Part shown: positions 1-64,000 of the stretch, one piece after another
Position numbering within the stretch: position 1 is the stretch's first letter
Layout: each line of letters begins with the position of its first letter
Source: an uncultured delta proteobacterium
GTDB lineage: Bacteria > Myxococcota_A > Polyangia > Polyangiales > Polyangiaceae
Assembly (NCBI GenBank): GCA_963841435.1
Contig: CAWJCS010000005.1
Span: forward strand, 960,001-1,024,000
Length of the DNA: 64,000 bases
Direction: 5' to 3'
Made by a program: the position numbers and the translations under genes
The notes under the pieces: generated by a model
The model's database searches: none
Told to the model about the DNA's origin: nothing
Seen by the model: the letters and a program-made list of their open reading frames with translations, nothing else

Positions 1-597
1 CAGCAGCTCCAGCGCATGCCGGAGCGTCTGGTTTCGCGCTTCGGCTCCGGGCTCGTGGCCGACATCCAGGTGCCGCAGCTCGAGACCCGCGTCGCCATCG
101 TGCGCAAGAAGGCGGCCCTCGAGGACATCGTGCTTTCCGACGAGGTCGCCGTGCTGCTCGCCCAGGGCGTCGCAAGCAACGTTCGGGAGCTCGAGGGCGC
201 GCTCATCCGCCTCGCGGCCAAGGCGTCGCTCACGGGGCGCCCCATCGACGAGGATTTCGTGCGCGCCGAGATGGCGCTCGTGTTGCCGCGCCGTCCCGAG
301 ATGATGAGCGTCGAGGACATCCAGCGCGCGGTGTGCAGCCACTTTCGCCTCTCGAACTCGGAATTGTTGAGCAAGGATCGCCACAAGAGCGTCGCCTTCG
401 CGCGCCAGGTCGCGATGTACGTCTGCCGTCAGCGCCTGAAGTCGAGCTTCCCCGAGCTCGGCCGCGCCTTCGGCAACCGCGACCACACCACGGTGATGAG
501 CGCCGTGCGCCGCGTCGAAACCCTGCGCCAGCGCGACCCGCAGGTGAACGCGCACCTCGAAGCGATCGAGCAGAAACTCGCGTCCTCCGAGGAGTGA
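1..597 (+). CDS. dnaA: Chromosomal replication initiator DnaA, C-terminal part (5' end outside window)
   Basis: Frame is open from base 1; AAA+ C-terminal motifs RLVSRF..GL.ADI and SNVRELEGAL; domain IV signature SFPELGRAFGNRDHTTVM. Confidence 0.95.
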   Translation, partial: QQLQRMPERLVSRFGSGLVADIQVPQLETRVAIVRKKAALEDIVLSDEVAVLLAQGVASNVRELEGALIRLAAKASLTGRPIDEDFVRAEMALVLPRRPEMMSVEDIQRAVCSHFRLSNSELLSKDRHKSVAFARQVAMYVCRQRLKSSFPELGRAFGNRDHTTVMSAVRRVETLRQRDPQVNAHLEAIEQKLASSEE

Positions 598-639
598 AGC
601 GAGCCCGCGCGGCGCGGGGCCCGCCGCCCCGGGGCGCCC

Positions 640-2469
640 TCAGCCGCCCGTGCCGTACATGGATTCGGCGAGCTCGAACGTCGCGGACTCGAGCCGGCTG
701 TAGGCCTCGCGCAGGGCATCGAGCGGCGCGCTGCTCTTCAAGAGCTCCTTGAGCGCCGCGGCTTCCTGGCGCACGCCGTCGAGCTTGTCGGCGTCGATCA
801 GATCGGCGTAGCCGTCGAGCGCCTGCTCCGTCGTGTAGACGAGCGTCTCGGCCTGGTTGCGCATTTCGGCGAGGTCGCGGCGGAGTTGATCCGACTCCTT
901 GTAGCGCTCGCCCTCGTGGATGAGCGCGTCGATCTCGTCGGGCGCGAGCCCGCTCGTGGCCTTGACGCTCACCGATTGCGTCCGGCCCGTGCCGAGGTCC
1001 TTCGCCTCGACGGCTAGGATGCCGTTGGCGTCGACGCGGAAGGTGACCTGGATCTTCGGGACGCCGCGCGGCGCGGGCGGGATGCCCGTGAGCTCGAACT
1101 GCGCGAGGCTGCGGTTGTCGCCCGCCATCTCGCGCTCGCCCTGCAGCACGTGCACGGGAACGAACGACTGGTTGTCGAGGCTCGTCGTGAAGATCTCGCT
1201 GCGCTCGGTGGGGACGGTGGTGTTGCGCGGGATGAGCCGCGTGAAGACGCCGCCGCCCGTTTCGACGCCGATCGAGAGCGGTGTCACGTCGAGCAGGAGA
1301 ACCTCCTCGATTTGCCCGCCGAGCGCGGCGCCCTGGAGCGCCGCGCCGACCGCAACGACCTCGTCGGGGTTCACGCCCTTGTGCGGCTCGCGCTCGAAGA
1401 ATTCCTTCACGGCGCGCTGCACGGCGGGCATGCGCGTCATCCCACCGACGAGCACGACCTGCCCCACTTCCTTGACGGTGAGCTTCGCGTCGGCGAGCAC
1501 GCTCTGGCACGCCTGAATCGTGCGCGCGACGAGCGACGCCGTGATGATCTCGAGCTCGCTGCGCTTGAGCGTCCGCTCGAGATGGAGCGGCCCCGAAGGT
1601 CCCGTCGCGACGAAGGGAATATTGATGCTCGTCTCGAGCGACGACGAAAGCTCGTGCTTGGCCTTCTCGGCAGCTTCCTTGAGACGCTGCAGCGCGACGC
1701 GATCCTTGCGCAGATCGGGGCCGTGTGCCGCCGCGAACTCCTCGCAGAGCTTGTTCATCACGTGCTGGTCGAAGTCCTCGCCGCCGAGGTGCGTATCGCC
1801 GCCCGTCGCCTTCACGCTGAAGACGCCGCCCGCGAGCTGGAGGATCGAGATATCGAAGGTGCCTCCGCCGAGATCGTACACGGCGATCACCTCGTGCTGC
1901 TGCTTGTCGAGGCCGTAGGCGAGCGCCGCCGCCGTGGGCTCGTTGAGGATGCGCTTCACGTCGAGCCCGGCGATGCGACCCGCATCTTTCGTGGCCTGGC
2001 GCTGAGCGTCGTCGAAATACGCGGGGACGGTGACGACCGCTTCGCTGACGGGCTCGCCGAGGTACGTCTCGGCGATCTGGCGCATGGTCGTGAGCACGTA
2101 GCTCGACACTTCGGGTGGAGAGAGCTTCTTGCCCTGGACCTCCACCCACGCGTCACCGTTGTCGTGCGCGACGACGGTATACGGCACGGACGACGCCTGG
2201 TGCTGCGCCGCCGGCGACTCGAACCGCTGGCCCATGAGGCGCTTCACCGCATAGACCGTGTTGGTCGGATTGGTCGTCGCCTGCCGGCGCGCCACCTGCC
2301 CAACGAGCCGCTCGCCGCTCGCCGTGAAGCCGATCACGGACGCGGTCGTACGCGCGCCCTCGGCGTTGGGGATGACCTTAACCTCGGGCAGCCCGCTGGC
2401 GCTCACGCCTTCGACGACCGCCACGCAGGAGTTCGTCGTTCCTAGATCGATTCCGACAATCTTCCCCAT
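640..2469 (-). CDS. dnaK: Hsp70 chaperone DnaK
   Basis: GIDLGTTNS, TVPAYF, NEPTAAALAYG, YDLGGGTFD, GGEDFD and LLLDVTPLS motifs; lies downstream of grpE. Confidence 0.97.
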   Translation of the reverse strand: MGKIVGIDLGTTNSCVAVVEGVSASGLPEVKVIPNAEGARTTASVIGFTASGERLVGQVARRQATTNPTNTVYAVKRLMGQRFESPAAQHQASSVPYTVVAHDNGDAWVEVQGKKLSPPEVSSYVLTTMRQIAETYLGEPVSEAVVTVPAYFDDAQRQATKDAGRIAGLDVKRILNEPTAAALAYGLDKQQHEVIAVYDLGGGTFDISILQLAGGVFSVKATGGDTHLGGEDFDQHVMNKLCEEFAAAHGPDLRKDRVALQRLKEAAEKAKHELSSSLETSINIPFVATGPSGPLHLERTLKRSELEIITASLVARTIQACQSVLADAKLTVKEVGQVVLVGGMTRMPAVQRAVKEFFEREPHKGVNPDEVVAVGAALQGAALGGQIEEVLLLDVTPLSIGVETGGGVFTRLIPRNTTVPTERSEIFTTSLDNQSFVPVHVLQGEREMAGDNRSLAQFELTGIPPAPRGVPKIQVTFRVDANGILAVEAKDLGTGRTQSVSVKATSGLAPDEIDALIHEGERYKESDQLRRDLAEMRNQAETLVYTTEQALDGYADLIDADKLDGVRQEAAALKELLKSSAPLDALREAYSRLESATFELAESMYGTGG

Positions 2470-2548
2470 GTGCGCTTCTGGCGGGCCGGCCCACCGAGGG
2501 GGACCGTCCCGCTAGCCTAGGCTGAATCCTCCGTGGGTGCGAGCCTCG

Positions 2549-3094
2549 TCAGCTCGCTTGGGCCTTGGCGACCACCACCATGGCAGGTCTGAGTACGCGG
2601 TCGCTCGTGCGGTAGCCCGCTTGAAGCTCCATGGCGACCGACCCGGGCGGATAGTCCGACGTCTCCATGTGCTGCACGGCCTCGTGCACGGCGGGGTCGA
2701 ACGGGAGTCCGAGCGCCGGGATGCGCTCGATGCCGATCTTCGAGAGCGTGTCGAGAAACTGGCGGGTCACCATGGAGATCCCGTCGGCGAGCGCTTTCGC
2801 GTCGGTGGTCGTTTCGGCGTGGGCGGTCGCACGCTCCAGATTGTCGAAGACCGGCAGGAGCTCGCGCAGCACGTCCTCTCGCGCGAGCTTGGCGGTATCG
2901 CCGATCTCGCGTCGCGACCGCTTCTTGAAGTTGTCGAAGTCCGCCGCAAGCCTGAGGAGCTGGTCCTTGAGGCGCGCCGCTTCGGCTTGCGCCAACTCGG
3001 CGGGATCGAGCGGCGGCGTGTCGGGCGCCGGGTCGTCGAGGGTTTCGTCTGAGCCGTTCGGCACGGCTTCTCGGGGTGCGGTATCGTCGCCCAT
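2549..3094 (-). CDS. grpE: Nucleotide exchange factor GrpE
   Basis: LRLAADFDNFKKR, LLPVFDNLERA, FDPAVHEAV and GY...RVLRPAMVVV motifs. Confidence 0.96.
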   Translation of the reverse strand: MGDDTAPREAVPNGSDETLDDPAPDTPPLDPAELAQAEAARLKDQLLRLAADFDNFKKRSRREIGDTAKLAREDVLRELLPVFDNLERATAHAETTTDAKALADGISMVTRQFLDTLSKIGIERIPALGLPFDPAVHEAVQHMETSDYPPGSVAMELQAGYRTSDRVLRPAMVVVAKAQAS

Positions 3095-3105
3095 GGGATT
3101 TCGGC

Positions 3106-3133
3106 AGTATAATCACCCGTTTCGGCTTGCCAA
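3106..3133 (-). promoter_or_regulatory. Putative sigma70-type promoter for grpE-dnaK
   Basis: Minus strand TTGGCA (3133-3128), 16 nt spacer, TATACT (3111-3106), 11 nt before the grpE ATG; overlaps a plus-strand TATAAT at 3108-3113. Confidence 0.5.
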
Positions 3134-3173
3134 CGGGCCATGCTGCGTGGGATTTTCGGGCCGAGTTCGTTCC

Positions 3174-3771
3174 GTGCAATACCGTGACGTTACGCTGCCC
3201 GGGCAGCTCCGACGCGCCCGAAAACTCTGGGTTTCGCTGGCGGGGCTGCTCTTCGTCGTGCTCGCGCACGGCCGTGCCTCCGCGCTCGAGACGCCGTTCA
3301 CCTCGGGCCGCACCCAAATCGTCGGCGGCCTGCGCTTCGGGTCCGACAACCTGAACTTCGGCATCGGCGCACGCGGCGGCTACACCCTGCCCCAGAACGT
3401 CTACATCGGGGGCATGTTCGATTACTTCTTCGGCGAGAGCAACGAGTTGAACAATCGCGGGCGTCCGTTCGGAATGGTCGTACAGCGCTTGGGTGCTCGC
3501 TGCCGAAGGTGGCTACGATTTCGCGATCACGAAAGAGCTCATGGTGCGGCCGTTCGGCGGCCTCGGCGTCGTGAGCTACGACACGGATTCGTGCACGAGG
3601 GGCCCGAACATCAACGTCTGCAGCGACGGCGGCGCCTCGGACGTGGCCCTTTTGCTCGGCGGCCTCATGAACTTCACCGCGGGACCGCTCATCATGGGGC
3701 CGGAGCTGCGCCTCCTCGTGTTCAACGACACGGCGTTCGTGCTCGGCGCGCACATCGGCGGCATCTTCTGA
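3174..3771 (+). CDS. Outer-membrane beta-barrel protein (OmpA/porin-like), apparent 1-nt frameshift near 3454
   Basis: Signal peptide (LWVSLAGLLFVVLAHGRASA), then amphipathic strands (FGIGARGGY, VYIGGMFDYFF); continues in the 3493-3771 frame (SEWSYSAWVLAAEGGYDF...HIGGIF) ending in Phe; removing one A from AACAATCGCG restores one ORF; start uncertain. Confidence 0.7.
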
Positions 3772-3797
3772 CGGAGCGCCACGAGTGCGCCCCCGGG

Positions 3798-5042
3798 TCA
3801 GGGGCTGTCGAGATTCGTCATCGTCGGCGTGAAGGGCCGCACGTCAACGGTGGGTGCGCTGTCGGGAATCATCCAGATGCCGGGCACGAGACCGCCGAGG
3901 CCGATGGGCAGCGTGATGAGGCCCGCGACGCACATGTTGCTCGAGCCGCCGCTTCGACACCCGGCCGCCGTGAGCGCGGTGCCGGTCGCGACGGCGATGC
4001 CCGCGAAGGTCGTGATGAGGATGCCACCCACGAACTCGCCCGTGTTCCGCGGCTGGGCGCGGACCGCGAGGTGGTCGCTCTCGGTGTGCTCGCGTAGATC
4101 CGGTACCTCGATGTAGCTATTGCGCTGGAAAATGCCGGGGTCGTTCTTGAACGCGAACGGCATGGCCGGGTCAACCCACTTTTCGCACGGTGGGCGGCAC
4201 AGCGTGCGATCGCCCACGCTCACCTCCCACGGCACGTTGGGCTCGACCGGCAGGAAGCGCACCTTGACCATGCCGGGCGGCCCGCGGTCGGCGACCGTCG
4301 CCGGCAGCGGCTGCAAGAACACCTGGACCGGGGACGAGCACTCCGGGTGCGCCGCCGCATCGGTGCTTTCCTCGCAGTGCGCGGGAACGCCGGCCTCACG
4401 CAGGAGCGACTCTTCGCTCTCGTGCGAGCCGGAGGCGCTACCCATCGCGTTCACCTTGGCGTTGCCGCTCGCCGAGAAGGTACCACCCGAACGCAACTTG
4501 AAGGCGCCCACCGACAGCGCACCCACGACGTGCGTTGCGCCCCGACAGCTCGCGTCGGTGCCAACGTAGCGAGGCTCGAAATCCACGAGCTGCATCTGAC
4601 CGGACACCGTGGTCTGCACGGCGAGCCGCCCGGTGCGCTCGAGCTCGCCCTCGAGGGACACCGCGCCGAGCGGGAGCTTCGCGTAGAGATCGTCGGCATT
4701 GCGGATCTCGACGACGTCGGTCAACGTCGTCGTGCGGCGCCATTGATAGTTACCGCGCGCGCGGCACTGAGGAAGCAGGTGCATCTCGCAACCCGAGTAC
4801 GACACGACCACCGTGCCCGTCCTCAGCTGCACCTCGAGATTCGCCTTTTCGGAAGCCGGCCACTCCGTGACGAGCGGGCTTTCGTGGCTCGCTGCGACCC
4901 TGCATTTGGCTTGTCCCGTCGCGAGCTCCGGCATGCTCGCCGTGCTCGTTCCGGTGCGCGCCGGCATCAGATCGAGTGGGGAGCAGCCGAGCTTTAGGCT
5001 GGCGAGAAGGCACGTGAAGATCGATAGTCGCCCCGAACGCAC
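3798..5042 (-). CDS. Uncharacterised myxobacterial lipoprotein with two C-terminal hydrophobic helices
   Basis: N-terminal signal with LGC lipobox, several Cys, C-terminal Gly/Ala-rich hydrophobic segments. Confidence 0.75.
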   Translation of the reverse strand: MRSGRLSIFTCLLASLKLGCSPLDLMPARTGTSTASMPELATGQAKCRVAASHESPLVTEWPASEKANLEVQLRTGTVVVSYSGCEMHLLPQCRARGNYQWRRTTTLTDVVEIRNADDLYAKLPLGAVSLEGELERTGRLAVQTTVSGQMQLVDFEPRYVGTDASCRGATHVVGALSVGAFKLRSGGTFSASGNAKVNAMGSASGSHESEESLLREAGVPAHCEESTDAAAHPECSSPVQVFLQPLPATVADRGPPGMVKVRFLPVEPNVPWEVSVGDRTLCRPPCEKWVDPAMPFAFKNDPGIFQRNSYIEVPDLREHTESDHLAVRAQPRNTGEFVGGILITTFAGIAVATGTALTAAGCRSGGSSNMCVAGLITLPIGLGGLVPGIWMIPDSAPTVDVRPFTPTMTNLDSP

Positions 5043-5050
5043 GATACCCC

Positions 5051-5614
5051 ATGCTAACCGGAACCCGCGCTTTCGCGATCACTCGATCGACACTGGCGGC
5101 GCTCTTCGCGCTCGGGTGTGGCGGAGGCGTGGCGGCGACGCCGCCCGCGAGCGCAGAGAGCCCCCTACTTGGTCGTACAGTTCCCGACCTTCGTCGCGTG
5201 GCGCTGGATGGCTCGCCCGTCGATCTCGTCGCACTGCGCGGGCGCGTCGTCGTCATCGAGTTCTTCGCGGAGCACTGCGTGCCCTGCGCCGTGGCGCTGC
5301 CCGCCGCGGAAGGCGCACATCGAGAGAGGCCGGAGGCATTTTTCCTCGGGGTCTCCGAAGACGACGACGCGAGCGGCGCCGCGCGGATGGTCGCGCGCCA
5401 CGGCGTTTCGTTTCCGGTGGTTCACGACGCGGGCAACGCCGTCGCGGGTCGGCTGCGAGTCAGCGAGCTGCCGGCGACGATCGTGGTCGACCGCGAGGGA
5501 AACGTGCGCTGGGTGAGCGGCAACGCCGCGAGGCAGAGCGAGCTCGTGACGGTGATCGATACCGCGGCGGCGGGAAGGCTCAATTCTCACACGGCCCCTG
5601 GCGCAGGACCGTGA
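5051..5614 (+). CDS. TlpA/ResA-family thiol-disulfide oxidoreductase lipoprotein
   Basis: Lipobox ALGC; LRGRVVVIEFFAEHCVPC (CxxC); LPATIVVDREG motif. Confidence 0.88.
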   Translation: MLTGTRAFAITRSTLAALFALGCGGGVAATPPASAESPLLGRTVPDLRRVALDGSPVDLVALRGRVVVIEFFAEHCVPCAVALPAAEGAHRERPEAFFLGVSEDDDASGAARMVARHGVSFPVVHDAGNAVAGRLRVSELPATIVVDREGNVRWVSGNAARQSELVTVIDTAAAGRLNSHTAPGAGP

Positions 5615-6588
5615 CGGCGCCGCCCGTGAGCCGCGCTTCGGATTTGGTGGCCTCGGGCGCCGGGAGGAACCAGCCGCCGAGGTTTTGCGGCAGCGCCCAG
5701 AAGTAGGGGGGCCCCTCGAGCGGCTCGCGCGCGACCTCGGTCACGGCGTCACGCCCGTACTCGCGGGTTTCGAGCCAGAAGCAGTGCCCGGCGCTCGCGG
5801 GCGCGAACAGGTGCGGCCGGCCCGCGCGCACCTCGACGCGTTCGCGCTCGATTTCTCGCCCCTCGGGATCCCGCGCCACGAGCGTATGCAGGCCCGCCGG
5901 CACGCTGAGCTCGCCGCCCGCCGCCGGGCTCTCGACGCTCGTCGGCTCGACCAAGAGCACGCGCTCACCGTCGAGCTCGATGCCGAGCGTCTCGCCCGTG
6001 ACGTTGACGACGCGCACGAGCGGCGCGACCTCGCCCTGAACGAGGAGCGGCAGGAGCGGACACACGAGAAGCCCGGGCAGGAGCGCGAGCGACAGGCGGC
6101 GTTCGCGGAACGTCACGCGTCGTTTCTCGACGCCGTTCAGCTTGGCAAGCTCGGCGGCGTAGCAATCGTTCGCGCACGAGAGCTCCCTCTCGCTCAGAAA
6201 CCGCACGGCGGGGCCGACGGCCGTGTGGCCGCGCGCGGGCACGCGGGGCAACAGCGCGACGACGAGCACCGGCAGGAGCGCCGCGAGCGCCGCTGAGCCG
6301 GCGGCGAGCGCAAAGGGCGGCGGCGGGGCGGCGAGCGGCAGCGAGAGTCCGACGGCGGCGCCGAAAAGCAGCGACGCCACGGTCCCGGCAATCCGCCGCG
6401 TGCGCTCGACGCCGAGGTGGCTCGCGCAATCGTCGCAATAGCCGACGACGAGCTCCGCGCCGCCCGGCCCCCGCGTCAGAATCGGAGAGCGTGGCGGGCT
6501 CCCCGCAGCAAGCGCAGCTCGAGGGGACGAGCGGCGCCGCTTTCGGCAGGCGCACCACGGCCCCAGCTCGTCGCGCGCGGGAGGACAT
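5580..6588 (-). CDS. Membrane protein with N-terminal zinc-ribbon-like CxxC...CxxC region, apparent 1-nt frameshift near 6484
   Basis: CACCGEPATLS in one frame joins ILTRGPGGAELVVGYCDDC in the frame of ORF 5580-6380 if one base is removed; followed by hydrophobic helices and a PEGA-like beta region. Confidence 0.6.
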
Positions 6589-6682
6589 CACGGAGCCCGA
6601 TACTAACCCGCGCGGCGGCGCCGCGGCGGCACGCTCGCCGATGGTTGCGCGGTTCGCGCGGGCGGCGTACTAGCGGCTGCTC

Positions 6683-8893
6683 GTGCCGGAGCTGAACGAG
6701 CCGCAACAACGGGCCGTGGTCCACGGTGAGGGACCGCTCCTGGTCTTCGCCGGAGCCGGCAGCGGGAAGACGCGAGCGATCACCTACCGCATCGCCAACC
6801 TGCTCGCGACGCACGGCGTGCCGCCGTTTCGCATCCTGGGCGTGACCTTCACGAACAAGGCGGCCGGCGAGATGCGCGAGCGCCTCACGGGGCTCGCGGG
6901 CGCCGAGGTCGTGCGCGACCTCTGGCTCGGCACCTTCCATTCGGTGTGCGCTCGCCTGCTGCGCCGCTACCACGAGAGCGCAGGGCTCGGGCGCGACTTC
7001 GTGATTTACGACGACTCGGATCAGAAGGCCGTGATGACGCGCGTGCTCCGCGATCTCGGCTACGACGACGACGCGCTGCCGCCCAAGCTCGTGCTGTCGC
7101 TCGTGAGCCGCGAGAAGCGCGAGGGGCGCGGGCCGGACCACCGCGAGAGCCAGGTCACCGATTCGGTGCGCCAGGCGTTCCGCGGCTACCAGCTGGCGCT
7201 TTCGCGGTCGAACGCCGTCGATTTCGACGATCTGTTGCTGTTCGTGCTGCGCGTGGCGGAAGACGAAACGAGCGTCGCCGGCGAGGAGCTCCGCGGCCGC
7301 TTCTCCTACGTGCTCGTCGACGAGTTCCAGGACACGAACCTCGTGCAGTATCGCATCGTGCGAGCGCTTTCCTCGCGCACGCGGAATCTCTGCGTCGTCG
7401 GCGACGACGATCAGTCGATTTACCGCTGGCGCGGCGCCGACGTGCGACTCATCCGGAGCTTCCAGCAGGACTTCCCCGACGCGACGGTCGTCAAGCTCGA
7501 GCAGAACTACCGCTCGAGCGCCAACATCGTGCGTGCCGCGCTCGGCGTGATCGAAAAGGCCGCCCAGCGCGTCCCCAAGAAGCTGTGGACGGCGGCGGAC
7601 GCGGGCAACCTCGTCGTCGTGCGCGCGGTTCGCGACGAGCGCGAGGAAGCTCAGGCCGTCGTGAGCGGCATCAAGAAGCTCACGGCGAACGGCGTGTCGG
7701 CCGACCAGGTCGCCGTCTTCTACCGTGTCCACGCGCAATCGCGCGCGCTGGAAGAGGCCTTGCGCGCCCACAATCTGCCCTACCAGATCATCGGAGGCCT
7801 GCGCTTCTTCGAGCGGGCCGAGGTGAAAAACCTCATCGCTTACCTCAGGCTCGTCACGAACCCGAGGAGCGACGCCGACCTCGAGCGCATCATCAACGTG
7901 CCGGCGCGTGGCCTCGGCGACAAGACCGTCGAGCGGCTCAAGGACCTCGCGGCCGAGCGCACCCTCAGTCTCTACGAGGCCGTGGCCATGGCCCTTCGCG
8001 GCTCGGATCTGCCGACGGCGGCGAAGAAGAAGCTCGACGCGTTCCGCTCGCTCATGGAGGACCTGAGGCGGCAAGCAGCCGACCTTTCGCCGAGCGAGCT
8101 CGCCGAGCTCGTGCTCGAACGTTCGGGTTACAAGAAGATGCTCGTCGATGCCGACGACGCCGAAAGCGACGCGCGTCTCGGCAACCTCGAGGAGGTCGTG
8201 GGCGCCATCGCCGACTACGAGGAGGACGCTGCAGAGCAGGGGGAGGAGCCGTCGCTCGTCGGCTGGCTCGAGCGCATCACGCTCGCCGCGGCGGCCGACG
8301 CCCTCGAGGACGCGCCCAAGGTTTCATTGATGACGGTGCACACCGCCAAGGGGCTCGAGTTCCGCGGCGTGTTCATCACGGGGATGGAGGAGGAGATCTT
8401 TCCCTACCGGGGCGTGAGCGGTCGGGAGCCCGAGGAGCTCGACGAGGAGCGGCGGCTCGCGTACGTCGCCATCACGCGCGCGCGGGAGCACCTCACGATC
8501 ACGCACGCGGGCATGCGCTCGCTGTTCGGCACGACGCGCTACCTCGAGCCGAGCCGCTTCCTCGCCGACATGCCACCGGACGTCGTGCGGCTCGAGGGCA
8601 GCGTCGCCGAGCTCCGGAGCTCGGGGCCTTCGGGGTACGGCTCGTACCGGGCGCCCACCCTGGCGCCCGGTACGCGCATCGTCGAGCGGGACGAGGCGCC
8701 GCCGGACGACGACGACGAGGGCTTGCGGCCGGGCGATCGCGTGCGGCACCAGCGCTACGGAACCGGGGTCGTCGAGCGGGTCGAGCAGGGTTCGGCGCCC
8801 ACGGTGGTCGCCCGGTTCGGCATCCACGGGTCGCGGCGGATCCTGGCCTCGTATCTCACGCTGGATCGCCGCGCCCGTCGCGACGTATGGTGA
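6683..8893 (+). CDS. uvrD: ATP-dependent DNA helicase UvrD/PcrA
   Basis: AGAGSGKT Walker A, VDEFQDTN, VGDDDQSIY, LEQNYRS, TVHTAKGLEF, EERRLAYVAITRA; C-terminal Tudor-like GDRVRH..YG.G. Confidence 0.95.
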   Translation: MPELNEPQQRAVVHGEGPLLVFAGAGSGKTRAITYRIANLLATHGVPPFRILGVTFTNKAAGEMRERLTGLAGAEVVRDLWLGTFHSVCARLLRRYHESAGLGRDFVIYDDSDQKAVMTRVLRDLGYDDDALPPKLVLSLVSREKREGRGPDHRESQVTDSVRQAFRGYQLALSRSNAVDFDDLLLFVLRVAEDETSVAGEELRGRFSYVLVDEFQDTNLVQYRIVRALSSRTRNLCVVGDDDQSIYRWRGADVRLIRSFQQDFPDATVVKLEQNYRSSANIVRAALGVIEKAAQRVPKKLWTAADAGNLVVVRAVRDEREEAQAVVSGIKKLTANGVSADQVAVFYRVHAQSRALEEALRAHNLPYQIIGGLRFFERAEVKNLIAYLRLVTNPRSDADLERIINVPARGLGDKTVERLKDLAAERTLSLYEAVAMALRGSDLPTAAKKKLDAFRSLMEDLRRQAADLSPSELAELVLERSGYKKMLVDADDAESDARLGNLEEVVGAIADYEEDAAEQGEEPSLVGWLERITLAAAADALEDAPKVSLMTVHTAKGLEFRGVFITGMEEEIFPYRGVSGREPEELDEERRLAYVAITRAREHLTITHAGMRSLFGTTRYLEPSRFLADMPPDVVRLEGSVAELRSSGPSGYGSYRAPTLAPGTRIVERDEAPPDDDDEGLRPGDRVRHQRYGTGVVERVEQGSAPTVVARFGIHGSRRILASYLTLDRRARRDVW

Positions 8894-8897
8894 GGTC

Positions 8898-9209
8898 GTG
8901 AACAAACGCCTCGCCTTCCTCGAGCAGGCCACGAGCTCGGGCAGCGCGGACTCGTTCGCGTGGTACGCGCTCGCCCTCGAGTACCGGAGGGAGGGGCGTG
9001 TCGATGACGCGCTCGGGGCCTTCCGGTCGCTCCGGGAACGCGACCCGGCGTACCTTGCGCAGTACCTGATGGCGGGCCAGATGCTCGTCGAAGCGGGACG
9101 CGGCGGCGAGGCGCGCGAATGGCTCGAGGCCGGCATGGTGCATGCCCGAGCGCGCAGCGACACAAAGACGCTGGGGGAGCTCGAAGCCGCCTTGTCCGAA
9201 GCAGAATGA
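8898..9209 (+). CDS. Small TPR-repeat protein
   Basis: TPR-like helices (FAWYALALEY..., YLAQYLMAGQML); coupled between uvrD and the channel gene. Confidence 0.8.
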   Translation: MNKRLAFLEQATSSGSADSFAWYALALEYRREGRVDDALGAFRSLRERDPAYLAQYLMAGQMLVEAGRGGEAREWLEAGMVHARARSDTKTLGELEAALSEAE

Positions 9210-10258
9210 CGCTCATGGTCCGCCGGAAGAGCCCGATGAACGTGGAGCTCCGGCGCATGCTCGTGGCGCTGACCGTGTTCGTGAGCACGATCACGGCCGG
9301 CGGCGGCGCGCTCTACGTGCTCGGCGAGGGCGACTACTCGTTCGGCGAGTCCGTGTACTTCGCGCTCATCACGGCCGCGAGCGTCGGCTTCGCCGAGCTG
9401 CCGGGCATGGCCCACCGCTCCGACCTGCGCATCGTCACGAGCCTCATGATCGTGACCGGTGTCGGCACCATTGCATTCTTCCAGTCCACCCTGACCGCGC
9501 TGCTGGTCGAGGGGGTGATTGGCGAAACGTTCCGGAGGCGCTGGATGACGAACAAGATCGACTCTCTACGGGGCCACCTGGTGGTGGCCGGCTGCGGCCG
9601 CACCGGGCGCTACATCGTCGAGGAGCTCGTGGCGATTCAGCGCGAATTCGTGCTGGTCGATCGCGACGAGGAAACGCTGCGGCGCATGAACGACGAGCTC
9701 GGCGGGGCGCTGCTCTACGTCGTCGGCGACGCCACCGACGACCACATCCTGATGCTCGCCGGCGTCAACCGGGCACTCGGCGTGATGGCCGCTCTCACCG
9801 AGGATCGCGACAATCTATTCATCGTCATGTCCGCGCGAGCGCTGAACCCGAAGGCGCGCATCGTGTCCAAGGTCATCGAAATCGAGAACGAATCGAAGAT
9901 CCGACGTGCCGGCGCCGACCAGACCATCAGCCTGCACCGGATGGGCGGCCAGCGCATGGTGAGCGAGCTCGTGCGCCCCAAGGTCACGAGTTTCTTGGAC
10001 AACATGCTGCGCGTCACGAAGAACCTGCGCTTCGAAGAGGTGGAGCTGCCCGAGGGGTCGCGCTACGTCGGAAAGACGTTGCGCGAAATCCCGATCCGGC
10101 AGGAAACTAGGCTGCTCGTCGTGGCTCTGCACGAAGAAGACGATCGCTACATCTACAATCCTTCCCCCGATCACGCCTTGCTCGCGGGCACGCGGCTCAT
10201 CGTGATGGGTGAGCTCGATGGCGTGGAAAAGCTGAGGAACCTCGTCAGTAGGCACTGA
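9206..10258 (+). CDS. Two-TM potassium channel protein with RCK (TrkA-N/TrkA-C) domains
   Basis: Two TM helices flanking pore helix YFALITAASVGFAE; HLVVAGCGRTG Rossmann motif; GDATDD; TrkA-C GKTLRE..IR; ATG overlaps the upstream TGA. Confidence 0.9.
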   Translation: MTLMVRRKSPMNVELRRMLVALTVFVSTITAGGGALYVLGEGDYSFGESVYFALITAASVGFAELPGMAHRSDLRIVTSLMIVTGVGTIAFFQSTLTALLVEGVIGETFRRRWMTNKIDSLRGHLVVAGCGRTGRYIVEELVAIQREFVLVDRDEETLRRMNDELGGALLYVVGDATDDHILMLAGVNRALGVMAALTEDRDNLFIVMSARALNPKARIVSKVIEIENESKIRRAGADQTISLHRMGGQRMVSELVRPKVTSFLDNMLRVTKNLRFEEVELPEGSRYVGKTLREIPIRQETRLLVVALHEEDDRYIYNPSPDHALLAGTRLIVMGELDGVEKLRNLVSRH

Positions 10259-10261
10259 GAC

Positions 10262-11275
10262 ATGGCGATCGTCACGACCTTCGGGGAGATCATGTTGCGT
10301 CTCAAGACGCCGGGTTACTCGCGTTTCGGCCAGGCGACGGAGCTCGAGGCGACTTTCGGCGGCGGCGAAGCCAACGTCGCCGTCAGCCTGGCGCAGCTCG
10401 GACACGTGGCGCGCTGGGTCTCGGTGGTGCCGAAGAACGCCATCGGCGACTGGGCGCTCGCGGAGCTGCGCAAGGTGGGGGTCGACGTGAGTCACGTCCT
10501 GCGGCAAGGCGAGCGGCTCGGCATCTACTTTTTGGAGGCGGGGGCGAGCCAGCGCGCGTCCCTCGTGGTCTACGACCGGGCGCGCTCGTCGATGAGCGCC
10601 GTCACGCCGGACGACCTCGATTTCGACCGCGCGCTCAAGGGCGCCAAGTGGTTCCACACCACGGGCATCACACCCGCACTCTCGCAGGGCTCGGCCGACG
10701 CCATGCTGAAGGCGTTGCTCGCCGCCAAGGGCGTCGGCTGCACCACCTCGGTGGACCTGAACTATCGAAAGAAGCTCTGGTCGTCGGCGCGCGCCGGCGA
10801 GGTCATGTCGAAGGTGATGGGGCATACCGACGTGCTCGTGGCGAGCGAAGAGGATTGCGAGCAGGTGTTCGGCATCCGCCCGAGCCCCGCGGCGGGCGCA
10901 GGCCGCGAGCGCTACCTCGATGTCGCGGCGCAGGTCCTCGCCCGTTTCCCGGGCATCTGGTGCGTCGCCTTCGCGCTCCGCGACAACCAGAACGCCAGCA
11001 AGACGGGCTGGAGCGCGCTGCTCGCGGATCGTCAGGGCCACGCCTTCAGCAAGAGCTACGACATCAACGTGGTCGATCGCGTCGGAGCGGGAGATTCGTT
11101 CGTGGCGGGGCTCGTGCACGCCCTGCTCGCCGGGCGCGACCAGCGGGCCGCCGTGGAGTTCGCCGCGGCGGCGTCGGCGCTCAAGCACTCGTTCCAGGGC
11201 GACGCGAACCTGGCGACGCTCGACGAGATCGAGCGCCTCGCATCGGGCGACGCTTCGGGCCGCGTGCAACGCTGA
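10262..11275 (+). CDS. kdgK: 2-dehydro-3-deoxygluconokinase (PfkB family sugar kinase)
   Basis: FGEIMLRL, GGGEANVAVSLAQLG, DLNYRKKLW and DRVGAGDSF motifs. Confidence 0.85.
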   Translation: MAIVTTFGEIMLRLKTPGYSRFGQATELEATFGGGEANVAVSLAQLGHVARWVSVVPKNAIGDWALAELRKVGVDVSHVLRQGERLGIYFLEAGASQRASLVVYDRARSSMSAVTPDDLDFDRALKGAKWFHTTGITPALSQGSADAMLKALLAAKGVGCTTSVDLNYRKKLWSSARAGEVMSKVMGHTDVLVASEEDCEQVFGIRPSPAAGAGRERYLDVAAQVLARFPGIWCVAFALRDNQNASKTGWSALLADRQGHAFSKSYDINVVDRVGAGDSFVAGLVHALLAGRDQRAAVEFAAAASALKHSFQGDANLATLDEIERLASGDASGRVQR

Positions 11276-11276
11276 G

Positions 11277-11879
11277 CTACCCCTTGTCCACCCCTTCTGA
11301 CGACGATGCCCGCGGCTCGCGACGGCGGCGGCGGGCGCGAACGACGAGGTGCACGACGCCGGCCGTTACGCCGACGAAGAGGATGACGGCGAGCGCATGC
11401 TCCTCGAACTTCCGTGCGCGCTCCAAGGCGAGGGCAAACCCGCCACCGAACGCGTAGCCGGCGGCGGCGACGCTCGTCGCCCAGAGCGCGGCCCCGATGG
11501 CGTTGAGCGCGAGGAAACGCGGAATCGAGATGTGGCTCAGACCCGCCGCGAGCGGCACGGCGTTGCGGATGCCGTAGATGAAGCGAAAACCGATGAGGAG
11601 CGCGGTGCCACGTCGCTCGAGCAGCGCCGTCGCTCGAGCGACGCCCGCCGCGAGGCGCGGAAACCGGCCGATCAGCTTCAGACCATGCTCCCGACCGAGA
11701 AAGAAGGCGACCTGGTCGCCCGCGAGGCTGCCGCAGAACGCCGAGAGCATCACGACGGGCAGCGAGAGGTAACCCTGGTGCGCGGCGAAACCGCCCATCA
11801 CGAGGATGGTTTCCCCTTCGAAGAAGGTCCCCACGAGAATCGCGAGAAAGCCGTACTCGCGCAGTAGCTCGGCGAGCAT
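11277..11879 (-). CDS. DedA family membrane protein
   Basis: GTFFEGE, GDQ..FFLGR, RFIYGIR motifs. Confidence 0.92.
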   Translation of the reverse strand: MLAELLREYGFLAILVGTFFEGETILVMGGFAAHQGYLSLPVVMLSAFCGSLAGDQVAFFLGREHGLKLIGRFPRLAAGVARATALLERRGTALLIGFRFIYGIRNAVPLAAGLSHISIPRFLALNAIGAALWATSVAAAGYAFGGGFALALERARKFEEHALAVILFVGVTAGVVHLVVRARRRRREPRASSSEGVDKG

Positions 11880-11885
11880 GCCGCC

Positions 11886-14800
11886 TCAGGGACCAGGCTC
11901 GAGCGGGGGCGGCTCCGGCGGCGCGTGCGCGGAGATGAGGGGCTCCGAGGGCTCGAGCACGGCGCCGCTCGCCACGGCGAGCGCGTCGGCCGTGGCGTTC
12001 CCGAGAATGTCGCGCACGACGCGCCGACGCAAAAAGAGCCCCTTGAGCACCGGGTCGCGAATGAACGAGAGCAGCCGCCGCGCGTAGTCGGACGCACGCG
12101 CGCGCATCTCCTCGGCCTGCGGGGAGCCCGCCTTGCGCAACGCCTCGCAGCACAACGCGCGCGTGAACAGGCCGTACTCGGAGCCCTGCAGCGTCTCGAT
12201 GGCGCCCATGGCGGTCGTCGCGAGCAGGATTCCCGTGTGCTGCTCGCCCATTTCCACGCGCGCCGAGGCCTCGATCGCCATGGCGTAAAAGTGGAACGCC
12301 ACGTAGGCCTGTGCCTCGGCCGACTGGCGCGCGTCGAACGCGTGCATCACGGCCTTCGCAGGGTCGCCGGCGCGGCGCGCCAGCACGGCACGCAGGATTT
12401 TCTCGTGCACGGAATCGTAGGCGCTGCCGGTGACGGCGGTGAGCGCGCCGGCGTCGCCGACGAGCATCTCGGCGCCGTCGACGTCGTCGCACTCGAGCAC
12501 GATCTCCGCGAGCGAGAGCAGCGTGTCGGCGCGCGAGTCCTGCTCACCATAGCGCTCGTGGGCCTCGCGCGAGCGGCGCATGTACGCGAGCCCGCGCGCG
12601 TAGTCGCCCAGCGCGACGTAGCACTCGCCGATCGTGCTGAGCGTCTTCGCGATCTGAAAGCGCCCGCCGACCGCGAGATCGATGCTGATGGCGTCGAGCG
12701 CCAGCATGATGCCGTCCTCGAAGCGCCCGAGCACGAGCAGCGCGTAGGCGAGCGAGTTCTTGGCGCGGGCCTCGAGGCGGCGCGCGCCGACCTGGCGGAA
12801 CACGGCGACCGCCTCGGCCTGCGCTTCCATCGCCTCGTGCACGCGCCCCACGCGCCGGAGCAGCGTGCCGCGCAGCCTCAGCACCTCGGCGCGCTGGCGC
12901 GCTGGCACCTCGTTCGTGTCGGCGGTCGAGAGCGCGCGATCGACCGCGGCGAGCGCGCCCTGCATGTCGCCGAGATCATGCAGGGTCTCGGCGATCAGCG
13001 CGCGGGCCCGCACCTCGAGCCCTGCCGAGCCCGCCTGCGTGGCGACGAGCTCGCCGCGCTGCGCGCTCTCGAGACCCTTGGCGAGCCGCCCCGAGTCGAG
13101 CTCGAACTGCGCCGTCGCGAGCAACGCCGTCGCGACCCAGCGCGGGCTCTTCTTTTGGCGGGCCAGCTGCCTGAGCGAACGCAGGTGTGAGCGCCGCTCG
13201 CGCCAGCGACCCTGCATGCGAAAAAGCGCCTCGAGCGCTTCGTGGGCTTCGAGCGTCCCCGTGTCGCCGTCGGGCAGGAGCGCCACGGCGCGGCGGTAGT
13301 AGCGACGGGCAAGCGCGAGCTGATGGCTGTTGCGCGCGGTATGTCCGGCCTCGAGAAACAGCGCCCCCGCCTGCTCGCGTGCGCCGCCGCGCGCGAGATG
13401 CTTCGCGACGACGGCGGCGGTGAGGCCCTTGGCGAGCGGCGTCTCGAGCAACAGCATGCCGATGTCGTGGTGCATGCGGGAGCGGCGCCGGCGATCCAGC
13501 GTGCGGTAGGCAACGTCGCGCGTCAGCGGGTGGCGCACGTCGACGACCTCGCCGCGCTCGTCGCACAGCCCGCGCTCGCCGAGACGCGCCACGAGCTCGT
13601 CGGAGGTGGGGCCGGACAGCGACGTCGAGATCGCGACGCGAAAGCGGCCCGCCTGCCACCGCGAGCCACTCGACGAGCGCGCGCTCCTCGGGCGGCAGCT
13701 CGTTGAGGCGGTCGGCGATGAGCTGCTCGAGCGTCGAGGGAAGCGGCACGGCTGGCTGCCCGGGGCGCTCGACTTGCACGAGCTCCTGCCGGTGATCGGG
13801 GCGTTCGCGAATCTCGAGCTGCCCACGCTCGAGCAGTGTGTCGACCATCTCGAGCAGGAAGAACGGATTGCCGGCGGCACGCGGCACGAGATCGGCGCAA
13901 GCCTGGGCGACGCCCGCCGTGACGCCGAGGCGCGCCTGCAGGAGCCGGACCTGGTTCTCGCTGCTGAGGCCCTTGAGATCGACGCGCACCAGCCCGTGGA
14001 TGGAGCCCGCCGTGCGCTCGTCGGGGCGCGTCGTGAAGAGCGCGAGCACGGGCAGCGGGTCGCCCTGGCGCAGGAAATCCGTGAACGGCTCGAGGCTCTG
14101 ACGGTCGCACCACTGCACGCCGTCGAGCACGGTGACGAGCGGCCCCGACTGCGTCGCCACGGCGACGAGGCCGCGCAGCGCGAGAGCGATCATCTGTCGC
14201 ACGCGGGCGGCGTCGGCGTCGGCGTCGTCAGCGGCTTCACGCACGTACCCCGTGCAGAGCTCGGCGACGAACGTCGCGATTTCGAGCGCCTCGTCGTCCT
14301 CGGGATCGCCAAGCGCGCTCATGACGAGGGCGATGGCTTCGTCGAGCGCTTGATCGACATGGGTGTCGGTGAGCTCGCGGAACCAGTCGCTCACGGTGGC
14401 GTGCGGCACCTCGCTGAGCGCCGGCGTGCACTCGATGCAGACGAGACGCGCGTCGGGTGGCAAGTCCGAAAGGAACGCCGAGACGAGCGCCGTCTTGCCG
14501 ATGCCCATCTCACCGTGCACGACGCGCGCGGCGACCCTGGGTGGCGACTGCTCGGAGCCGACCGCCCCGTAGTAGGCCGAGTGCAAGTCCGCGAGCTCGG
14601 CGTCGCGGCCCACGAGGTCGCTCGGCAGGGACTGCAGTGTCTGGAGCCGCTCCTCGCGCGTGTGGGGCCTGAGCAGCGAGTAAATGCGGAGGTTTGGGGG
14701 CAAGCCGAGCCGCTCGTACTCGGCAATCTTCACGGTGGGCGCGTCGCCCCACACGAAGTCTCGACGCACGAGGCGGTAGAGCCCGCCCGCGACCCAGCTC

Positions 14801-16386
14801 ACGCCGGGCGGCGCCTGCTCACCGAGCAGGTCCGACAGATGATTGGCGGACTCCTGAAGCTCGTGCTGGATGAGGTGCCCTGCCTTGTCGCGCTTGCCCG
14901 TGGCGATGCCGCGGACGATGCCGACGCTCGCCGACAGTCGCACGGGCAGATCCTCGGTGCTGCCGCGCACGACCTCGTGCACGTCGATGGCGAGCCAGAC
15001 CGCGTCGGCGGGCGCCCGCGAGGGGTTCGCCATGAGGCCCACGACGGCGCGCGCCGACGTGGACGCTCCCGTGGACGCGGTCTCCCACGCCCAGCGCGCA
15101 CCGCGGCGGAAGGCCGCTTCGCCGAGCGTCGCCTTGAGCTGGGCGAACACGCGCATCGCCTGCGACTCGCCCAGCGCTTCCGAGAGCTCCTTCAGCCCAT
15201 GGACCTTCACCGTCACGATGGCCACGTGGCGGACCTCGCGATTCGAGCGCTCGCGCCCCTCCTGGCCGGGTCCGCCCGGGCCCGTCCGCTCGTCGGCGCG
15301 CGCGTCGGTCGACGCGGTGCCCTTCGTCTGCAAGACGGAAAGCCCGACGTTGGCCTCGCTGCCGAGCTGGCTCTCGTGCAGCTTCTCGTTGCCCTTCGGC
15401 TCGACGGGGGCCATCTGCTCGTGGCCCACGAAGTCGGCAATCACCGTCTCGAGCACGTGGGCGTCCACGAGCTGCTGGCGCTGGAACAGGGCCCGGCTGA
15501 TGCTGCTCGCCAGGTCGCGCGCCGTTTCGAAGCGATCTTCGGGAATTTTCGCGAGCGCGCGCATCGCGATTTCCTCGAGCTCGCTCGGCAGCTCGCGCAC
15601 GAACGTGCTCGGCGGCTCGACGACGCCCGCCCTCACGAGGTCGAGCAGCTCCGGCCCCTCGGCGGCACCGTGCAGCGAACGACCCGTGAGCAGCTCGTGG
15701 AAGACCACGCCGAGGGAATAGATGTCGGTGCGACGCGACACCTTCTCGCCACGGGCCTGCTCGGGCGACATGTACGCGGTCTTGCCCTTGAGCACGCCGG
15801 GCTCCTCGCGAAACAGATTCGCGGTGGCGATGCCGAAATCGGCTATTTTGACGGCCCCATCGAGCGACAAGAGGATGTTCTGCGGGGAGACGTCGCGGTG
15901 CACGATGTCGAGCGGTCGGCCGGCTTCGTCCTTGCGCTCGTGGGCGTAATGCAGGCCCTTGGCGACCTCGGCCACGACGTACGCCGCGACGAACGGCGGG
16001 ATGCGGCGATTCTGTCCCTGCGCGAGCCGCACCAGCCGCTTGAGGTCGGGACCCTCGACGAACTCCATGCTGAGGAGCTGCCCCTCGTCGCCGTAGTCCT
16101 GAAAGTCGTAGACCTGGACGATGTTCGGGTGGTTGAGGCGCGTGGCAAGCTGCGCCTCCTCGGCGAACATGCTCCGAAAGCGGCGTGACTCGCCGAACGC
16201 CGGCAGGATGCGCTTGAGGACGAGCAGCTTGAAGGTGCCCTCCGCGCCACGTTTCTTGGCGAGAAACACCTCGGCCATGCCGCCCGCGCCCAGACGTCGG
16301 ACGATCTCGAAGTCCGCAAGCCGCTTCGGAGGGGGCTTCGGCGACGGCTTGGACGCAGGTTTGGGCGGCGGGGAGGAGTCGCTCAT
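11886..16386 (-). CDS. Ser/Thr protein kinase - cyclase-like - STAND AAA ATPase - TPR protein, apparent 1-nt frameshift near 13623
   Basis: Kinase motifs LGAGGMAEV, HRDVSPQN, DFG, YMSPE; LVGRDAEL and Walker A GEMGIGKT; GNPFFL; ORF 12976-16497 switches after RRDL into ORF 11886-13880 (SLSGPTSDELVARL...RHPLTRDVAY, then TPRs). Confidence 0.88.
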
Positions 16387-16460
16387 CGGGCGCACGGGCT
16401 GGGTGGCGCGAGCGGTGAACCTTACCGCGACCCAAAGAGCCGGTGTAGACTCGCTGCCGC

Positions 16461-18704
16461 ATGCCCCATGATCGACCGCTGGCGCGCGGCCGCGCACGCC
16501 GTTTGGGGTCCCTGGCCGCCCTCGGCCTTTCGGTCTCGCTCGCCGCGTGCAGCGGCGGCCGGGCCGCGACCCACGACCCGGCTTCCGCCCACTCCATCGG
16601 CACCGTCAAGCCCACGCCCGTCGACGACGGAGCCTTCGCGGAGAGCGCCTACCGGGTCCTGATCGGCGCCGACAGCGGGCGCGAGCGGGCAAGCCTGGTC
16701 TCCGGCGTCGTCGGACGCCAGCTGGAGCGGGCGCTCCGGCGCTTCAACGCCGAAGAACCGGAGGCGGGGCTCTCGGCGGTCGAGGGAGCGTTCCTCTTGA
16801 TGCAGCGCGGCGAGTTCCGCGAGGAGGGGCTCGTGGGTAACGACCGGGCGTTGTCGGCCGCCGCCGAAGAAGCCGCGCGCACGGGCGAGGAAGGGTACGC
16901 GCTCGCGCTCTACTCGCTGCTCGACGACCTCTTACCGGCGGGCCCGATGCGCGACGACGTGCGAACGCACCTCGAGGCCATGGCGGCGTTCAGCGCCCCG
17001 ACCGACGCCGTGGGGCCGCTCGTCGCGAGCGGGACGAGCGCGCGCGTGGCAACGCAGCGAGCGCTCATCGACAGTGGCGACGAACGCTTCGCCGAGGCGT
17101 CGAAGGGTCTGCTCGCCTGGGTGGCCAAGGCGCAGCAGAAAGGGCTCCCCGACGCGCCCGTGCGCACGAACGCCGAGCGCGACGAGGCGCTCGAAGCCTA
17201 CCGGGCCCTCAGGGGCGGCGGCTACACGCTGGTCGCGCTCTACTTGCGCCACGGTGACCCGCTGGGCGCGCCGGCCGCCGCCGATCAGGGTGCCCTCGAC
17301 CGCATGATTTCGCCGGAGCTGCGCGCTCGGCTCGAGGCCGCAGCCGACGACGACGCGGACGCCTGGTTCGATCTTTACCGCTTCTACGACTCACGCGAGG
17401 CCCAGTCGGAGCTGTCGATCGACGCCGAGCTCTTCCGGGGCGCGGCGTTCGGCGTGGCCGTGTCGCTGTTCCGCGCGGAGCCCGGCAGCTTTCGCGGTGC
17501 GCTGCCGCTCGCCACGCGTCTCGTGGCAGAGGGCATGGCGGAGGTCGCGCCCCTGGTCTTGAACAGCGGCCTCGCACGCGGCGCGAACCCCGACCAGCTC
17601 GCCGCGGCGCTCGCGCTCGTGTTGAACGCCATGGTCTCGGAGAACCAGCTCGGCCAGCACGACGCCGCCCGCCGAACGTTTGCCGGTGCCGAGCCGCTGC
17701 TCGCGCTCGCGAGCAGCAAGGCATTTGCGGGCCGCGTGAGCCCGAGCCCCGCGCGGCTGCGCTACGTGATGGGAGCGCTCGAAGCCGACTACGGCGACGT
17801 CGAGCGGGCCGCGGCGCTCGTGCGCGAGTCACTCGAGCAGGAGCCGTCGCTCGACGCGCTCAAGGTCCTCGCCGCCATCCTACGGCACAAGGGCGATCAG
17901 AAGGGGGCCCTCGACGTGCTCGAGCGAGCGCGCAAGCTCGCAGAGCGGACCAACGACGCGCTCGAGGAAGCCGAGAGCTGGCGCGCGACCTTCGAAGTGC
18001 TGCGCGACGCGGGCGACCACGCGGGCGCCGGGCAAGCGCTCGACATGGCGCTCGCTCGCGCGCTCGATGCGACGCGGCAAAGCCGCCCGGGCCCGGCGCA
18101 GGCCCGCGCCGAGCGCGTGCTGGCTCACGTGCTCGAGCACTTCGGCGAGCGCGCGGCGACCCGCCGGGCGACCCAGCGCGCCTACGATGCATCGGCGTCC
18201 GACGCGAACCAGCTGAGCGCCACCGTGATCGACGCCGCACGCCGGGCTCTCACGCGCAAGGACCTGCCGGGCGCGCGGGCCGCTGCGGCGCAGGCGCTCG
18301 AGGCGGGCCTTGCCGCGGACGACATGGTGTACGTCGCGCTCTGGCTCCAGCTTCTGGAGATGGAGCTCGGTGTGCCGAGCGACGGCAGCGTGGAAAATGC
18401 GTTCTCCGCGATGGACGACGCGAAGGGCTGGAGCAGCAAGCTCCGAGCGTGGGGTCGCGGCAAGCTTTCGGACGCCGAGCTCGTCCGAGGAGCGAGCAAC
18501 GCCGCCGAACGCACCGAAGCCACGTTCTACACGGCCATGGCGCGTCGGGTGCGCGGCGATCGGAGCACCGATGGCGAGCTGGAGAAGGTCACCCGCAGCG
18601 AAGCCGTGAACCTCGTCGAGGTCGGCATCGCCCGTGATCTGCTCGCTCAGCACGCGGGCGCCGAGCACGGCTTCGCCCTGCCCGCGGGCGTCGCGTTGCC
18701 CTGA
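16461..18704 (+). CDS. Large alpha-helical TPR-like lipoprotein
   Basis: Lipobox LAAC; Ala-rich TPR-like helical repeats; divergent from the kinase gene. Confidence 0.75.
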   Translation: MPHDRPLARGRARRLGSLAALGLSVSLAACSGGRAATHDPASAHSIGTVKPTPVDDGAFAESAYRVLIGADSGRERASLVSGVVGRQLERALRRFNAEEPEAGLSAVEGAFLLMQRGEFREEGLVGNDRALSAAAEEAARTGEEGYALALYSLLDDLLPAGPMRDDVRTHLEAMAAFSAPTDAVGPLVASGTSARVATQRALIDSGDERFAEASKGLLAWVAKAQQKGLPDAPVRTNAERDEALEAYRALRGGGYTLVALYLRHGDPLGAPAAADQGALDRMISPELRARLEAAADDDADAWFDLYRFYDSREAQSELSIDAELFRGAAFGVAVSLFRAEPGSFRGALPLATRLVAEGMAEVAPLVLNSGLARGANPDQLAAALALVLNAMVSENQLGQHDAARRTFAGAEPLLALASSKAFAGRVSPSPARLRYVMGALEADYGDVERAAALVRESLEQEPSLDALKVLAAILRHKGDQKGALDVLERARKLAERTNDALEEAESWRATFEVLRDAGDHAGAGQALDMALARALDATRQSRPGPAQARAERVLAHVLEHFGERAATRRATQRAYDASASDANQLSATVIDAARRALTRKDLPGARAAAAQALEAGLAADDMVYVALWLQLLEMELGVPSDGSVENAFSAMDDAKGWSSKLRAWGRGKLSDAELVRGASNAAERTEATFYTAMARRVRGDRSTDGELEKVTRSEAVNLVEVGIARDLLAQHAGAEHGFALPAGVALP

Positions 18705-18711
18705 GCGCGGC

Positions 18712-20290
18712 TCAGGCGGTCGTGGAAGGCAAGCGCTCGCGCGGCGCGAGCGGCGAAAGCTCGAACCAGTCGAAGTCGGCGGGAGGCGCCGGGTCCTTTT
18801 CGCTCGCCGCGAAAAGCCCGACGCACGCGCCCGTGAAGCCGCCGGCCGCCTCGCTCGAAAGCGGCACCGTGGGAGCGCTCCCCAGGCAGAGCGCCGTGCC
18901 CGTACGCGGAGCGACGAAGAACTCGTAGCGGTCGGGGTACGCCTCGATCGAGAGCGTCCACGGGCCCGGGCCCACCGGCACCTCGCCGACGACGCTCGAG
19001 ACGCCTTGCACCCGCGTGCAGAGCCGTGCGCGAGGACCGTCGCTCGCGGGCACCACGACTAGGTCGTAGTGATTGTCCTCGTTGGCGCGCACGACGAGGC
19101 CCGCCTGGTCGCCCGCATGCTCGGGCAGGAAATCGAGTCGCGTCGCGGCGCGGCAGCGAAAGTGGCACTGGCGTCGCGCCACGAACGCGGGCGACGCCAC
19201 GTCGTCGAGCGTCGTCCGGGTGCCGTGGAGCCTCAGCCAGCCGGGACGCTCGCCGAGCGAGAAGCGAGCCGCGTCGACGTTGCGCAGCGTGATCCAGCCG
19301 ATGGCGAGCTCGTCGGCGTCGAAGTCGTCGCGCGGCGCCGTCTCGGCAACGGGCACGGGACGAGGCAACCCCTCGGCTTCCATCTCGAGCCCGATGGGTG
19401 CGCCGCCGTTGACGAGCGGCCAGCCATCGTCGGCCATCGACAAGGGGCAGAGGAAGGTCTCGCGCCCGAGGTGGTGGTGCGCACCGTCGGTCGGGCGAAT
19501 GCCGAGCAGCACGAGAAACAGCGCTCCGCTTTCGGTTTCGACGAGGTCGGCGTGCCCCGTTGCCTGGATGGGCTCGGCGGGACGATCGCGGTGCGTGAGC
19601 AGCGGGTTTCGTGGGCACGGCTCGAAGGGGCCCCACGGCGAGCTCGAGCGAGCGAGCGTGAGCGAATGCTCGTAGCTCGTGCCCCCCTCGGAGATCATCA
19701 GGTAATAGCGCCCTGCGAGCTTGTAGAGGTGCGGTCCTTCCGGCCAGCGACCGCCCGTGCCGCTCCAGACGAGTCGCGGCTCGTCGAGCAGCTTTCCGCG
19801 CTCTACGTCGAGCTCGGCCTGGTAGATGCCGCCGTGCTCGCCACCACCGTGGCGCGTGTAGTAAACGCGCCCGTCGTCGTCGAAGAAGAGCGACGGGTCC
19901 ATGCCCCAGTCGTCCTCGTGCAACCACACGGGCTCGGACCACGGCCCCGCGGGGTCGCTCGCCGTCACGTAAAAGTTGCCGCCGCCCGACATGTTCGTCG
20001 TGACGAGATAGAAGGTGCCGGCGTGGTAGCGAAGCGTCGGCGCGAAGATGCCCTTCGAGCTCTTCGCCCCCTCGAGCTCGAGCTGGCTGCGGCGCGTGAG
20101 CGCGTGCCCGATGGCACGGAAGTGGACGAGATCAGCGCTTTCGAACAGCGGAACGCCCGGAAAGTACTCGAAAGAGCTCGTCGCCATGTAGTAACGGCCA
20201 CGAGCGCGGCACACCGAGGGGTCCGGGTGAAAGCCCGGGAGGATGGGATTCGAGTAGTGGGCGATGGCAGGCTCACCGCGAAAATTTCAC
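18712..20290 (-). CDS. Glycoside hydrolase family 43 (beta-xylosidase/arabinofuranosidase) with C-terminal beta-sandwich; apparent 1-nt slip just after the start
   Basis: NPILPGFHPDPSVC, SSFEYFPG, FAPTLRYH, DPSLFFDDDG, EGPHLYK, ATGHADLV; AGGAGG lies 8 nt before GTG 20290, which is out of frame by one T in TTTT (20281-20284). Confidence 0.9.
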
Positions 20291-20360
20291 GTGGCCCGCC
20301 TCCTACCGCGCTCCGTTGGCGAACTCCACCCGATCGCGTAAAGTCGGGCGCCCATCGACG

Positions 20361-21386
20361 ATGCTGCCCCTCAACGACCCGCGCGAGGCCCGCGCCCCAG
20401 CCTTGCTCGCGCCCCTGGCGCGCACGCTCAACGACCCGCGTGACGTCTACGTGCTGTGGCAAATGGTGAAGTGCCTGGGCCTGATGGCCGTGGGCATCGC
20501 GCTCTTCTTCGTGCCCGTTTCGTACCTCTGGTACGCGGCGCCGCTCTACTACGCGCTCCTGTTCGGCGCGTTCATGGATCGCTTCACGCTGATGCTTCAT
20601 TTCACGTCGCATCGGCCGCTGTTCGCGAGCGATTACAAGGGCTTCAATCGCGTCATCCCCTGGGTGATCGGGCCGTTTTTCGGACAAACGCCCAATTCCT
20701 ACTTCGTGCATCACATGGGCATGCACCATCGCGAGGAGAACCTCGCGGCCGATCTCAGCTCTACCATGCGCTTTCAGCGCAATCGGCTCGACCACTGGGT
20801 GCGCTACTGGCTTCGCTTCCTGTTCTTCGGGCTGCCCGAGCTCAGCCTCTACATGCTTAAAAAGAAGCGCTACAAGCTGCTCGCCCGCTTGTTCGTCGGC
20901 GAGGGAACGTACCTCGCCGTCGTGGCCCTCGGCCTCGTTTATCGACCCGCGCCGACGCTCGTCGTGCTCGTCGCGCCGATGCTCGCGATTCGCACGCTCA
21001 TGATGATGGGCAATTGGGCGCAGCACGCGTTCATTTGCCCGGAAAACCCGGCTGACCCCTACCGCGCCAGCATCACCTCCGTGAACACGCGCTACAACCG
21101 GCGCTGCTTCAACGACGGCTATCACATCCTGCACCACGTCAATCCGCGCTGCCACTGGACGGAGCATCCGTCGGAGTTCGAAAAGGCCCTGCCCGAATGT
21201 GCCGCGCACGACGCGCTGGTGTTCGACGGGCTCGACTACTTCCAGATCTGGCTGAGGCTCATGCTGGGGCGCTGGGGGGCGCTCGCCGATCGTGTGGTGC
21301 AGCTCGACGGGGCGCCGCGCCGCACGCGCGACGAAGTGATCGCGCTGCTCAAGACCCGCGTGGCACGGTTTCCCCGCGCGGCCTGA
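20361..21386 (+). CDS. Membrane fatty acid desaturase family protein
   Basis: Three His boxes: HFTSH, HHMGMHH, YHILHH; several TM segments. Confidence 0.85.
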   Translation: MLPLNDPREARAPALLAPLARTLNDPRDVYVLWQMVKCLGLMAVGIALFFVPVSYLWYAAPLYYALLFGAFMDRFTLMLHFTSHRPLFASDYKGFNRVIPWVIGPFFGQTPNSYFVHHMGMHHREENLAADLSSTMRFQRNRLDHWVRYWLRFLFFGLPELSLYMLKKKRYKLLARLFVGEGTYLAVVALGLVYRPAPTLVVLVAPMLAIRTLMMMGNWAQHAFICPENPADPYRASITSVNTRYNRRCFNDGYHILHHVNPRCHWTEHPSEFEKALPECAAHDALVFDGLDYFQIWLRLMLGRWGALADRVVQLDGAPRRTRDEVIALLKTRVARFPRAA

Positions 21387-21397
21387 GCCCGCCTCCG

Positions 21398-21796
21398 CTA
21401 CTCATGCGGCTTTCGCCCGAGCAGCTTGCTCGTGAGATGGTCGCCGAGCTGCTGGGTCATCAAGCGCTCGACGGCGGACTCCTTCTCGCGCCGCTCGTGA
21501 GCGTCGTACTGAAACTCGATGCCCATGCCCGCGGGATTGCCGCGCGTGGCCTCGCTGGCAGGTGTCACCCAAATCACCTTGCCGCGTAGGCGCAACGGCT
21601 CCGGCATACCGGGCACGCCGAGCGCGAACACGAACTCCGTTCCGACCGGCAACGGCTTCTCGGTGGCGATGAAGGAGCCGCCCCGCGAAATGTTCTTCGT
21701 GTAATCGGCGAAGAACGTGTTGAGCCGCTTGTATTCGACCTTGAGCTCGATGGGTGCTCGGGACCCCCGACGCCGCTCGTCGTCCTGATCGCTCAT
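21398..21796 (-). CDS. PilZ-domain protein (myxobacterial TIGR02266 type)
   Basis: ERRRGSR (RxxxR) and NISRGG (D/NxSxxG) motifs, GMGIEF; the upstream extension of the listed ORF is antisense to dnaJ. Confidence 0.88.
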
Positions 21797-21844
21797 TCGA
21801 CGGCCGACGTTATCACGCTCGCTCGCCCGTGCTATCAAAAGCCG

Positions 21845-22921
21845 GTGCGCGATCCCTACGAGATTCTGGGCGTCGGGCGCGGCGCCACGGAGATCGAGAT
21901 CAAGACCGCTTTTCGGCGGCTTGCCGTGCAGCACCACCCCGACCGAAACCCGGATGATCCCGCGGCACCCGACCGCTTCAAGGAGATCAACGCCGCACAC
22001 CAGATCTTGAGCGACCCCGACAAGCGCGCCGCCTACGATCGCTTCGGGGAAGCGGCGTTCCGGCCAGGCGGCGCTGCACACGTGGATTTCGGGGGCATCG
22101 ACGGGCTTTTCGAGGACATCCTCGGCGCGTTCGGCTTGCGCGGCGCCGACCGCGGCACCGTGAAGAAGATGCTCGAGATCTCCTTCGAGGAGTCGGCGCG
22201 CGGCGCCAAGAAGGAAATCCGCTTCGAACGGCTCGAGACATGCGACGAATGCCGCGGGCGCGGTGCCGCGAAGGGCGCCCGCGTCGAGACGTGCTCGGCG
22301 TGCGGCGGGCGCGGTCGCGTTCGCTATCAGCAGGCGTTCTTGCCCATCGGTGTCGAACGGCCGTGCTCGCGCTGCCACGGCATCGGCTCGATTCCGAGCG
22401 AGCGCTGTCCGCGCTGCGACGGCGCGGGCGTCACGCGCAAGGAGCACGTCGTCACCGTCGAGATACCGGCGGGCGTCGAGCCCGGCTCGAGCAAGGTGCT
22501 CTCCGGCGAGGGTAACCGGCTGCGGCCCGACAAGACCCCGGGCGATCTCGAGCTCGTGATCGACGTCTCGCCGCATCCTTTCTTCCGCCGCTCCGGTGAC
22601 GACGTCGTTTCCACGGTGCCCATCACGTTCACGCAGGCCGCGCTCGGCGGTGAGCTCGAGGTGCCCACGCTCGACGGCAAGCTCAAGCTCCGGGTGCCGC
22701 CGGCGTCGCAGCCCGGCACCGTCTTGCGCGTTCGCGGCCGCGGCTTCCCGCGGCGCTTGCGACCCGGCAGCGGCGACCAGCTCGTCGAGGTCGTGGTCGA
22801 GGTTCCCGAGCGCTTGTCCGAACGAGCCAAAAGCCTGCTCGAAGAGCTCGGTCACGAGCTCGGCGAGGACGTTCAGCCCCAGCAGCGAAGCTTCCTGGAG
22901 AAGCTCCGCGACCTATTTTGA
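21845..22921 (+). CDS. dnaJ: Class A J-domain co-chaperone DnaJ
   Basis: J domain with HPD, four CxxCxGxG motifs, C-terminal AALGG...VPTLDG. Confidence 0.93.
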
Positions 22922-22966
22922 TGGTCGGGCTGCGCGCCCGATCGTAAGAATTCGGGCATACCCACC

Positions 22967-23800
22967 ATGAAAGATCGTCGAATCGGCTTTTTGGGGGCCG
23001 GCAACATGGCGGGCGCGCTCGTGCGTGGCCTCCTCGCGTCGGGTCTCGTTTCCGCCGACGCCGTGCGCGCGAGCGACGTGAACGCCGAGCGGCTCGCGGC
23101 GTTTGCGAAGGAGCACGGCGTGCACACCGAGCGCGACAACCAGGCGCTCGCACGCTGGGCCAATCTGATCGTCGTCGCCGTGAAACCCGAGGTCGTCGAG
23201 GCCGCGCTCGGGGACATCGCGCCGGCAGTCGCGCCCGGAACGCTCGTCATCGCGATCGCGGCCGGGGTACCGCTTGCCGAGGTGGAAGGCCGGCTGCCCG
23301 CCACGGTGCGCGTCGTGCGTGCCATGCCGAACACGCCCGCCATCGCGCGCGCCGGGGCGACGGCGGTCGCGGGGGGCACTCGCTCGACTGCCGACGATCT
23401 GGCGACGGCGCGGCTGCTGTTCGAGGCCGTGGGCCGCGTCGTCTCCGTCAACGAGTCCCTGATGAACGCAGTCACGGGACTCTCGGGCTCGGGACCCGCC
23501 TACGTGCTGCTCGTCATCGAGGCGCTCGCCGACGGCGGGGTCAAAGTGGGGCTCTCGCGAGACGCCGCCCTCTTGCTCGCGACCCAGACCGTGCTGGGCA
23601 CTGCAGAGCTCCTGCTCGAGACTGGCGAGCACCCGGCCCGACTCAGGGACATGGTCACGAGCCCCGGCGGGACCACCATCGCGGGGCTTCACGCCCTCGA
23701 GGCGGGCGGCGTCCGCGCCGCGTTCATCGAGGCCGTCGAGCGCGCGACGGCCCGTGCCCACGAGCTCGGTGCGCGCCTCACCCGGCCGCCCAAGGCCTGA
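22967..23800 (+). CDS. proC: Pyrroline-5-carboxylate reductase
   Basis: IGFLGAGNMA, VRAMPNTP, GLSGSGPAY, VTSPGGTT. Confidence 0.96.
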   Translation: MKDRRIGFLGAGNMAGALVRGLLASGLVSADAVRASDVNAERLAAFAKEHGVHTERDNQALARWANLIVVAVKPEVVEAALGDIAPAVAPGTLVIAIAAGVPLAEVEGRLPATVRVVRAMPNTPAIARAGATAVAGGTRSTADDLATARLLFEAVGRVVSVNESLMNAVTGLSGSGPAYVLLVIEALADGGVKVGLSRDAALLLATQTVLGTAELLLETGEHPARLRDMVTSPGGTTIAGLHALEAGGVRAAFIEAVERATARAHELGARLTRPPKA

Positions 23801-23812
23801 CCCCGGACCCAC

Positions 23813-23867
23813 AAAAAGCGTCCGCGCGGAGGGGCCGGGGGGGGGGACAGCCTCGCTCCGCGCGAAC
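23813..23867 (-). ncRNA. Candidate small RNA: single hairpin with C-rich loop and U-tail
   Basis: GUUCGCGCGGAG pairs with CUCCGCGCGGAC (12 bp); inner GGCUG/CGGCC stem; run of 10 C; ends GCUUUUU; first G is 7 nt downstream of a -10 box. Confidence 0.6.
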
Positions 23868-23873
23868 AATGAG

Positions 23874-23902
23874 AAGTTAGCAGCGGCGTACTCCAATTGC
23901 AA
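23874..23902 (-). promoter_or_regulatory. Sigma70-type promoter with extended -10 for the candidate sRNA
   Basis: TTGCAA (23902-23897), 17 nt spacer ending TGC, TAACTT (23879-23874). Confidence 0.6.
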
Positions 23903-24114
23903 TCACCTTCGAAGGCGGGGCTTCGGCTCGTCGCATCTGATCCCACCTCGTCACCCGTTCACCCCTACTTCCTTTCTACATCACACTCCTTTTCGGTCTT
24001 GGTCGTCCTCGGCCTGCGCCGAAAAACGAGATGTCATGGCATCGGCAACTGGGGAGTGATGCTCCGAACACCGGGCGGCGAGTCCCTCGCGAAGACTCCA
24101 ACCGTTCTACTCCG

Positions 24115-24139
24115 CAAAAGTGGTCCCTTTCTGGGACCA
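24115..24139 (-). terminator. Probable intrinsic terminator of the 24218-27225 gene
   Basis: Minus strand TGGTCCC-AGAAA-GGGACCA followed by CTTTTG, about 80 nt after the stop codon. Confidence 0.55.
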
Positions 24140-24176
24140 ACCCCGTCGTCGCCGCAAGGCTCCGTGACCACGCGCT

Positions 24177-24228
24177 CGCCCGTCGCTGTCGCCCGTCGCT
24201 GTCGTCCGTCGCTGCGGTCAGTCGCTGC
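24177..24228. repeat. 13-bp tandem repeat, 4 degenerate units
   Basis: CGCCCGTCGCTGT, CGCCCGTCGCTGT, CGTCCGTCGCTGC, GGTCAGTCGCTGC; the last unit contains the stop codon of the minus-strand gene. Confidence 0.75.
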
Positions 24229-27225
24229 AGCGATAGCCCCAGCGGCTGCCGTCCGGCAGGTCGAGGACGAGCGGCACCGTCGCCTGGGGCTCCGACCCCT
24301 CGCCTGATCCTTTCGCAGCGGATTCATCCGAATCTTCGACGCCGTTGCCTTGCCCCTTCGCGCCGGCGCGTCGCCCGCTCGAGGACGAATCGAGCTCCCG
24401 CGGGGGACCGATCGGAGCCGCAATGGCATCCGTACACACTCGACCTCGGGAGACGACGAGCCTGACCTCGGAGCCGTTGCCGACCCGGGTGCGCTCCCCC
24501 GAGAGGTCGAAGCTCGGCTCGAGCGTGAGCGCGTCACCGACGACGTAGCCGTCCTCGCCGGATGAGCACCCTTCCGGCATGCGCGACAGCGTGTCGGCGC
24601 CGACGACGATGGGCTCATCGACGAGGCCCGTGCTCGCGTCGAGCGGATAGAGGTAGTGGTGCCCAGCGTGCACCCAGAGCCCGAGCGCTTCGCCATGCAG
24701 GGACGGCGCCAAGATCGGGGCCTGCGCCCGGGCCGTCACGTCCGGCAGCTCGCGGATGAGCGCAAGACCGCCGGCTTCGACGCGATAGACGCGGAATGCG
24801 TGGTTTTCCGCGAGGGCGCCCAGGTAAACGCGACTTTTCGCGGTGGCAAAACCGGTGATCACGCCGAGAGCACCGCTCGTCGCGAGCCGGACGATGCTTC
24901 GGCCCTCCTCGAGCAGGAAGAGGTCCATGGAGCCGCGGAGCGTGACGATGAGCAGGGCCACGTGCCGCACGGGGTCGGTCAGCATGCGGAACGTCGAGGG
25001 TGGCCCCGTGGGGGAGCGACCAAAAACGTCTGCTGCTTGCTCGGGCCGCGCCCAGGGCACGGGGGACGGCGCCGTTGACCAGACGCCTCCCTCGATGCGG
25101 TACGGGTCGCGCACGCTCACCGCGAAACGCGCCTGACGCGCCCAGCCGTCGCCCGGCGCGCCCCAGACGTAAGCACGGTAGAGGTGAAGCTCCGCTTCGC
25201 TCCCGACGTCGAAACCGAGATCGGCCCCCGCACGAGCGGGCGCTGCCACCTCGGCGAGCGGGTTCCAGGGGCTCGTCGTGCGCTCCTCGTTTTCGGGCCG
25301 GACCCGTAGCGCCCGTGGGCTCTGCCGCCCGTCGGCGCGACACTCGAGCGACCAGCGTCCGCCCCCGGGCGAAGTAAAGCGGGTCGGCTCGGGCGCTGCG
25401 ACCGTCGGCAGGCGCTCGGCGTCGCCCCAACCCACGCGAAGCCAGCCGGCGAACGCGCACCCGATGCTGGTGCAACCACTCGAAGTGCCGAACGTGCGCT
25501 CGAGCTTGAGGTCCGGCTCCGACGGCAGCTCGGCGTCGCTCCACTCGAAGCCACCGTCGACGGTTTCACGAGCGCCACCGCCGCGCCCGATCGCGAAGGC
25601 GTAGCGACCCGAAAAGAAGGCTCGGCCGAGCGCCTGTTCCGGCTCCCCGAGCTCGACTTTCCCGTCGAGGCTCACGCGCACACCGACGAAGCTCGCCGCA
25701 CCCGCAATGAAACCGATGAGCTTGCCGTCGGGTCCCTGTTGAAAGGCATCCAGCCAGAAGCCGTGGCTCGCGAGCGCCCGCACGGCCTGCTCGCGGGGCT
25801 TTACCGGCGCGAGCCCCACGGCCGGCGAGCGAGAGCCGGGGCCGACGAACGTGAGCGTGCCCGCGAACCCGGGACGCGACGGCTCGAGCACGGCGAGCCG
25901 CCCGTCGGCGAGCGCGACGACGCGTTCCGTCGCCGAGCCGCGCGCGACCTCGAAAGCGTCACCCTGCGCGGGCAGCACGCAGTAGGCCGGGGCGGCGCGC
26001 GTGTCGCCCTCGCAGCCGCCGCTCACGACGAGCCCACCCCGACCGTTCGGGGCCACGCGCCGCGGCCCGGCGAAGGAAGCGACCGCTCGCAATGCGAGCG
26101 GCGGCTCGAGGGCGAGCACGCGCGTGGTCGAGCCCGGCTCGCCGCACACGAACCCGACCCCCCGACCGAGCGGCACGGCGTCGCAAGCGCTCACACCGGC
26201 GTAGGCGTCGCGCGTTTCGGCGAGGACCTTGCCGTCGGCGAGCCGAACGCGAAAAAGGCTTCCCGAAGCGGCGACGAGCGCCGTCCCGCCGGGCTCGGGC
26301 ATGCCGTGGAGCACTGCCGTTTCGAGCGGGTGCGGCCCCAGCGCCCGGCCGAGGCCCGCGGGCGGGAGGCGCTTGTTCCTGTCGCTGCCGGCGCGGTCGT
26401 CGTTGGCGGGCGGCGGCAAGCCTTCGAGCTCGCCGCTCGGGCCGAGCAGCGCGCGAAAGCCGCCGAGCTCGAGCAGCACGGCACCGTCGACGGGAGACAG
26501 CGTCGCGTGGTCGATGCCGAGTGGGTGCCAGGTCGCCCCCGCGTCGAAGGTCGCCACCACGCCGACGAACGGCAGCTCGACCGCCGCGAGCCATTCGTCG
26601 GCGAACGCCATCGCGCCGTAGCCCGCAGCGGGCGGCAGGCTACCGAGGTCGAGCTCACGACCCGTCTTCGGATCGATGGCGGCCCACGTGGCCGAGCGCC
26701 CGCGCAGCACGTAGATGCGATCGAACCCCGCGACGAGCCGCTCTGCGTCGCCGTCGAAACGTGAAACGGGCCGAAGGGTCGAGGTCCAGGTCGTTGCCGT
26801 GTAGAGCAGCGCCGAGCCGCTCGTGTTGACCACGAAGACGAAGCCCCCCCCGAGCCGGTCGGGGATGCGCGCAGCCGTGATGCCGCGGGTGGCGGGGAGG
26901 TACTCGGTGGCTGCTTCGAGCGACCCGTCGGGACGTTCGACCATCCTGAGCCCCTGCGAGACGAAACGGCGGCTGCCGTCCGAGTCGTAGGAAAGGGCGA
27001 GCAGGTCCGAGCGTTCCGTGGGCGGCAGGACGCGAGCCGGTGACACGAGGGGCGAGTCGACCGACGCGCGTCGGGGAGTTTTCTCGGCAGGCACCGCCGG
27101 CGCGATGGGAGCGGAAGCGGTTTTGCCGCCACCGCAAGCCACGACCATCACGGCGAAGAGCGCGACGAAGGCGCGGGCCGCCGGGGGATCGAACGAAACG
27201 CCGGCGCCACGGGTCCGTGCGCCAT
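24218..27225 (-). CDS. Large (~1000 aa) beta-rich lipoprotein with Asp-box-like motifs; probable 1-nt slip in the signal region
   Basis: Signal/lipobox AFVALFAVMVVAC; ATFDAGATW and ETVDGGFEW Asp-box-like motifs; ATG 27225 follows TGC-TAGGCT by 7 nt but needs one more base in the G5 run at 27183-27187 to be in frame. Confidence 0.7.
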
Positions 27226-27366
27226 GGCGGAAAGCCTAGCAGGGCGCCGAAGGGCAGGGCGACGCTCGAGCGACTGGCGCTCCAAAAAAATGGCGATAGA
27301 TTCCGCCCCCCTTCGCCGCCCGGCCGGATCCGGGTAACGCTGATTGATCCAAGGAGAATTCGTACA

Positions 27367-28365
27367 ATGACCGTCGTTGCCGTCGTGGGAGCCACTGGAG
27401 CCGTGGGCCGCGAGATGCTCCGGACGCTCGAGCGTCGGAGCTTTCCCGCCGAGCGCGTCCTCGCACTCGCGTCGGAGCGCTCGCGCGGCAAGAAGCTACC
27501 GTTTTACGGCAAGGAGCTGACGGTCGAAATGCTCGAGCCGAGCTCGTTTCGCGGCGTCGACATCGCCCTCTTCAGCGCGGGGGCGGGCACGTCGCGAGAG
27601 TTTGCGCCCATCGCGGCCGAGGCCGGCTGCGTCGTCATCGACAATTCGAGCGCCTGGCGCATGGATCCCGACGTGCCGCTCGTGGTTCCGGAGGTCAACC
27701 CCGGCGCGATCGCCGAGCGCAAGAAGGGCATCATCGCGAACCCCAACTGCAGCACCATTCAGATGGTCGTCGCGCTCAAGCCCCTGCATGACGTCGCGCG
27801 CATCAAGCACATCGTGGTCTCGACGTACCAGGCGACGAGCGGCAAGGGGCACGCAGCCGCCGAGGAGCTTCGCGCGCAGATCCGCGACGTGGCGAGCGGC
27901 AAGCTGCCCACCCCGCAGGTCTTCCCCGCGCCCATCGCGCTCAACGTGATCTCCGACTGGAAGGCGGGCAAGGACGGCTACTCCGAGGAGGAGCTCAAAA
28001 TGGTCAACGAGACCCGCAAGATCATGGGCGACGCCAGCATCGGCGTCTCGCCGACCTGCGTGCGCGTCCCGGTGATCACGGGCCATTCCGAGTCCGTGCA
28101 CGTCCAGTTCCACGAGCCGCTCTCCGCGGCGCGCGCCAGGGAGCTGCTCCGGGTCGCTCCGGGCGTGGAGCTCGTCGACGGGGACTACCGCCCGGGCGGA
28201 GAGCCCCAGCCGCTTCGCGCCGCCGACACCGACCCGGTCTACGTCGGACGGGTGCGCGACGACCTCGCCGTGCCCGGCAGCCTCAACCTTTGGATCGTGG
28301 CCGACAACCTGCGCAAGGGTGCTGCCCTGAACGCGGTACAGATCGCCGAGCTTCTGCTCGGCTGA
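27367..28365 (+). CDS. asd: Aspartate-semialdehyde dehydrogenase
   Basis: VAVVGATGAVG, VIDNSSAWRM, IIANPNCSTIQ, CVRVPV..GHSE, DNLRKGAALNAVQIAE; AAGGAG RBS. Confidence 0.97.
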   Translation: MTVVAVVGATGAVGREMLRTLERRSFPAERVLALASERSRGKKLPFYGKELTVEMLEPSSFRGVDIALFSAGAGTSREFAPIAAEAGCVVIDNSSAWRMDPDVPLVVPEVNPGAIAERKKGIIANPNCSTIQMVVALKPLHDVARIKHIVVSTYQATSGKGHAAAEELRAQIRDVASGKLPTPQVFPAPIALNVISDWKAGKDGYSEEELKMVNETRKIMGDASIGVSPTCVRVPVITGHSESVHVQFHEPLSAARARELLRVAPGVELVDGDYRPGGEPQPLRAADTDPVYVGRVRDDLAVPGSLNLWIVADNLRKGAALNAVQIAELLLG

Positions 28366-28411
28366 CGCGCACGCGGGACGCCGGGCGAAAAAGACGGTAG
28401 CTTCCCTTACC

Positions 28412-29404
28412 GTGAGCTCGCGCCGTCCCACCTCGCCCGGAGCCGAGGAGCTGCTCGGTCGTTACTTTCCCGTGCTCGACCACGGCTTCGTGGCGCTCGT
28501 CGATTACATGGGAACCGACGAGTGCATCGAGCGGGCGGCGCGCGTGAGCTACGGCTACGGCACGCGCAAGACCAGCCAGACGCGCGGGCTCATCCGCTAC
28601 CTCAGGCGCCATTTGCACACGACGCCGAGCGAGATGGTGGAGCTGAAGTTCCACGCCTGCATGCCCATGTTCGTCGCGCGGCAGTGGATCCGTCACCGCG
28701 CCGCGAGCGTCAACGAGTACAGCGGGCGCTACTCGCTGATGCCCATGCTGTTTTACACGCCGAGCCCCGAGCAGCTCCAGACGCAGAGTCGCTCGAACAA
28801 TCAGGGTCGCAGCGGTACGCACGTGTCGGACGCAACCTACGCGGAGACGCTGAGACGCTGGCAGGCGATCCGCAACGAGAGCCGCTCGGCCTACGAATGG
28901 CTCACCGGTGAGGACGTCGCGCGGGAGCTTGCGCGCATCGATCTCCCGCTGTCGACGTACACGCAGTGGTACTGGAAGATCGATCTTCACAACCTCTTGC
29001 ACTTTCTCAAGCTGCGCGTCGATGAGCACGCGCAGTGGGAGATCCAGGAGTACGGGCGCGTGATGGCCGGCATGCTCAAGCGCGTGGCGCCGCTCAGCTA
29101 CGAGGCCTGGATCGACTACGACGTGTGCGGAGCACGGCTCTCGCGCATGGAGCTCGATGTGCTCCGGCGGCTCGTCGCCGTGGAGCGCGAGCGCCTGCGC
29201 GCGAAGGACGGCACCTCGGTCGAAGGCGAGGACTTCGAGGCGCTGGGGCTCGCCAAGCGCGAGGCGCGCGAGCTCATCGAGAAGCTCGGTGCGATCGCAC
29301 GGCCCGACTTCGAGCTCGACCTCTCGAGCGCCCGCTCGCCCGAGGAGTTCGCCGCCCGCTTCGCGCAAGCGGTACCGAAGGTCAACAAGCCGCCCCCCGA
29401 GTAG
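28412..29404 (+). CDS. thyX: FAD-dependent thymidylate synthase
   Basis: [29 protein letters not shown] (ThyX motif), [15 protein letters not shown]. Confidence 0.95.
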
Positions 29405-29436
29405 CGGGCGGCGGGCCGAGCACTATACTCCTCGGC

Positions 29437-30414
29437 GTGACGAACCCCCTTTTGGTGCTCGGCTCGAACGGGAGCAGGGAGAACGCTCTCGCGGCGCTCG
29501 ATCTCGACGAGGAAATCCGGCGCTTCAAGCGGGAAAAGAACGCGATCCTGCTCGCCCACTACTATCAAGAGAGCGAGATTCAGGATCTCGCCGACGTGAT
29601 CGGCGACTCGCTGGAGCTTTCGCGCGCCGCCGCGCGCACGAAGGCCGACGTGATCCTGTTCGCGGGGGTCGAGTTCATGGCCGAGACCGCCAAGATCCTG
29701 AACCCCGACCGCATCGTGCTCGTCCCCGACAAGAAGGCGGGTTGCTCGCTCGCCGACGGTTGCCCGGTCGAGCCGTTCGTCGCCTGGAAGCAGGCGCACC
29801 CCGGCGCCGTGACGGTGAGCTACATCAATTGCTCCGCCGCCGTGAAGGCGGAGAGCGACTGGATCTGCACGTCGAGCAACGCCGAGAAGGTCGTGCGCGC
29901 CATCCCGGAGGACAAGACCATCCTCTTTGCCCCCGACAAGAATCTCGGCCGCTACCTGATTAAGAAGACGGGGCGGGACATGCTGCTCTGGCCGGGAAGC
30001 TGCATCGTGCACGAAACGTTCAGCCTGAAGAAGCTCCACCTCTTACAGCGCGAGCACCCCGACGCGGAAGTCATCGCGCACCCCGAGTGCGAGGAGGAGC
30101 TGCTCGATCGCGCGTCGTTCGTGGGCTCGACGTCGGCGCTCTTGCGTCACGTCGAGAGCGGCACGGCGAGCGCGTACATCGTGCTCACCGAAGCCGGTAT
30201 CTTGCATCAGATGCAGAAGCGAGCGCCCGGCAAACGCCTGATTCCGGGCCCGCCCATCGCGAGCTGTGCCTGCAACGAGTGCCCGTTCATGCGCCTCAAC
30301 ACGCCCGAGAAGGTGTACCTGGCCCTGCGCGACCTCGAGCCGCGCGTCGAGCTCGACGAAGCGCTCAGGCTGCGCGCCCGCATCCCGATCGACCGCATGC
30401 TATCGCTCGCGTGA
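29437..30414 (+). CDS. nadA: Quinolinate synthase
   Basis: [53 protein letters not shown]. Confidence 0.96.
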
Positions 30415-30531
30415 CGCCATGGCGGACCCCGAAAGCTCGCACGTCGATCACTTTCGCGCGCTCGCGCCGGTTCCCCGTTTGGCGCTGCAATTTGCCGACG
30501 AGCCCTGTCGGCGGACGGGTCTGCTCGGGTA

Positions 30532-31488
30532 CTAGGCCGCCGCGTCGCGGCGCCCGGCGCGCTTCACCGCCGACGGGGCCACGCCGAGGACCCGCACGAA
30601 GGAGCTTCTCAGGCGGGCGCTCGAGCCGAAGCCCGTCGCGAGTGCAACGTCGTTTATCGACGCGGCCCCACTCTCGAGCGCGGCTTGCGCCGCCTCGACG
30701 CGGAGCTTCTCGACGGCGTGGGCGGGCGTGACGCCGAGGTCGGCCGTGAACGTGCGAGCGAAGTGCCGCGGGCTCATGCCCACCTCGGCCGCGAGATCCT
30801 CCACGTGCCACGGCGCCGCGAGCTCGGCGCGCACGGCGTCGAGCAGCGCCAGAAAGCGCCCCCCGCCGCCCGCGAGCTCGAGCAGCGCCGAGTATTGCGA
30901 CTGCCCGCCCGGACGCCGATGGTAAACGACGAGCTCGCGCGCCGTGCGGCGTGCGAGATCCTCGCCGAAATCCGCCTCGATGAGCGCGAGCGCCAGATCG
31001 ATGCCGGCGCTGATGCCCGCCAACGTCCAGATCTTCCCTGAGCGCACGTAGATGCGGTCGGCGTCGAGGTGGACGCGCGGGAAGCGCCGCTCGAACTCCT
31101 GAGTGCGGCTCCAGTGCGTCGTGGCGCGACGGCCGTCGAGCAGGCCCGCCGCGGCGAGCACGAAGCTGCCGGAGCACACGCTGGTCAGGCGCCGCGCGCG
31201 CCGCGCGCAAAGACGCACGAAGCGCTCTGTCACCTGGCAGAGCGCCGCGCCGCGCGTGCCGAGGCCGCCCGCGACGACCAGCGTGTTGACTCTCGCGGGC
31301 GGTGGCAGGCGCGCGGCCGCGAGCCGCACGCCCGAAGAGCTGGCGACGAGACCGGGGTCGCGAGCGACAACGTCGAGCGCGTAGGATCCGGGGCGGAACC
31401 GCTCGGCGATCTCGAACGCCGCGATGGGACCCGCGGCGTCGAGCAGCTGGAAGTCGGGGAAGACCAGAAAGGCAACGCGGCGCCGCAT
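30532..31488 (-). CDS. GlxA-family AraC regulator with DJ-1/PfpI sensing domain
   Basis: SVCSG, ATTHW, GIDLALAL, RRPGGQSQYS, C-terminal AraC HTH (MSPRHFARTF; VALATGFG). Confidence 0.92.
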   Translation of the reverse strand: MRRRVAFLVFPDFQLLDAAGPIAAFEIAERFRPGSYALDVVARDPGLVASSSGVRLAAARLPPPARVNTLVVAGGLGTRGAALCQVTERFVRLCARRARRLTSVCSGSFVLAAAGLLDGRRATTHWSRTQEFERRFPRVHLDADRIYVRSGKIWTLAGISAGIDLALALIEADFGEDLARRTARELVVYHRRPGGQSQYSALLELAGGGGRFLALLDAVRAELAAPWHVEDLAAEVGMSPRHFARTFTADLGVTPAHAVEKLRVEAAQAALESGAASINDVALATGFGSSARLRSSFVRVLGVAPSAVKRAGRRDAAA

Positions 31489-31561
31489 GGCAGTAATTCT
31501 ATGATTAATGTCATTTAGGACAAGGCCGCGAGGTGACAGGCTCCGTTCCACGGAGGTTTTC

Positions 31562-32257
31562 ATGCCGGTTCACCCCATCGTGTTCCCACTGTTCGAAGGT
31601 CTGACGCAGCTCGACGCCATGGCGCCGCTCGAGGTGCTCTCCCGCGTGCCCGGCGCACGCCCGGTGCTCGCCTCGACCCGCGGGGGCGTGCTCGACGCGG
31701 GTCATGGCCTCAACTTCGCCGGCCTTGCCCGTCTTTCCGACGTGAAAGAATGCGAGGTGCTGTGCGTGCCGGGAGGCTACGGCACCGTCAGGATGCTGGA
31801 GGACGAAGAGTACCTTGGCGAGCTCCGGCGGCTCGCGGCGGGGGCGCGCTACGTCACCTCCGTGTGTACCGGGTCACTCTTGCTGGGCGCCGCGGGGCTC
31901 CTCCGCGGCAAGCGCGCGGCCTGCCACTGGGCATGGCGAGACCTGCTCGCCGAGCTCGGCGCAACGCCCGACCCGGCGCGCGTCGTGCGCGACGGCAACG
32001 TCATCAGCGGGGGTGGGGTCACCGCGGGCATCGACATGGCGCTCACGCTGGCAGCCGAGCTCGAGGGCCGCGACGTGGCCGAGGCCATCGCGCTCGCGGT
32101 CGAATACGACCCCGAGCCGCCCTTCGCGCCGGGCCGCCCCGAGCACGCGCGGCCCGAGGTGCTCGGCGTCGTGCTCGGCCGCCTCGAAGCGCTCGGCGGC
32201 GAGCGTCGCGCGGCCGTCGCGCGAGCAGCTGGGAGGCTCGCCGCGCTTTCGCCGTGA
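31562..32257 (+). CDS. DJ-1/PfpI family protein (isonitrile hydratase InhA-like)
   Basis: TQLD, VPGG.G, SVCTGSL, GGVTAGID, EYDPEPPF; GGAGG RBS; divergent from the GlxA regulator. Confidence 0.9.
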   Translation: MPVHPIVFPLFEGLTQLDAMAPLEVLSRVPGARPVLASTRGGVLDAGHGLNFAGLARLSDVKECEVLCVPGGYGTVRMLEDEEYLGELRRLAAGARYVTSVCTGSLLLGAAGLLRGKRAACHWAWRDLLAELGATPDPARVVRDGNVISGGGVTAGIDMALTLAAELEGRDVAEAIALAVEYDPEPPFAPGRPEHARPEVLGVVLGRLEALGGERRAAVARAAGRLAALSP

Positions 32258-32280
32258 CGCCCGCCGGGCGCCTTCGGGCC

Positions 32281-34236
32281 TCAGCGCTCGACGCCCTCGC
32301 CCGGCAGCCGCCCGAACGTGTGCATCGCAACGTCGAGGAGCCCCCCGCAACGCGAGAGACCGAGATCTTCGCGCTCGTGGGGGTCGCTCTCGAGGTCGTA
32401 GCACTTCCAGCCCGGGTCCCAGGAGCGCGCCTCGAGCTTGAGGTTTCGCTGCATCACGCCCCAGTTCTCGAAGGCACAGCTCCAGACGCCCGCGCAGTTC
32501 GTCATCGGGATCGGCTGCTCGCTGAGCGGCGGACGGAGCAGGCTGTGACCGTGCATCAGCGCGCGGTAGTCGCGGATCTTCGGATCGTCGAGCACGCCGA
32601 TCAGATCGAGAACGGTGGGCGCGAGGTCGACGTGAAAAAGGTACGCGTCGCGCTTCTGGCGCAAGCTCTGGATCTCGCCCTCGGTGAGCGTGCCGTCGGG
32701 CGCGTCGATCCACATCGGCACGCGCGTCTCCTCGTCGAAGATGCTGAAGGTGTGGCCCATCTGGCCGTGCTCGCGAAACGCCTCGGCGTGGTCGCTCGTG
32801 TAGACGATGACGGTGCGGGCGCCGGCGGGCGTTTCCCGCAGGTGCGTCAGCATGCGCGCGACGTGCTGATCCTGCTGGTAAACGGCGTTCTGGTAGTAGT
32901 TCAAGAACGCCCCGTTCTCGTCGGGCGCCTTGCTCGTCGTCGAGGGCTGGAAGGGCTCGGGGCCGTCGGGATCCACGTAGTACGGGTAGTGCACGTTCGA
33001 GAGCTGGATCACCGCGAGGAACGGCTCACTGAGCTCCCCGATCTCGCGGTTCACGTGATCGGCGAGCAGGTTCTCGGGCGCCCCCATGTCGAGATCTGCC
33101 GTGGGGTCGAGATCGGTGGCGCTGACGAACTTGTTGACCCCGAGGTTTTTCACCCACAGCCGGACGTTGCCGAACATCATGTTCTGGCTGGTCCAGAAGG
33201 CCGTATCGTAGCCGGCGGAGCGCGCGTAGTCGAAGATGAGCGGCCAGGTGTGCAACCGGTCGCGCGATTCGGTGGGGTCGAGCCCCGACCAGAGCACGGC
33301 GAGCGAGATCGCCGTGCAGGAGTCGACCGAGCGCATGCGCGTGAACGGGAAGCGACTGGGAAAGTAGCGGTTCGTGAACTCGGTGCGCCGGCAGGCGGGG
33401 TCGTGCTCGATGCACGTCGCGGTCGCCCGCACACTCTCGAGGATCACGAACACGACGTTGCGCGGCGGGGTGCCCGGCGCGCGCTCGAGCTTCGCCACGG
33501 GCATCGACTCCCTGAGGCGCGGCCGGAGCTGATTGGACTGCTCCGTGAAGCCGAATTGGGTGCGGAGCAGGCCACCGACCGCGTTCAAGTAGAGCACGTC
33601 CGGGGTCGAGGCCTGAAGGTGCCGGTTCTGCGTGGGGATGAAGAAGGTCGCGACGAGCACAAGGGGCGCGAGCACGGTGGCAACGCGCCCCGGCAGGCGA
33701 CGCGGCCGGATGGCGCGGCGCCCGAGCCAAAGCACACCGAGCGCGACCGCGAGCACCGGGAGCTTGGCGCGCAGATAGTTTCCGATGTCGGCGAAGAGCT
33801 GGTTGACGACGCTATCCATGAAGTTCGACGCGAACACCGAAACGTCGACGTTGAGGTAGGCGTGGTACTGCTCGAAAAAGTAGATCTGCCCGCCGATCGC
33901 GAACGTCGCGAAGACCGCGAACAGCACGCCGGAGATCGCGCGGGCCACGCCGCGCTGCCGGCACGCTGCATAGAGCAAGAGCCCCCACACGACCGTGCTC
34001 TCGACGAGCGCTGCGAGATAGGTGAGCCGGGACTCGCCGTCGAGGTGGAGAACACGATCGCTGCGCCGCGCAAGGTCCACGACGAGGACCAGCGCGGGAA
34101 CGGCGAGCAGCGTGGCGGCCGCGGCGTAGGGGCGAACGCGCGCCCAGCGCCTCGCGCGGGCCACGGCGCGCCGGGCCTGGGCGGGGTGAGCTCCCGAGGC
34201 GGCCCCGGGAGCGTGAGCGTCGTGGACTTGCTGCAC
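32281..34236 (-). CDS. Membrane-anchored sulfatase-fold transferase (phosphoethanolamine transferase / LTA synthase-like)
   Basis: N-terminal TM helices; NVVFVILESVRA, DSCTAISL, HYPY and YTSDHAE metal-site motifs; start uncertain. Confidence 0.8.
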   Translation of the reverse strand: MQQVHDAHAPGAASGAHPAQARRAVARARRWARVRPYAAAATLLAVPALVLVVDLARRSDRVLHLDGESRLTYLAALVESTVVWGLLLYAACRQRGVARAISGVLFAVFATFAIGGQIYFFEQYHAYLNVDVSVFASNFMDSVVNQLFADIGNYLRAKLPVLAVALGVLWLGRRAIRPRRLPGRVATVLAPLVLVATFFIPTQNRHLQASTPDVLYLNAVGGLLRTQFGFTEQSNQLRPRLRESMPVAKLERAPGTPPRNVVFVILESVRATATCIEHDPACRRTEFTNRYFPSRFPFTRMRSVDSCTAISLAVLWSGLDPTESRDRLHTWPLIFDYARSAGYDTAFWTSQNMMFGNVRLWVKNLGVNKFVSATDLDPTADLDMGAPENLLADHVNREIGELSEPFLAVIQLSNVHYPYYVDPDGPEPFQPSTTSKAPDENGAFLNYYQNAVYQQDQHVARMLTHLRETPAGARTVIVYTSDHAEAFREHGQMGHTFSIFDEETRVPMWIDAPDGTLTEGEIQSLRQKRDAYLFHVDLAPTVLDLIGVLDDPKIRDYRALMHGHSLLRPPLSEQPIPMTNCAGVWSCAFENWGVMQRNLKLEARSWDPGWKCYDLESDPHEREDLGLSRCGGLLDVAMHTFGRLPGEGVER

Positions 34237-34483
34237 GGCTGTCGAGCCGGGCAGTTTAGATCCACAGTCACGATCTTGTCGCGGAAATGGCACGCGATCG
34301 GCGCGTTCGCGCAATCGTCACGAAGCGCTCCGCACGAGTCACCGGTCCCCGCTGCGCGCTGCGTCAAAAAACCCCGGCCGCGTCGGGGCCGCGCGTGTTT
34401 GGCGCTCACGAAGGGGCTTCACGACACATGACGAGCTCGGGTGGACGCCTCACCTGGTTTACGCGACGCTCTGCGGCCTCGTC

Positions 34484-36673
34484 ATGCTCGACCACCGACT
34501 CGCACTCGTTTTCGTCGTCGTGATCGGCTGTGCCGCAGGACCTCCCAAGGCTCTCGATGCCGGGCCGCGCCCGCCCGCGGCGCCCGCTGCCACGGGGAAC
34601 GCGGCGCCCGCCCCCGAGACGGGAGTGACGCCCGCCCTTGCCTACCCGAAGACGCGCACCGTCAACACCGTGGACGTGCTCCACGGCGTCCGCGTGAGCG
34701 ATCCGTATCGCTGGCTCGAGAATGCGGACTCCGACGAGGTGCGCGCCTGGGTCGACGCCGAGAGCGCCCTCGCCCGACGCGAGCTCGACGCGCTGCCGGA
34801 GCGTGCCGCGCTCATCGGCCGATTTCGCGAGCTCTACGACATCGAGCGGGTGGGCGCGCCGCTCAAGCGCGGTGGGCGCTACTTCTGGGGGCAGAAGAAC
34901 GTCGGCCAAGAGAAGAGCACCGTGATGGTGAAGCGCGGCAAGCGCGGCAAGCCCGAGGTGCTGCTCGACCCGAACACTTGGTCGGCGGACGGCAGTGTCT
35001 CGCTCGGCTCCTACGCCGTGAGCAACGATGGCAAGACCGTCGTCTACCAGGTGAAGCAAAACAACTCCGACGAAGCCACGCTCGAGCTCATCGACGTGCG
35101 GACGAAGAAGAAGCTCCCCGATACGATCCCCGGCGCGAAGTACACCTGGCGCGCGTCCTTCACCCCGCGGGGCGACGGCTTTTACTACGTGCAGATCCCG
35201 CCGCTCGGCGGTGAGGTGACCGTCGCGGATCGACCCGGCCTCGCAGAGATCAAGTTCCACCGCCTCGGCACCGATCCCGCGAGCGACCCGGTCGTCCGCG
35301 ACGCCACGCACGATGCGAAGACGTTCCAGGCCGCGAGCCTGTCTCACGACGGCCGCTTCCTCCTCGCCACGGTGAGCCACGGCTGGGCGAAGACCGACCT
35401 TTACTTCGAGGATCTTCACGACAAAAAGCCGACCTGGAAGCCGCTCGTCGCCGGGGTTTCCAACGTCTACTACGCCGATGTCTTCCGGGGGCGCTTCTAC
35501 GTCGTCACCGACGAGGGCGCGCCGCACTACCGGGTGTTCGCCGTCGACCCCCGGCACGTCGAGCGCGAGCATTGGCAGGAGATCGTAGCGGAGCGCCCCG
35601 ACGTGACGATCGACAGCGTGTCCATCGTCGGCGGCCACCTCGCCCTCGTTACCATCAAGGACGTCGTCGAGAATCTCGAGATCCGAACGATCGACGGCAA
35701 GCTCGCCTATCAGGTGGAGCTGCCCGGGCAGGGCAGCGTTTCCCTCACGGGAAGCGAGGACGAGGACGAAGCGTATTTCTCCTTCCAGTCCTTCGCGCGT
35801 CCGCCCGAGATCCACGAGCTCACGATGCGCTCGGGCAAGACCGAGCTCACCTATCAGACGAAGGTGCCCGCCGACCCGTCGAAAGTCGTCACCGAGCAGC
35901 TCTTCGCCACCTCCCGGGACGGCACGCAGGTGCCCTTCTTCGTGCTCCGGCCGCGCGGCGCGTCGGACGACGGGCGCGCACCCGCCATCCTCTACGGCTA
36001 CGGAGGATTTTCCGTGGCGATCACACCCGGCTTCTGGACGGGCGCGTTCCCCTGGCTCGAGCGTGGGGGCGTCTATGTCATCGCGAACCCGAGGGGCGGC
36101 AGCGAATACGGTGAGACCTGGCACCAGGCGGGCATGCGGCACCAGAAACAGCACGTCTTCGACGACTTCATCGCCGTCGGCGAGGAGCTCGTGAAGCGCA
36201 AGATCACGAGCCCCGACCGCCTGGTCATCCAGGGCGCGTCCAACGGCGGGCTGCTGGTGGGCGCGGCCATGACCCAGCGGCCGGAGCTGTTCAGCGCCGT
36301 GCTCTGCGGCGTGCCGCTGCTCGACATGCTGCGCTACCAGCTGTTCGGCTCGGGCAAGACCTGGATCGAGGAATACGGCACCGCGGACGACCCCGACGAC
36401 TTTCGCGCGCTCTACGCGTACTCGCCCTACCACCACGTGACGCGCGGCACGCGCTACCCGGCGGTGCTCCTGCTCTCCGCCGACAGCGACGACCGCGTCG
36501 ACCCGATGCACGCGCGAAAGTTCGCCGCCGCGCTGCAGGCGGCGTCGAACGGCGGGCCGGTTTTGCTCCGCATCCAGAAGAACGCCGGCCACGGCGGCGC
36601 GGACAAGATCCAGTCGCTCGTCGAGGAGCGCGCCGACGCCATGGCGTTCGCCCTCGCCCACGTCGCACATTGA
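34484..36673 (+). CDS. Prolyl oligopeptidase (S9A), exported lipoprotein
   Basis: DPYRWLE, YGYGGF, RGGSEYG, GASNGG nucleophile, DDRV, GHG; lipobox VIGC. Confidence 0.95.
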   Translation: MLDHRLALVFVVVIGCAAGPPKALDAGPRPPAAPAATGNAAPAPETGVTPALAYPKTRTVNTVDVLHGVRVSDPYRWLENADSDEVRAWVDAESALARRELDALPERAALIGRFRELYDIERVGAPLKRGGRYFWGQKNVGQEKSTVMVKRGKRGKPEVLLDPNTWSADGSVSLGSYAVSNDGKTVVYQVKQNNSDEATLELIDVRTKKKLPDTIPGAKYTWRASFTPRGDGFYYVQIPPLGGEVTVADRPGLAEIKFHRLGTDPASDPVVRDATHDAKTFQAASLSHDGRFLLATVSHGWAKTDLYFEDLHDKKPTWKPLVAGVSNVYYADVFRGRFYVVTDEGAPHYRVFAVDPRHVEREHWQEIVAERPDVTIDSVSIVGGHLALVTIKDVVENLEIRTIDGKLAYQVELPGQGSVSLTGSEDEDEAYFSFQSFARPPEIHELTMRSGKTELTYQTKVPADPSKVVTEQLFATSRDGTQVPFFVLRPRGASDDGRAPAILYGYGGFSVAITPGFWTGAFPWLERGGVYVIANPRGGSEYGETWHQAGMRHQKQHVFDDFIAVGEELVKRKITSPDRLVIQGASNGGLLVGAAMTQRPELFSAVLCGVPLLDMLRYQLFGSGKTWIEEYGTADDPDDFRALYAYSPYHHVTRGTRYPAVLLLSADSDDRVDPMHARKFAAALQAASNGGPVLLRIQKNAGHGGADKIQSLVEERADAMAFALAHVAH

Positions 36674-36694
36674 GCCGCGCGCGCCCGCGCGGCC

Positions 36695-37504
36695 TCAGAT
36701 CTCGGTGAGCCAGCTCGTGAGCAGGTAGTTCGCAACGAGTGTCGTCACGGCGCTCAGCACGACGGCGCGCGTCGTCGCCTCGCCGACGCCCTTGGCGCCG
36801 CCGCTCGCATAAAACCCCTGCGCGCAGGAGATCGCCGAGATCAAAAATCCGAAGACCAGGGCCTTGATCTCACCCATGTAAAGGTCGCTCGGCACGAGGT
36901 ACTTCTCGATGTTGGCGAGGAAGATGCCGGGGTCCACGCCGAGCCAGTTCACGCTCACCACCCAGGCTCCCATCATGCCCACACAGCTGTACAGAATGCA
37001 GAGCAGCGGAAGCATGAGGACGCTCGCGAGCAGCCGCGGCGCCAACAGGTATTGAGCGGGGCTCACGCCCATCGTCACGAGCGCGTCGATCTGCTCGGTG
37101 ACGCGCATGTTGCCGAGCTCGGCGGCCATGGCGCTGCCCGCGCGCGCCGTCACCATCAAGGCAGCGAACACCGGGCTGATCTCGCGACACAGGGAAACGG
37201 CGACGATCGAGCCCACCACGCCCTCGGCGCCGAACTGTCGCAAACTGTGCACCGTCTGCAGCGAGAGCACCATGCCGCTGAACATGCCGGTCAGCGAGAT
37301 GATGAAGATCGATTTGACGCCGATGAAGTCCATCGCCAAAAAGAGCTGCATGAGCCGGTAGGGGGGCCGCACGGCCCACGCAAGCGTCTGGCCCGTTAGG
37401 AGCAGCACGGTTCCTATCCGATCGAGCAACGAGAGGAACGGGGCCGCGAGGAGCGCGAAAAAGCCGGTGTCGTCGTCGGAAAGCGCGTCCTCGTCGGCTG
37501 CCAC
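36695..37504 (-). CDS. mlaE: MlaE-family ABC transporter permease
   Basis: REISPVFAALMVTARAGSAMAAELGNMRVTEQIDAL, GGAKGVGEATT. Confidence 0.92.
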   Translation of the reverse strand: MAADEDALSDDDTGFFALLAAPFLSLLDRIGTVLLLTGQTLAWAVRPPYRLMQLFLAMDFIGVKSIFIISLTGMFSGMVLSLQTVHSLRQFGAEGVVGSIVAVSLCREISPVFAALMVTARAGSAMAAELGNMRVTEQIDALVTMGVSPAQYLLAPRLLASVLMLPLLCILYSCVGMMGAWVVSVNWLGVDPGIFLANIEKYLVPSDLYMGEIKALVFGFLISAISCAQGFYASGGAKGVGEATTRAVVLSAVTTLVANYLLTSWLTEI

Positions 37505-37614
37505 GCGTCGGTCTTACCAGCCCGACGAGCGGGCACCAAACCGTTCTCCCCGCTCGCGGGCCTCGCGCGTGGCTATGAGACGCCTCGCGGGCTCGCCCGG
37601 TTGCGAGATGCGCT

Positions 37615-38070
37615 CTAGCCTGCCGCGAGCGCCCGGAGGACTGCCGTCGAGCGCTCGCCGGTCGCGCGCACGCGGGCGCGGCGCGGATCGAGGGCGAGCT
37701 CGACAATCAGCGCGTCACCGCCGAGCACGCCGACGTACGGCTCGCCCCATTCGACGACGAGCAGGCGACCGTCGTCGCGCTGGGCGTCGAGGCCGAGCCC
37801 GCGCACGTCGCGTTCGTCACGCAGCCGGTAAAGATCGGCGTGCGACACGGGCGGCTCGGTTTCGTGCTCGTGGACGAGGGTGAAGGTGGGGCTCGGCACG
37901 CGCACCCGCGCCGGCAGGCCGAGTGCTCGGCAGAGCGCACGCGCGAGGAACGTCTTGCCGCTGCCGAGCGGGCCGCTCAGGACGACGAGGTCGCCGGCCG
38001 CGAGCTCGGGCGCGAGCCGGCGCGCCAGGTCGCGCGTCGCGCGCCGCGTGGGCAGCTCCACTTCAATCAT
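37615..38070 (-). CDS. tsaE: tRNA threonylcarbamoyladenosine biosynthesis ATPase TsaE
   Basis: LSGPLGSGKT, VPSPTFTLV, HADLYRL, VVEW. Confidence 0.95.
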   Translation of the reverse strand: MIEVELPTRRATRDLARRLAPELAAGDLVVLSGPLGSGKTFLARALCRALGLPARVRVPSPTFTLVHEHETEPPVSHADLYRLRDERDVRGLGLDAQRDDGRLLVVEWGEPYVGVLGGDALIVELALDPRRARVRATGERSTAVLRALAAG

Positions 38071-39854
38071 GGCGCGGCGGGCTCCCCCAGAACCACGCCG
38101 AGGTGCCGTGGCAAAACGCGCGCGCCGCCGAACCCGCGCGCGGAGCTGGTCCAGAGCTCCGCCTTCGCGGTCGCGAGCGCGTCGCGCGCGCGGCTGCGAA
38201 GCGCTTCCACGTCCTCGCCGCGAGCGACCCCGTTCGTGGGCAGCGCCTCGAGCGCGAGCGCCGCGAGCACTGCCGCGTCGTGCCCGAGCGCTTCGTACCA
38301 GCCGCCCGTGGGGGCCTTCGCGGGGTAGCTCCCCGTTTCGATCGCCAGGGCTCTCGCACCGAGCTCCGGCAGCACCGCGCTCGCGTCCAGTCCGAGCGCC
38401 ATCGACCAGCCGAGGCTCCCCGCAGAAAGCTCCGTCGAGATGTCGCGCGCGCACTGCTCGCCGCCCGTGACGAGAAGGGCGTCGACGCCCGTCTTCTTCC
38501 AGGTTCCGAGCGGAAAGCGCGCGCGCCCGGGCGAGGCCGGCTCGACATCGCACGAGAAGCCGCCGGGACCCACCCGCTCGACGTGGTGCGCGCCGCGCTG
38601 GGCCAGCGCCTCCTCGAGCGCATCGGCGACGGTTCGATCGTCGAGACCGAGCACGAAGGTAAAGCCGTGCTCCGGCGGCGGCGACGGCAGCGCGCGCAGC
38701 AAAAGCAGCGGGATGCCGAGCGTCTCGGCCTGGGCAGCCGCTCGCGCCGCGCTCTCGTCGTCACCACCCGCAACGATGAGGCTCGCGCCGTCTGCCGTGA
38801 GCGCCGAGAACGCGGCGGGCACGTCGTCGGTGCCGTAGCGCACGAGCAGCTCCACGCGCCGATCTCCCCGATTCTTCGTCGCGCCGAGCGCTCGTGTCAT
38901 GCCTTCGCTCACCGTCGTCGCGCGGCGGCGCTCGAGCGAGGTCCCGATGCCGAGCAAAAGACCCACGGCACGCCCCGCCACCGACGGCGCGCGCAATCCG
39001 CTCGACGCGAGCTCGACGAGGCGGCGCCCGTCCGGAGTGCCGCGAAGCGCTGCGGGGGCGACCTCGAGCAGGCGCTGCGCGAGCGGCGAGGCCGAGCGCT
39101 CGAGCGCCGCGCGCGTGAGCGCCGTCACGATGGTGTCGACGAGCCATTCCCGCCCGCTCGCGAGATCCTGGCGCGAACCGGAAACCTGCCTGAGCCCCGG
39201 GAGGGCAGCGAGCAGGTCGTCGGTCGGCACGAGCCCAATGAGCTTGGCCGCCGTCTGCCGCGCGCGCACCTGCCGGTCCGGCGGAGATTGCACGAGCCAA
39301 TCGAGCAGCGCAGTGAGCGCGACTTCGTAGTTGCCCGAGAGAAAGGCGGTGCGCGCCCGCTCCTCTCCGTACACGAAGCGCTCGTCGAGATCGATGATGC
39401 GTCCGCTCAGCGCGTCGAACACCGCCAGCGCACGGCGCGTCTCCCCCTCACGCGACAAGATCGCGGCTTCGGCGACGCGCGCGAAATCCCGCTGCGAGCC
39501 TCGGGGGCCATGAAGGATGGGCGCGATGAGCTCTCGAGCGCGCGCCCGCTCGCCGCGCTCGAGCAGCGCGAACGCGCTGTAGATGCGCACGTCGTCGGCT
39601 CGCTCGTCTTTGGGGTTGCGCGCGAGGAAGCCCTCGAGCTCGGCGGCAAGGGACGCGCGCCCGGCTGCGTCGGCGTCGAAGAAGCGCGCCCGGAGAGCTC
39701 GAAACTCCGTCTGCGGCCCCGTCGCGCCAGACAGCGACGCTTCGAGCGGCGGCGGCCGAGAGTCCGACGCGCAGGCGACCGAAAGCGTTAACGGAAGGGC
39801 CAGGACGGCGAGGGAGACCAGGGGCGGGCGAGGCACGGTGCGCGACACGGTCAT
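38067..39854 (-). CDS. Lipoprotein with N-terminal TPR-like region and C-terminal periplasmic-binding-like region (LpoA/LppC-like architecture)
   Basis: Lipobox SVAC; helical repeats, then VGLLL...; WYEALGHDAA and GFGG near the end; stop overlaps the tsaE start. Confidence 0.55.
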   Translation of the reverse strand: MTVSRTVPRPPLVSLAVLALPLTLSVACASDSRPPPLEASLSGATGPQTEFRALRARFFDADAAGRASLAAELEGFLARNPKDERADDVRIYSAFALLERGERARARELIAPILHGPRGSQRDFARVAEAAILSREGETRRALAVFDALSGRIIDLDERFVYGEERARTAFLSGNYEVALTALLDWLVQSPPDRQVRARQTAAKLIGLVPTDDLLAALPGLRQVSGSRQDLASGREWLVDTIVTALTRAALERSASPLAQRLLEVAPAALRGTPDGRRLVELASSGLRAPSVAGRAVGLLLGIGTSLERRRATTVSEGMTRALGATKNRGDRRVELLVRYGTDDVPAAFSALTADGASLIVAGGDDESAARAAAQAETLGIPLLLLRALPSPPPEHGFTFVLGLDDRTVADALEEALAQRGAHHVERVGPGGFSCDVEPASPGRARFPLGTWKKTGVDALLVTGGEQCARDISTELSAGSLGWSMALGLDASAVLPELGARALAIETGSYPAKAPTGGWYEALGHDAAVLAALALEALPTNGVARGEDVEALRSRARDALATAKAELWTSSARGFGGARVLPRHLGVVLGEPAAP

Positions 39855-39868
39855 GGTAGCGTGCCCGG

Positions 39869-40501
39869 GTGGCGCAAAGTAGCCTCCCCCACCCCCCGGG
39901 GCGGGCGCTCGAGCGCGCCTTCGAGCTCACGAGCGTCGCGCCCCTCGCGGTCCTCGCGGTGCTCCACGTCGCCGACTACGGCCGGGTGCTCCTCGGCGTC
40001 GAAAGCGTCGGCGCACGGCGCGCGCCCCCGGCCTTTCTGATTGGCGCCGAGGCGCTTTTCGTCTGGCTGCCGCTCGCCTTCCACGCGCTCTACGGCGTGC
40101 GCGTCTGGCTCGAACGCCGCGCGCGGGAGACGCCCGCGCCGGGTGCCGTGGGGCTGCTCGCCCTGCATCGGCTGACGGGCGCCGCGGCCGGGCTCTTCCT
40201 CATCGAGCATTTCGTGCGCTTCCGTCTGCCGATCCTGCGCGGCGAGGAGTACCCGTCCGACGCGGTCCAGCGCCTGGCAGCCGAGCTCTCCTCGACCCGG
40301 GGCGGCGTGCCGCTCGTCGGGGTCGCCGAGCTGTTCGGGGTGCTAGCGGTCGCGTATCACCTGGGTTATGGGCTCTACCGCGTCGCCGTTCGCCGCGCCG
40401 GCACGAACGGGCCGCGCGCGGCCCGGATCGCCGCAACCGTCGTCGGCGTGCTCGTCGGGCTCGTCGCGGCAGCCACGATCCTCGAGCTATCGGGCGGCTG
40501 A
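39869..40501 (+). CDS. Succinate dehydrogenase cytochrome b558 (SdhC)-like membrane protein, stand-alone
   Basis: About five TM helices with His in LAVLH, LPLAFHALYG, FLIEH and AYHLGYGL, as in type-B SdhC. Confidence 0.6.
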   Translation: MAQSSLPHPPGRALERAFELTSVAPLAVLAVLHVADYGRVLLGVESVGARRAPPAFLIGAEALFVWLPLAFHALYGVRVWLERRARETPAPGAVGLLALHRLTGAAAGLFLIEHFVRFRLPILRGEEYPSDAVQRLAAELSSTRGGVPLVGVAELFGVLAVAYHLGYGLYRVAVRRAGTNGPRAARIAATVVGVLVGLVAAATILELSGG

Positions 40502-40571
40502 CCCGGGAGCGCGCCCCGCGAGCCTGCCTGCACCCCGCCGGCTCGCGTGGTATGCGGGCGGAGCCCGGACC

Positions 40572-41006
40572 ATGCCAAAGTGCTACCTGCTCGCGATTTC
40601 GGGCGGCTCGAGCCTCGATCAGCATTCGAACAACATCACGTTGTTCAACCTGGTCGAGCAGCTCAACTACCCGAAGCATGCGCCGCCGGCGCCTGGCAGT
40701 TTTCTGCCCCTCGAGATGCATGCTTACTTCCAGCTCGAGCCCGGCGAGCTGAACCAGCGCTTCGAGCTCAGATTCGTGCTCGTCGCCGAGAGCGGGCTCG
40801 AGTCGCCGACCGAGCCCTTCGGCCACAAGTCGGCGACGCTGCGCTACCGCACGCGAGCGTTCGGTATCCCCGCACCGCTCCTGGCGGGCGCCTACACGCT
40901 CCGTGTCGATTCGCGCCCCGCGGGCAGCGAAACCTGGCAGCGCGACGTGCTCTCCTGGCCGCTCACCGTCGTCCACGCAGAGCCGCGGCCCACCGTCACC
41001 CACTGA
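40572..41006 (+). CDS. Hypothetical beta-sandwich protein
   Basis: Clean ORF; stop overlaps the folB start (TGATG). Confidence 0.7.
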   Translation: MPKCYLLAISGGSSLDQHSNNITLFNLVEQLNYPKHAPPAPGSFLPLEMHAYFQLEPGELNQRFELRFVLVAESGLESPTEPFGHKSATLRYRTRAFGIPAPLLAGAYTLRVDSRPAGSETWQRDVLSWPLTVVHAEPRPTVTH

Positions 41007-41629
41007 TGGACACCATTCGCATCACGGGGCTCGAGCTCACCTGCATCGTGGGCGTGCGTCCGGCCGAGCGCAGGCGGCGCCAGCGGGTGCGACTCTCGAT
41101 CGAGCTCGGCGTGGACCTTTCGCGCGCCGCACACACCAGTCGCATGAAGGAGTCCGTCGATTACTCGGTGGTCGTCGAGGAGGTGGCAAGCTTGCTCCGC
41201 TTCCGCGAGTACCGCCTGATCGAGACGGCGACCGAGGAGATCGCCGCGATGCTGTTCGGCACGCACCCGCCGGCACTTTCCGTCGCCGTCACCCTCGAAA
41301 AGCCCGAAGCGTTGCGGGGTCGCGCGGCGCACGGCGCGGTTTCGATCGCGAGGCAGCGCGCGTCCTTCGCCTCCGTCGACCACGACTTCGGCCCCGAAGA
41401 AATCCTGCTCGAGACGAGCGAGGCGACGCTGAGTCTCTTCACGGTCGCGCCCGGCCGCTCGCTCGCGAGCCTCGCGAGAACACCCGCCCGTCGCCTCGGC
41501 TGGCTCGTCGCCGGACAGCTCGGTGGTGCGTCGCCGCACGATCCCGAAGCGATGCCGCGAATTTTGGAGGAAACGAACCACGGCAGCGAGCGCGCCATCG
41601 TGTTCTGCTGTGGGCTGCGCGAGGGCTGA
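41006..41629 (+). CDS. folB: Dihydroneopterin aldolase with C-terminal extension
   Basis: MDTIRITGL, IVGV..ER...Q, SVDYS, LIET, LEKPEA; extra ~85 aa cupin-like tail. Confidence 0.85.
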   Translation: MDTIRITGLELTCIVGVRPAERRRRQRVRLSIELGVDLSRAAHTSRMKESVDYSVVVEEVASLLRFREYRLIETATEEIAAMLFGTHPPALSVAVTLEKPEALRGRAAHGAVSIARQRASFASVDHDFGPEEILLETSEATLSLFTVAPGRSLASLARTPARRLGWLVAGQLGGASPHDPEAMPRILEETNHGSERAIVFCCGLREG

Positions 41630-41757
41630 CGCGGGCACGAGAAAATCTCGGGTCCAGCGGATCTCGGGAGCGGCGCTTGGCAGGCGCGGGGAGACCCGAT
41701 AGGGTGGCCCGCCCGGAGGTTCTCTTGTCGAATCGTTTCCCCCGTTGACTGCTCGCG

Positions 41758-42549
41758 ATGCTCGTTTCCTGCCTCGCCGTCCTTCTCTTCGCGGGCTCCG
41801 CGCTCGCTGCGGGGCGCGTGCAATGGAAGAGTAAATCCTTCAAGGAGCGCAGCGACAAGGCGTGGATGCTGGAGCTTGCCATCTACCTGCCGCGCGCCCC
41901 GGACGTAGCGTACGTTCCGATGAAGTTCGAGTTCGAGCTCATCACCTACTTCGAGCGCGCTCTGCTCGACGGTCACGACGGCCCCGTGGAAAACAAGACG
42001 CCCATCAACGGCCGGCAACCGCTGATCGAGAGCGTGGACGTGGGCTTCATGGACGCGAGCACCTCGAACATCGAGAAGCGAACGCGCTTCAGCTTCAAGG
42101 TGAAGCGCGACCTCGGCTACGAGGCCGGCGAGTACAAGGTGACGATCCGCGACACGCGCAACGGGCAGGTCGTGGGCTCTCCGACGACCATCACGTTCGA
42201 CGGCGAGAACAACGTCATCAATCGGCGCTCGATCGTGTTCCAGGGCGACGACGGCAAGAAGAAGAAGAAGAAGGACAAGCCGAAGGACGAGGGCGCCTCC
42301 GACGACGAGAACAAGGACAGCGCCTCGGCTGACTCCGAGAAGAAGTCCGACGAAGGTTCGGGCGAGGGCTCGGACGACGGGGCGAGCGACGAAGGCTCGG
42401 ACAACTCCGGCGGTGACGACCCCCCGCCCGTCGAGAAGAAGAGCGGCTGCGGTTGCCGCGTGCCCGGCTCGCCGGGGTCAAAGGCTCCGGGCGGCGTGCT
42501 CGCGCTCGGCCTGGCGGCGGCGTTCCTCGCGCGTCGGCGGACTCGCTAG
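41758..42549 (+). CDS. MYXO-CTERM sorting-domain surface protein
   Basis: Signal peptide, Lys/Asp/Ser low-complexity linker, C-terminal KKSGCGCRVPG...GVLALGLAAAFLARRR. Confidence 0.85.
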   Translation: MLVSCLAVLLFAGSALAAGRVQWKSKSFKERSDKAWMLELAIYLPRAPDVAYVPMKFEFELITYFERALLDGHDGPVENKTPINGRQPLIESVDVGFMDASTSNIEKRTRFSFKVKRDLGYEAGEYKVTIRDTRNGQVVGSPTTITFDGENNVINRRSIVFQGDDGKKKKKKDKPKDEGASDDENKDSASADSEKKSDEGSGEGSDDGASDEGSDNSGGDDPPPVEKKSGCGCRVPGSPGSKAPGGVLALGLAAAFLARRRTR

Positions 42550-42609
42550 CGCTGCTAGGCTCGATGCGTCCGGACGTCGCGGTCGCCGACCGACGCCGCA
42601 AGAGCCCAC

Positions 42610-43363
42610 ATGATTCCGATCAGCGACGACAACCCGACGCTCCGTTTTCCACTCGTGACGACCGGGCTGCTCGTCGCGCTCGGCGCGGTCTGGGTGCTCG
42701 TCCAGGGCGCCGGGTTCAGCGAGGCCGCGCTGAGCGCGAGCGTTTGCAACCTCGGCCTCGTGCCGGGAGAGCTCACGAAGCTCGCCCCGCTCGGCACCGC
42801 CATCCCGCTCGATCGTTCGCACGTCTGCGTCGTCAACAACGAGGCCATCAACGTGCTGACGCCCCTCACGTCGATGTTCCTGCACGGTAGCTGGGGTCAC
42901 CTGCTCGGCAACGCGCTGTTTCTGTGGGTCTTCGGCAACAACGTCGAGGACAGCATGGGGCGCTCTCGCTTCCTGGTCTTTTACCTGGTGTGCGGGCTCG
43001 CGGCCGCGGCGGCGCAGGTCGCGATGTCGCCCGCGTCGCCCGTGCCGATGGTCGGAGCTTCGGGGGCCATCTCCGGCGTGCTCGGCGGCTACCTCGTGCT
43101 CTATCCGCGCGTCAGGGTGAACATCCTCTTCATCCTCATCATCTTCATTCGCGTCATCAAGCTACCGGCCTACCTGGTGCTGCTCTGGTGGATCGGCCTT
43201 CAGCTCCTGACTGCGACGTTCCGGCGTCGAGTCCGGCGTCGCCGTCTGGGCGCACATCGGGGGGTTCGCTGCCGGGCTCGTCCTCGTCAAGTTCTTCGAA
43301 AATCCCGCGCTCGTCCACGAGCGCGATCGCGTCCGGCACCGCCTGCATCCCGGCTATCCCTGA
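42610..43363 (+). CDS. Rhomboid intramembrane serine protease, apparent frameshift near 43215
   Basis: MIPISDDNP, SMFLHG...HLLGN, VGASGAI (catalytic Ser); the catalytic His motif GVAVWAHIGGF lies in another frame ending at TGA 43361-43363. Confidence 0.85.
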
Positions 43364-43387
43364 AGCGCGCCCAGGCGCGCCCCCCGG

Positions 43388-44620
43388 TCACTCCGTGAGG
43401 TGCATCCACGTTTCGCAGTCGAAGGCGGGAGCGTTTGGGTCCTTCGCCGAGGGCAGGAAGATGCGCCCCGGTGCTTCGCCGATAGGCGGAATCGAGTGGC
43501 AGGCGCCGCAATTGCCGGCGGGGGGCGGGCAGGGCATCTCGATGCGCTCGCCCCGATACTCGAGGGCCACGCGAAAGCCCTCTGGGAGCGGCGTGAGGGT
43601 GTAAAAGTTGCCGACGGCGTTCGTCGTCAGCTTCTCGACGAGCATCTCGTCGGGTGCCATCAGCATCACACTCACGCCGGGCACGCCCTGGCTCGTGGCC
43701 GCGTCGCGTGAGGGAAAGACGGTGCCGGCCGCGCTCCAGCGAGGGGCCGTGGGGTACTCCGAGTGCTCGGCGTGGCAGCGCAGGCAGTCGTCGCCGGGCT
43801 GCATCGTCGGGCCCACCATGAAGCCGAAATCGTCCTTGGCGTCGCTCGCGCAACCGGTCGCGAGCGACGCGAGCGCCATCAGTGCCACGACCCAGCGCTG
43901 CCTCACCCAGCGCGACACGGCCTCTGCCGCCCGCGCGACGGCGTCCGGCTCGCGAAACGACTCGCACACCTCGTCGAAGGAGGCACCGCGCGCGGCTCGT
44001 TCGAGGGCCACGGCTTCGTCCTCGGACAGCGGCTCGTGCGTGACGCCGAAGCGCCGCCGCCACACGGCCACCGCGATGCGCCGTGTTTTGCCGGCGCCGC
44101 TCGCCGGATCGCGAAATAGCTCGAGCGCGCGCTCGGACACTTCGAGCCGCCTGAGGTCCGGCGAAAGGGCGAGCCGCTTCGACGGCGCGTCCGGCTCCGC
44201 AAAGTCCTCCGCGCGCGCCGCGGACTCCGCATCGGGCGCGATCAGCGCATCGAGCCGCGCCCACTCGAGCCGTGCCAGGTCGATGATTGCATCCCCGGGG
44301 CGCTCGGCGTCGGGAAGCTCGGCGAGAAATGCCGCGAAGCGTTCGCCCACCCGTTCGATGGCGGGCGAGCGCGACGGGTGACGCATGAGGTACCCGACGC
44401 CGAGCGTCTCGAAGCGTTCGGCTCCGACGCACTCGACGACGCGCTCGAACGTCTCCCGCAGCACGCCGAGCTTGCGCGTCACGAGCGCCGAGCGATAGAT
44501 ACCGAGCCGCTCGGCGGCCGTGAGGCGACCGCCCGAAACGACGTGCTCCTCGGGAGCCGGGGGCGGCTCGGACGCGTGCAGCGTCTCCCAGAGCCACGTT
44601 TCACGCTGCGAAAGTCGCAC
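43388..44620 (-). CDS. DUF2063/BufC-HvfC-type MNIO partner fused in frame to a di-heme c lipoprotein-like domain
   Basis: RLGIYRSA, YL..HPS.S..I..VG..F..FL, DLARLEWAR; then WVVALMALASLATGC, CLRCH and CGACH. Confidence 0.82.
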   Translation of the reverse strand: MRLSQRETWLWETLHASEPPPAPEEHVVSGGRLTAAERLGIYRSALVTRKLGVLRETFERVVECVGAERFETLGVGYLMRHPSRSPAIERVGERFAAFLAELPDAERPGDAIIDLARLEWARLDALIAPDAESAARAEDFAEPDAPSKRLALSPDLRRLEVSERALELFRDPASGAGKTRRIAVAVWRRRFGVTHEPLSEDEAVALERAARGASFDEVCESFREPDAVARAAEAVSRWVRQRWVVALMALASLATGCASDAKDDFGFMVGPTMQPGDDCLRCHAEHSEYPTAPRWSAAGTVFPSRDAATSQGVPGVSVMLMAPDEMLVEKLTTNAVGNFYTLTPLPEGFRVALEYRGERIEMPCPPPAGNCGACHSIPPIGEAPGRIFLPSAKDPNAPAFDCETWMHLTE

Positions 44621-45434
44621 CCAGCACCTCGCTTTCCACCGCCTTTACCCGCTCCATTTCCTGCTCGAGCTCCTCGAGGGTCGGCACGTTGTCGTCCCAC
44701 TCGACGATCGCCGGCACGCGACCGAAGCGCCTGAGCACGTGCCGGTAGAGCTCCATGACGGCGTCCGGGACGCGCGAACCGTGGTCGTCGATCGCGTGGG
44801 TTCCGTGGTCGGTGTGGCCGGCGAGATGAAGCTGGCGCACCCGCTCGACGGGCAGCGTCGCGACGAAATCGGTGGGCGAGAGCCCGTGGTTCTTGGCGTT
44901 GACGATCACGTTGTTCACGTCGAGGAGAATGAAGCAGTCCGCGCGCTCGGCGACGGCGCCGAGAAACGCCGCTTCACCGAGCTCGTTTTCCGGGAACTCG
45001 AGATAAGTCGAGACGTTCTCGACGAGGATGCGCTCACCCAGACGGTCCTGGACCCTCTGGATGCGCGCTGCCACGTGCACGAGCGCCTCCTCCGTGCGCG
45101 GCAACGGCCAGAGATCGTGGGCGTAGTGGCCGCGCTCGGTGCCGAAGCACAAATGATCCGAGACGAAGGCCGCGTCGATGCTCCGCCGCAACCGCGCGAG
45201 CTCGTCGAGGTAGCCGTCATTCAGGGGATCGACACCCCCGAGCGACAGGGAGACTCCGTGCAACGCCACGTCGGAGTCGCGGCGCACGCGTTCCAAAACG
45301 GCGCGAGGCCGTCCGCCTCGCCAAAGGAAGTTCTCCGTCACCACCTCGACGAGCCCGGCGGGCGAGCCGCGCTCGAGGAGCTCGGTGTAGTGGGGCACCC
45401 TCAGGCCGTAGCCATGGTGCCCGCCGTCCCGCAT
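44601..45434 (-). CDS. Multinuclear non-heme iron oxidative enzyme (MNIO, DUF692; BufB/HvfB type)
   Basis: GYGLRVPHY, EVVTENF, HGVSLSLG, SDHLCF, HDLWPLP, ENVSTY, LLDVNN, HLAGH, IDDHG, EWD. Confidence 0.95.
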   Translation of the reverse strand: MRDGGHHGYGLRVPHYTELLERGSPAGLVEVVTENFLWRGGRPRAVLERVRRDSDVALHGVSLSLGGVDPLNDGYLDELARLRRSIDAAFVSDHLCFGTERGHYAHDLWPLPRTEEALVHVAARIQRVQDRLGERILVENVSTYLEFPENELGEAAFLGAVAERADCFILLDVNNVIVNAKNHGLSPTDFVATLPVERVRQLHLAGHTDHGTHAIDDHGSRVPDAVMELYRHVLRRFGRVPAIVEWDDNVPTLEELEQEMERVKAVESEVLGATFAA

Positions 45435-45709
45435 CAGCTCTGAACCGTACCGCCGAGCGCCTCGCAATCGGCCGCGGTCTTCGTGTAGGCCCAGCCCATG
45501 CCCATGCACTCGTTCAAGCCCTTGCACTCGTTGCTGCTCGGACCGCCGGCGCACTCGCTCATGCCGGCGCACTCGTTGCCGCCCAGGCACTTGACCTGCT
45601 GCGCAGCGGTGCCCGTGGGCTCGTCATCGCTGCCAGAACAACCCGTCATGACCAAAAGGCCTGCCACCGCGGCCGCGACGGCCGCACCCTTTCGGAGCTC
45701 TCGATGCAT
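45434..45709 (-). CDS. Bufferin-type (BufA2-like) Cys-rich RiPP precursor, lipoprotein form
   Basis: Signal with VMTGC lipobox; KCLGGNECAGMSECAG...NECKGLNECMGMGW...C..LGG; stop overlaps the MNIO start. Confidence 0.85.
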   Translation of the reverse strand: MHRELRKGAAVAAAVAGLLVMTGCSGSDDEPTGTAAQQVKCLGGNECAGMSECAGGPSSNECKGLNECMGMGWAYTKTAADCEALGGTVQS

Positions 45710-45922
45710 GGTGAACCTGCTTTGGATGCCGGGATCGCGAGCAGCGAAAGCGCTGCTCGAACCGACACCGCGCGTTCCCTATGGCAGCCGTTCGCGAGCG
45801 GTTACCGGGGCGGCGACGAGTACCGCGTTTTCCTGCCAATCGAGCGGAATTGAAGCCAAATTCGGCGACGATTCCTGCGCGTGGCCGCCCGAGGGGCGGG
45901 GCCGGCCCCCGTTACGCGGTGC

Positions 45923-47125
45923 TCACGCGCGGCTGACCTGCTCGACGATCACCCCGATGGCCCGTTCGAGCACGTCTTCGGGCGTGAGCAGGCTCACGAC
46001 GGCATGCGGCGGACCGATGAAATCGAAGAAATACCCCGGCTGCACGAGGACCCCCTTCGCGAGGAAAAGGAGCGACCACTCCTCGTCGCTCAGGGTCGCG
46101 GGCAAGCGCAACACGGCATACCAGCCGCCCTCGACAGGCAGCACCGAGATCGGAGACCCCGCGCACGCCGCGGCGAGTTGGGCGACGTTTCGCGCGGAGC
46201 GCGCGCGGATGGCGTCCCGCGCGGTGCCCCGCGACGCGAGCAGGGCCGGCAGGGCGCGCTGCACGGCCGTCCCCGGCGAAAGAAACGTGTCGGCAACGAC
46301 CTCGAGCCGGGCGAGCGCTTGCTCGACGAGGGGGGCTTCGCCGCCGAGCGTCATCCAGGCAAGCTTTGCCTGCGGCAGCGCCGCCACCTTGGAGAGCCCG
46401 TCGAGCGCCACCGTCAGGAGCCCCGCTGATTCGAGCGCGGATTTCGCGCGCCGCGGGTCGTCGCCGAGCGCGTACTCGCCGAATACCTCGTCGGAGATCA
46501 ACGGCAGACCGAGCGCGCCGAGGCGTTCGAGCCCGGCTCGGTCGAGGAAGCTGCCCGTGGGGTTGTTCGGGCTCACCACGACGATGGCGCGGGCGCGTGG
46601 GGTGCGGACGCGCTCGACCTCCGCTACGTCGAGAAACCAGGCGCCGTCGAAGCCCAGGCGGTACGTCATCGGCGTGACGCCCTCGAGGCGCGCGAGATGC
46701 TCGAACAGCGGATAGCTCGGCGCCGGCACGAGCACCTCGTCGCCCGGGTCGCAGAAGAGCTTGAACGCGTAGGCGTACGCTTCGCTCGTGCTCGCCGTGA
46801 GCACCACGTGCCCGGGGTCCACGGCGAGACCGCGCTCGCGCCACAGCGTCGCCACGGCGTCGCGCGCCGTCGCGAGCCCGAACGGCGCCGGCTCGTACGC
46901 GAGGTCCGTCGCGGCCTCGGCGAGCGCAACGCGCGTGGCCTGGGCGTACGGGATGCCTGCCTCGGTGGGATTGGACACCGTGAGATCCGAGAGCGGTAAA
47001 GCGCGCCCTCGCGCGGCGGCGAGCGCGACCGCGAGGCGATTGGGAGCGAGCTCGACGGCGCTCCGTTGCGAAAACGGGCCCGTTTCAGCAGCGGGCGGGG
47101 GTGCCCCGCGGTCGGAACGCGTCAC
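45923..47125 (-). CDS. PLP-dependent aminotransferase class I/II
   Basis: DLTVSNPT, PSYPLF, VSPNNPTG, ISDEVF, GLSK, GYFFD. Confidence 0.9.
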   Translation of the reverse strand: MTRSDRGAPPPAAETGPFSQRSAVELAPNRLAVALAAARGRALPLSDLTVSNPTEAGIPYAQATRVALAEAATDLAYEPAPFGLATARDAVATLWRERGLAVDPGHVVLTASTSEAYAYAFKLFCDPGDEVLVPAPSYPLFEHLARLEGVTPMTYRLGFDGAWFLDVAEVERVRTPRARAIVVVSPNNPTGSFLDRAGLERLGALGLPLISDEVFGEYALGDDPRRAKSALESAGLLTVALDGLSKVAALPQAKLAWMTLGGEAPLVEQALARLEVVADTFLSPGTAVQRALPALLASRGTARDAIRARSARNVAQLAAACAGSPISVLPVEGGWYAVLRLPATLSDEEWSLLFLAKGVLVQPGYFFDFIGPPHAVVSLLTPEDVLERAIGVIVEQVSRA

Positions 47126-48318
47126 TCGCCCCCACCGAGCTCGGCGACGAGAGCGCGCGCGAGCACGCGAAAGTCCTCGAGGTCGTTGTAGAGCGCCGCC
47201 GAAACGCGCAAGAGCTGCGCGGGCGGGCTCGGCCAGTGAATGACGAGCGTCTGGATGCGGTGTCGCTCGTAGAGCTGCGAGTAGAGCGGCTCCGCGAAAG
47301 CCCAGCCGGGCGGCGCCACCACCTCGCGCGCGTCAGGGAGCTGGACGGCGGCGAGCGAGCCGACCATCGATTCGGGGCACACCGGCGAGCCACCGACGGC
47401 CTCGATGATGAGCTCGCGCGCGCCGAGCGCAAGATCGCGATTGTGCGCTCGCACGGCGGGCCAGCCTCCCGAAAGGAGCCCCCCGACGTGGTCGAGCACG
47501 AACGGCAGGGAAAGGATGCCGCTCGCGTCCTTGGTGCCGACCCAGTCGAACTCGAGCTGGAAGCGACTGCGATCGGTGCGGGGCGAGCTCGCTCCGTGGC
47601 TGATGACGAGCGGGCGCTGCGCCGCTTGCCGCTCGCGCGACACCCAGAGAAACGCGGTCCCCTTCGGCGCGCAGCACCACTTGTGGAAATTCCCGGTGTA
47701 GTAGTCGACACCGAGCGCGCCGAGGTCGAGGGGCAGCATACCCGGCGCGTGCGCGCCGTCGATCAGCGTGGCGATGCCGCGCGCGCGGAGCGCCTGGGCG
47801 AGCTCGGCGACGGGGAACACGAGTCCCGTGGGGCTCGTCACGTGATCCAAGAGCGCGAGGCGCGTCTTTTCGCTGACCGCGGCGAGCACGGCGTCGACCA
47901 CCTCGGCCGGGTCGGTGAGCGGGAACGGCACGCGCGAAACGACGACACGAGCACCGGCGCGTTCCGCGAAGTGGGCGGCCGCATTGTTGCAGGCGTTGTA
48001 GCCGTGGTTCGTCACCACGATCTCGTCGCCCGGTGCGAGCGGAAAGCTCCCGAGCACCGTGCTCACGCCGCTCGTCGTGTTGTCGACGAACACGAGATCG
48101 CGCGGGTCGGCCCCCACGAAGCGCGCTGCCGCAACGCGCGCCGCGTCGAGCCCGGGCTCGAGCTCGTGCATGACGAAGTGCACGGGATCGTGCTCGAAGC
48201 GCTCGGCAAGGCCCGCGGCGTGCTCGAGGACGGCGCGCGGGCAGGCTCCGAACGACCCGTGGTTGAGAAAAACCAGCTCCGGATCGAGCAGAAATCGGGG
48301 CGCGAGGTGGCTTGGCAT
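47122..48318 (-). CDS. PLP-dependent class V enzyme (isopenicillin N epimerase / cysteine desulfhydrase-like)
   Basis: FLNHGSFGACP, DHVTSPTG, IDGAHAPG, GNFHKW..APKG, WVGTKD, LRVSA..YN. Confidence 0.88.
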   Translation of the reverse strand: MPSHLAPRFLLDPELVFLNHGSFGACPRAVLEHAAGLAERFEHDPVHFVMHELEPGLDAARVAAARFVGADPRDLVFVDNTTSGVSTVLGSFPLAPGDEIVVTNHGYNACNNAAAHFAERAGARVVVSRVPFPLTDPAEVVDAVLAAVSEKTRLALLDHVTSPTGLVFPVAELAQALRARGIATLIDGAHAPGMLPLDLGALGVDYYTGNFHKWCCAPKGTAFLWVSRERQAAQRPLVISHGASSPRTDRSRFQLEFDWVGTKDASGILSLPFVLDHVGGLLSGGWPAVRAHNRDLALGARELIIEAVGGSPVCPESMVGSLAAVQLPDAREVVAPPGWAFAEPLYSQLYERHRIQTLVIHWPSPPAQLLRVSAALYNDLEDFRVLARALVAELGGGE

Positions 48319-48356
48319 GCGAAGCGCGGCGCTACCACGGTACACTCCTTCGAACC

Positions 48357-49358
48357 ATGGGTCCGCTCGACAAGGAATGGCCGAACTTCGACGCCATGCC
48401 GGAAGACGACGCCCTCACCCGGGCGCGTCCCCGCGGCCAGAAGCTCGCGCGCTGGGTGTGGTGGGACGGGGATTTGCGCGAGGCGGACCAGCTCAGCGTC
48501 CACTACTACGCCAACGCCCTTCACTACGGCACCGCCGCGTTCGAAGGCATCCGGGTCTACCCGAGCGAGCACGGTCCCGTGCTCGTGCGCCTGCGCGACC
48601 ACCTCGAGCGCCTGCTCATCTCGGCGCGCCTGTACGGCATGCGCGTCCCATTCGACGTCGAGGCACTCGCGCGCGGCGCCATCGAGGTCACGCGCAAGAA
48701 CGGCACCGTGAACGGCTACCTACGCCCCCTCGCCTACTACGGCGAAGGACCCATCGACCTGAAACCGAAGCTCGAGTGCAAGGTCCACGCGTTCGTGGCC
48801 GTGCGCGAGCTCGGCACGTTCCTGGGCGACGACGCGCTCCGAAACGGCGTCCGCGTCATGGTCTCGAGCTACCGCAAGATCCACCATTCGATGCTGCCCA
48901 CCATGGCAAAGGCGAGCGGCCACTACGCCAACAACGTGCTCGCCGCCCACGAGGCGCTCGATCACGGCTTCGACGACGCCATCCTGCTCAACCACGACGG
49001 CAGCGTGGCGTGTGCCACCGGCTGCAACGTGTTCTTCGTCAAGAACGGCAAGCTCTTCACGAACGACGAGACGAGCTCCATCGTGCCCGGCATCACCCGC
49101 GACTGCGTGTTCGATCTCGCCGCGGAGCGCGGCATCGAGATCCAGGTGCGCGCCTTCACGCGCGAGGAGCTCGAGCGTGCCGACGAAGTGTTCCTGACGG
49201 GCACGGCCGCCGAGATCACCCCCGTGCGCGAGATCGACGGCGTCAAGCTTCGCACCGGCAAGGGCACGCTCGGCGCCTGGTTCCAGCGGGCGTACTTGCG
49301 CGCCGTCACCGGTAAGGACGAGCGACGCATTGGGTGGCTTTCGCGCGTGCGTAGCTGA
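48357..49358 (+). CDS. ilvE: Branched-chain amino acid aminotransferase
   Basis: LHYGTAAFEGIR, YLRP, AKASGHY, PGITRD, ADEVFLTGTAAEITPV. Confidence 0.92.
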   Translation: MGPLDKEWPNFDAMPEDDALTRARPRGQKLARWVWWDGDLREADQLSVHYYANALHYGTAAFEGIRVYPSEHGPVLVRLRDHLERLLISARLYGMRVPFDVEALARGAIEVTRKNGTVNGYLRPLAYYGEGPIDLKPKLECKVHAFVAVRELGTFLGDDALRNGVRVMVSSYRKIHHSMLPTMAKASGHYANNVLAAHEALDHGFDDAILLNHDGSVACATGCNVFFVKNGKLFTNDETSSIVPGITRDCVFDLAAERGIEIQVRAFTREELERADEVFLTGTAAEITPVREIDGVKLRTGKGTLGAWFQRAYLRAVTGKDERRIGWLSRVRS

Positions 49359-49416
49359 GCGGCAAGAACGCGCGGTTTTGACGCGCGACGGACGGGCGAG
49401 GTATGATGGAAACAGT

Positions 49417-49746
49417 ATGTTCGACACGCTGAGTCCGGACGAGCGCCTGTTACTTCTTCGTTTCGTCTGCGCGTTCGCCTGGACCGACCTCGTCGTCGCG
49501 CCTCGCGAGCGCGCGTTCGTCGAGCGCCTCGTGAGCCGCCTCCGGCTCGACGCGGACGACGCCGCCCAGGTGCGCGAGTGGCTCGACGTGGCGCCCGCGC
49601 CGGGCTCCGTGGACCCGAATGCCGTGCCTGCGGAACATCGCCGCGCCTTCTTCGAAAGTGTCCGCGCTCTCGTGTATGCCGACGGCAAGGTCGACCCCGA
49701 AGAGCGGGAACAGCTCGATCGCTTGCAGCGCGCGCTTTCCCCCTGA
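49417..49746 (+). CDS. TerB-family protein
   Basis: AFAWTD....ER and ADGKVDPEE acidic motifs. Confidence 0.75.
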   Translation: MFDTLSPDERLLLLRFVCAFAWTDLVVAPRERAFVERLVSRLRLDADDAAQVREWLDVAPAPGSVDPNAVPAEHRRAFFESVRALVYADGKVDPEEREQLDRLQRALSP

Positions 49747-49859
49747 TGCTCGCGCCCTCGGAGGCGCGATCCGAATTTCAGTGGCTCTGGATAGCTGTGC
49801 TCCGCGCGGCCGGGCGTGATTGCCGGCCGGGCCGGGTGGGCTACGATCGGAAAAGGCTT

Positions 49860-51953
49860 ATGCGCGACTCTCTTCTTATTCAAACTTACTTGGCTTTGGT
49901 CGTCGTCGCCGCCTGCTCGGCGAGCGGCAGCGGCACCACCCCTGGGACCGATCTTTCGGGCGGTACCAGCGCGACGGGCGGCATCGTCGCCTCGGGGGGC
50001 AGCGGCGGCTCACTCGGCGGCAGCGCGGGCACCATCATGGCGAGCGGCGGCTCCCTGCCGGTCGGTGGCACCGGGGCGGAGGATCCCGACGCGCGCGAGC
50101 CGCTCTGTACGGCCGACTGCGCCGACCTGGCCTCGGACGGGCCTTTGCTCGACGACGGCGTGCCGGCGAACGCCCCGGACATGTTCGGCGGAAGCGCCTC
50201 GGGAAGCGGGCCCTGCATCCTCGAGCCGGGCGATCATTCGCTCGTCCCGTTCAACTGGCTGAGGCCCCGGGTCAAAATCGGCGGCTTCCAGTCCGGCACC
50301 ATCTATCAGATCAAGGTGAGCACGCCGCGCGAGAAGGACGTGCTGGTCGCCTACACGAACCGCGACACCTGGATCCTCCCGCCCGAGTACTGGGATAACG
50401 ACGACCCCGACGCCCCGAAGGGTCTCACCTACAACGCCTTCGACGAAGACATCACCGTCAGCGTGCGCGCGGCCGGCGGCGGTGAATCGAATGTCAGCTT
50501 CCAGATCGCACCGGTGAAGGCGGGAGGCTCGATGGTCTTCTGGAGCTCGAACACGACCGAGCCCGGTGCCAATACCAACGCGCTCTACGGCTTCGCCGCG
50601 GGCGACGAGGGCATCGTTTCGGCGCTCAAGCCCCTCGAAGTGCTCGAAACCATCATGGACGACAACGCGGGCAGCCCGAAGCGCGCCATCACCGACAGCC
50701 AGGTCGGCGCGGTTCCCGCGGGCGGCGTGCGCTGCGTCGGCTGCCACACGTCCACGCCGGACGGCGCCGCCGTGAACATCACCGATCACTGGCCCTGGAA
50801 CGTTCGGCTCGTGAACCTCTCCGGCGACAACCGTGGGCACGCCCCCGACTACGTGACCCCCATGGGCGACCTCTTGATGCAGATGCCCTGGCAGGGGGTC
50901 ACGACCTACTCGAAGGGCGATTGGGACGCCGGCCACCGCCGCTACGTGACTTCGTTCGCGCCGCGCCCGTCAACGGTCGCGAGCGAGCCCTGGAAGTTCT
51001 GGGGCGTCGACTGCGGCAACGGCGTCGAGTGCCCGTACACCGGCCACGACGACCTCATCTGGGTCGACCTCGCCGCCGCGGGCACGCCGCCCACCGACAA
51101 CAACGACAACGCGATCTCCAAGGCGCTCATCGCCGCGCAGAACGCCGGCTGGGGCATCATCGCCCGCACGGGCGACGCGAACGGCGCCGTGCTGCCCGAC
51201 TTCAGCCACGACGGCACGAGCATCGTCTACACGTCGACGGACGCGACGGCGGACGGGCACGTCGGCGTTCAGCCGTACAAGAACGTACCGGTGCCCACCA
51301 AGGTGGACCTCTTCACGGTGCCTTTCAACGACGGGCAGGGCGGCCCGGCGGCGCCCGTTGCCGGCGCGAGCGGGCCCGACGATGCCGAGTATTACCCGGA
51401 CTATTCGGCCGACGACGCGCTCCTCGCCTACACGCGCGTGTCGGGCTTCAAGCAGATCTTCGCGGCCGCCGCGAACGACGAGGGCAGGAAGATCTACTAT
51501 CGGCCCGAAGCCGAGGTGTTCGTGGTCCCGTCGGCGGGCGGCACCGCCACGCGCCTCGACGCGAACGACCCGCCGGCGTGCAGCGGTGAGTCGAGCCCGG
51601 GTGTCTACAACAGCTGGCCGAAGTGGTCGCCCATCGTGCGTGAGGCGAACGGCAAAAAGTACTATTTTCTGCTCTTTTCGAGCGCACGCCAGTCGGTCGG
51701 CAACATCAAGACCAAAGAGGGCACGGACGTGATGCCCGTCACGCGCATGTCGCAGCTCTACATGGCCGCCATCGTCGAGCAGGCCGGCGTGCTCACGTCC
51801 TACGGCGCCTCCTACCTCTGGAACCAGCGCTACCTCGTGACGGGCCCCAACGAGAACCCCGTGCTCAACGACTTCGCGCAGAACAACGTGACGCCTGCCT
51901 GGGACGAGTTCCAGGCACCGCCGGTCCCGCCGGTGGTCGTCGTCGTGAAGTAG
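49860..51953 (+). CDS. TolB/PD40-like beta-propeller lipoprotein with one CxxCH motif
   Basis: Lipobox VAAC, Gly/Ser linker, CVGCH, PDFSHDG, PDYSADD and NSWPKWSP repeats. Confidence 0.75.
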   Translation: MRDSLLIQTYLALVVVAACSASGSGTTPGTDLSGGTSATGGIVASGGSGGSLGGSAGTIMASGGSLPVGGTGAEDPDAREPLCTADCADLASDGPLLDDGVPANAPDMFGGSASGSGPCILEPGDHSLVPFNWLRPRVKIGGFQSGTIYQIKVSTPREKDVLVAYTNRDTWILPPEYWDNDDPDAPKGLTYNAFDEDITVSVRAAGGGESNVSFQIAPVKAGGSMVFWSSNTTEPGANTNALYGFAAGDEGIVSALKPLEVLETIMDDNAGSPKRAITDSQVGAVPAGGVRCVGCHTSTPDGAAVNITDHWPWNVRLVNLSGDNRGHAPDYVTPMGDLLMQMPWQGVTTYSKGDWDAGHRRYVTSFAPRPSTVASEPWKFWGVDCGNGVECPYTGHDDLIWVDLAAAGTPPTDNNDNAISKALIAAQNAGWGIIARTGDANGAVLPDFSHDGTSIVYTSTDATADGHVGVQPYKNVPVPTKVDLFTVPFNDGQGGPAAPVAGASGPDDAEYYPDYSADDALLAYTRVSGFKQIFAAAANDEGRKIYYRPEAEVFVVPSAGGTATRLDANDPPACSGESSPGVYNSWPKWSPIVREANGKKYYFLLFSSARQSVGNIKTKEGTDVMPVTRMSQLYMAAIVEQAGVLTSYGASYLWNQRYLVTGPNENPVLNDFAQNNVTPAWDEFQAPPVPPVVVVVK

Positions 51954-51956
51954 CGC

Positions 51957-52298
51957 TCAGCCGGAGAGCTTCGCGAGCATGCCGCGCAGCGCCCCTGCGC
52001 GGCGCTCGTCGGACGCGCGCTCGCGTAGCCAGATGGCCTGGCGAAGCGCCTCGGCGGCCTCCACGGGGCGCCTCGCGCGAGCGCAATGCCCGCCGTAGAG
52101 CGCCCAGAGCCGCGCGTCGCCGTGGGCGAGCAAGCACGCCTCTCGGAGGGCGAGCATCGCCTGGCGGGTCTCGCCGCGACGAGTGTGGCGCTTCGCGCGA
52201 CGCAAGAGCGCGTCCTCGCGGCTCTCCGTCTCGACCGGGTGCGGCCTGTGACGCCGGGACATTGCGCTTGGAAGTGCGAAAGCCATGCCAACCTCCAT
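51957..52298 (-). CDS. Small TPR-like hypothetical protein
   Basis: DARLWALYG...EAAEALRQA TPR-like helix pair. Confidence 0.55.
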   Translation of the reverse strand: MEVGMAFALPSAMSRRHRPHPVETESREDALLRRAKRHTRRGETRQAMLALREACLLAHGDARLWALYGGHCARARRPVEAAEALRQAIWLRERASDERRAGALRGMLAKLSG

Positions 52299-52414
52299 CC
52301 TTTCGTCGCCGAGCTCGCTTTCAATGATTCCGCGAGCTCCGGCGCCCGTCCCACATGGTGCGCGACGCGACCCCCGTCACGAGCGTGACAGCAGCGTCAC
52401 ACCGCGAGCAACGC

Positions 52415-53146
52415 TCAGGGATCCGAGAGCAGCGCGAACGGCCGATCCTGCGAGGGTGCCCCGCTGCCGTGCTGGAGCAGCTCCGAGCGGAAGATGACGG
52501 TGCCGTCAGCTGCCGTGATCTCGCCGGCGAGATCGCGCCCCGGCAGCGCAGCGCTCGCCGTGATGCCGAGGCTCGCCTCCTTGTCACCGAGGCGCACGCG
52601 ATAGCTCTTCGTCTCGCAGTCGAGCTCCGCGGGGCCGACCGTGCAGGTGCCGCGGGTCGTCGCGGCGAGCCCGTCGTTCTCGTCCGGTACGACGCTCGTC
52701 GCGGCCATGAGCGCGTCATAGTCGGCGAGGGTGCCGTTCTCTTCGGCGCCGCCGGAAACGCGAGTTACGCGAGCAATTTCGCCGTTTTCGTCGAGCCAGG
52801 TGCGGATGCCGCGGCTGCCCGTGGAGTCCTCGAGCGTGTACTCGATGATCCAGGCATCGTTCTCGTGCGCCACGACGCGCTCGGTGAGGAGCGCAGGCTG
52901 CTTTCTGAAGCTGCCGCTGATCATGTGCACGAAGAAGTCGCCGACGTGGCGATTGGAAGCGGTTTCACCCGCGGCGGGAGACTCACTCGCGGGTGCGGGC
53001 GGGATCGCCGAAGGCGCGGAGGCGGGCGGCGCCTCCGGAAAGAGCACGCTGCAACCGACGCTCGTCAGAACGAGCAACGGGAGCGCACCGAACAGGCACA
53101 CTGGACGGCAGGCGGGGGGAGGGAAACCCGAACTCGACTTGGGCAT
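52415..53146 (-). CDS. Hypothetical lipoprotein
   Basis: Hydrophobic signal ending SVGC, Pro/Ala linker, beta-rich body. Confidence 0.65.
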   Translation of the reverse strand: MPKSSSGFPPPACRPVCLFGALPLLVLTSVGCSVLFPEAPPASAPSAIPPAPASESPAAGETASNRHVGDFFVHMISGSFRKQPALLTERVVAHENDAWIIEYTLEDSTGSRGIRTWLDENGEIARVTRVSGGAEENGTLADYDALMAATSVVPDENDGLAATTRGTCTVGPAELDCETKSYRVRLGDKEASLGITASAALPGRDLAGEITAADGTVIFRSELLQHGSGAPSQDRPFALLSDP

Positions 53147-53247
53147 GCTGTCGGCCTTATCGGACCCTCGACACACGGGCCAACTTTCGGGGAAAAGCCG
53201 CCGTACGGGTGAATTCCGGGGATGAAAGCTGGTATCTTGGGACGTCG

Positions 53248-54846
53248 ATGCCGAACGCGCCCGACGCCCCGGAGAGCGATAGCGCGCGCTCGCAGCGCGA
53301 GCGAACTGAGAGCGCGCTCGAGCAATCGGAGCAGCGCTTCCAGAGCGTCGTCCAGAGCGCGCCCGACGGGGTGGCGATCCTGCGCGGTGCCACGATTCTC
53401 TATTTGAACCCGCGTGGCGCCCGAATGCTCGGGCTCGAGACCCCGGAGGCCGGCATCGGACGACGCATCACCGAGTTCATCGAGTCGGATCAGTCCGGGG
53501 ACGCCGCGGAGCGCATTCGCGACCTCTTGCGAACGGGCAACCAGGCGGAGACGCCGCACGAGTACCGCTCCCACTCACTCGACGGCCGCACGCTCGTCGT
53601 GGAGATTAGCTCCATTCGCATCGAGTTTCTGGGGGGACCCGCCGTGCTCGCCTTCGCCCGCGACGTGACCGAGCGAAAGGCGCTCCAGGCCCGCGTGGCC
53701 CAGGCCGAGCGGCTCTCCGCGCTCGGCGTGCTCTCCGCCGGCGTGGCGCACGAGATCAACAACCCGCTCGCCTACGTGCTCTTGAATCTGGAGTTTCTCG
53801 AGCAATACCTCGACTCCACTCCGGACGGCCCGGAACGCGAGCTTTTGCTCAAGCGCGTGCTCGAGGCGAAACACGGCGCCGACCGCGTCGCGACCATCGT
53901 GCGTGATCTTCGTACCTTCGCGCGTGACGATGCGACCTCGCGCGGCGCCGTCAGCGTCGAGACGACGCTCGAGACGGCGATCAACCTGGTGTCGGCTTCG
54001 CTCGCCACGCGAGCGCGGCTGATCCGCCGCTACCGACCGGTCTCGCTCGTGCTCGGCAATGCCGCCCGACTCGAGCAGGTGTTCGTCAACCTGCTCGTCA
54101 ATGCCGCGCAAGCGATTCCCGAGGGTGGGTCGCCCGAGACACACGCGATCACGGTTGCCGTTTCGGAAAGCGAAGCCGGCGTACAGGTCGCGTTCACCGA
54201 CACGGGCGTCGGCATGCCGGAAGAAACCAAGCAGCAGATCTTCGATCCCTTCTTCACGACGAAAGCCCCGGGTGTCGGCACGGGCCTCGGGCTTCCCATC
54301 TGCCAGGGCATCGTGCGAGCGCACGGCGGCTCGCTCAACGTCGACACGACCGAGGGCGAAGGCAGCACCTTCACGGTGACGCTGCCCAAATTCGTGGGGG
54401 TTCCCATGGTGAGCGAGCCCGAACAACCGGCGCCGCGCGGCGACCAGGGCCGCGGCAGGGTGCTCATCGTCAACGACGACGTGAACGTGGGCAAGACGCT
54501 GAGCCTCGCCCTTCAGCCGATTCACGACATCACGGTGGTGACGAGCGGACCAGCAGCTCTCGCCGAGCTCCGAGCGGCGCGCGGTAGCTACGACGCGATC
54601 CTCTGCGACGTGCTCATGCCCGGCATGACGGGCCGAGAGCTCTTCGACGCTGCACGGGACGAGCTCCCCGAGCTCGACGCGCGCTTCATTTTCATGTCCG
54701 GCGCGCTGTTCACGGGCGGCACGGCCGAGCTCGCCGCGACCTCGCGCAATCGCGTGCTCGAGAAGCCCTTCGACATCCAGCAGGTGCGGGACGCCTTGCA
54801 GAGCGTGGTCGCACGCGTACGACAGCGCTCGTCGCGCGAGCCCTGA
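53248..54846 (+). CDS. Cytoplasmic hybrid sensor histidine kinase (PAS-HisKA-HATPase-REC)
   Basis: PAS ending RDVTERK; AHEINNPL H-box; NLLVNA, DTGVG, FDPFFTTK, GTGLGL; REC with CDVLMP and KPF. Confidence 0.93.
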   Translation: MPNAPDAPESDSARSQRERTESALEQSEQRFQSVVQSAPDGVAILRGATILYLNPRGARMLGLETPEAGIGRRITEFIESDQSGDAAERIRDLLRTGNQAETPHEYRSHSLDGRTLVVEISSIRIEFLGGPAVLAFARDVTERKALQARVAQAERLSALGVLSAGVAHEINNPLAYVLLNLEFLEQYLDSTPDGPERELLLKRVLEAKHGADRVATIVRDLRTFARDDATSRGAVSVETTLETAINLVSASLATRARLIRRYRPVSLVLGNAARLEQVFVNLLVNAAQAIPEGGSPETHAITVAVSESEAGVQVAFTDTGVGMPEETKQQIFDPFFTTKAPGVGTGLGLPICQGIVRAHGGSLNVDTTEGEGSTFTVTLPKFVGVPMVSEPEQPAPRGDQGRGRVLIVNDDVNVGKTLSLALQPIHDITVVTSGPAALAELRAARGSYDAILCDVLMPGMTGRELFDAARDELPELDARFIFMSGALFTGGTAELAATSRNRVLEKPFDIQQVRDALQSVVARVRQRSSREP

Positions 54847-54858
54847 AAAAAGCGCCGC

Positions 54859-57800
54859 TCAGCCGCCCATCAACGACGGCAGCTCGGCACTCAGCACGAT
54901 TCCCTCCGCCGCAGCGCGCGACCGAATCTTTTCCAGGAAATCGGGCAGCATCACGGCCGCCCCGGTCGCGAGCGCGGACGCGCCCACGGCCGTGGCCCAG
55001 CCGAAGGGGCCGAGCGGACGACAGCCGAACGCCTGACTGACGCCCGGCGTCTGCACGATCGCCACGAGCACCGCCGTCGAAGCGAGGCTCGTGACGATCA
55101 CGGGACGGCTCATGCCGCCGGAAAACAGCGTCTGGCCGAGCTGCGTGCCGACGAGCGCCACGAGACCCACGGTGCTCGCCCGCGCGCGCGTGCCCGTGAA
55201 GTGCGCGATACCCCAGGCCGCGCTCGCCCCGAGCGCCGTGAGCGCCGCGCGAGCGACAATCTGACGGGTCAGGAGCTCCCCGAGGGAGGCGTCCGGCCCC
55301 TCGTGGGCGAGCGCGGCGGGCGACCGCGGCACGGGGGGGCGGAGCGCGATGGCCATGGCAGGCGCCACATCGGTGAGCAGGTTGACGAGCAGGAGCTGGC
55401 GCGGATTGAGCGGCGGGCGGCCGTCGATCAAGCCCGCGCCCAGCGTGAAGCCGATCTCGCCGAGGTTGCCGCCGACGAGAATCGAGACGGCGTCGCGCAC
55501 GGCGGCCCACATCGCGCGACCCTCGAGCACGGCGTCGACCAGCGTCTCGAGGCGCGCGTCGGTGAGCAGAATGTCGGCGGCGGCGCGGGCGGCCGTCGTG
55601 CTGTGCTCACCCACGGCGATACCCACGTTGCTGAGCCGGATGGCGGGCGCGTCATTGGCACCGTCACCGACCATGGCGACCACGCGCCCGGCGCGCTGCA
55701 GAGCACGCACGATGCGCACTTTCTGCGCGGGCGTCACGCGCGCGAAGACCGAGACGCGGCGAATGCGACGTGCCAGGTCGGCGTCGCTGATGTCCGAGAG
55801 CTCGGCGCCCGACAGCACACCTCCCGGACTCTGGAGCCCGAGGTCGCGAGCGACGGCCTGCGCCGTGCCGGGGTGGTCGCCCGTGATCATCACGGTGCGG
55901 ACCCCCGCGCGCGACAGCTCCACGATGGCCTGGGCCGCGCTCGCGCGCACGGGGTCGCTGAAGGCGAGGAAGCCGAGGAACGTGAGCCCGACCAACCTTC
56001 TCGGGTCGAGGCTGTCACCCTCGGCGACGAGCCGCTCGGCCACGGCCAGCACGCGCAAACCCTGGGCGGCGAGGGCCGCCGCGCGCCCGCCGAGCTCGGC
56101 GGAGGTCGCGTCATCGAGCGGCTGGCGCTGACCGCCACGCCGCACACCGGTGCAGCGCGCGAGCACCACTTCGGGCGCCCCCTTCACGTCGATGACGACG
56201 CCCTGGTCGCAGTTGCCGACCGTCGCGTGGTAGCCGCGCCCGGCCTCGAACGACACCTCATAGGAGCGGCGAAACCCGGGGCAGGCGTAGTCGAGCGGCA
56301 GCTCGAGGCGGTCGGCGGCCCGGTACAGGGCCTGCTCGGTGGGGTCGAACGAGCGGCCCCCGCGCTCCGCCGACGCCCTGAGCGCGGCGCCGAGCACGGG
56401 CAGCGTCACGGCGTCGAGGTTCGGCAGTCGCTGCTCGGCGCTGCCGTCGGCCGCGAGGACGAGCTCGATGCGTCCCTCCGTGAGCGTCCCCGTCTTGTCG
56501 ACGCACAGCACGTCGATGCGACCGAGCGCTTCGATGCTGCGGACGTTGCGCACGAGCGCGCCGCGCTTGGCGAGGCGCTCCGCGGCGGCGAGCTGGGCGG
56601 CCGTCGCGAGCAGCGGCAACCCTTCGGGCACCGATGCCACCGCGAGACTCACGCCGCTGCCCACGAGATCCTCGAGCTTTCGTCCCCGCACGAGGCCGGC
56701 GATGACGAGCCCCGCTCCGGCTCCGAGCGCGATGGGGCCGGTCAGCTGGATCAGCGAGCGCAGGCGCCGCTCGACGCCGCCGCGCGCGGCGTCCATCTTG
56801 CTCGCGACCGCGCCTCGACGCGCTTCGGTCTCGTCGCCAACGGCGACGACGACGCCGGTCACGCGGCCCGCCGCGATTGCCGTGCCTTCGTAGAGCATCG
56901 AGCTGCGGTCCGCGACGTTGAGATCGAAGGAAGGCTTCGCCTGCTTTTTGACCGGCATCGACTCGCCCGTCATGCTCGAGGCGTCGATCTCGAGCGAGTC
57001 GGCCTCGAGGATGCGACAGTCGGCCGGCACGACGTCGCCCGCCGCGAGCAGCACGACGTCGCCGTGCACGAGCTCCACGTCGTCGATCTCCGAAAGCTGT
57101 CCGCCGCGGCGCACCATGGCCCGGCGCCGCGCCGAGCGTGAAAGCTCCTTGATGGCCTGCTCCGTGCGGAAGCGCTGCACGCCGCCCACGAGCGCATTGA
57201 GCACGACGACGCCGCCCACCATCGTGGCGTCGGCGAACGAGCCCACCGCCGCCGAAAGTCCCGCGCCGGCCGCGAGCAGCGGCGCGAGCGGATTGAACAG
57301 CTCGTCGCTCACGGCCTCGAGCAGCTCGACGACGCCCGACCGGCGGGCAATCTCGCGGCGCCGGCGCAGGATGGCCTGCTTGCGCTCGAGTCCTTCCGGA
57401 CCCGTACCGAGGCGCACGAGCACGGCGCGCACGTCGAGCGCGTGCCACGGCGTGCGGTCGCGAGGTGGCGGCAGCGCGCGACGCACGAGGTTCAGCGAGC
57501 CGCGCGCCCCGTTCAGCATGGAGACGATCGACGCCGCATTGACGACGGCGATCACGCGCCGGCCCGTGAGGGGCAAAACGCCACCCGCCGAGACGAGCGC
57601 ACCGAGCGTCGCGGCACCGAGCGCGATGTTGACGCTCTGCTTGGCGACCTGACGGGCGACGCTCGCCGCGTGGATGATGAAGCGCGGCTCGGAAAGGTCG
57701 TCCGAGCAGAGAATGTGCGCGCCCCAGGGCGGCGCTTCCCCGGGGCGCAGGAGTCCGATCGCGACATCGGCCGCCGCGAGCGCCGCCGCCGTGCCCGTCG

Positions 57801-59286
57801 CGCCGATCACGCACACGCCGCGACCCTCGCGCTGCAGCCGCTGGATGCCGCGCAGCATGCCCTCGCCGTCGGGGATGGTGTCGTCGGCGGCGATGCCGTG
57901 CAGCACGGCGTCGGTGCGCGCCGCAATCACGACGCGCATCCCCGACTCGTGGGCCGCGGCCACGAGCTCGTCGATGCCGAGGCGCGAAACGATCTCGATC
58001 TCGGCGAGCCCCACGACACGACCCTTGAGCTCGAGCGAGAGCACGAGACCGCCCTGATCGCCGAGCTCGCCGGCGCCGGCGACGAGCTCCAAGGGCAGCT
58101 CGCCCGAGTGGGCGCCGAGCGGCTCGAGCACCATGCCCTCCTGTACGCGGCGCGCGACGGGGCGGTCGGGGTCGAACAGCGCGGCCACTGCGTCGCGCGC
58201 CGCCTGCTCGTCCTGATCGGGCGCGAGCACGAGCCGCCGGATCTCCCAGCGGTGGCGCGCCACGAGCTCCCCCGTGAGCACGAGGCAGTCGACGCGGTCG
58301 AGGCGCCGCAACACCGCCGGGTCGAGCACGAGGACCCCACGGCGTGCGAGCGCACGACCGAGCTCGGCGGAGAAAACGTCGCGTCCCAGCTGCGCCGGCT
58401 TGGGCAACCCACCGAACAGCGCCGCCACGGCGCGCTGCACGTTGCGCGTCGCGATGAAGCTCACCAAGAAACCGGCGAGCGACACGAACACGGCGCGATC
58501 GGAATACTCCTCGATGGGTCCGCGCGGCAGCGGGCAGGGTCGCGGCTCCACGGCAGCAATGGGCGGCGCTTCCGGCACGTTGCGCCCGTAAAGCTCGGGC
58601 TCCCGCGCCTCGAAGCTGCGACGGCGCGCGTTGACCTCCGACAGCTTGACGGCATGGTGCAAGAGCTCGACGAACGCGCTGCCCGGGCGCTGTGCCACGC
58701 CATGGCCGAACGCAGCACCCACCTCGAGCATCAGGTCGGCGCGCAATGGACCGAGCCGCTCGTCGAGCGCTCGCCTGAGCCGTGGCGTCAACTGCACGAT
58801 TTGCAGGAGCGACGCGAGCGTGCCCGCGGCGCGCACCGCAGGAATCAACGAGAAGCGCAGGGCGCTGCCGCCCGCGAACGCGAGCGCCTCGGCCGCCAGC
58901 ACGACGAGCAACCGCTCGCTGGCCTCCGGATCGACGGGGTGCTGCCACGCCGTGTCGCGAAACGGAGCCGTGTGCACCGAAACGGAGCGCTCGGCAGCCT
59001 CGACGCACTCGACGAGCTCCTCGAGCGTCAGACCCTCGTCCTCGAGCTCGATCACGATGCGCTGCAGTGGCGCGCTGACCCGCACCGAGTGAACGCCGGG
59101 AAGCTCGCAGAGCTCGGCTTCGAGCGCGCGCTTGAGCTCGTCGAGCTCCACGCCGCGCACGTCTCTGAGCTCGACGTGGGCTCGTGCCGGGCCGAGCCAG
59201 GCGCGCCGCTGCCGCGGACCGAATTGTCGCGCCGTGACGGAGAGTGCGTTCTGCACCCGGGTGAGGACGCTGAAGACGGTCGCCAT
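54859..59286 (-). CDS. Large cation-transporting P-type ATPase, CtpH/CtpI-like
   Basis: TGES, VPEGLP, DKTGTLT, KGAPE, MITGDH, VGDGANDAP; ~650 aa N-terminal extension. Confidence 0.92.
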   Translation of the reverse strand: MATVFSVLTRVQNALSVTARQFGPRQRRAWLGPARAHVELRDVRGVELDELKRALEAELCELPGVHSVRVSAPLQRIVIELEDEGLTLEELVECVEAAERSVSVHTAPFRDTAWQHPVDPEASERLLVVLAAEALAFAGGSALRFSLIPAVRAAGTLASLLQIVQLTPRLRRALDERLGPLRADLMLEVGAAFGHGVAQRPGSAFVELLHHAVKLSEVNARRRSFEAREPELYGRNVPEAPPIAAVEPRPCPLPRGPIEEYSDRAVFVSLAGFLVSFIATRNVQRAVAALFGGLPKPAQLGRDVFSAELGRALARRGVLVLDPAVLRRLDRVDCLVLTGELVARHRWEIRRLVLAPDQDEQAARDAVAALFDPDRPVARRVQEGMVLEPLGAHSGELPLELVAGAGELGDQGGLVLSLELKGRVVGLAEIEIVSRLGIDELVAAAHESGMRVVIAARTDAVLHGIAADDTIPDGEGMLRGIQRLQREGRGVCVIGATGTAAALAAADVAIGLLRPGEAPPWGAHILCSDDLSEPRFIIHAASVARQVAKQSVNIALGAATLGALVSAGGVLPLTGRRVIAVVNAASIVSMLNGARGSLNLVRRALPPPRDRTPWHALDVRAVLVRLGTGPEGLERKQAILRRRREIARRSGVVELLEAVSDELFNPLAPLLAAGAGLSAAVGSFADATMVGGVVVLNALVGGVQRFRTEQAIKELSRSARRRAMVRRGGQLSEIDDVELVHGDVVLLAAGDVVPADCRILEADSLEIDASSMTGESMPVKKQAKPSFDLNVADRSSMLYEGTAIAAGRVTGVVVAVGDETEARRGAVASKMDAARGGVERRLRSLIQLTGPIALGAGAGLVIAGLVRGRKLEDLVGSGVSLAVASVPEGLPLLATAAQLAAAERLAKRGALVRNVRSIEALGRIDVLCVDKTGTLTEGRIELVLAADGSAEQRLPNLDAVTLPVLGAALRASAERGGRSFDPTEQALYRAADRLELPLDYACPGFRRSYEVSFEAGRGYHATVGNCDQGVVIDVKGAPEVVLARCTGVRRGGQRQPLDDATSAELGGRAAALAAQGLRVLAVAERLVAEGDSLDPRRLVGLTFLGFLAFSDPVRASAAQAIVELSRAGVRTVMITGDHPGTAQAVARDLGLQSPGGVLSGAELSDISDADLARRIRRVSVFARVTPAQKVRIVRALQRAGRVVAMVGDGANDAPAIRLSNVGIAVGEHSTTAARAAADILLTDARLETLVDAVLEGRAMWAAVRDAVSILVGGNLGEIGFTLGAGLIDGRPPLNPRQLLLVNLLTDVAPAMAIALRPPVPRSPAALAHEGPDASLGELLTRQIVARAALTALGASAAWGIAHFTGTRARASTVGLVALVGTQLGQTLFSGGMSRPVIVTSLASTAVLVAIVQTPGVSQAFGCRPLGPFGWATAVGASALATGAAVMLPDFLEKIRSRAAAEGIVLSAELPSLMGG

Positions 59287-59291
59287 ACGTT

Positions 59292-60251
59292 TCAGGTCGC
59301 GGCAAACTGCTCGGTCGCGCTCACCAGCTCGTGAACGATACCAGGCTCGAACGCCGAATGGCCCGCATCGGCGACCACACGAAAATCCGCCTCGGGCCAG
59401 GCGCGTGCGAGCTCGTAGGCGCTCGCGAGCGGGCAAATGACGTCATAACGACCCTGCACGATGACGGCAGGGATCTTGCGGATCTTCTCGACGTCCTCGA
59501 TCAGCTGATTTTCGCGCGAAAGGAAGCCGCCGTTGACGAAGTAGTGGCACTCGATGCGCGCAAACGCGAGGCTGAACTGGTCGCCGGCGCAGCTTGCGAT
59601 GTACTCGCGATCCTGAATCAGGTGCGCCGTGCTCGCTTCCCACACGCTCCAGGCACGCGCAGCCTCCTGCCGCACGACGGGATTTTCGCTCGTCAAGCGC
59701 CGGTGATAGGCGGCCATGAGATCACCGCGCTCGGCCTCGGGCACGGGCGCGAGGTAGGCCTGCCAGGCCTCCGGGAAGAACAGACTCGCGCCGCGCTGGT
59801 AGAACCAATCGAGCTCCCAGCGGCGGAGCAAGAAGATGCCGCGCAGCACGAGCTGGGCGACGCGATCCGGATGCTTCTCCGCGTAGGCGAGCGCCAGGGT
59901 GCTGCCCCACGAGCCGCCGAACACGAGCCAACGATCGATGCCTAGGTGCTCGCGCAGCGCCTCGATGTCCGACACCAGGTGCCACGTAGTGTTGTCGGCG
60001 AGCGACGCGTGCGGCTTGCTCTTGCCGCAGCCGCGCTGGTCGAAGAGCACGATGCGGTAGCGCTCCGGATCGAAGAACCGGCGCTGGCGCGGGCTCGTGC
60101 CACCCCCCGGGCCGCCATGCAGGAAAACCGCGGGCTTGCCGCGAGGGTTGCCCGACTCTTCGAAGTAGATCGAATGCTCCGGGCTCACCTTGAGAAAGCC
60201 GGTCCGGTAGGGTTGGACCTCGGCGTAAAAACCACGACGCGACTCGCTCAT
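59292..60251 (-). CDS. pip: Prolyl aminopeptidase (proline iminopeptidase)
   Basis: HGGPGGG, DQRGCG.S, GGSWGS, ARIECHYF, QGRYD, AGHS. Confidence 0.95.
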   Translation of the reverse strand: MSESRRGFYAEVQPYRTGFLKVSPEHSIYFEESGNPRGKPAVFLHGGPGGGTSPRQRRFFDPERYRIVLFDQRGCGKSKPHASLADNTTWHLVSDIEALREHLGIDRWLVFGGSWGSTLALAYAEKHPDRVAQLVLRGIFLLRRWELDWFYQRGASLFFPEAWQAYLAPVPEAERGDLMAAYHRRLTSENPVVRQEAARAWSVWEASTAHLIQDREYIASCAGDQFSLAFARIECHYFVNGGFLSRENQLIEDVEKIRKIPAVIVQGRYDVICPLASAYELARAWPEADFRVVADAGHSAFEPGIVHELVSATEQFAAT

Positions 60252-60317
60252 CGGAAGAGCCAGCGTGCCAGACCGCTGGGCGTGCGTCGAGTGCTCGGTC
60301 GTGTTACGCAACCGACC

Positions 60318-64000: not shown

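Follow-up and report, generated by a model that had tools for sequence, protein, structure and literature searches.

A Buf2-type bufferin operon from a member of the Polyangiaceae with a predicted di-haem c lipoprotein domain fused to its BufC partner

In the window analysed here, a 64,000-nucleotide stretch of DNA from an uncultured member of the Polyangiaceae, we identified three overlapping minus-strand genes at positions 43388-45709, which were read from the open reading frames as bufA, bufB and bufC::cyt. The original prediction had placed a 91-aa precursor, a DUF692 MNIO and a DUF2063 partner here, and both the coordinates and the family-model scores agree with it. The features of the locus are as follows.

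45434..45709, minus strand: bufA2, the 91-aa bufferin-2 precursor (NF050166, just under its cut-off)
45638..45709, minus strand: BufA residues 1-23, a lipoprotein-type signal peptide, with lipobox Cys24 (read from the sequence)
44601..45434, minus strand: bufB, the MNIO (DUF692) bufferin maturase, 277 aa (PF05114, NF050167)
43388..44620, minus strand: bufC::cyt, one 410-aa open reading frame, stop codon included in the span (open reading frame; same fusion in 14 homologous proteins)
43913..44620, minus strand: BufC part, residues 1-236, predicted cytoplasmic, in which a helical DUF2063 domain is combined with an RRE-like alpha/beta domain (PF09836, AF2 fold match)
43850..43912, minus strand: internal lipoprotein-signal-like segment, residues 237-257 (alignment of fused proteins, read by eye)
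43391..43849, minus strand: Cyt domain, residues 258-410, a beta-sandwich flanked by two CxxCH motifs, predicted periplasmic (alignment, AF2 model)
45710..45922, minus strand: intergenic region upstream of bufA, 213 nt from the aminotransferase stop to the bufA start, presumed promoter region
42550..45922: 3.4-kb segment comprising a rhomboid gene and the buf operon, missing between the same flanks in same-genus genomes

Most likely, bufB starts with an ATG at 45434 that overlaps the bufA stop codon by one base, and bufC::cyt starts at a GTG at 44620, overlapping bufB by 20 nt; homologues of bufC::cyt share its starting residue in the protein alignment. Judged by their family-model scores (MNIO, BufB, DUF2063 and BufA2), the reading frames of the operon are not chance. 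BufB matches PF05114 (MNIO) with an E-value of 1.9e-94 and NF050167 (MNIO_BufB) with 319.7 bits, which exceeds the model's cut-off of 310. The BufC part matches PF09836 (DUF2063) with 53.9 bits against a cut-off of 27.2 and NF050145 (HvfC) with 44.3 bits, under the cut-off of that model. Its AF2 model matches NGO1945 (PDB 3dee; E 8.4e-6, TM 0.74 on the target) as well as TglI in 8hi7, both of which have the same two-domain fold as residues 1 to ~240 of the window protein; unlike bufC::cyt, they are soluble proteins of ~200-270 aa with neither a membrane segment nor a periplasmic domain. A promoter consensus scan of 43000-46200 found no sigma-70-like site, and terminator-like sites in the same interval were no more numerous than expected by chance. 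A search of public sequencing runs gave two soil-metagenome runs, containing just 0.06-0.07 of the words, and no RNA run.

The precursor reads MHRELRKGAAVAAAVAGLLVMTG up to a Cys, followed by six core Cys that are invariant in all 12 aligned Cyt-linked precursors. It matches NF050166 (BufA2) over profile positions 2-78 of 79 with 56.2 bits (E 2.9e-15); the cut-off of 60 bits is reached by 7 of the 12 Cyt-linked precursors, the remaining 5, the window's included, lying just below it. By pattern, the N-terminus of BufA is a Sec-type signal peptide with a charged n-region, a hydrophobic stretch and a lipobox. The broad lipobox pattern was used to judge both VMTG-C here and LATG-C in the third gene; VMTG-C fits it, with a non-canonical M at -3. 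The lipobox Cys24 is encoded at 45638-45640 and the acidic linker SGSDDE comes next, a layout of signal peptide, lipobox and acidic linker that is common to 11/11 related precursors with an intact N-terminus. With the window included, the Cyt-linked precursors with an intact N-terminus are of the lipobox BufA2 type in 12 of 12 cases. With BufB above its cut-off and BufA2 just below, what had been described as a bufferin-type MNIO operon is confirmed and can be named more precisely, the locus being very probably a Buf2-type bufferin biosynthetic operon.

The founding Buf2 (BUF_6/12Cys) system, bufA2-bufB2-bufC2 of Caulobacter vibrioides, has the same order of precursor, MNIO and DUF2063 partner, and as described it resembles the window in its six-Cys core, its Sec-type signal peptide and its lack of bufD/DoxX (PMC11626156). 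The window differs from it in the lipobox of the signal peptide, in the two-CxxCH lipoprotein domain found on the partner (or after the partner in relatives), and in that no SigF/NrsF pair adjoins the locus. The original prediction had also counted the lack of a DoxX gene and the lipobox as unusual. Both traits are there, but neither is out of the ordinary: one survey gives ~16% of Buf2 precursors as predicted lipoproteins (PMC12452194), and a sample of 30 BufB loci from this family of bacteria has 23 with lipobox precursors and only 1 with DoxX nearby. DoxX is also missing from the founding C. vibrioides cluster. PF07681 (DoxX) has no match on the window's contig, the four matches in the genome lying on contigs C1, C2 and C3, and tblastn found no DoxX match in any Cyt-linked locus; in this the cluster departs from the four-gene bufABCD arrangement with DoxX. 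The idea that Cyt replaces DoxX was set aside, DoxX being rare in the family anyway. The novel element is the haem module tied to BufC.

This module, predicted as a two-CxxCH domain at the end of the operon, is real. Towards its C-terminus, the third gene encodes CLRCH at 43772-43786 and CGACH at 43496-43510 on the minus strand. In an alignment of relatives with 30% mean column identity, each motif keeps its C, C and H in 37/37 sequences; both motifs are likewise invariant in 16/16 relatives of a second alignment. Met residues 6 and 9 positions upstream of CxxCH are at least 90% conserved in the 37-sequence alignment. The AF2 model of the domain (pLDDT 87.6) has a transthyretin/CarboxypepD_reg-like fold, for which Foldseek and VIA searches returned only generic transthyretin, CnaB and CarboxypepD_reg sandwiches (Z up to 8.0, Foldseek E of 7.6e-3 or higher), a search that may have missed a relative. 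In Pfam and NCBIfam, all matches of the family were under cut-off and confined to the motif, with sub-threshold matches to haem-motif models in 32/37 members and a weak CCP_MauG match in only 2/37; the Cyt profile, run against the sequences in the PDB, gave CxxCH-level matches only (best E 0.0019), and ESM Atlas matches were only to 'hypothetical protein' clusters, mostly from Myxococcota. Since Cyt reaches no curated cytochrome family and no solved relative, we infer haem binding from the motifs only. A signal-peptide-like segment precedes the domain, the genome has cytochrome c assembly genes (three PF01578 matches), and some relatives occur within multi-CxxCH proteins (L013, L033) or, as stand-alone proteins, adjoin other c-type cytochromes (L013, L015, L020, L024, L036). 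Two further stand-alone relatives (L010, L040) adjoin proteins with a Cu-binding_MopE motif, and no recurrent partner was found among two neighbours per side at 39 stand-alone loci (142 proteins). Judged by sequence and modelled fold, Cyt is an uncurated family of small two-CxxCH lipoproteins with a transthyretin-like beta-sandwich, mostly from Myxococcota, and the domain in the window is a predicted di-haem c lipoprotein. A complex prediction of the Cyt domain with two haem against the BufA core scored 0.00, which weighs neither way.

The Cyt domain is joined to BufC by an internal signal-like segment, in which RWVRQR is followed by the hydrophobic stretch WVVALMALASLATG and then by Cys257. 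The hydrophobic segment at this junction is only ~14 residues long, and it lies where the separate Cyt genes of relatives encode their N-terminal signal peptide. Inspected by eye in the alignment, all 15 fused proteins have an invariant Cys257 with G or A at -1, and the window's LATG-C fits the broad pattern with a non-canonical A at -3. On the strength of a lipobox after a hydrophobic stretch, and with LspA present in the genome, both BufA and the Cyt domain are predicted lipoproteins. An internal start for Cyt is unsupported: the best candidate, a GTG at 43904-43906, has only a distant AGAGG with a 14-nt spacer, and a start at the ATG of 43877-43879 would cost the signal peptide its n-region. 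Literature searches found nothing relevant on internal lipoboxes and no description of a link between DUF2063 and cytochromes.

A separate Cyt lipoprotein gene lies directly after bufC, abutting or overlapping it, in 21 related loci (11 genomes and 10 metagenome contigs), and in all 21 of these inspected DNA loci the two genes are unfused. The fusion is found in the window and in 14 metagenomic proteins or protein clusters at 47-55% identity; in 201 genomes of the family, the window's genome alone gave a full-length single-frame match among the 150 of 278 matches listed. Conservation of the CxxCH domain beside homologous MNIO loci, on which the original prediction had staked itself, is thus found in one sub-group, comprising 21 separate-gene loci and 15 fused proteins. 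That prediction had not anticipated that the haem domain has kept a lipoprotein signal peptide of its own in front of it, that most relatives encode the domain in a gene by itself, or that it belongs to a wider stand-alone family. There are similar lipobox BufA2 loci that lack Cyt (L066, L068, L050, L055 and L174). Together with its absence at all 30 top-scoring BufB loci of the family (0/30), this indicates that Cyt is dispensable for bufferin production, and, since ~100 Cyt homologues in varied contexts have no MNIO in the surrounding sequence examined, that the Cyt protein is not bufferin-specific. An ECF sigma gene follows Cyt in L007 and L053. The operon itself sits on a 3.4-kb insertion/deletion segment: the flanks of this segment lie 277-908 nt apart in 7/10 same-genus genomes, which lack it, and a mere 2 nt separate the flanking genes in L175. 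The locus is thus accessory, with a patchy distribution.

Methanobactin operons with MbnH/MbnP are likewise copper-binding MNIO RiPP clusters that also encode a periplasmic di-haem protein; MbnH, unlike Cyt, is a di-haem peroxidase of the MauG/CCP type with ~400 aa. The Buf1|Cytochrom_C and Buf1|Cytochrom_C|FGE-sulfatase fusions described in PMC12452194 similarly tie a bufferin to a periplasmic haem c domain; there a class I cytochrome c (PF00034) is carried by the precursor itself, whereas the window has an unrelated beta-sandwich on or after BufC. The lipidated MNIO RiPPs DybA and NedA (Lgt/LspA/Lnt) share with the window a lipobox precursor, cytoplasmic modification by an MNIO, export and lipidation, but their chemistry is of the ChrH/DybH type, unlike that of the window; the same source lists non-RiPP lipoproteins inside bufferin clusters, and no class named in its text is a cytochrome (PMC13056109).

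By analogy with the Caulobacter system, we propose that BufB and the BufC part would act in the cytoplasm, turning the central Cys residues of BufA2 into 5-thiooxazoles, and that modified BufA2 would be exported by Sec and, because of its lipobox, be lipidated and held on the periplasm-facing membrane as a copper chelator. In the predicted topology of the fused protein, BufC would lie on the inner side of the membrane and the haem domain on the outer, with the short hydrophobic segment embedded between them. As the lipobox is kept in the fused forms, processing by Lgt and LspA would still be expected, cutting the fused chain at the internal lipobox and releasing a lipid-anchored cytochrome. 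Most relatives have Cyt as a gene downstream of bufC and translationally coupled to it; in the window it is fused to BufC via its own retained signal peptide. Buf1 is reported to bind both Cu2+ and Cu+ (PMC11626156), and a part in Cu(II)/Cu(I) redox chemistry, as originally suggested for the haem module, would be plausible. We tentatively suggest that Cyt may be a dedicated periplasmic one-electron carrier beside the lipid-anchored bufferin, exchanging electrons with the bound copper, as Cu(I)/Cu(II), or else with the thiols of the thiooxazoles. To this favoured reading as a whole, a Buf2 operon with a lipid-anchored di-haem partner of a copper bufferin, we assign a probability of roughly 0.45. 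That the fused gene would yield two proteins for two compartments by LspA cleavage, with the released cytochrome of a new family cycling Cu(I)/Cu(II) on the lipid-anchored bufferin, is a bolder and rather doubtful proposal.

Other explanations of the Cyt domain were weighed against this. It could be a periplasmic copper-binding protein rather than a cytochrome, with Met, Cys and His ligands on a beta-sandwich, as in copper chaperones, and copper passed to or from the bufferin; the modelled fold is not that of a classical cytochrome c, a conserved Met lies upstream of each CxxCH, no curated cytochrome family is reached, the gene belongs to a copper-peptide operon, and Cu-binding_MopE-motif proteins adjoin two relatives. 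We nevertheless judge this improbable, given that in 37/37 sequences both motifs have a His directly after the second Cys, a haem c signature that CxxC copper sites can do without. The Ccm system, present in the genome, also takes Sec-exported CxxCH motifs as its substrates, and relatives lie inside multi-CxxCH proteins and beside other cytochromes. It is likewise unlikely that Cyt acts in maturation through a periplasmic oxidative step on exported BufA2, such as the CysI-CysVI disulfide or a further modification. The shared operon and the fusion to a maturation partner speak for such a role, as does the disulfide described between the first and last Cys of Buf1 and Buf2 after export, but the Buf1 modifications are reported to need nothing beyond BufB and BufC, in E. 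coli as well as in vitro (PMC11626156). Cyt is, moreover, missing from most Buf2-like loci of the family. Disulfides of the CysI-CysVI kind are usually formed by general Dsb systems.

Cyt may also be a general-purpose electron-carrier lipoprotein that lies downstream by chance, its fusion a neutral loss of the stop codon with no shared function. Most members of its family occur in varied contexts with no MNIO in the sequence examined, the locus is accessory and patchy, and bufC and Cyt overlap in unfused loci, so that a one-base change can fuse them. What makes such an accident hard to credit is that the adjacency is kept at Cyt identities down to 35-40% and BufC identities of 26-37% relative to the window, that the fused form is kept in 15 proteins differing by ~50%, and that the linked precursors are all of one subtype, the lipobox BufA2. 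An assembly frameshift in an organism that really has two genes would account for the unfused state of 21/21 inspected related DNA loci and for the window's genome being the only one with a single-frame full-length match (150 of 278 matches listed, 201 family genomes), yet it is very improbable, as 14 independent predicted proteins from several sources have the same in-frame junction in an unbroken alignment.

Bufferins, which rank with the largest families of RiPPs, are understood to buffer copper passively in the periplasm. DoxX, the only putative redox component of bufferin clusters, is described as dispensable for modification and copper tolerance in Caulobacter (PMC11626156). A bufferin sub-group with a dedicated two-haem lipoprotein, fused to BufC in one lineage, hints at a testable redox step on copper or on the thiooxazole thiols, and if the fused gene does supply two compartments and the released cytochrome cycles the copper, bufferins would gain a redox function beyond passive chelation. 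The analysis also brings to light that small CxxCH lipoproteins built on a beta-sandwich form a so far uncharacterised family, common in Myxococcota, and bufC::cyt offers a natural test case for the processing of an internal lipobox.

The window carries on its minus strand three genes that overlap head to tail and form, with a convergent rhomboid gene, a 3.4-kb segment:

41758-42549, MYXO-CTERM protein (TIGR03901, 31.3 bits), directly upstream of the rhomboid-family protease gene
42550-45922, the 3.4-kb segment (buf operon and rhomboid gene), flanked by genes for the MYXO-CTERM protein and an aminotransferase
42610-43398, rhomboid-family protease ORF, with an 11-nt overlap at the 3' end of bufC::cyt
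43388-44620, minus strand, bufC::cyt, the third gene (410 aa, GTG start), overlapping bufB by 20 nt
44601-45434, minus strand, bufB, MNIO maturase (277 aa), its ATG sharing one base with the bufA stop
45434-45709, minus strand, bufA, bufferin precursor (91 aa)

The rhomboid ORF is Arg-rich over its final ~60 residues, and the gene may actually stop before the ORF end. The bufB product matched the MNIO family in Pfam (PF05114, E 1.9e-94) and, in NCBIfam, the bufferin maturase BufB (NF050167, 319.7 bits vs a curated cut-off of 310). The precursor matched the BufA2 model over its whole profile at 56.2 bits, slightly below the cut-off of 60. In the third protein, the N-terminal 100 residues matched DUF2063 (Pfam, 53.9 bits vs 27.2), and the AlphaFold model (mean pLDDT 70) divides the protein into a helical, an alpha/beta and a beta-sandwich domain, the last set apart from the other two by a low-confidence stretch. 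In structure comparisons, residues 1 to ~240 matched NGO1945 (3dee; E 8.4e-6, TM 0.74 on target) as well as TglI, so the BufC part is a complete partner protein.

Residues 237-257 of the third protein, RWVRQR-WVVALMALASLATG-C, have the layout of a lipoprotein signal peptide, and the 154 residues from Cys257 onward carry the motifs CLRCH and CGACH. A large protein collection yielded 14 further proteins (P0002-P0015; 302-415 aa, 47-55% identity, three with truncated N-termini), all with the same in-frame arrangement. Cys257, both CxxCH motifs, Met273 and Met362 are invariant in the alignment of fused proteins, and the residue ahead of Cys257, read by eye, is G or A in 15 of 15. Within the window's family (201 sampled genomes), bufC-cyt pairing was found in at least 10 genomes and the one-frame form in the window's genome alone, both among 150 of 278 matches listed; that the fused frame is an assembly frameshift is very improbable.

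The C-terminal domain (Cyt) stands alone in 39 loci on genome contigs, and metagenome contigs gave 183 relatives, 80 of which were kept. Most of the 39, read frame by frame, start with their own lipoprotein-type signal peptide. Across an alignment of 37 domains (omitting L020 and L038, which run off their contigs, and L032, whose frame is broken), mean column identity was 30%, the C, C and H of both CxxCH motifs were invariant, and two upstream Met residues were at least 90% conserved. Searches of Pfam, NCBIfam and the PDB reached no family, giving only motif-level, sub-threshold matches, among them Cytochrome_C7 and Paired_CXXCH_1 in 32 of the 37 and CarboxypepD_reg in 30. In its AlphaFold model (pLDDT 87.6), Cyt folds as a beta-sandwich that bears a CxxCH on either flank. 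Fold searches gave nothing beyond generic sandwiches of the transthyretin, CnaB and carboxypeptidase-regulatory types (Foldseek E >=7.6e-3, VIA Z <=8.0), which are uninformative on function, and the ESM Atlas listed only 'hypothetical protein' clusters, mostly from Myxococcota. We infer from sequence that Cyt is a di-haem c lipoprotein of an undescribed family, with haem binding predicted; the window's genome encodes cytochrome c assembly genes and LspA. The bufferin, MNIO, DUF2063 and cytochrome c literature searched, including the text of two survey papers, contained no account of a DUF2063-cytochrome fusion or of the Cyt lipoprotein.

The order lipobox-bufA2, bufB, bufC, cyt recurs in 11 genomes (L005, L007, L008, L009, L012, L018, L051, L053, L056, L057, L058) and on 10 metagenome contigs (L089-L095, L109, L126, L150), of which L094 and L109 are possibly from the same organism. 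In these 21 linked loci cyt and bufC are in different frames, with cyt abutting or overlapping the bufC end, and in all except L058 the unfused cyt has its own start codon before the lipoprotein signal peptide. In all 11 Cyt-linked precursors whose N-terminus is intact, a lipobox leads into an acidic linker, just as it does in the window's precursor; the BufA2 model was matched by 12 of 12 (window included), seven above the cut-off. In about 100 other Cyt loci no MNIO lay in the sequence examined, many of their contigs being short; their neighbours were varied: five had other cytochromes, two YceI and two DUF3570, alongside numerous unrelated genes. The original prediction had the CxxCH domain conserved next to homologous MNIO loci, which held for the 21 linked loci and 14 fused homologues but not for the 30 best BufB loci of the window's family, none of which had this haem domain inside 1.5-kb flanks. 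BufA2-like loci without Cyt also exist (L066, L068, L050, L055, L174), so Cyt counts as an accessory conserved within one sub-group rather than as a core bufferin gene.

Cyt also occurs in other architectures: as a tandem pair downstream of bufC (L150), as the last domain of a protein that has six more CxxCH motifs (L013), preceded by another CxxCH domain (L033), or followed by a ~250-aa extension (L006). In L057 (3808-5676) BufB and BufC share one open frame, a MNIO-DUF2063 fusion with the PF05114+PF09836 pair also seen in P0050, followed by a separate Cyt lipoprotein gene. The Cyt frame of L058 (5248-6453) has no ATG, GTG or TTG close to the signal peptide, and the bufC end lies nearby in another frame; this could reflect a frameshift, a fusion or an unconventional start. 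In L007 (7347-8715) and L053 (330-1663), Cyt is followed by a gene for an ECF sigma factor and by another without a confident family match (in L007 its sole match, MFS_1, is sub-cut-off), which recalls the Caulobacter SigF/NrsF pair, though no NrsF family match was found there. Stand-alone Cyt genes in L010 (6444-9392) and L040 (2558-4102) adjoin large secreted proteins with a Cu-binding_MopE motif.

The BufA sequence reads MHRELRKGAAVAAAVAGLLVMTG and then CSGSDDE..., followed by six core Cys, and its signal peptide ends in the lipobox-like VMTGC. This lipobox and the missing DoxX gene had both been regarded as unusual. According to a MNIO cluster survey (PMC12452194), ~16% of Buf2 precursors are predicted lipoproteins, and a later paper (PMC13056109) reports experimental demonstration of MNIO RiPP lipidation via Lgt/LspA/Lnt. 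BufB-type MNIOs are present in 102 of 121 sampled family genomes; among the 30 best BufB loci, 23 have a lipobox precursor (read by eye; from the other seven our script recovered no clear precursor) and one has DoxX inside 1.5-kb flanks. The founding Caulobacter buf2 cluster is likewise described without DoxX (PMC11626156), so both are ordinary features. Most BufB-linked precursors of the family (L059-L088) carry a lipobox and have cores that are CCKGKNECKGKGGCK-like or rich in Ser/Gly/Cys, which sets them apart from the six-Cys precursors that accompany Cyt. Four MNIO loci are present in the window's genome, among them a second cluster on contig C3 (L001) ordered DoxX, BufA2-like, BufB, BufC, whose precursor has no lipobox.

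Seven of 10 same-genus genomes lack the 3.4-kb segment, their flanking genes lying 277-908 nt apart in DNA matches; in the remaining three the region is broken by contig ends. In L175 the MYXO-CTERM and aminotransferase genes are 2 nt apart, and elsewhere in one same-genus genome lies a four-gene locus without the fusion (L173, which is the L007 locus), whose products are 34-58% identical to the window's. The buf operon locus is thus accessory and patchy. A quick tree of Cyt domains (128 rows, 133 columns, weakly resolved; repeat loci, matches <100 aa and eight identical rows left out) grouped 13 of the fused proteins as a clade with SH-aLRT 89, next to which the window and P0002 fell, without firm placement, amid bufferin-linked forms that are not fused; the fusion may have arisen once.

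In the fused protein the BufC part would be cytoplasmic and the Cyt part periplasmic; no other topology is compatible with haem attachment. Given the ~14-residue hydrophobic stretch and conserved lipobox, the protein would still be lipidated and cut by signal peptidase II, yielding the pair of products that the two-gene form makes. In the Buf1 system BufB and BufC are reported to be enough for thiooxazole formation, and DoxX to be dispensable; Buf1 is reported to be exported by Sec and to bind Cu2+, and Cu+ more tightly (PMC11626156). A part for Cyt in bufferin maturation is unlikely, a neutral passenger equally so, and a copper chaperone slightly more doubtful. Bufferin and cytochrome would both be lipid-anchored on a periplasmic membrane face, where the most likely role of Cyt would be electron exchange with the copper-bufferin complex, because the translationally coupled or fused arrangement recurs and Buf1|Cytochrom_C fusions are published (PMC12452194).
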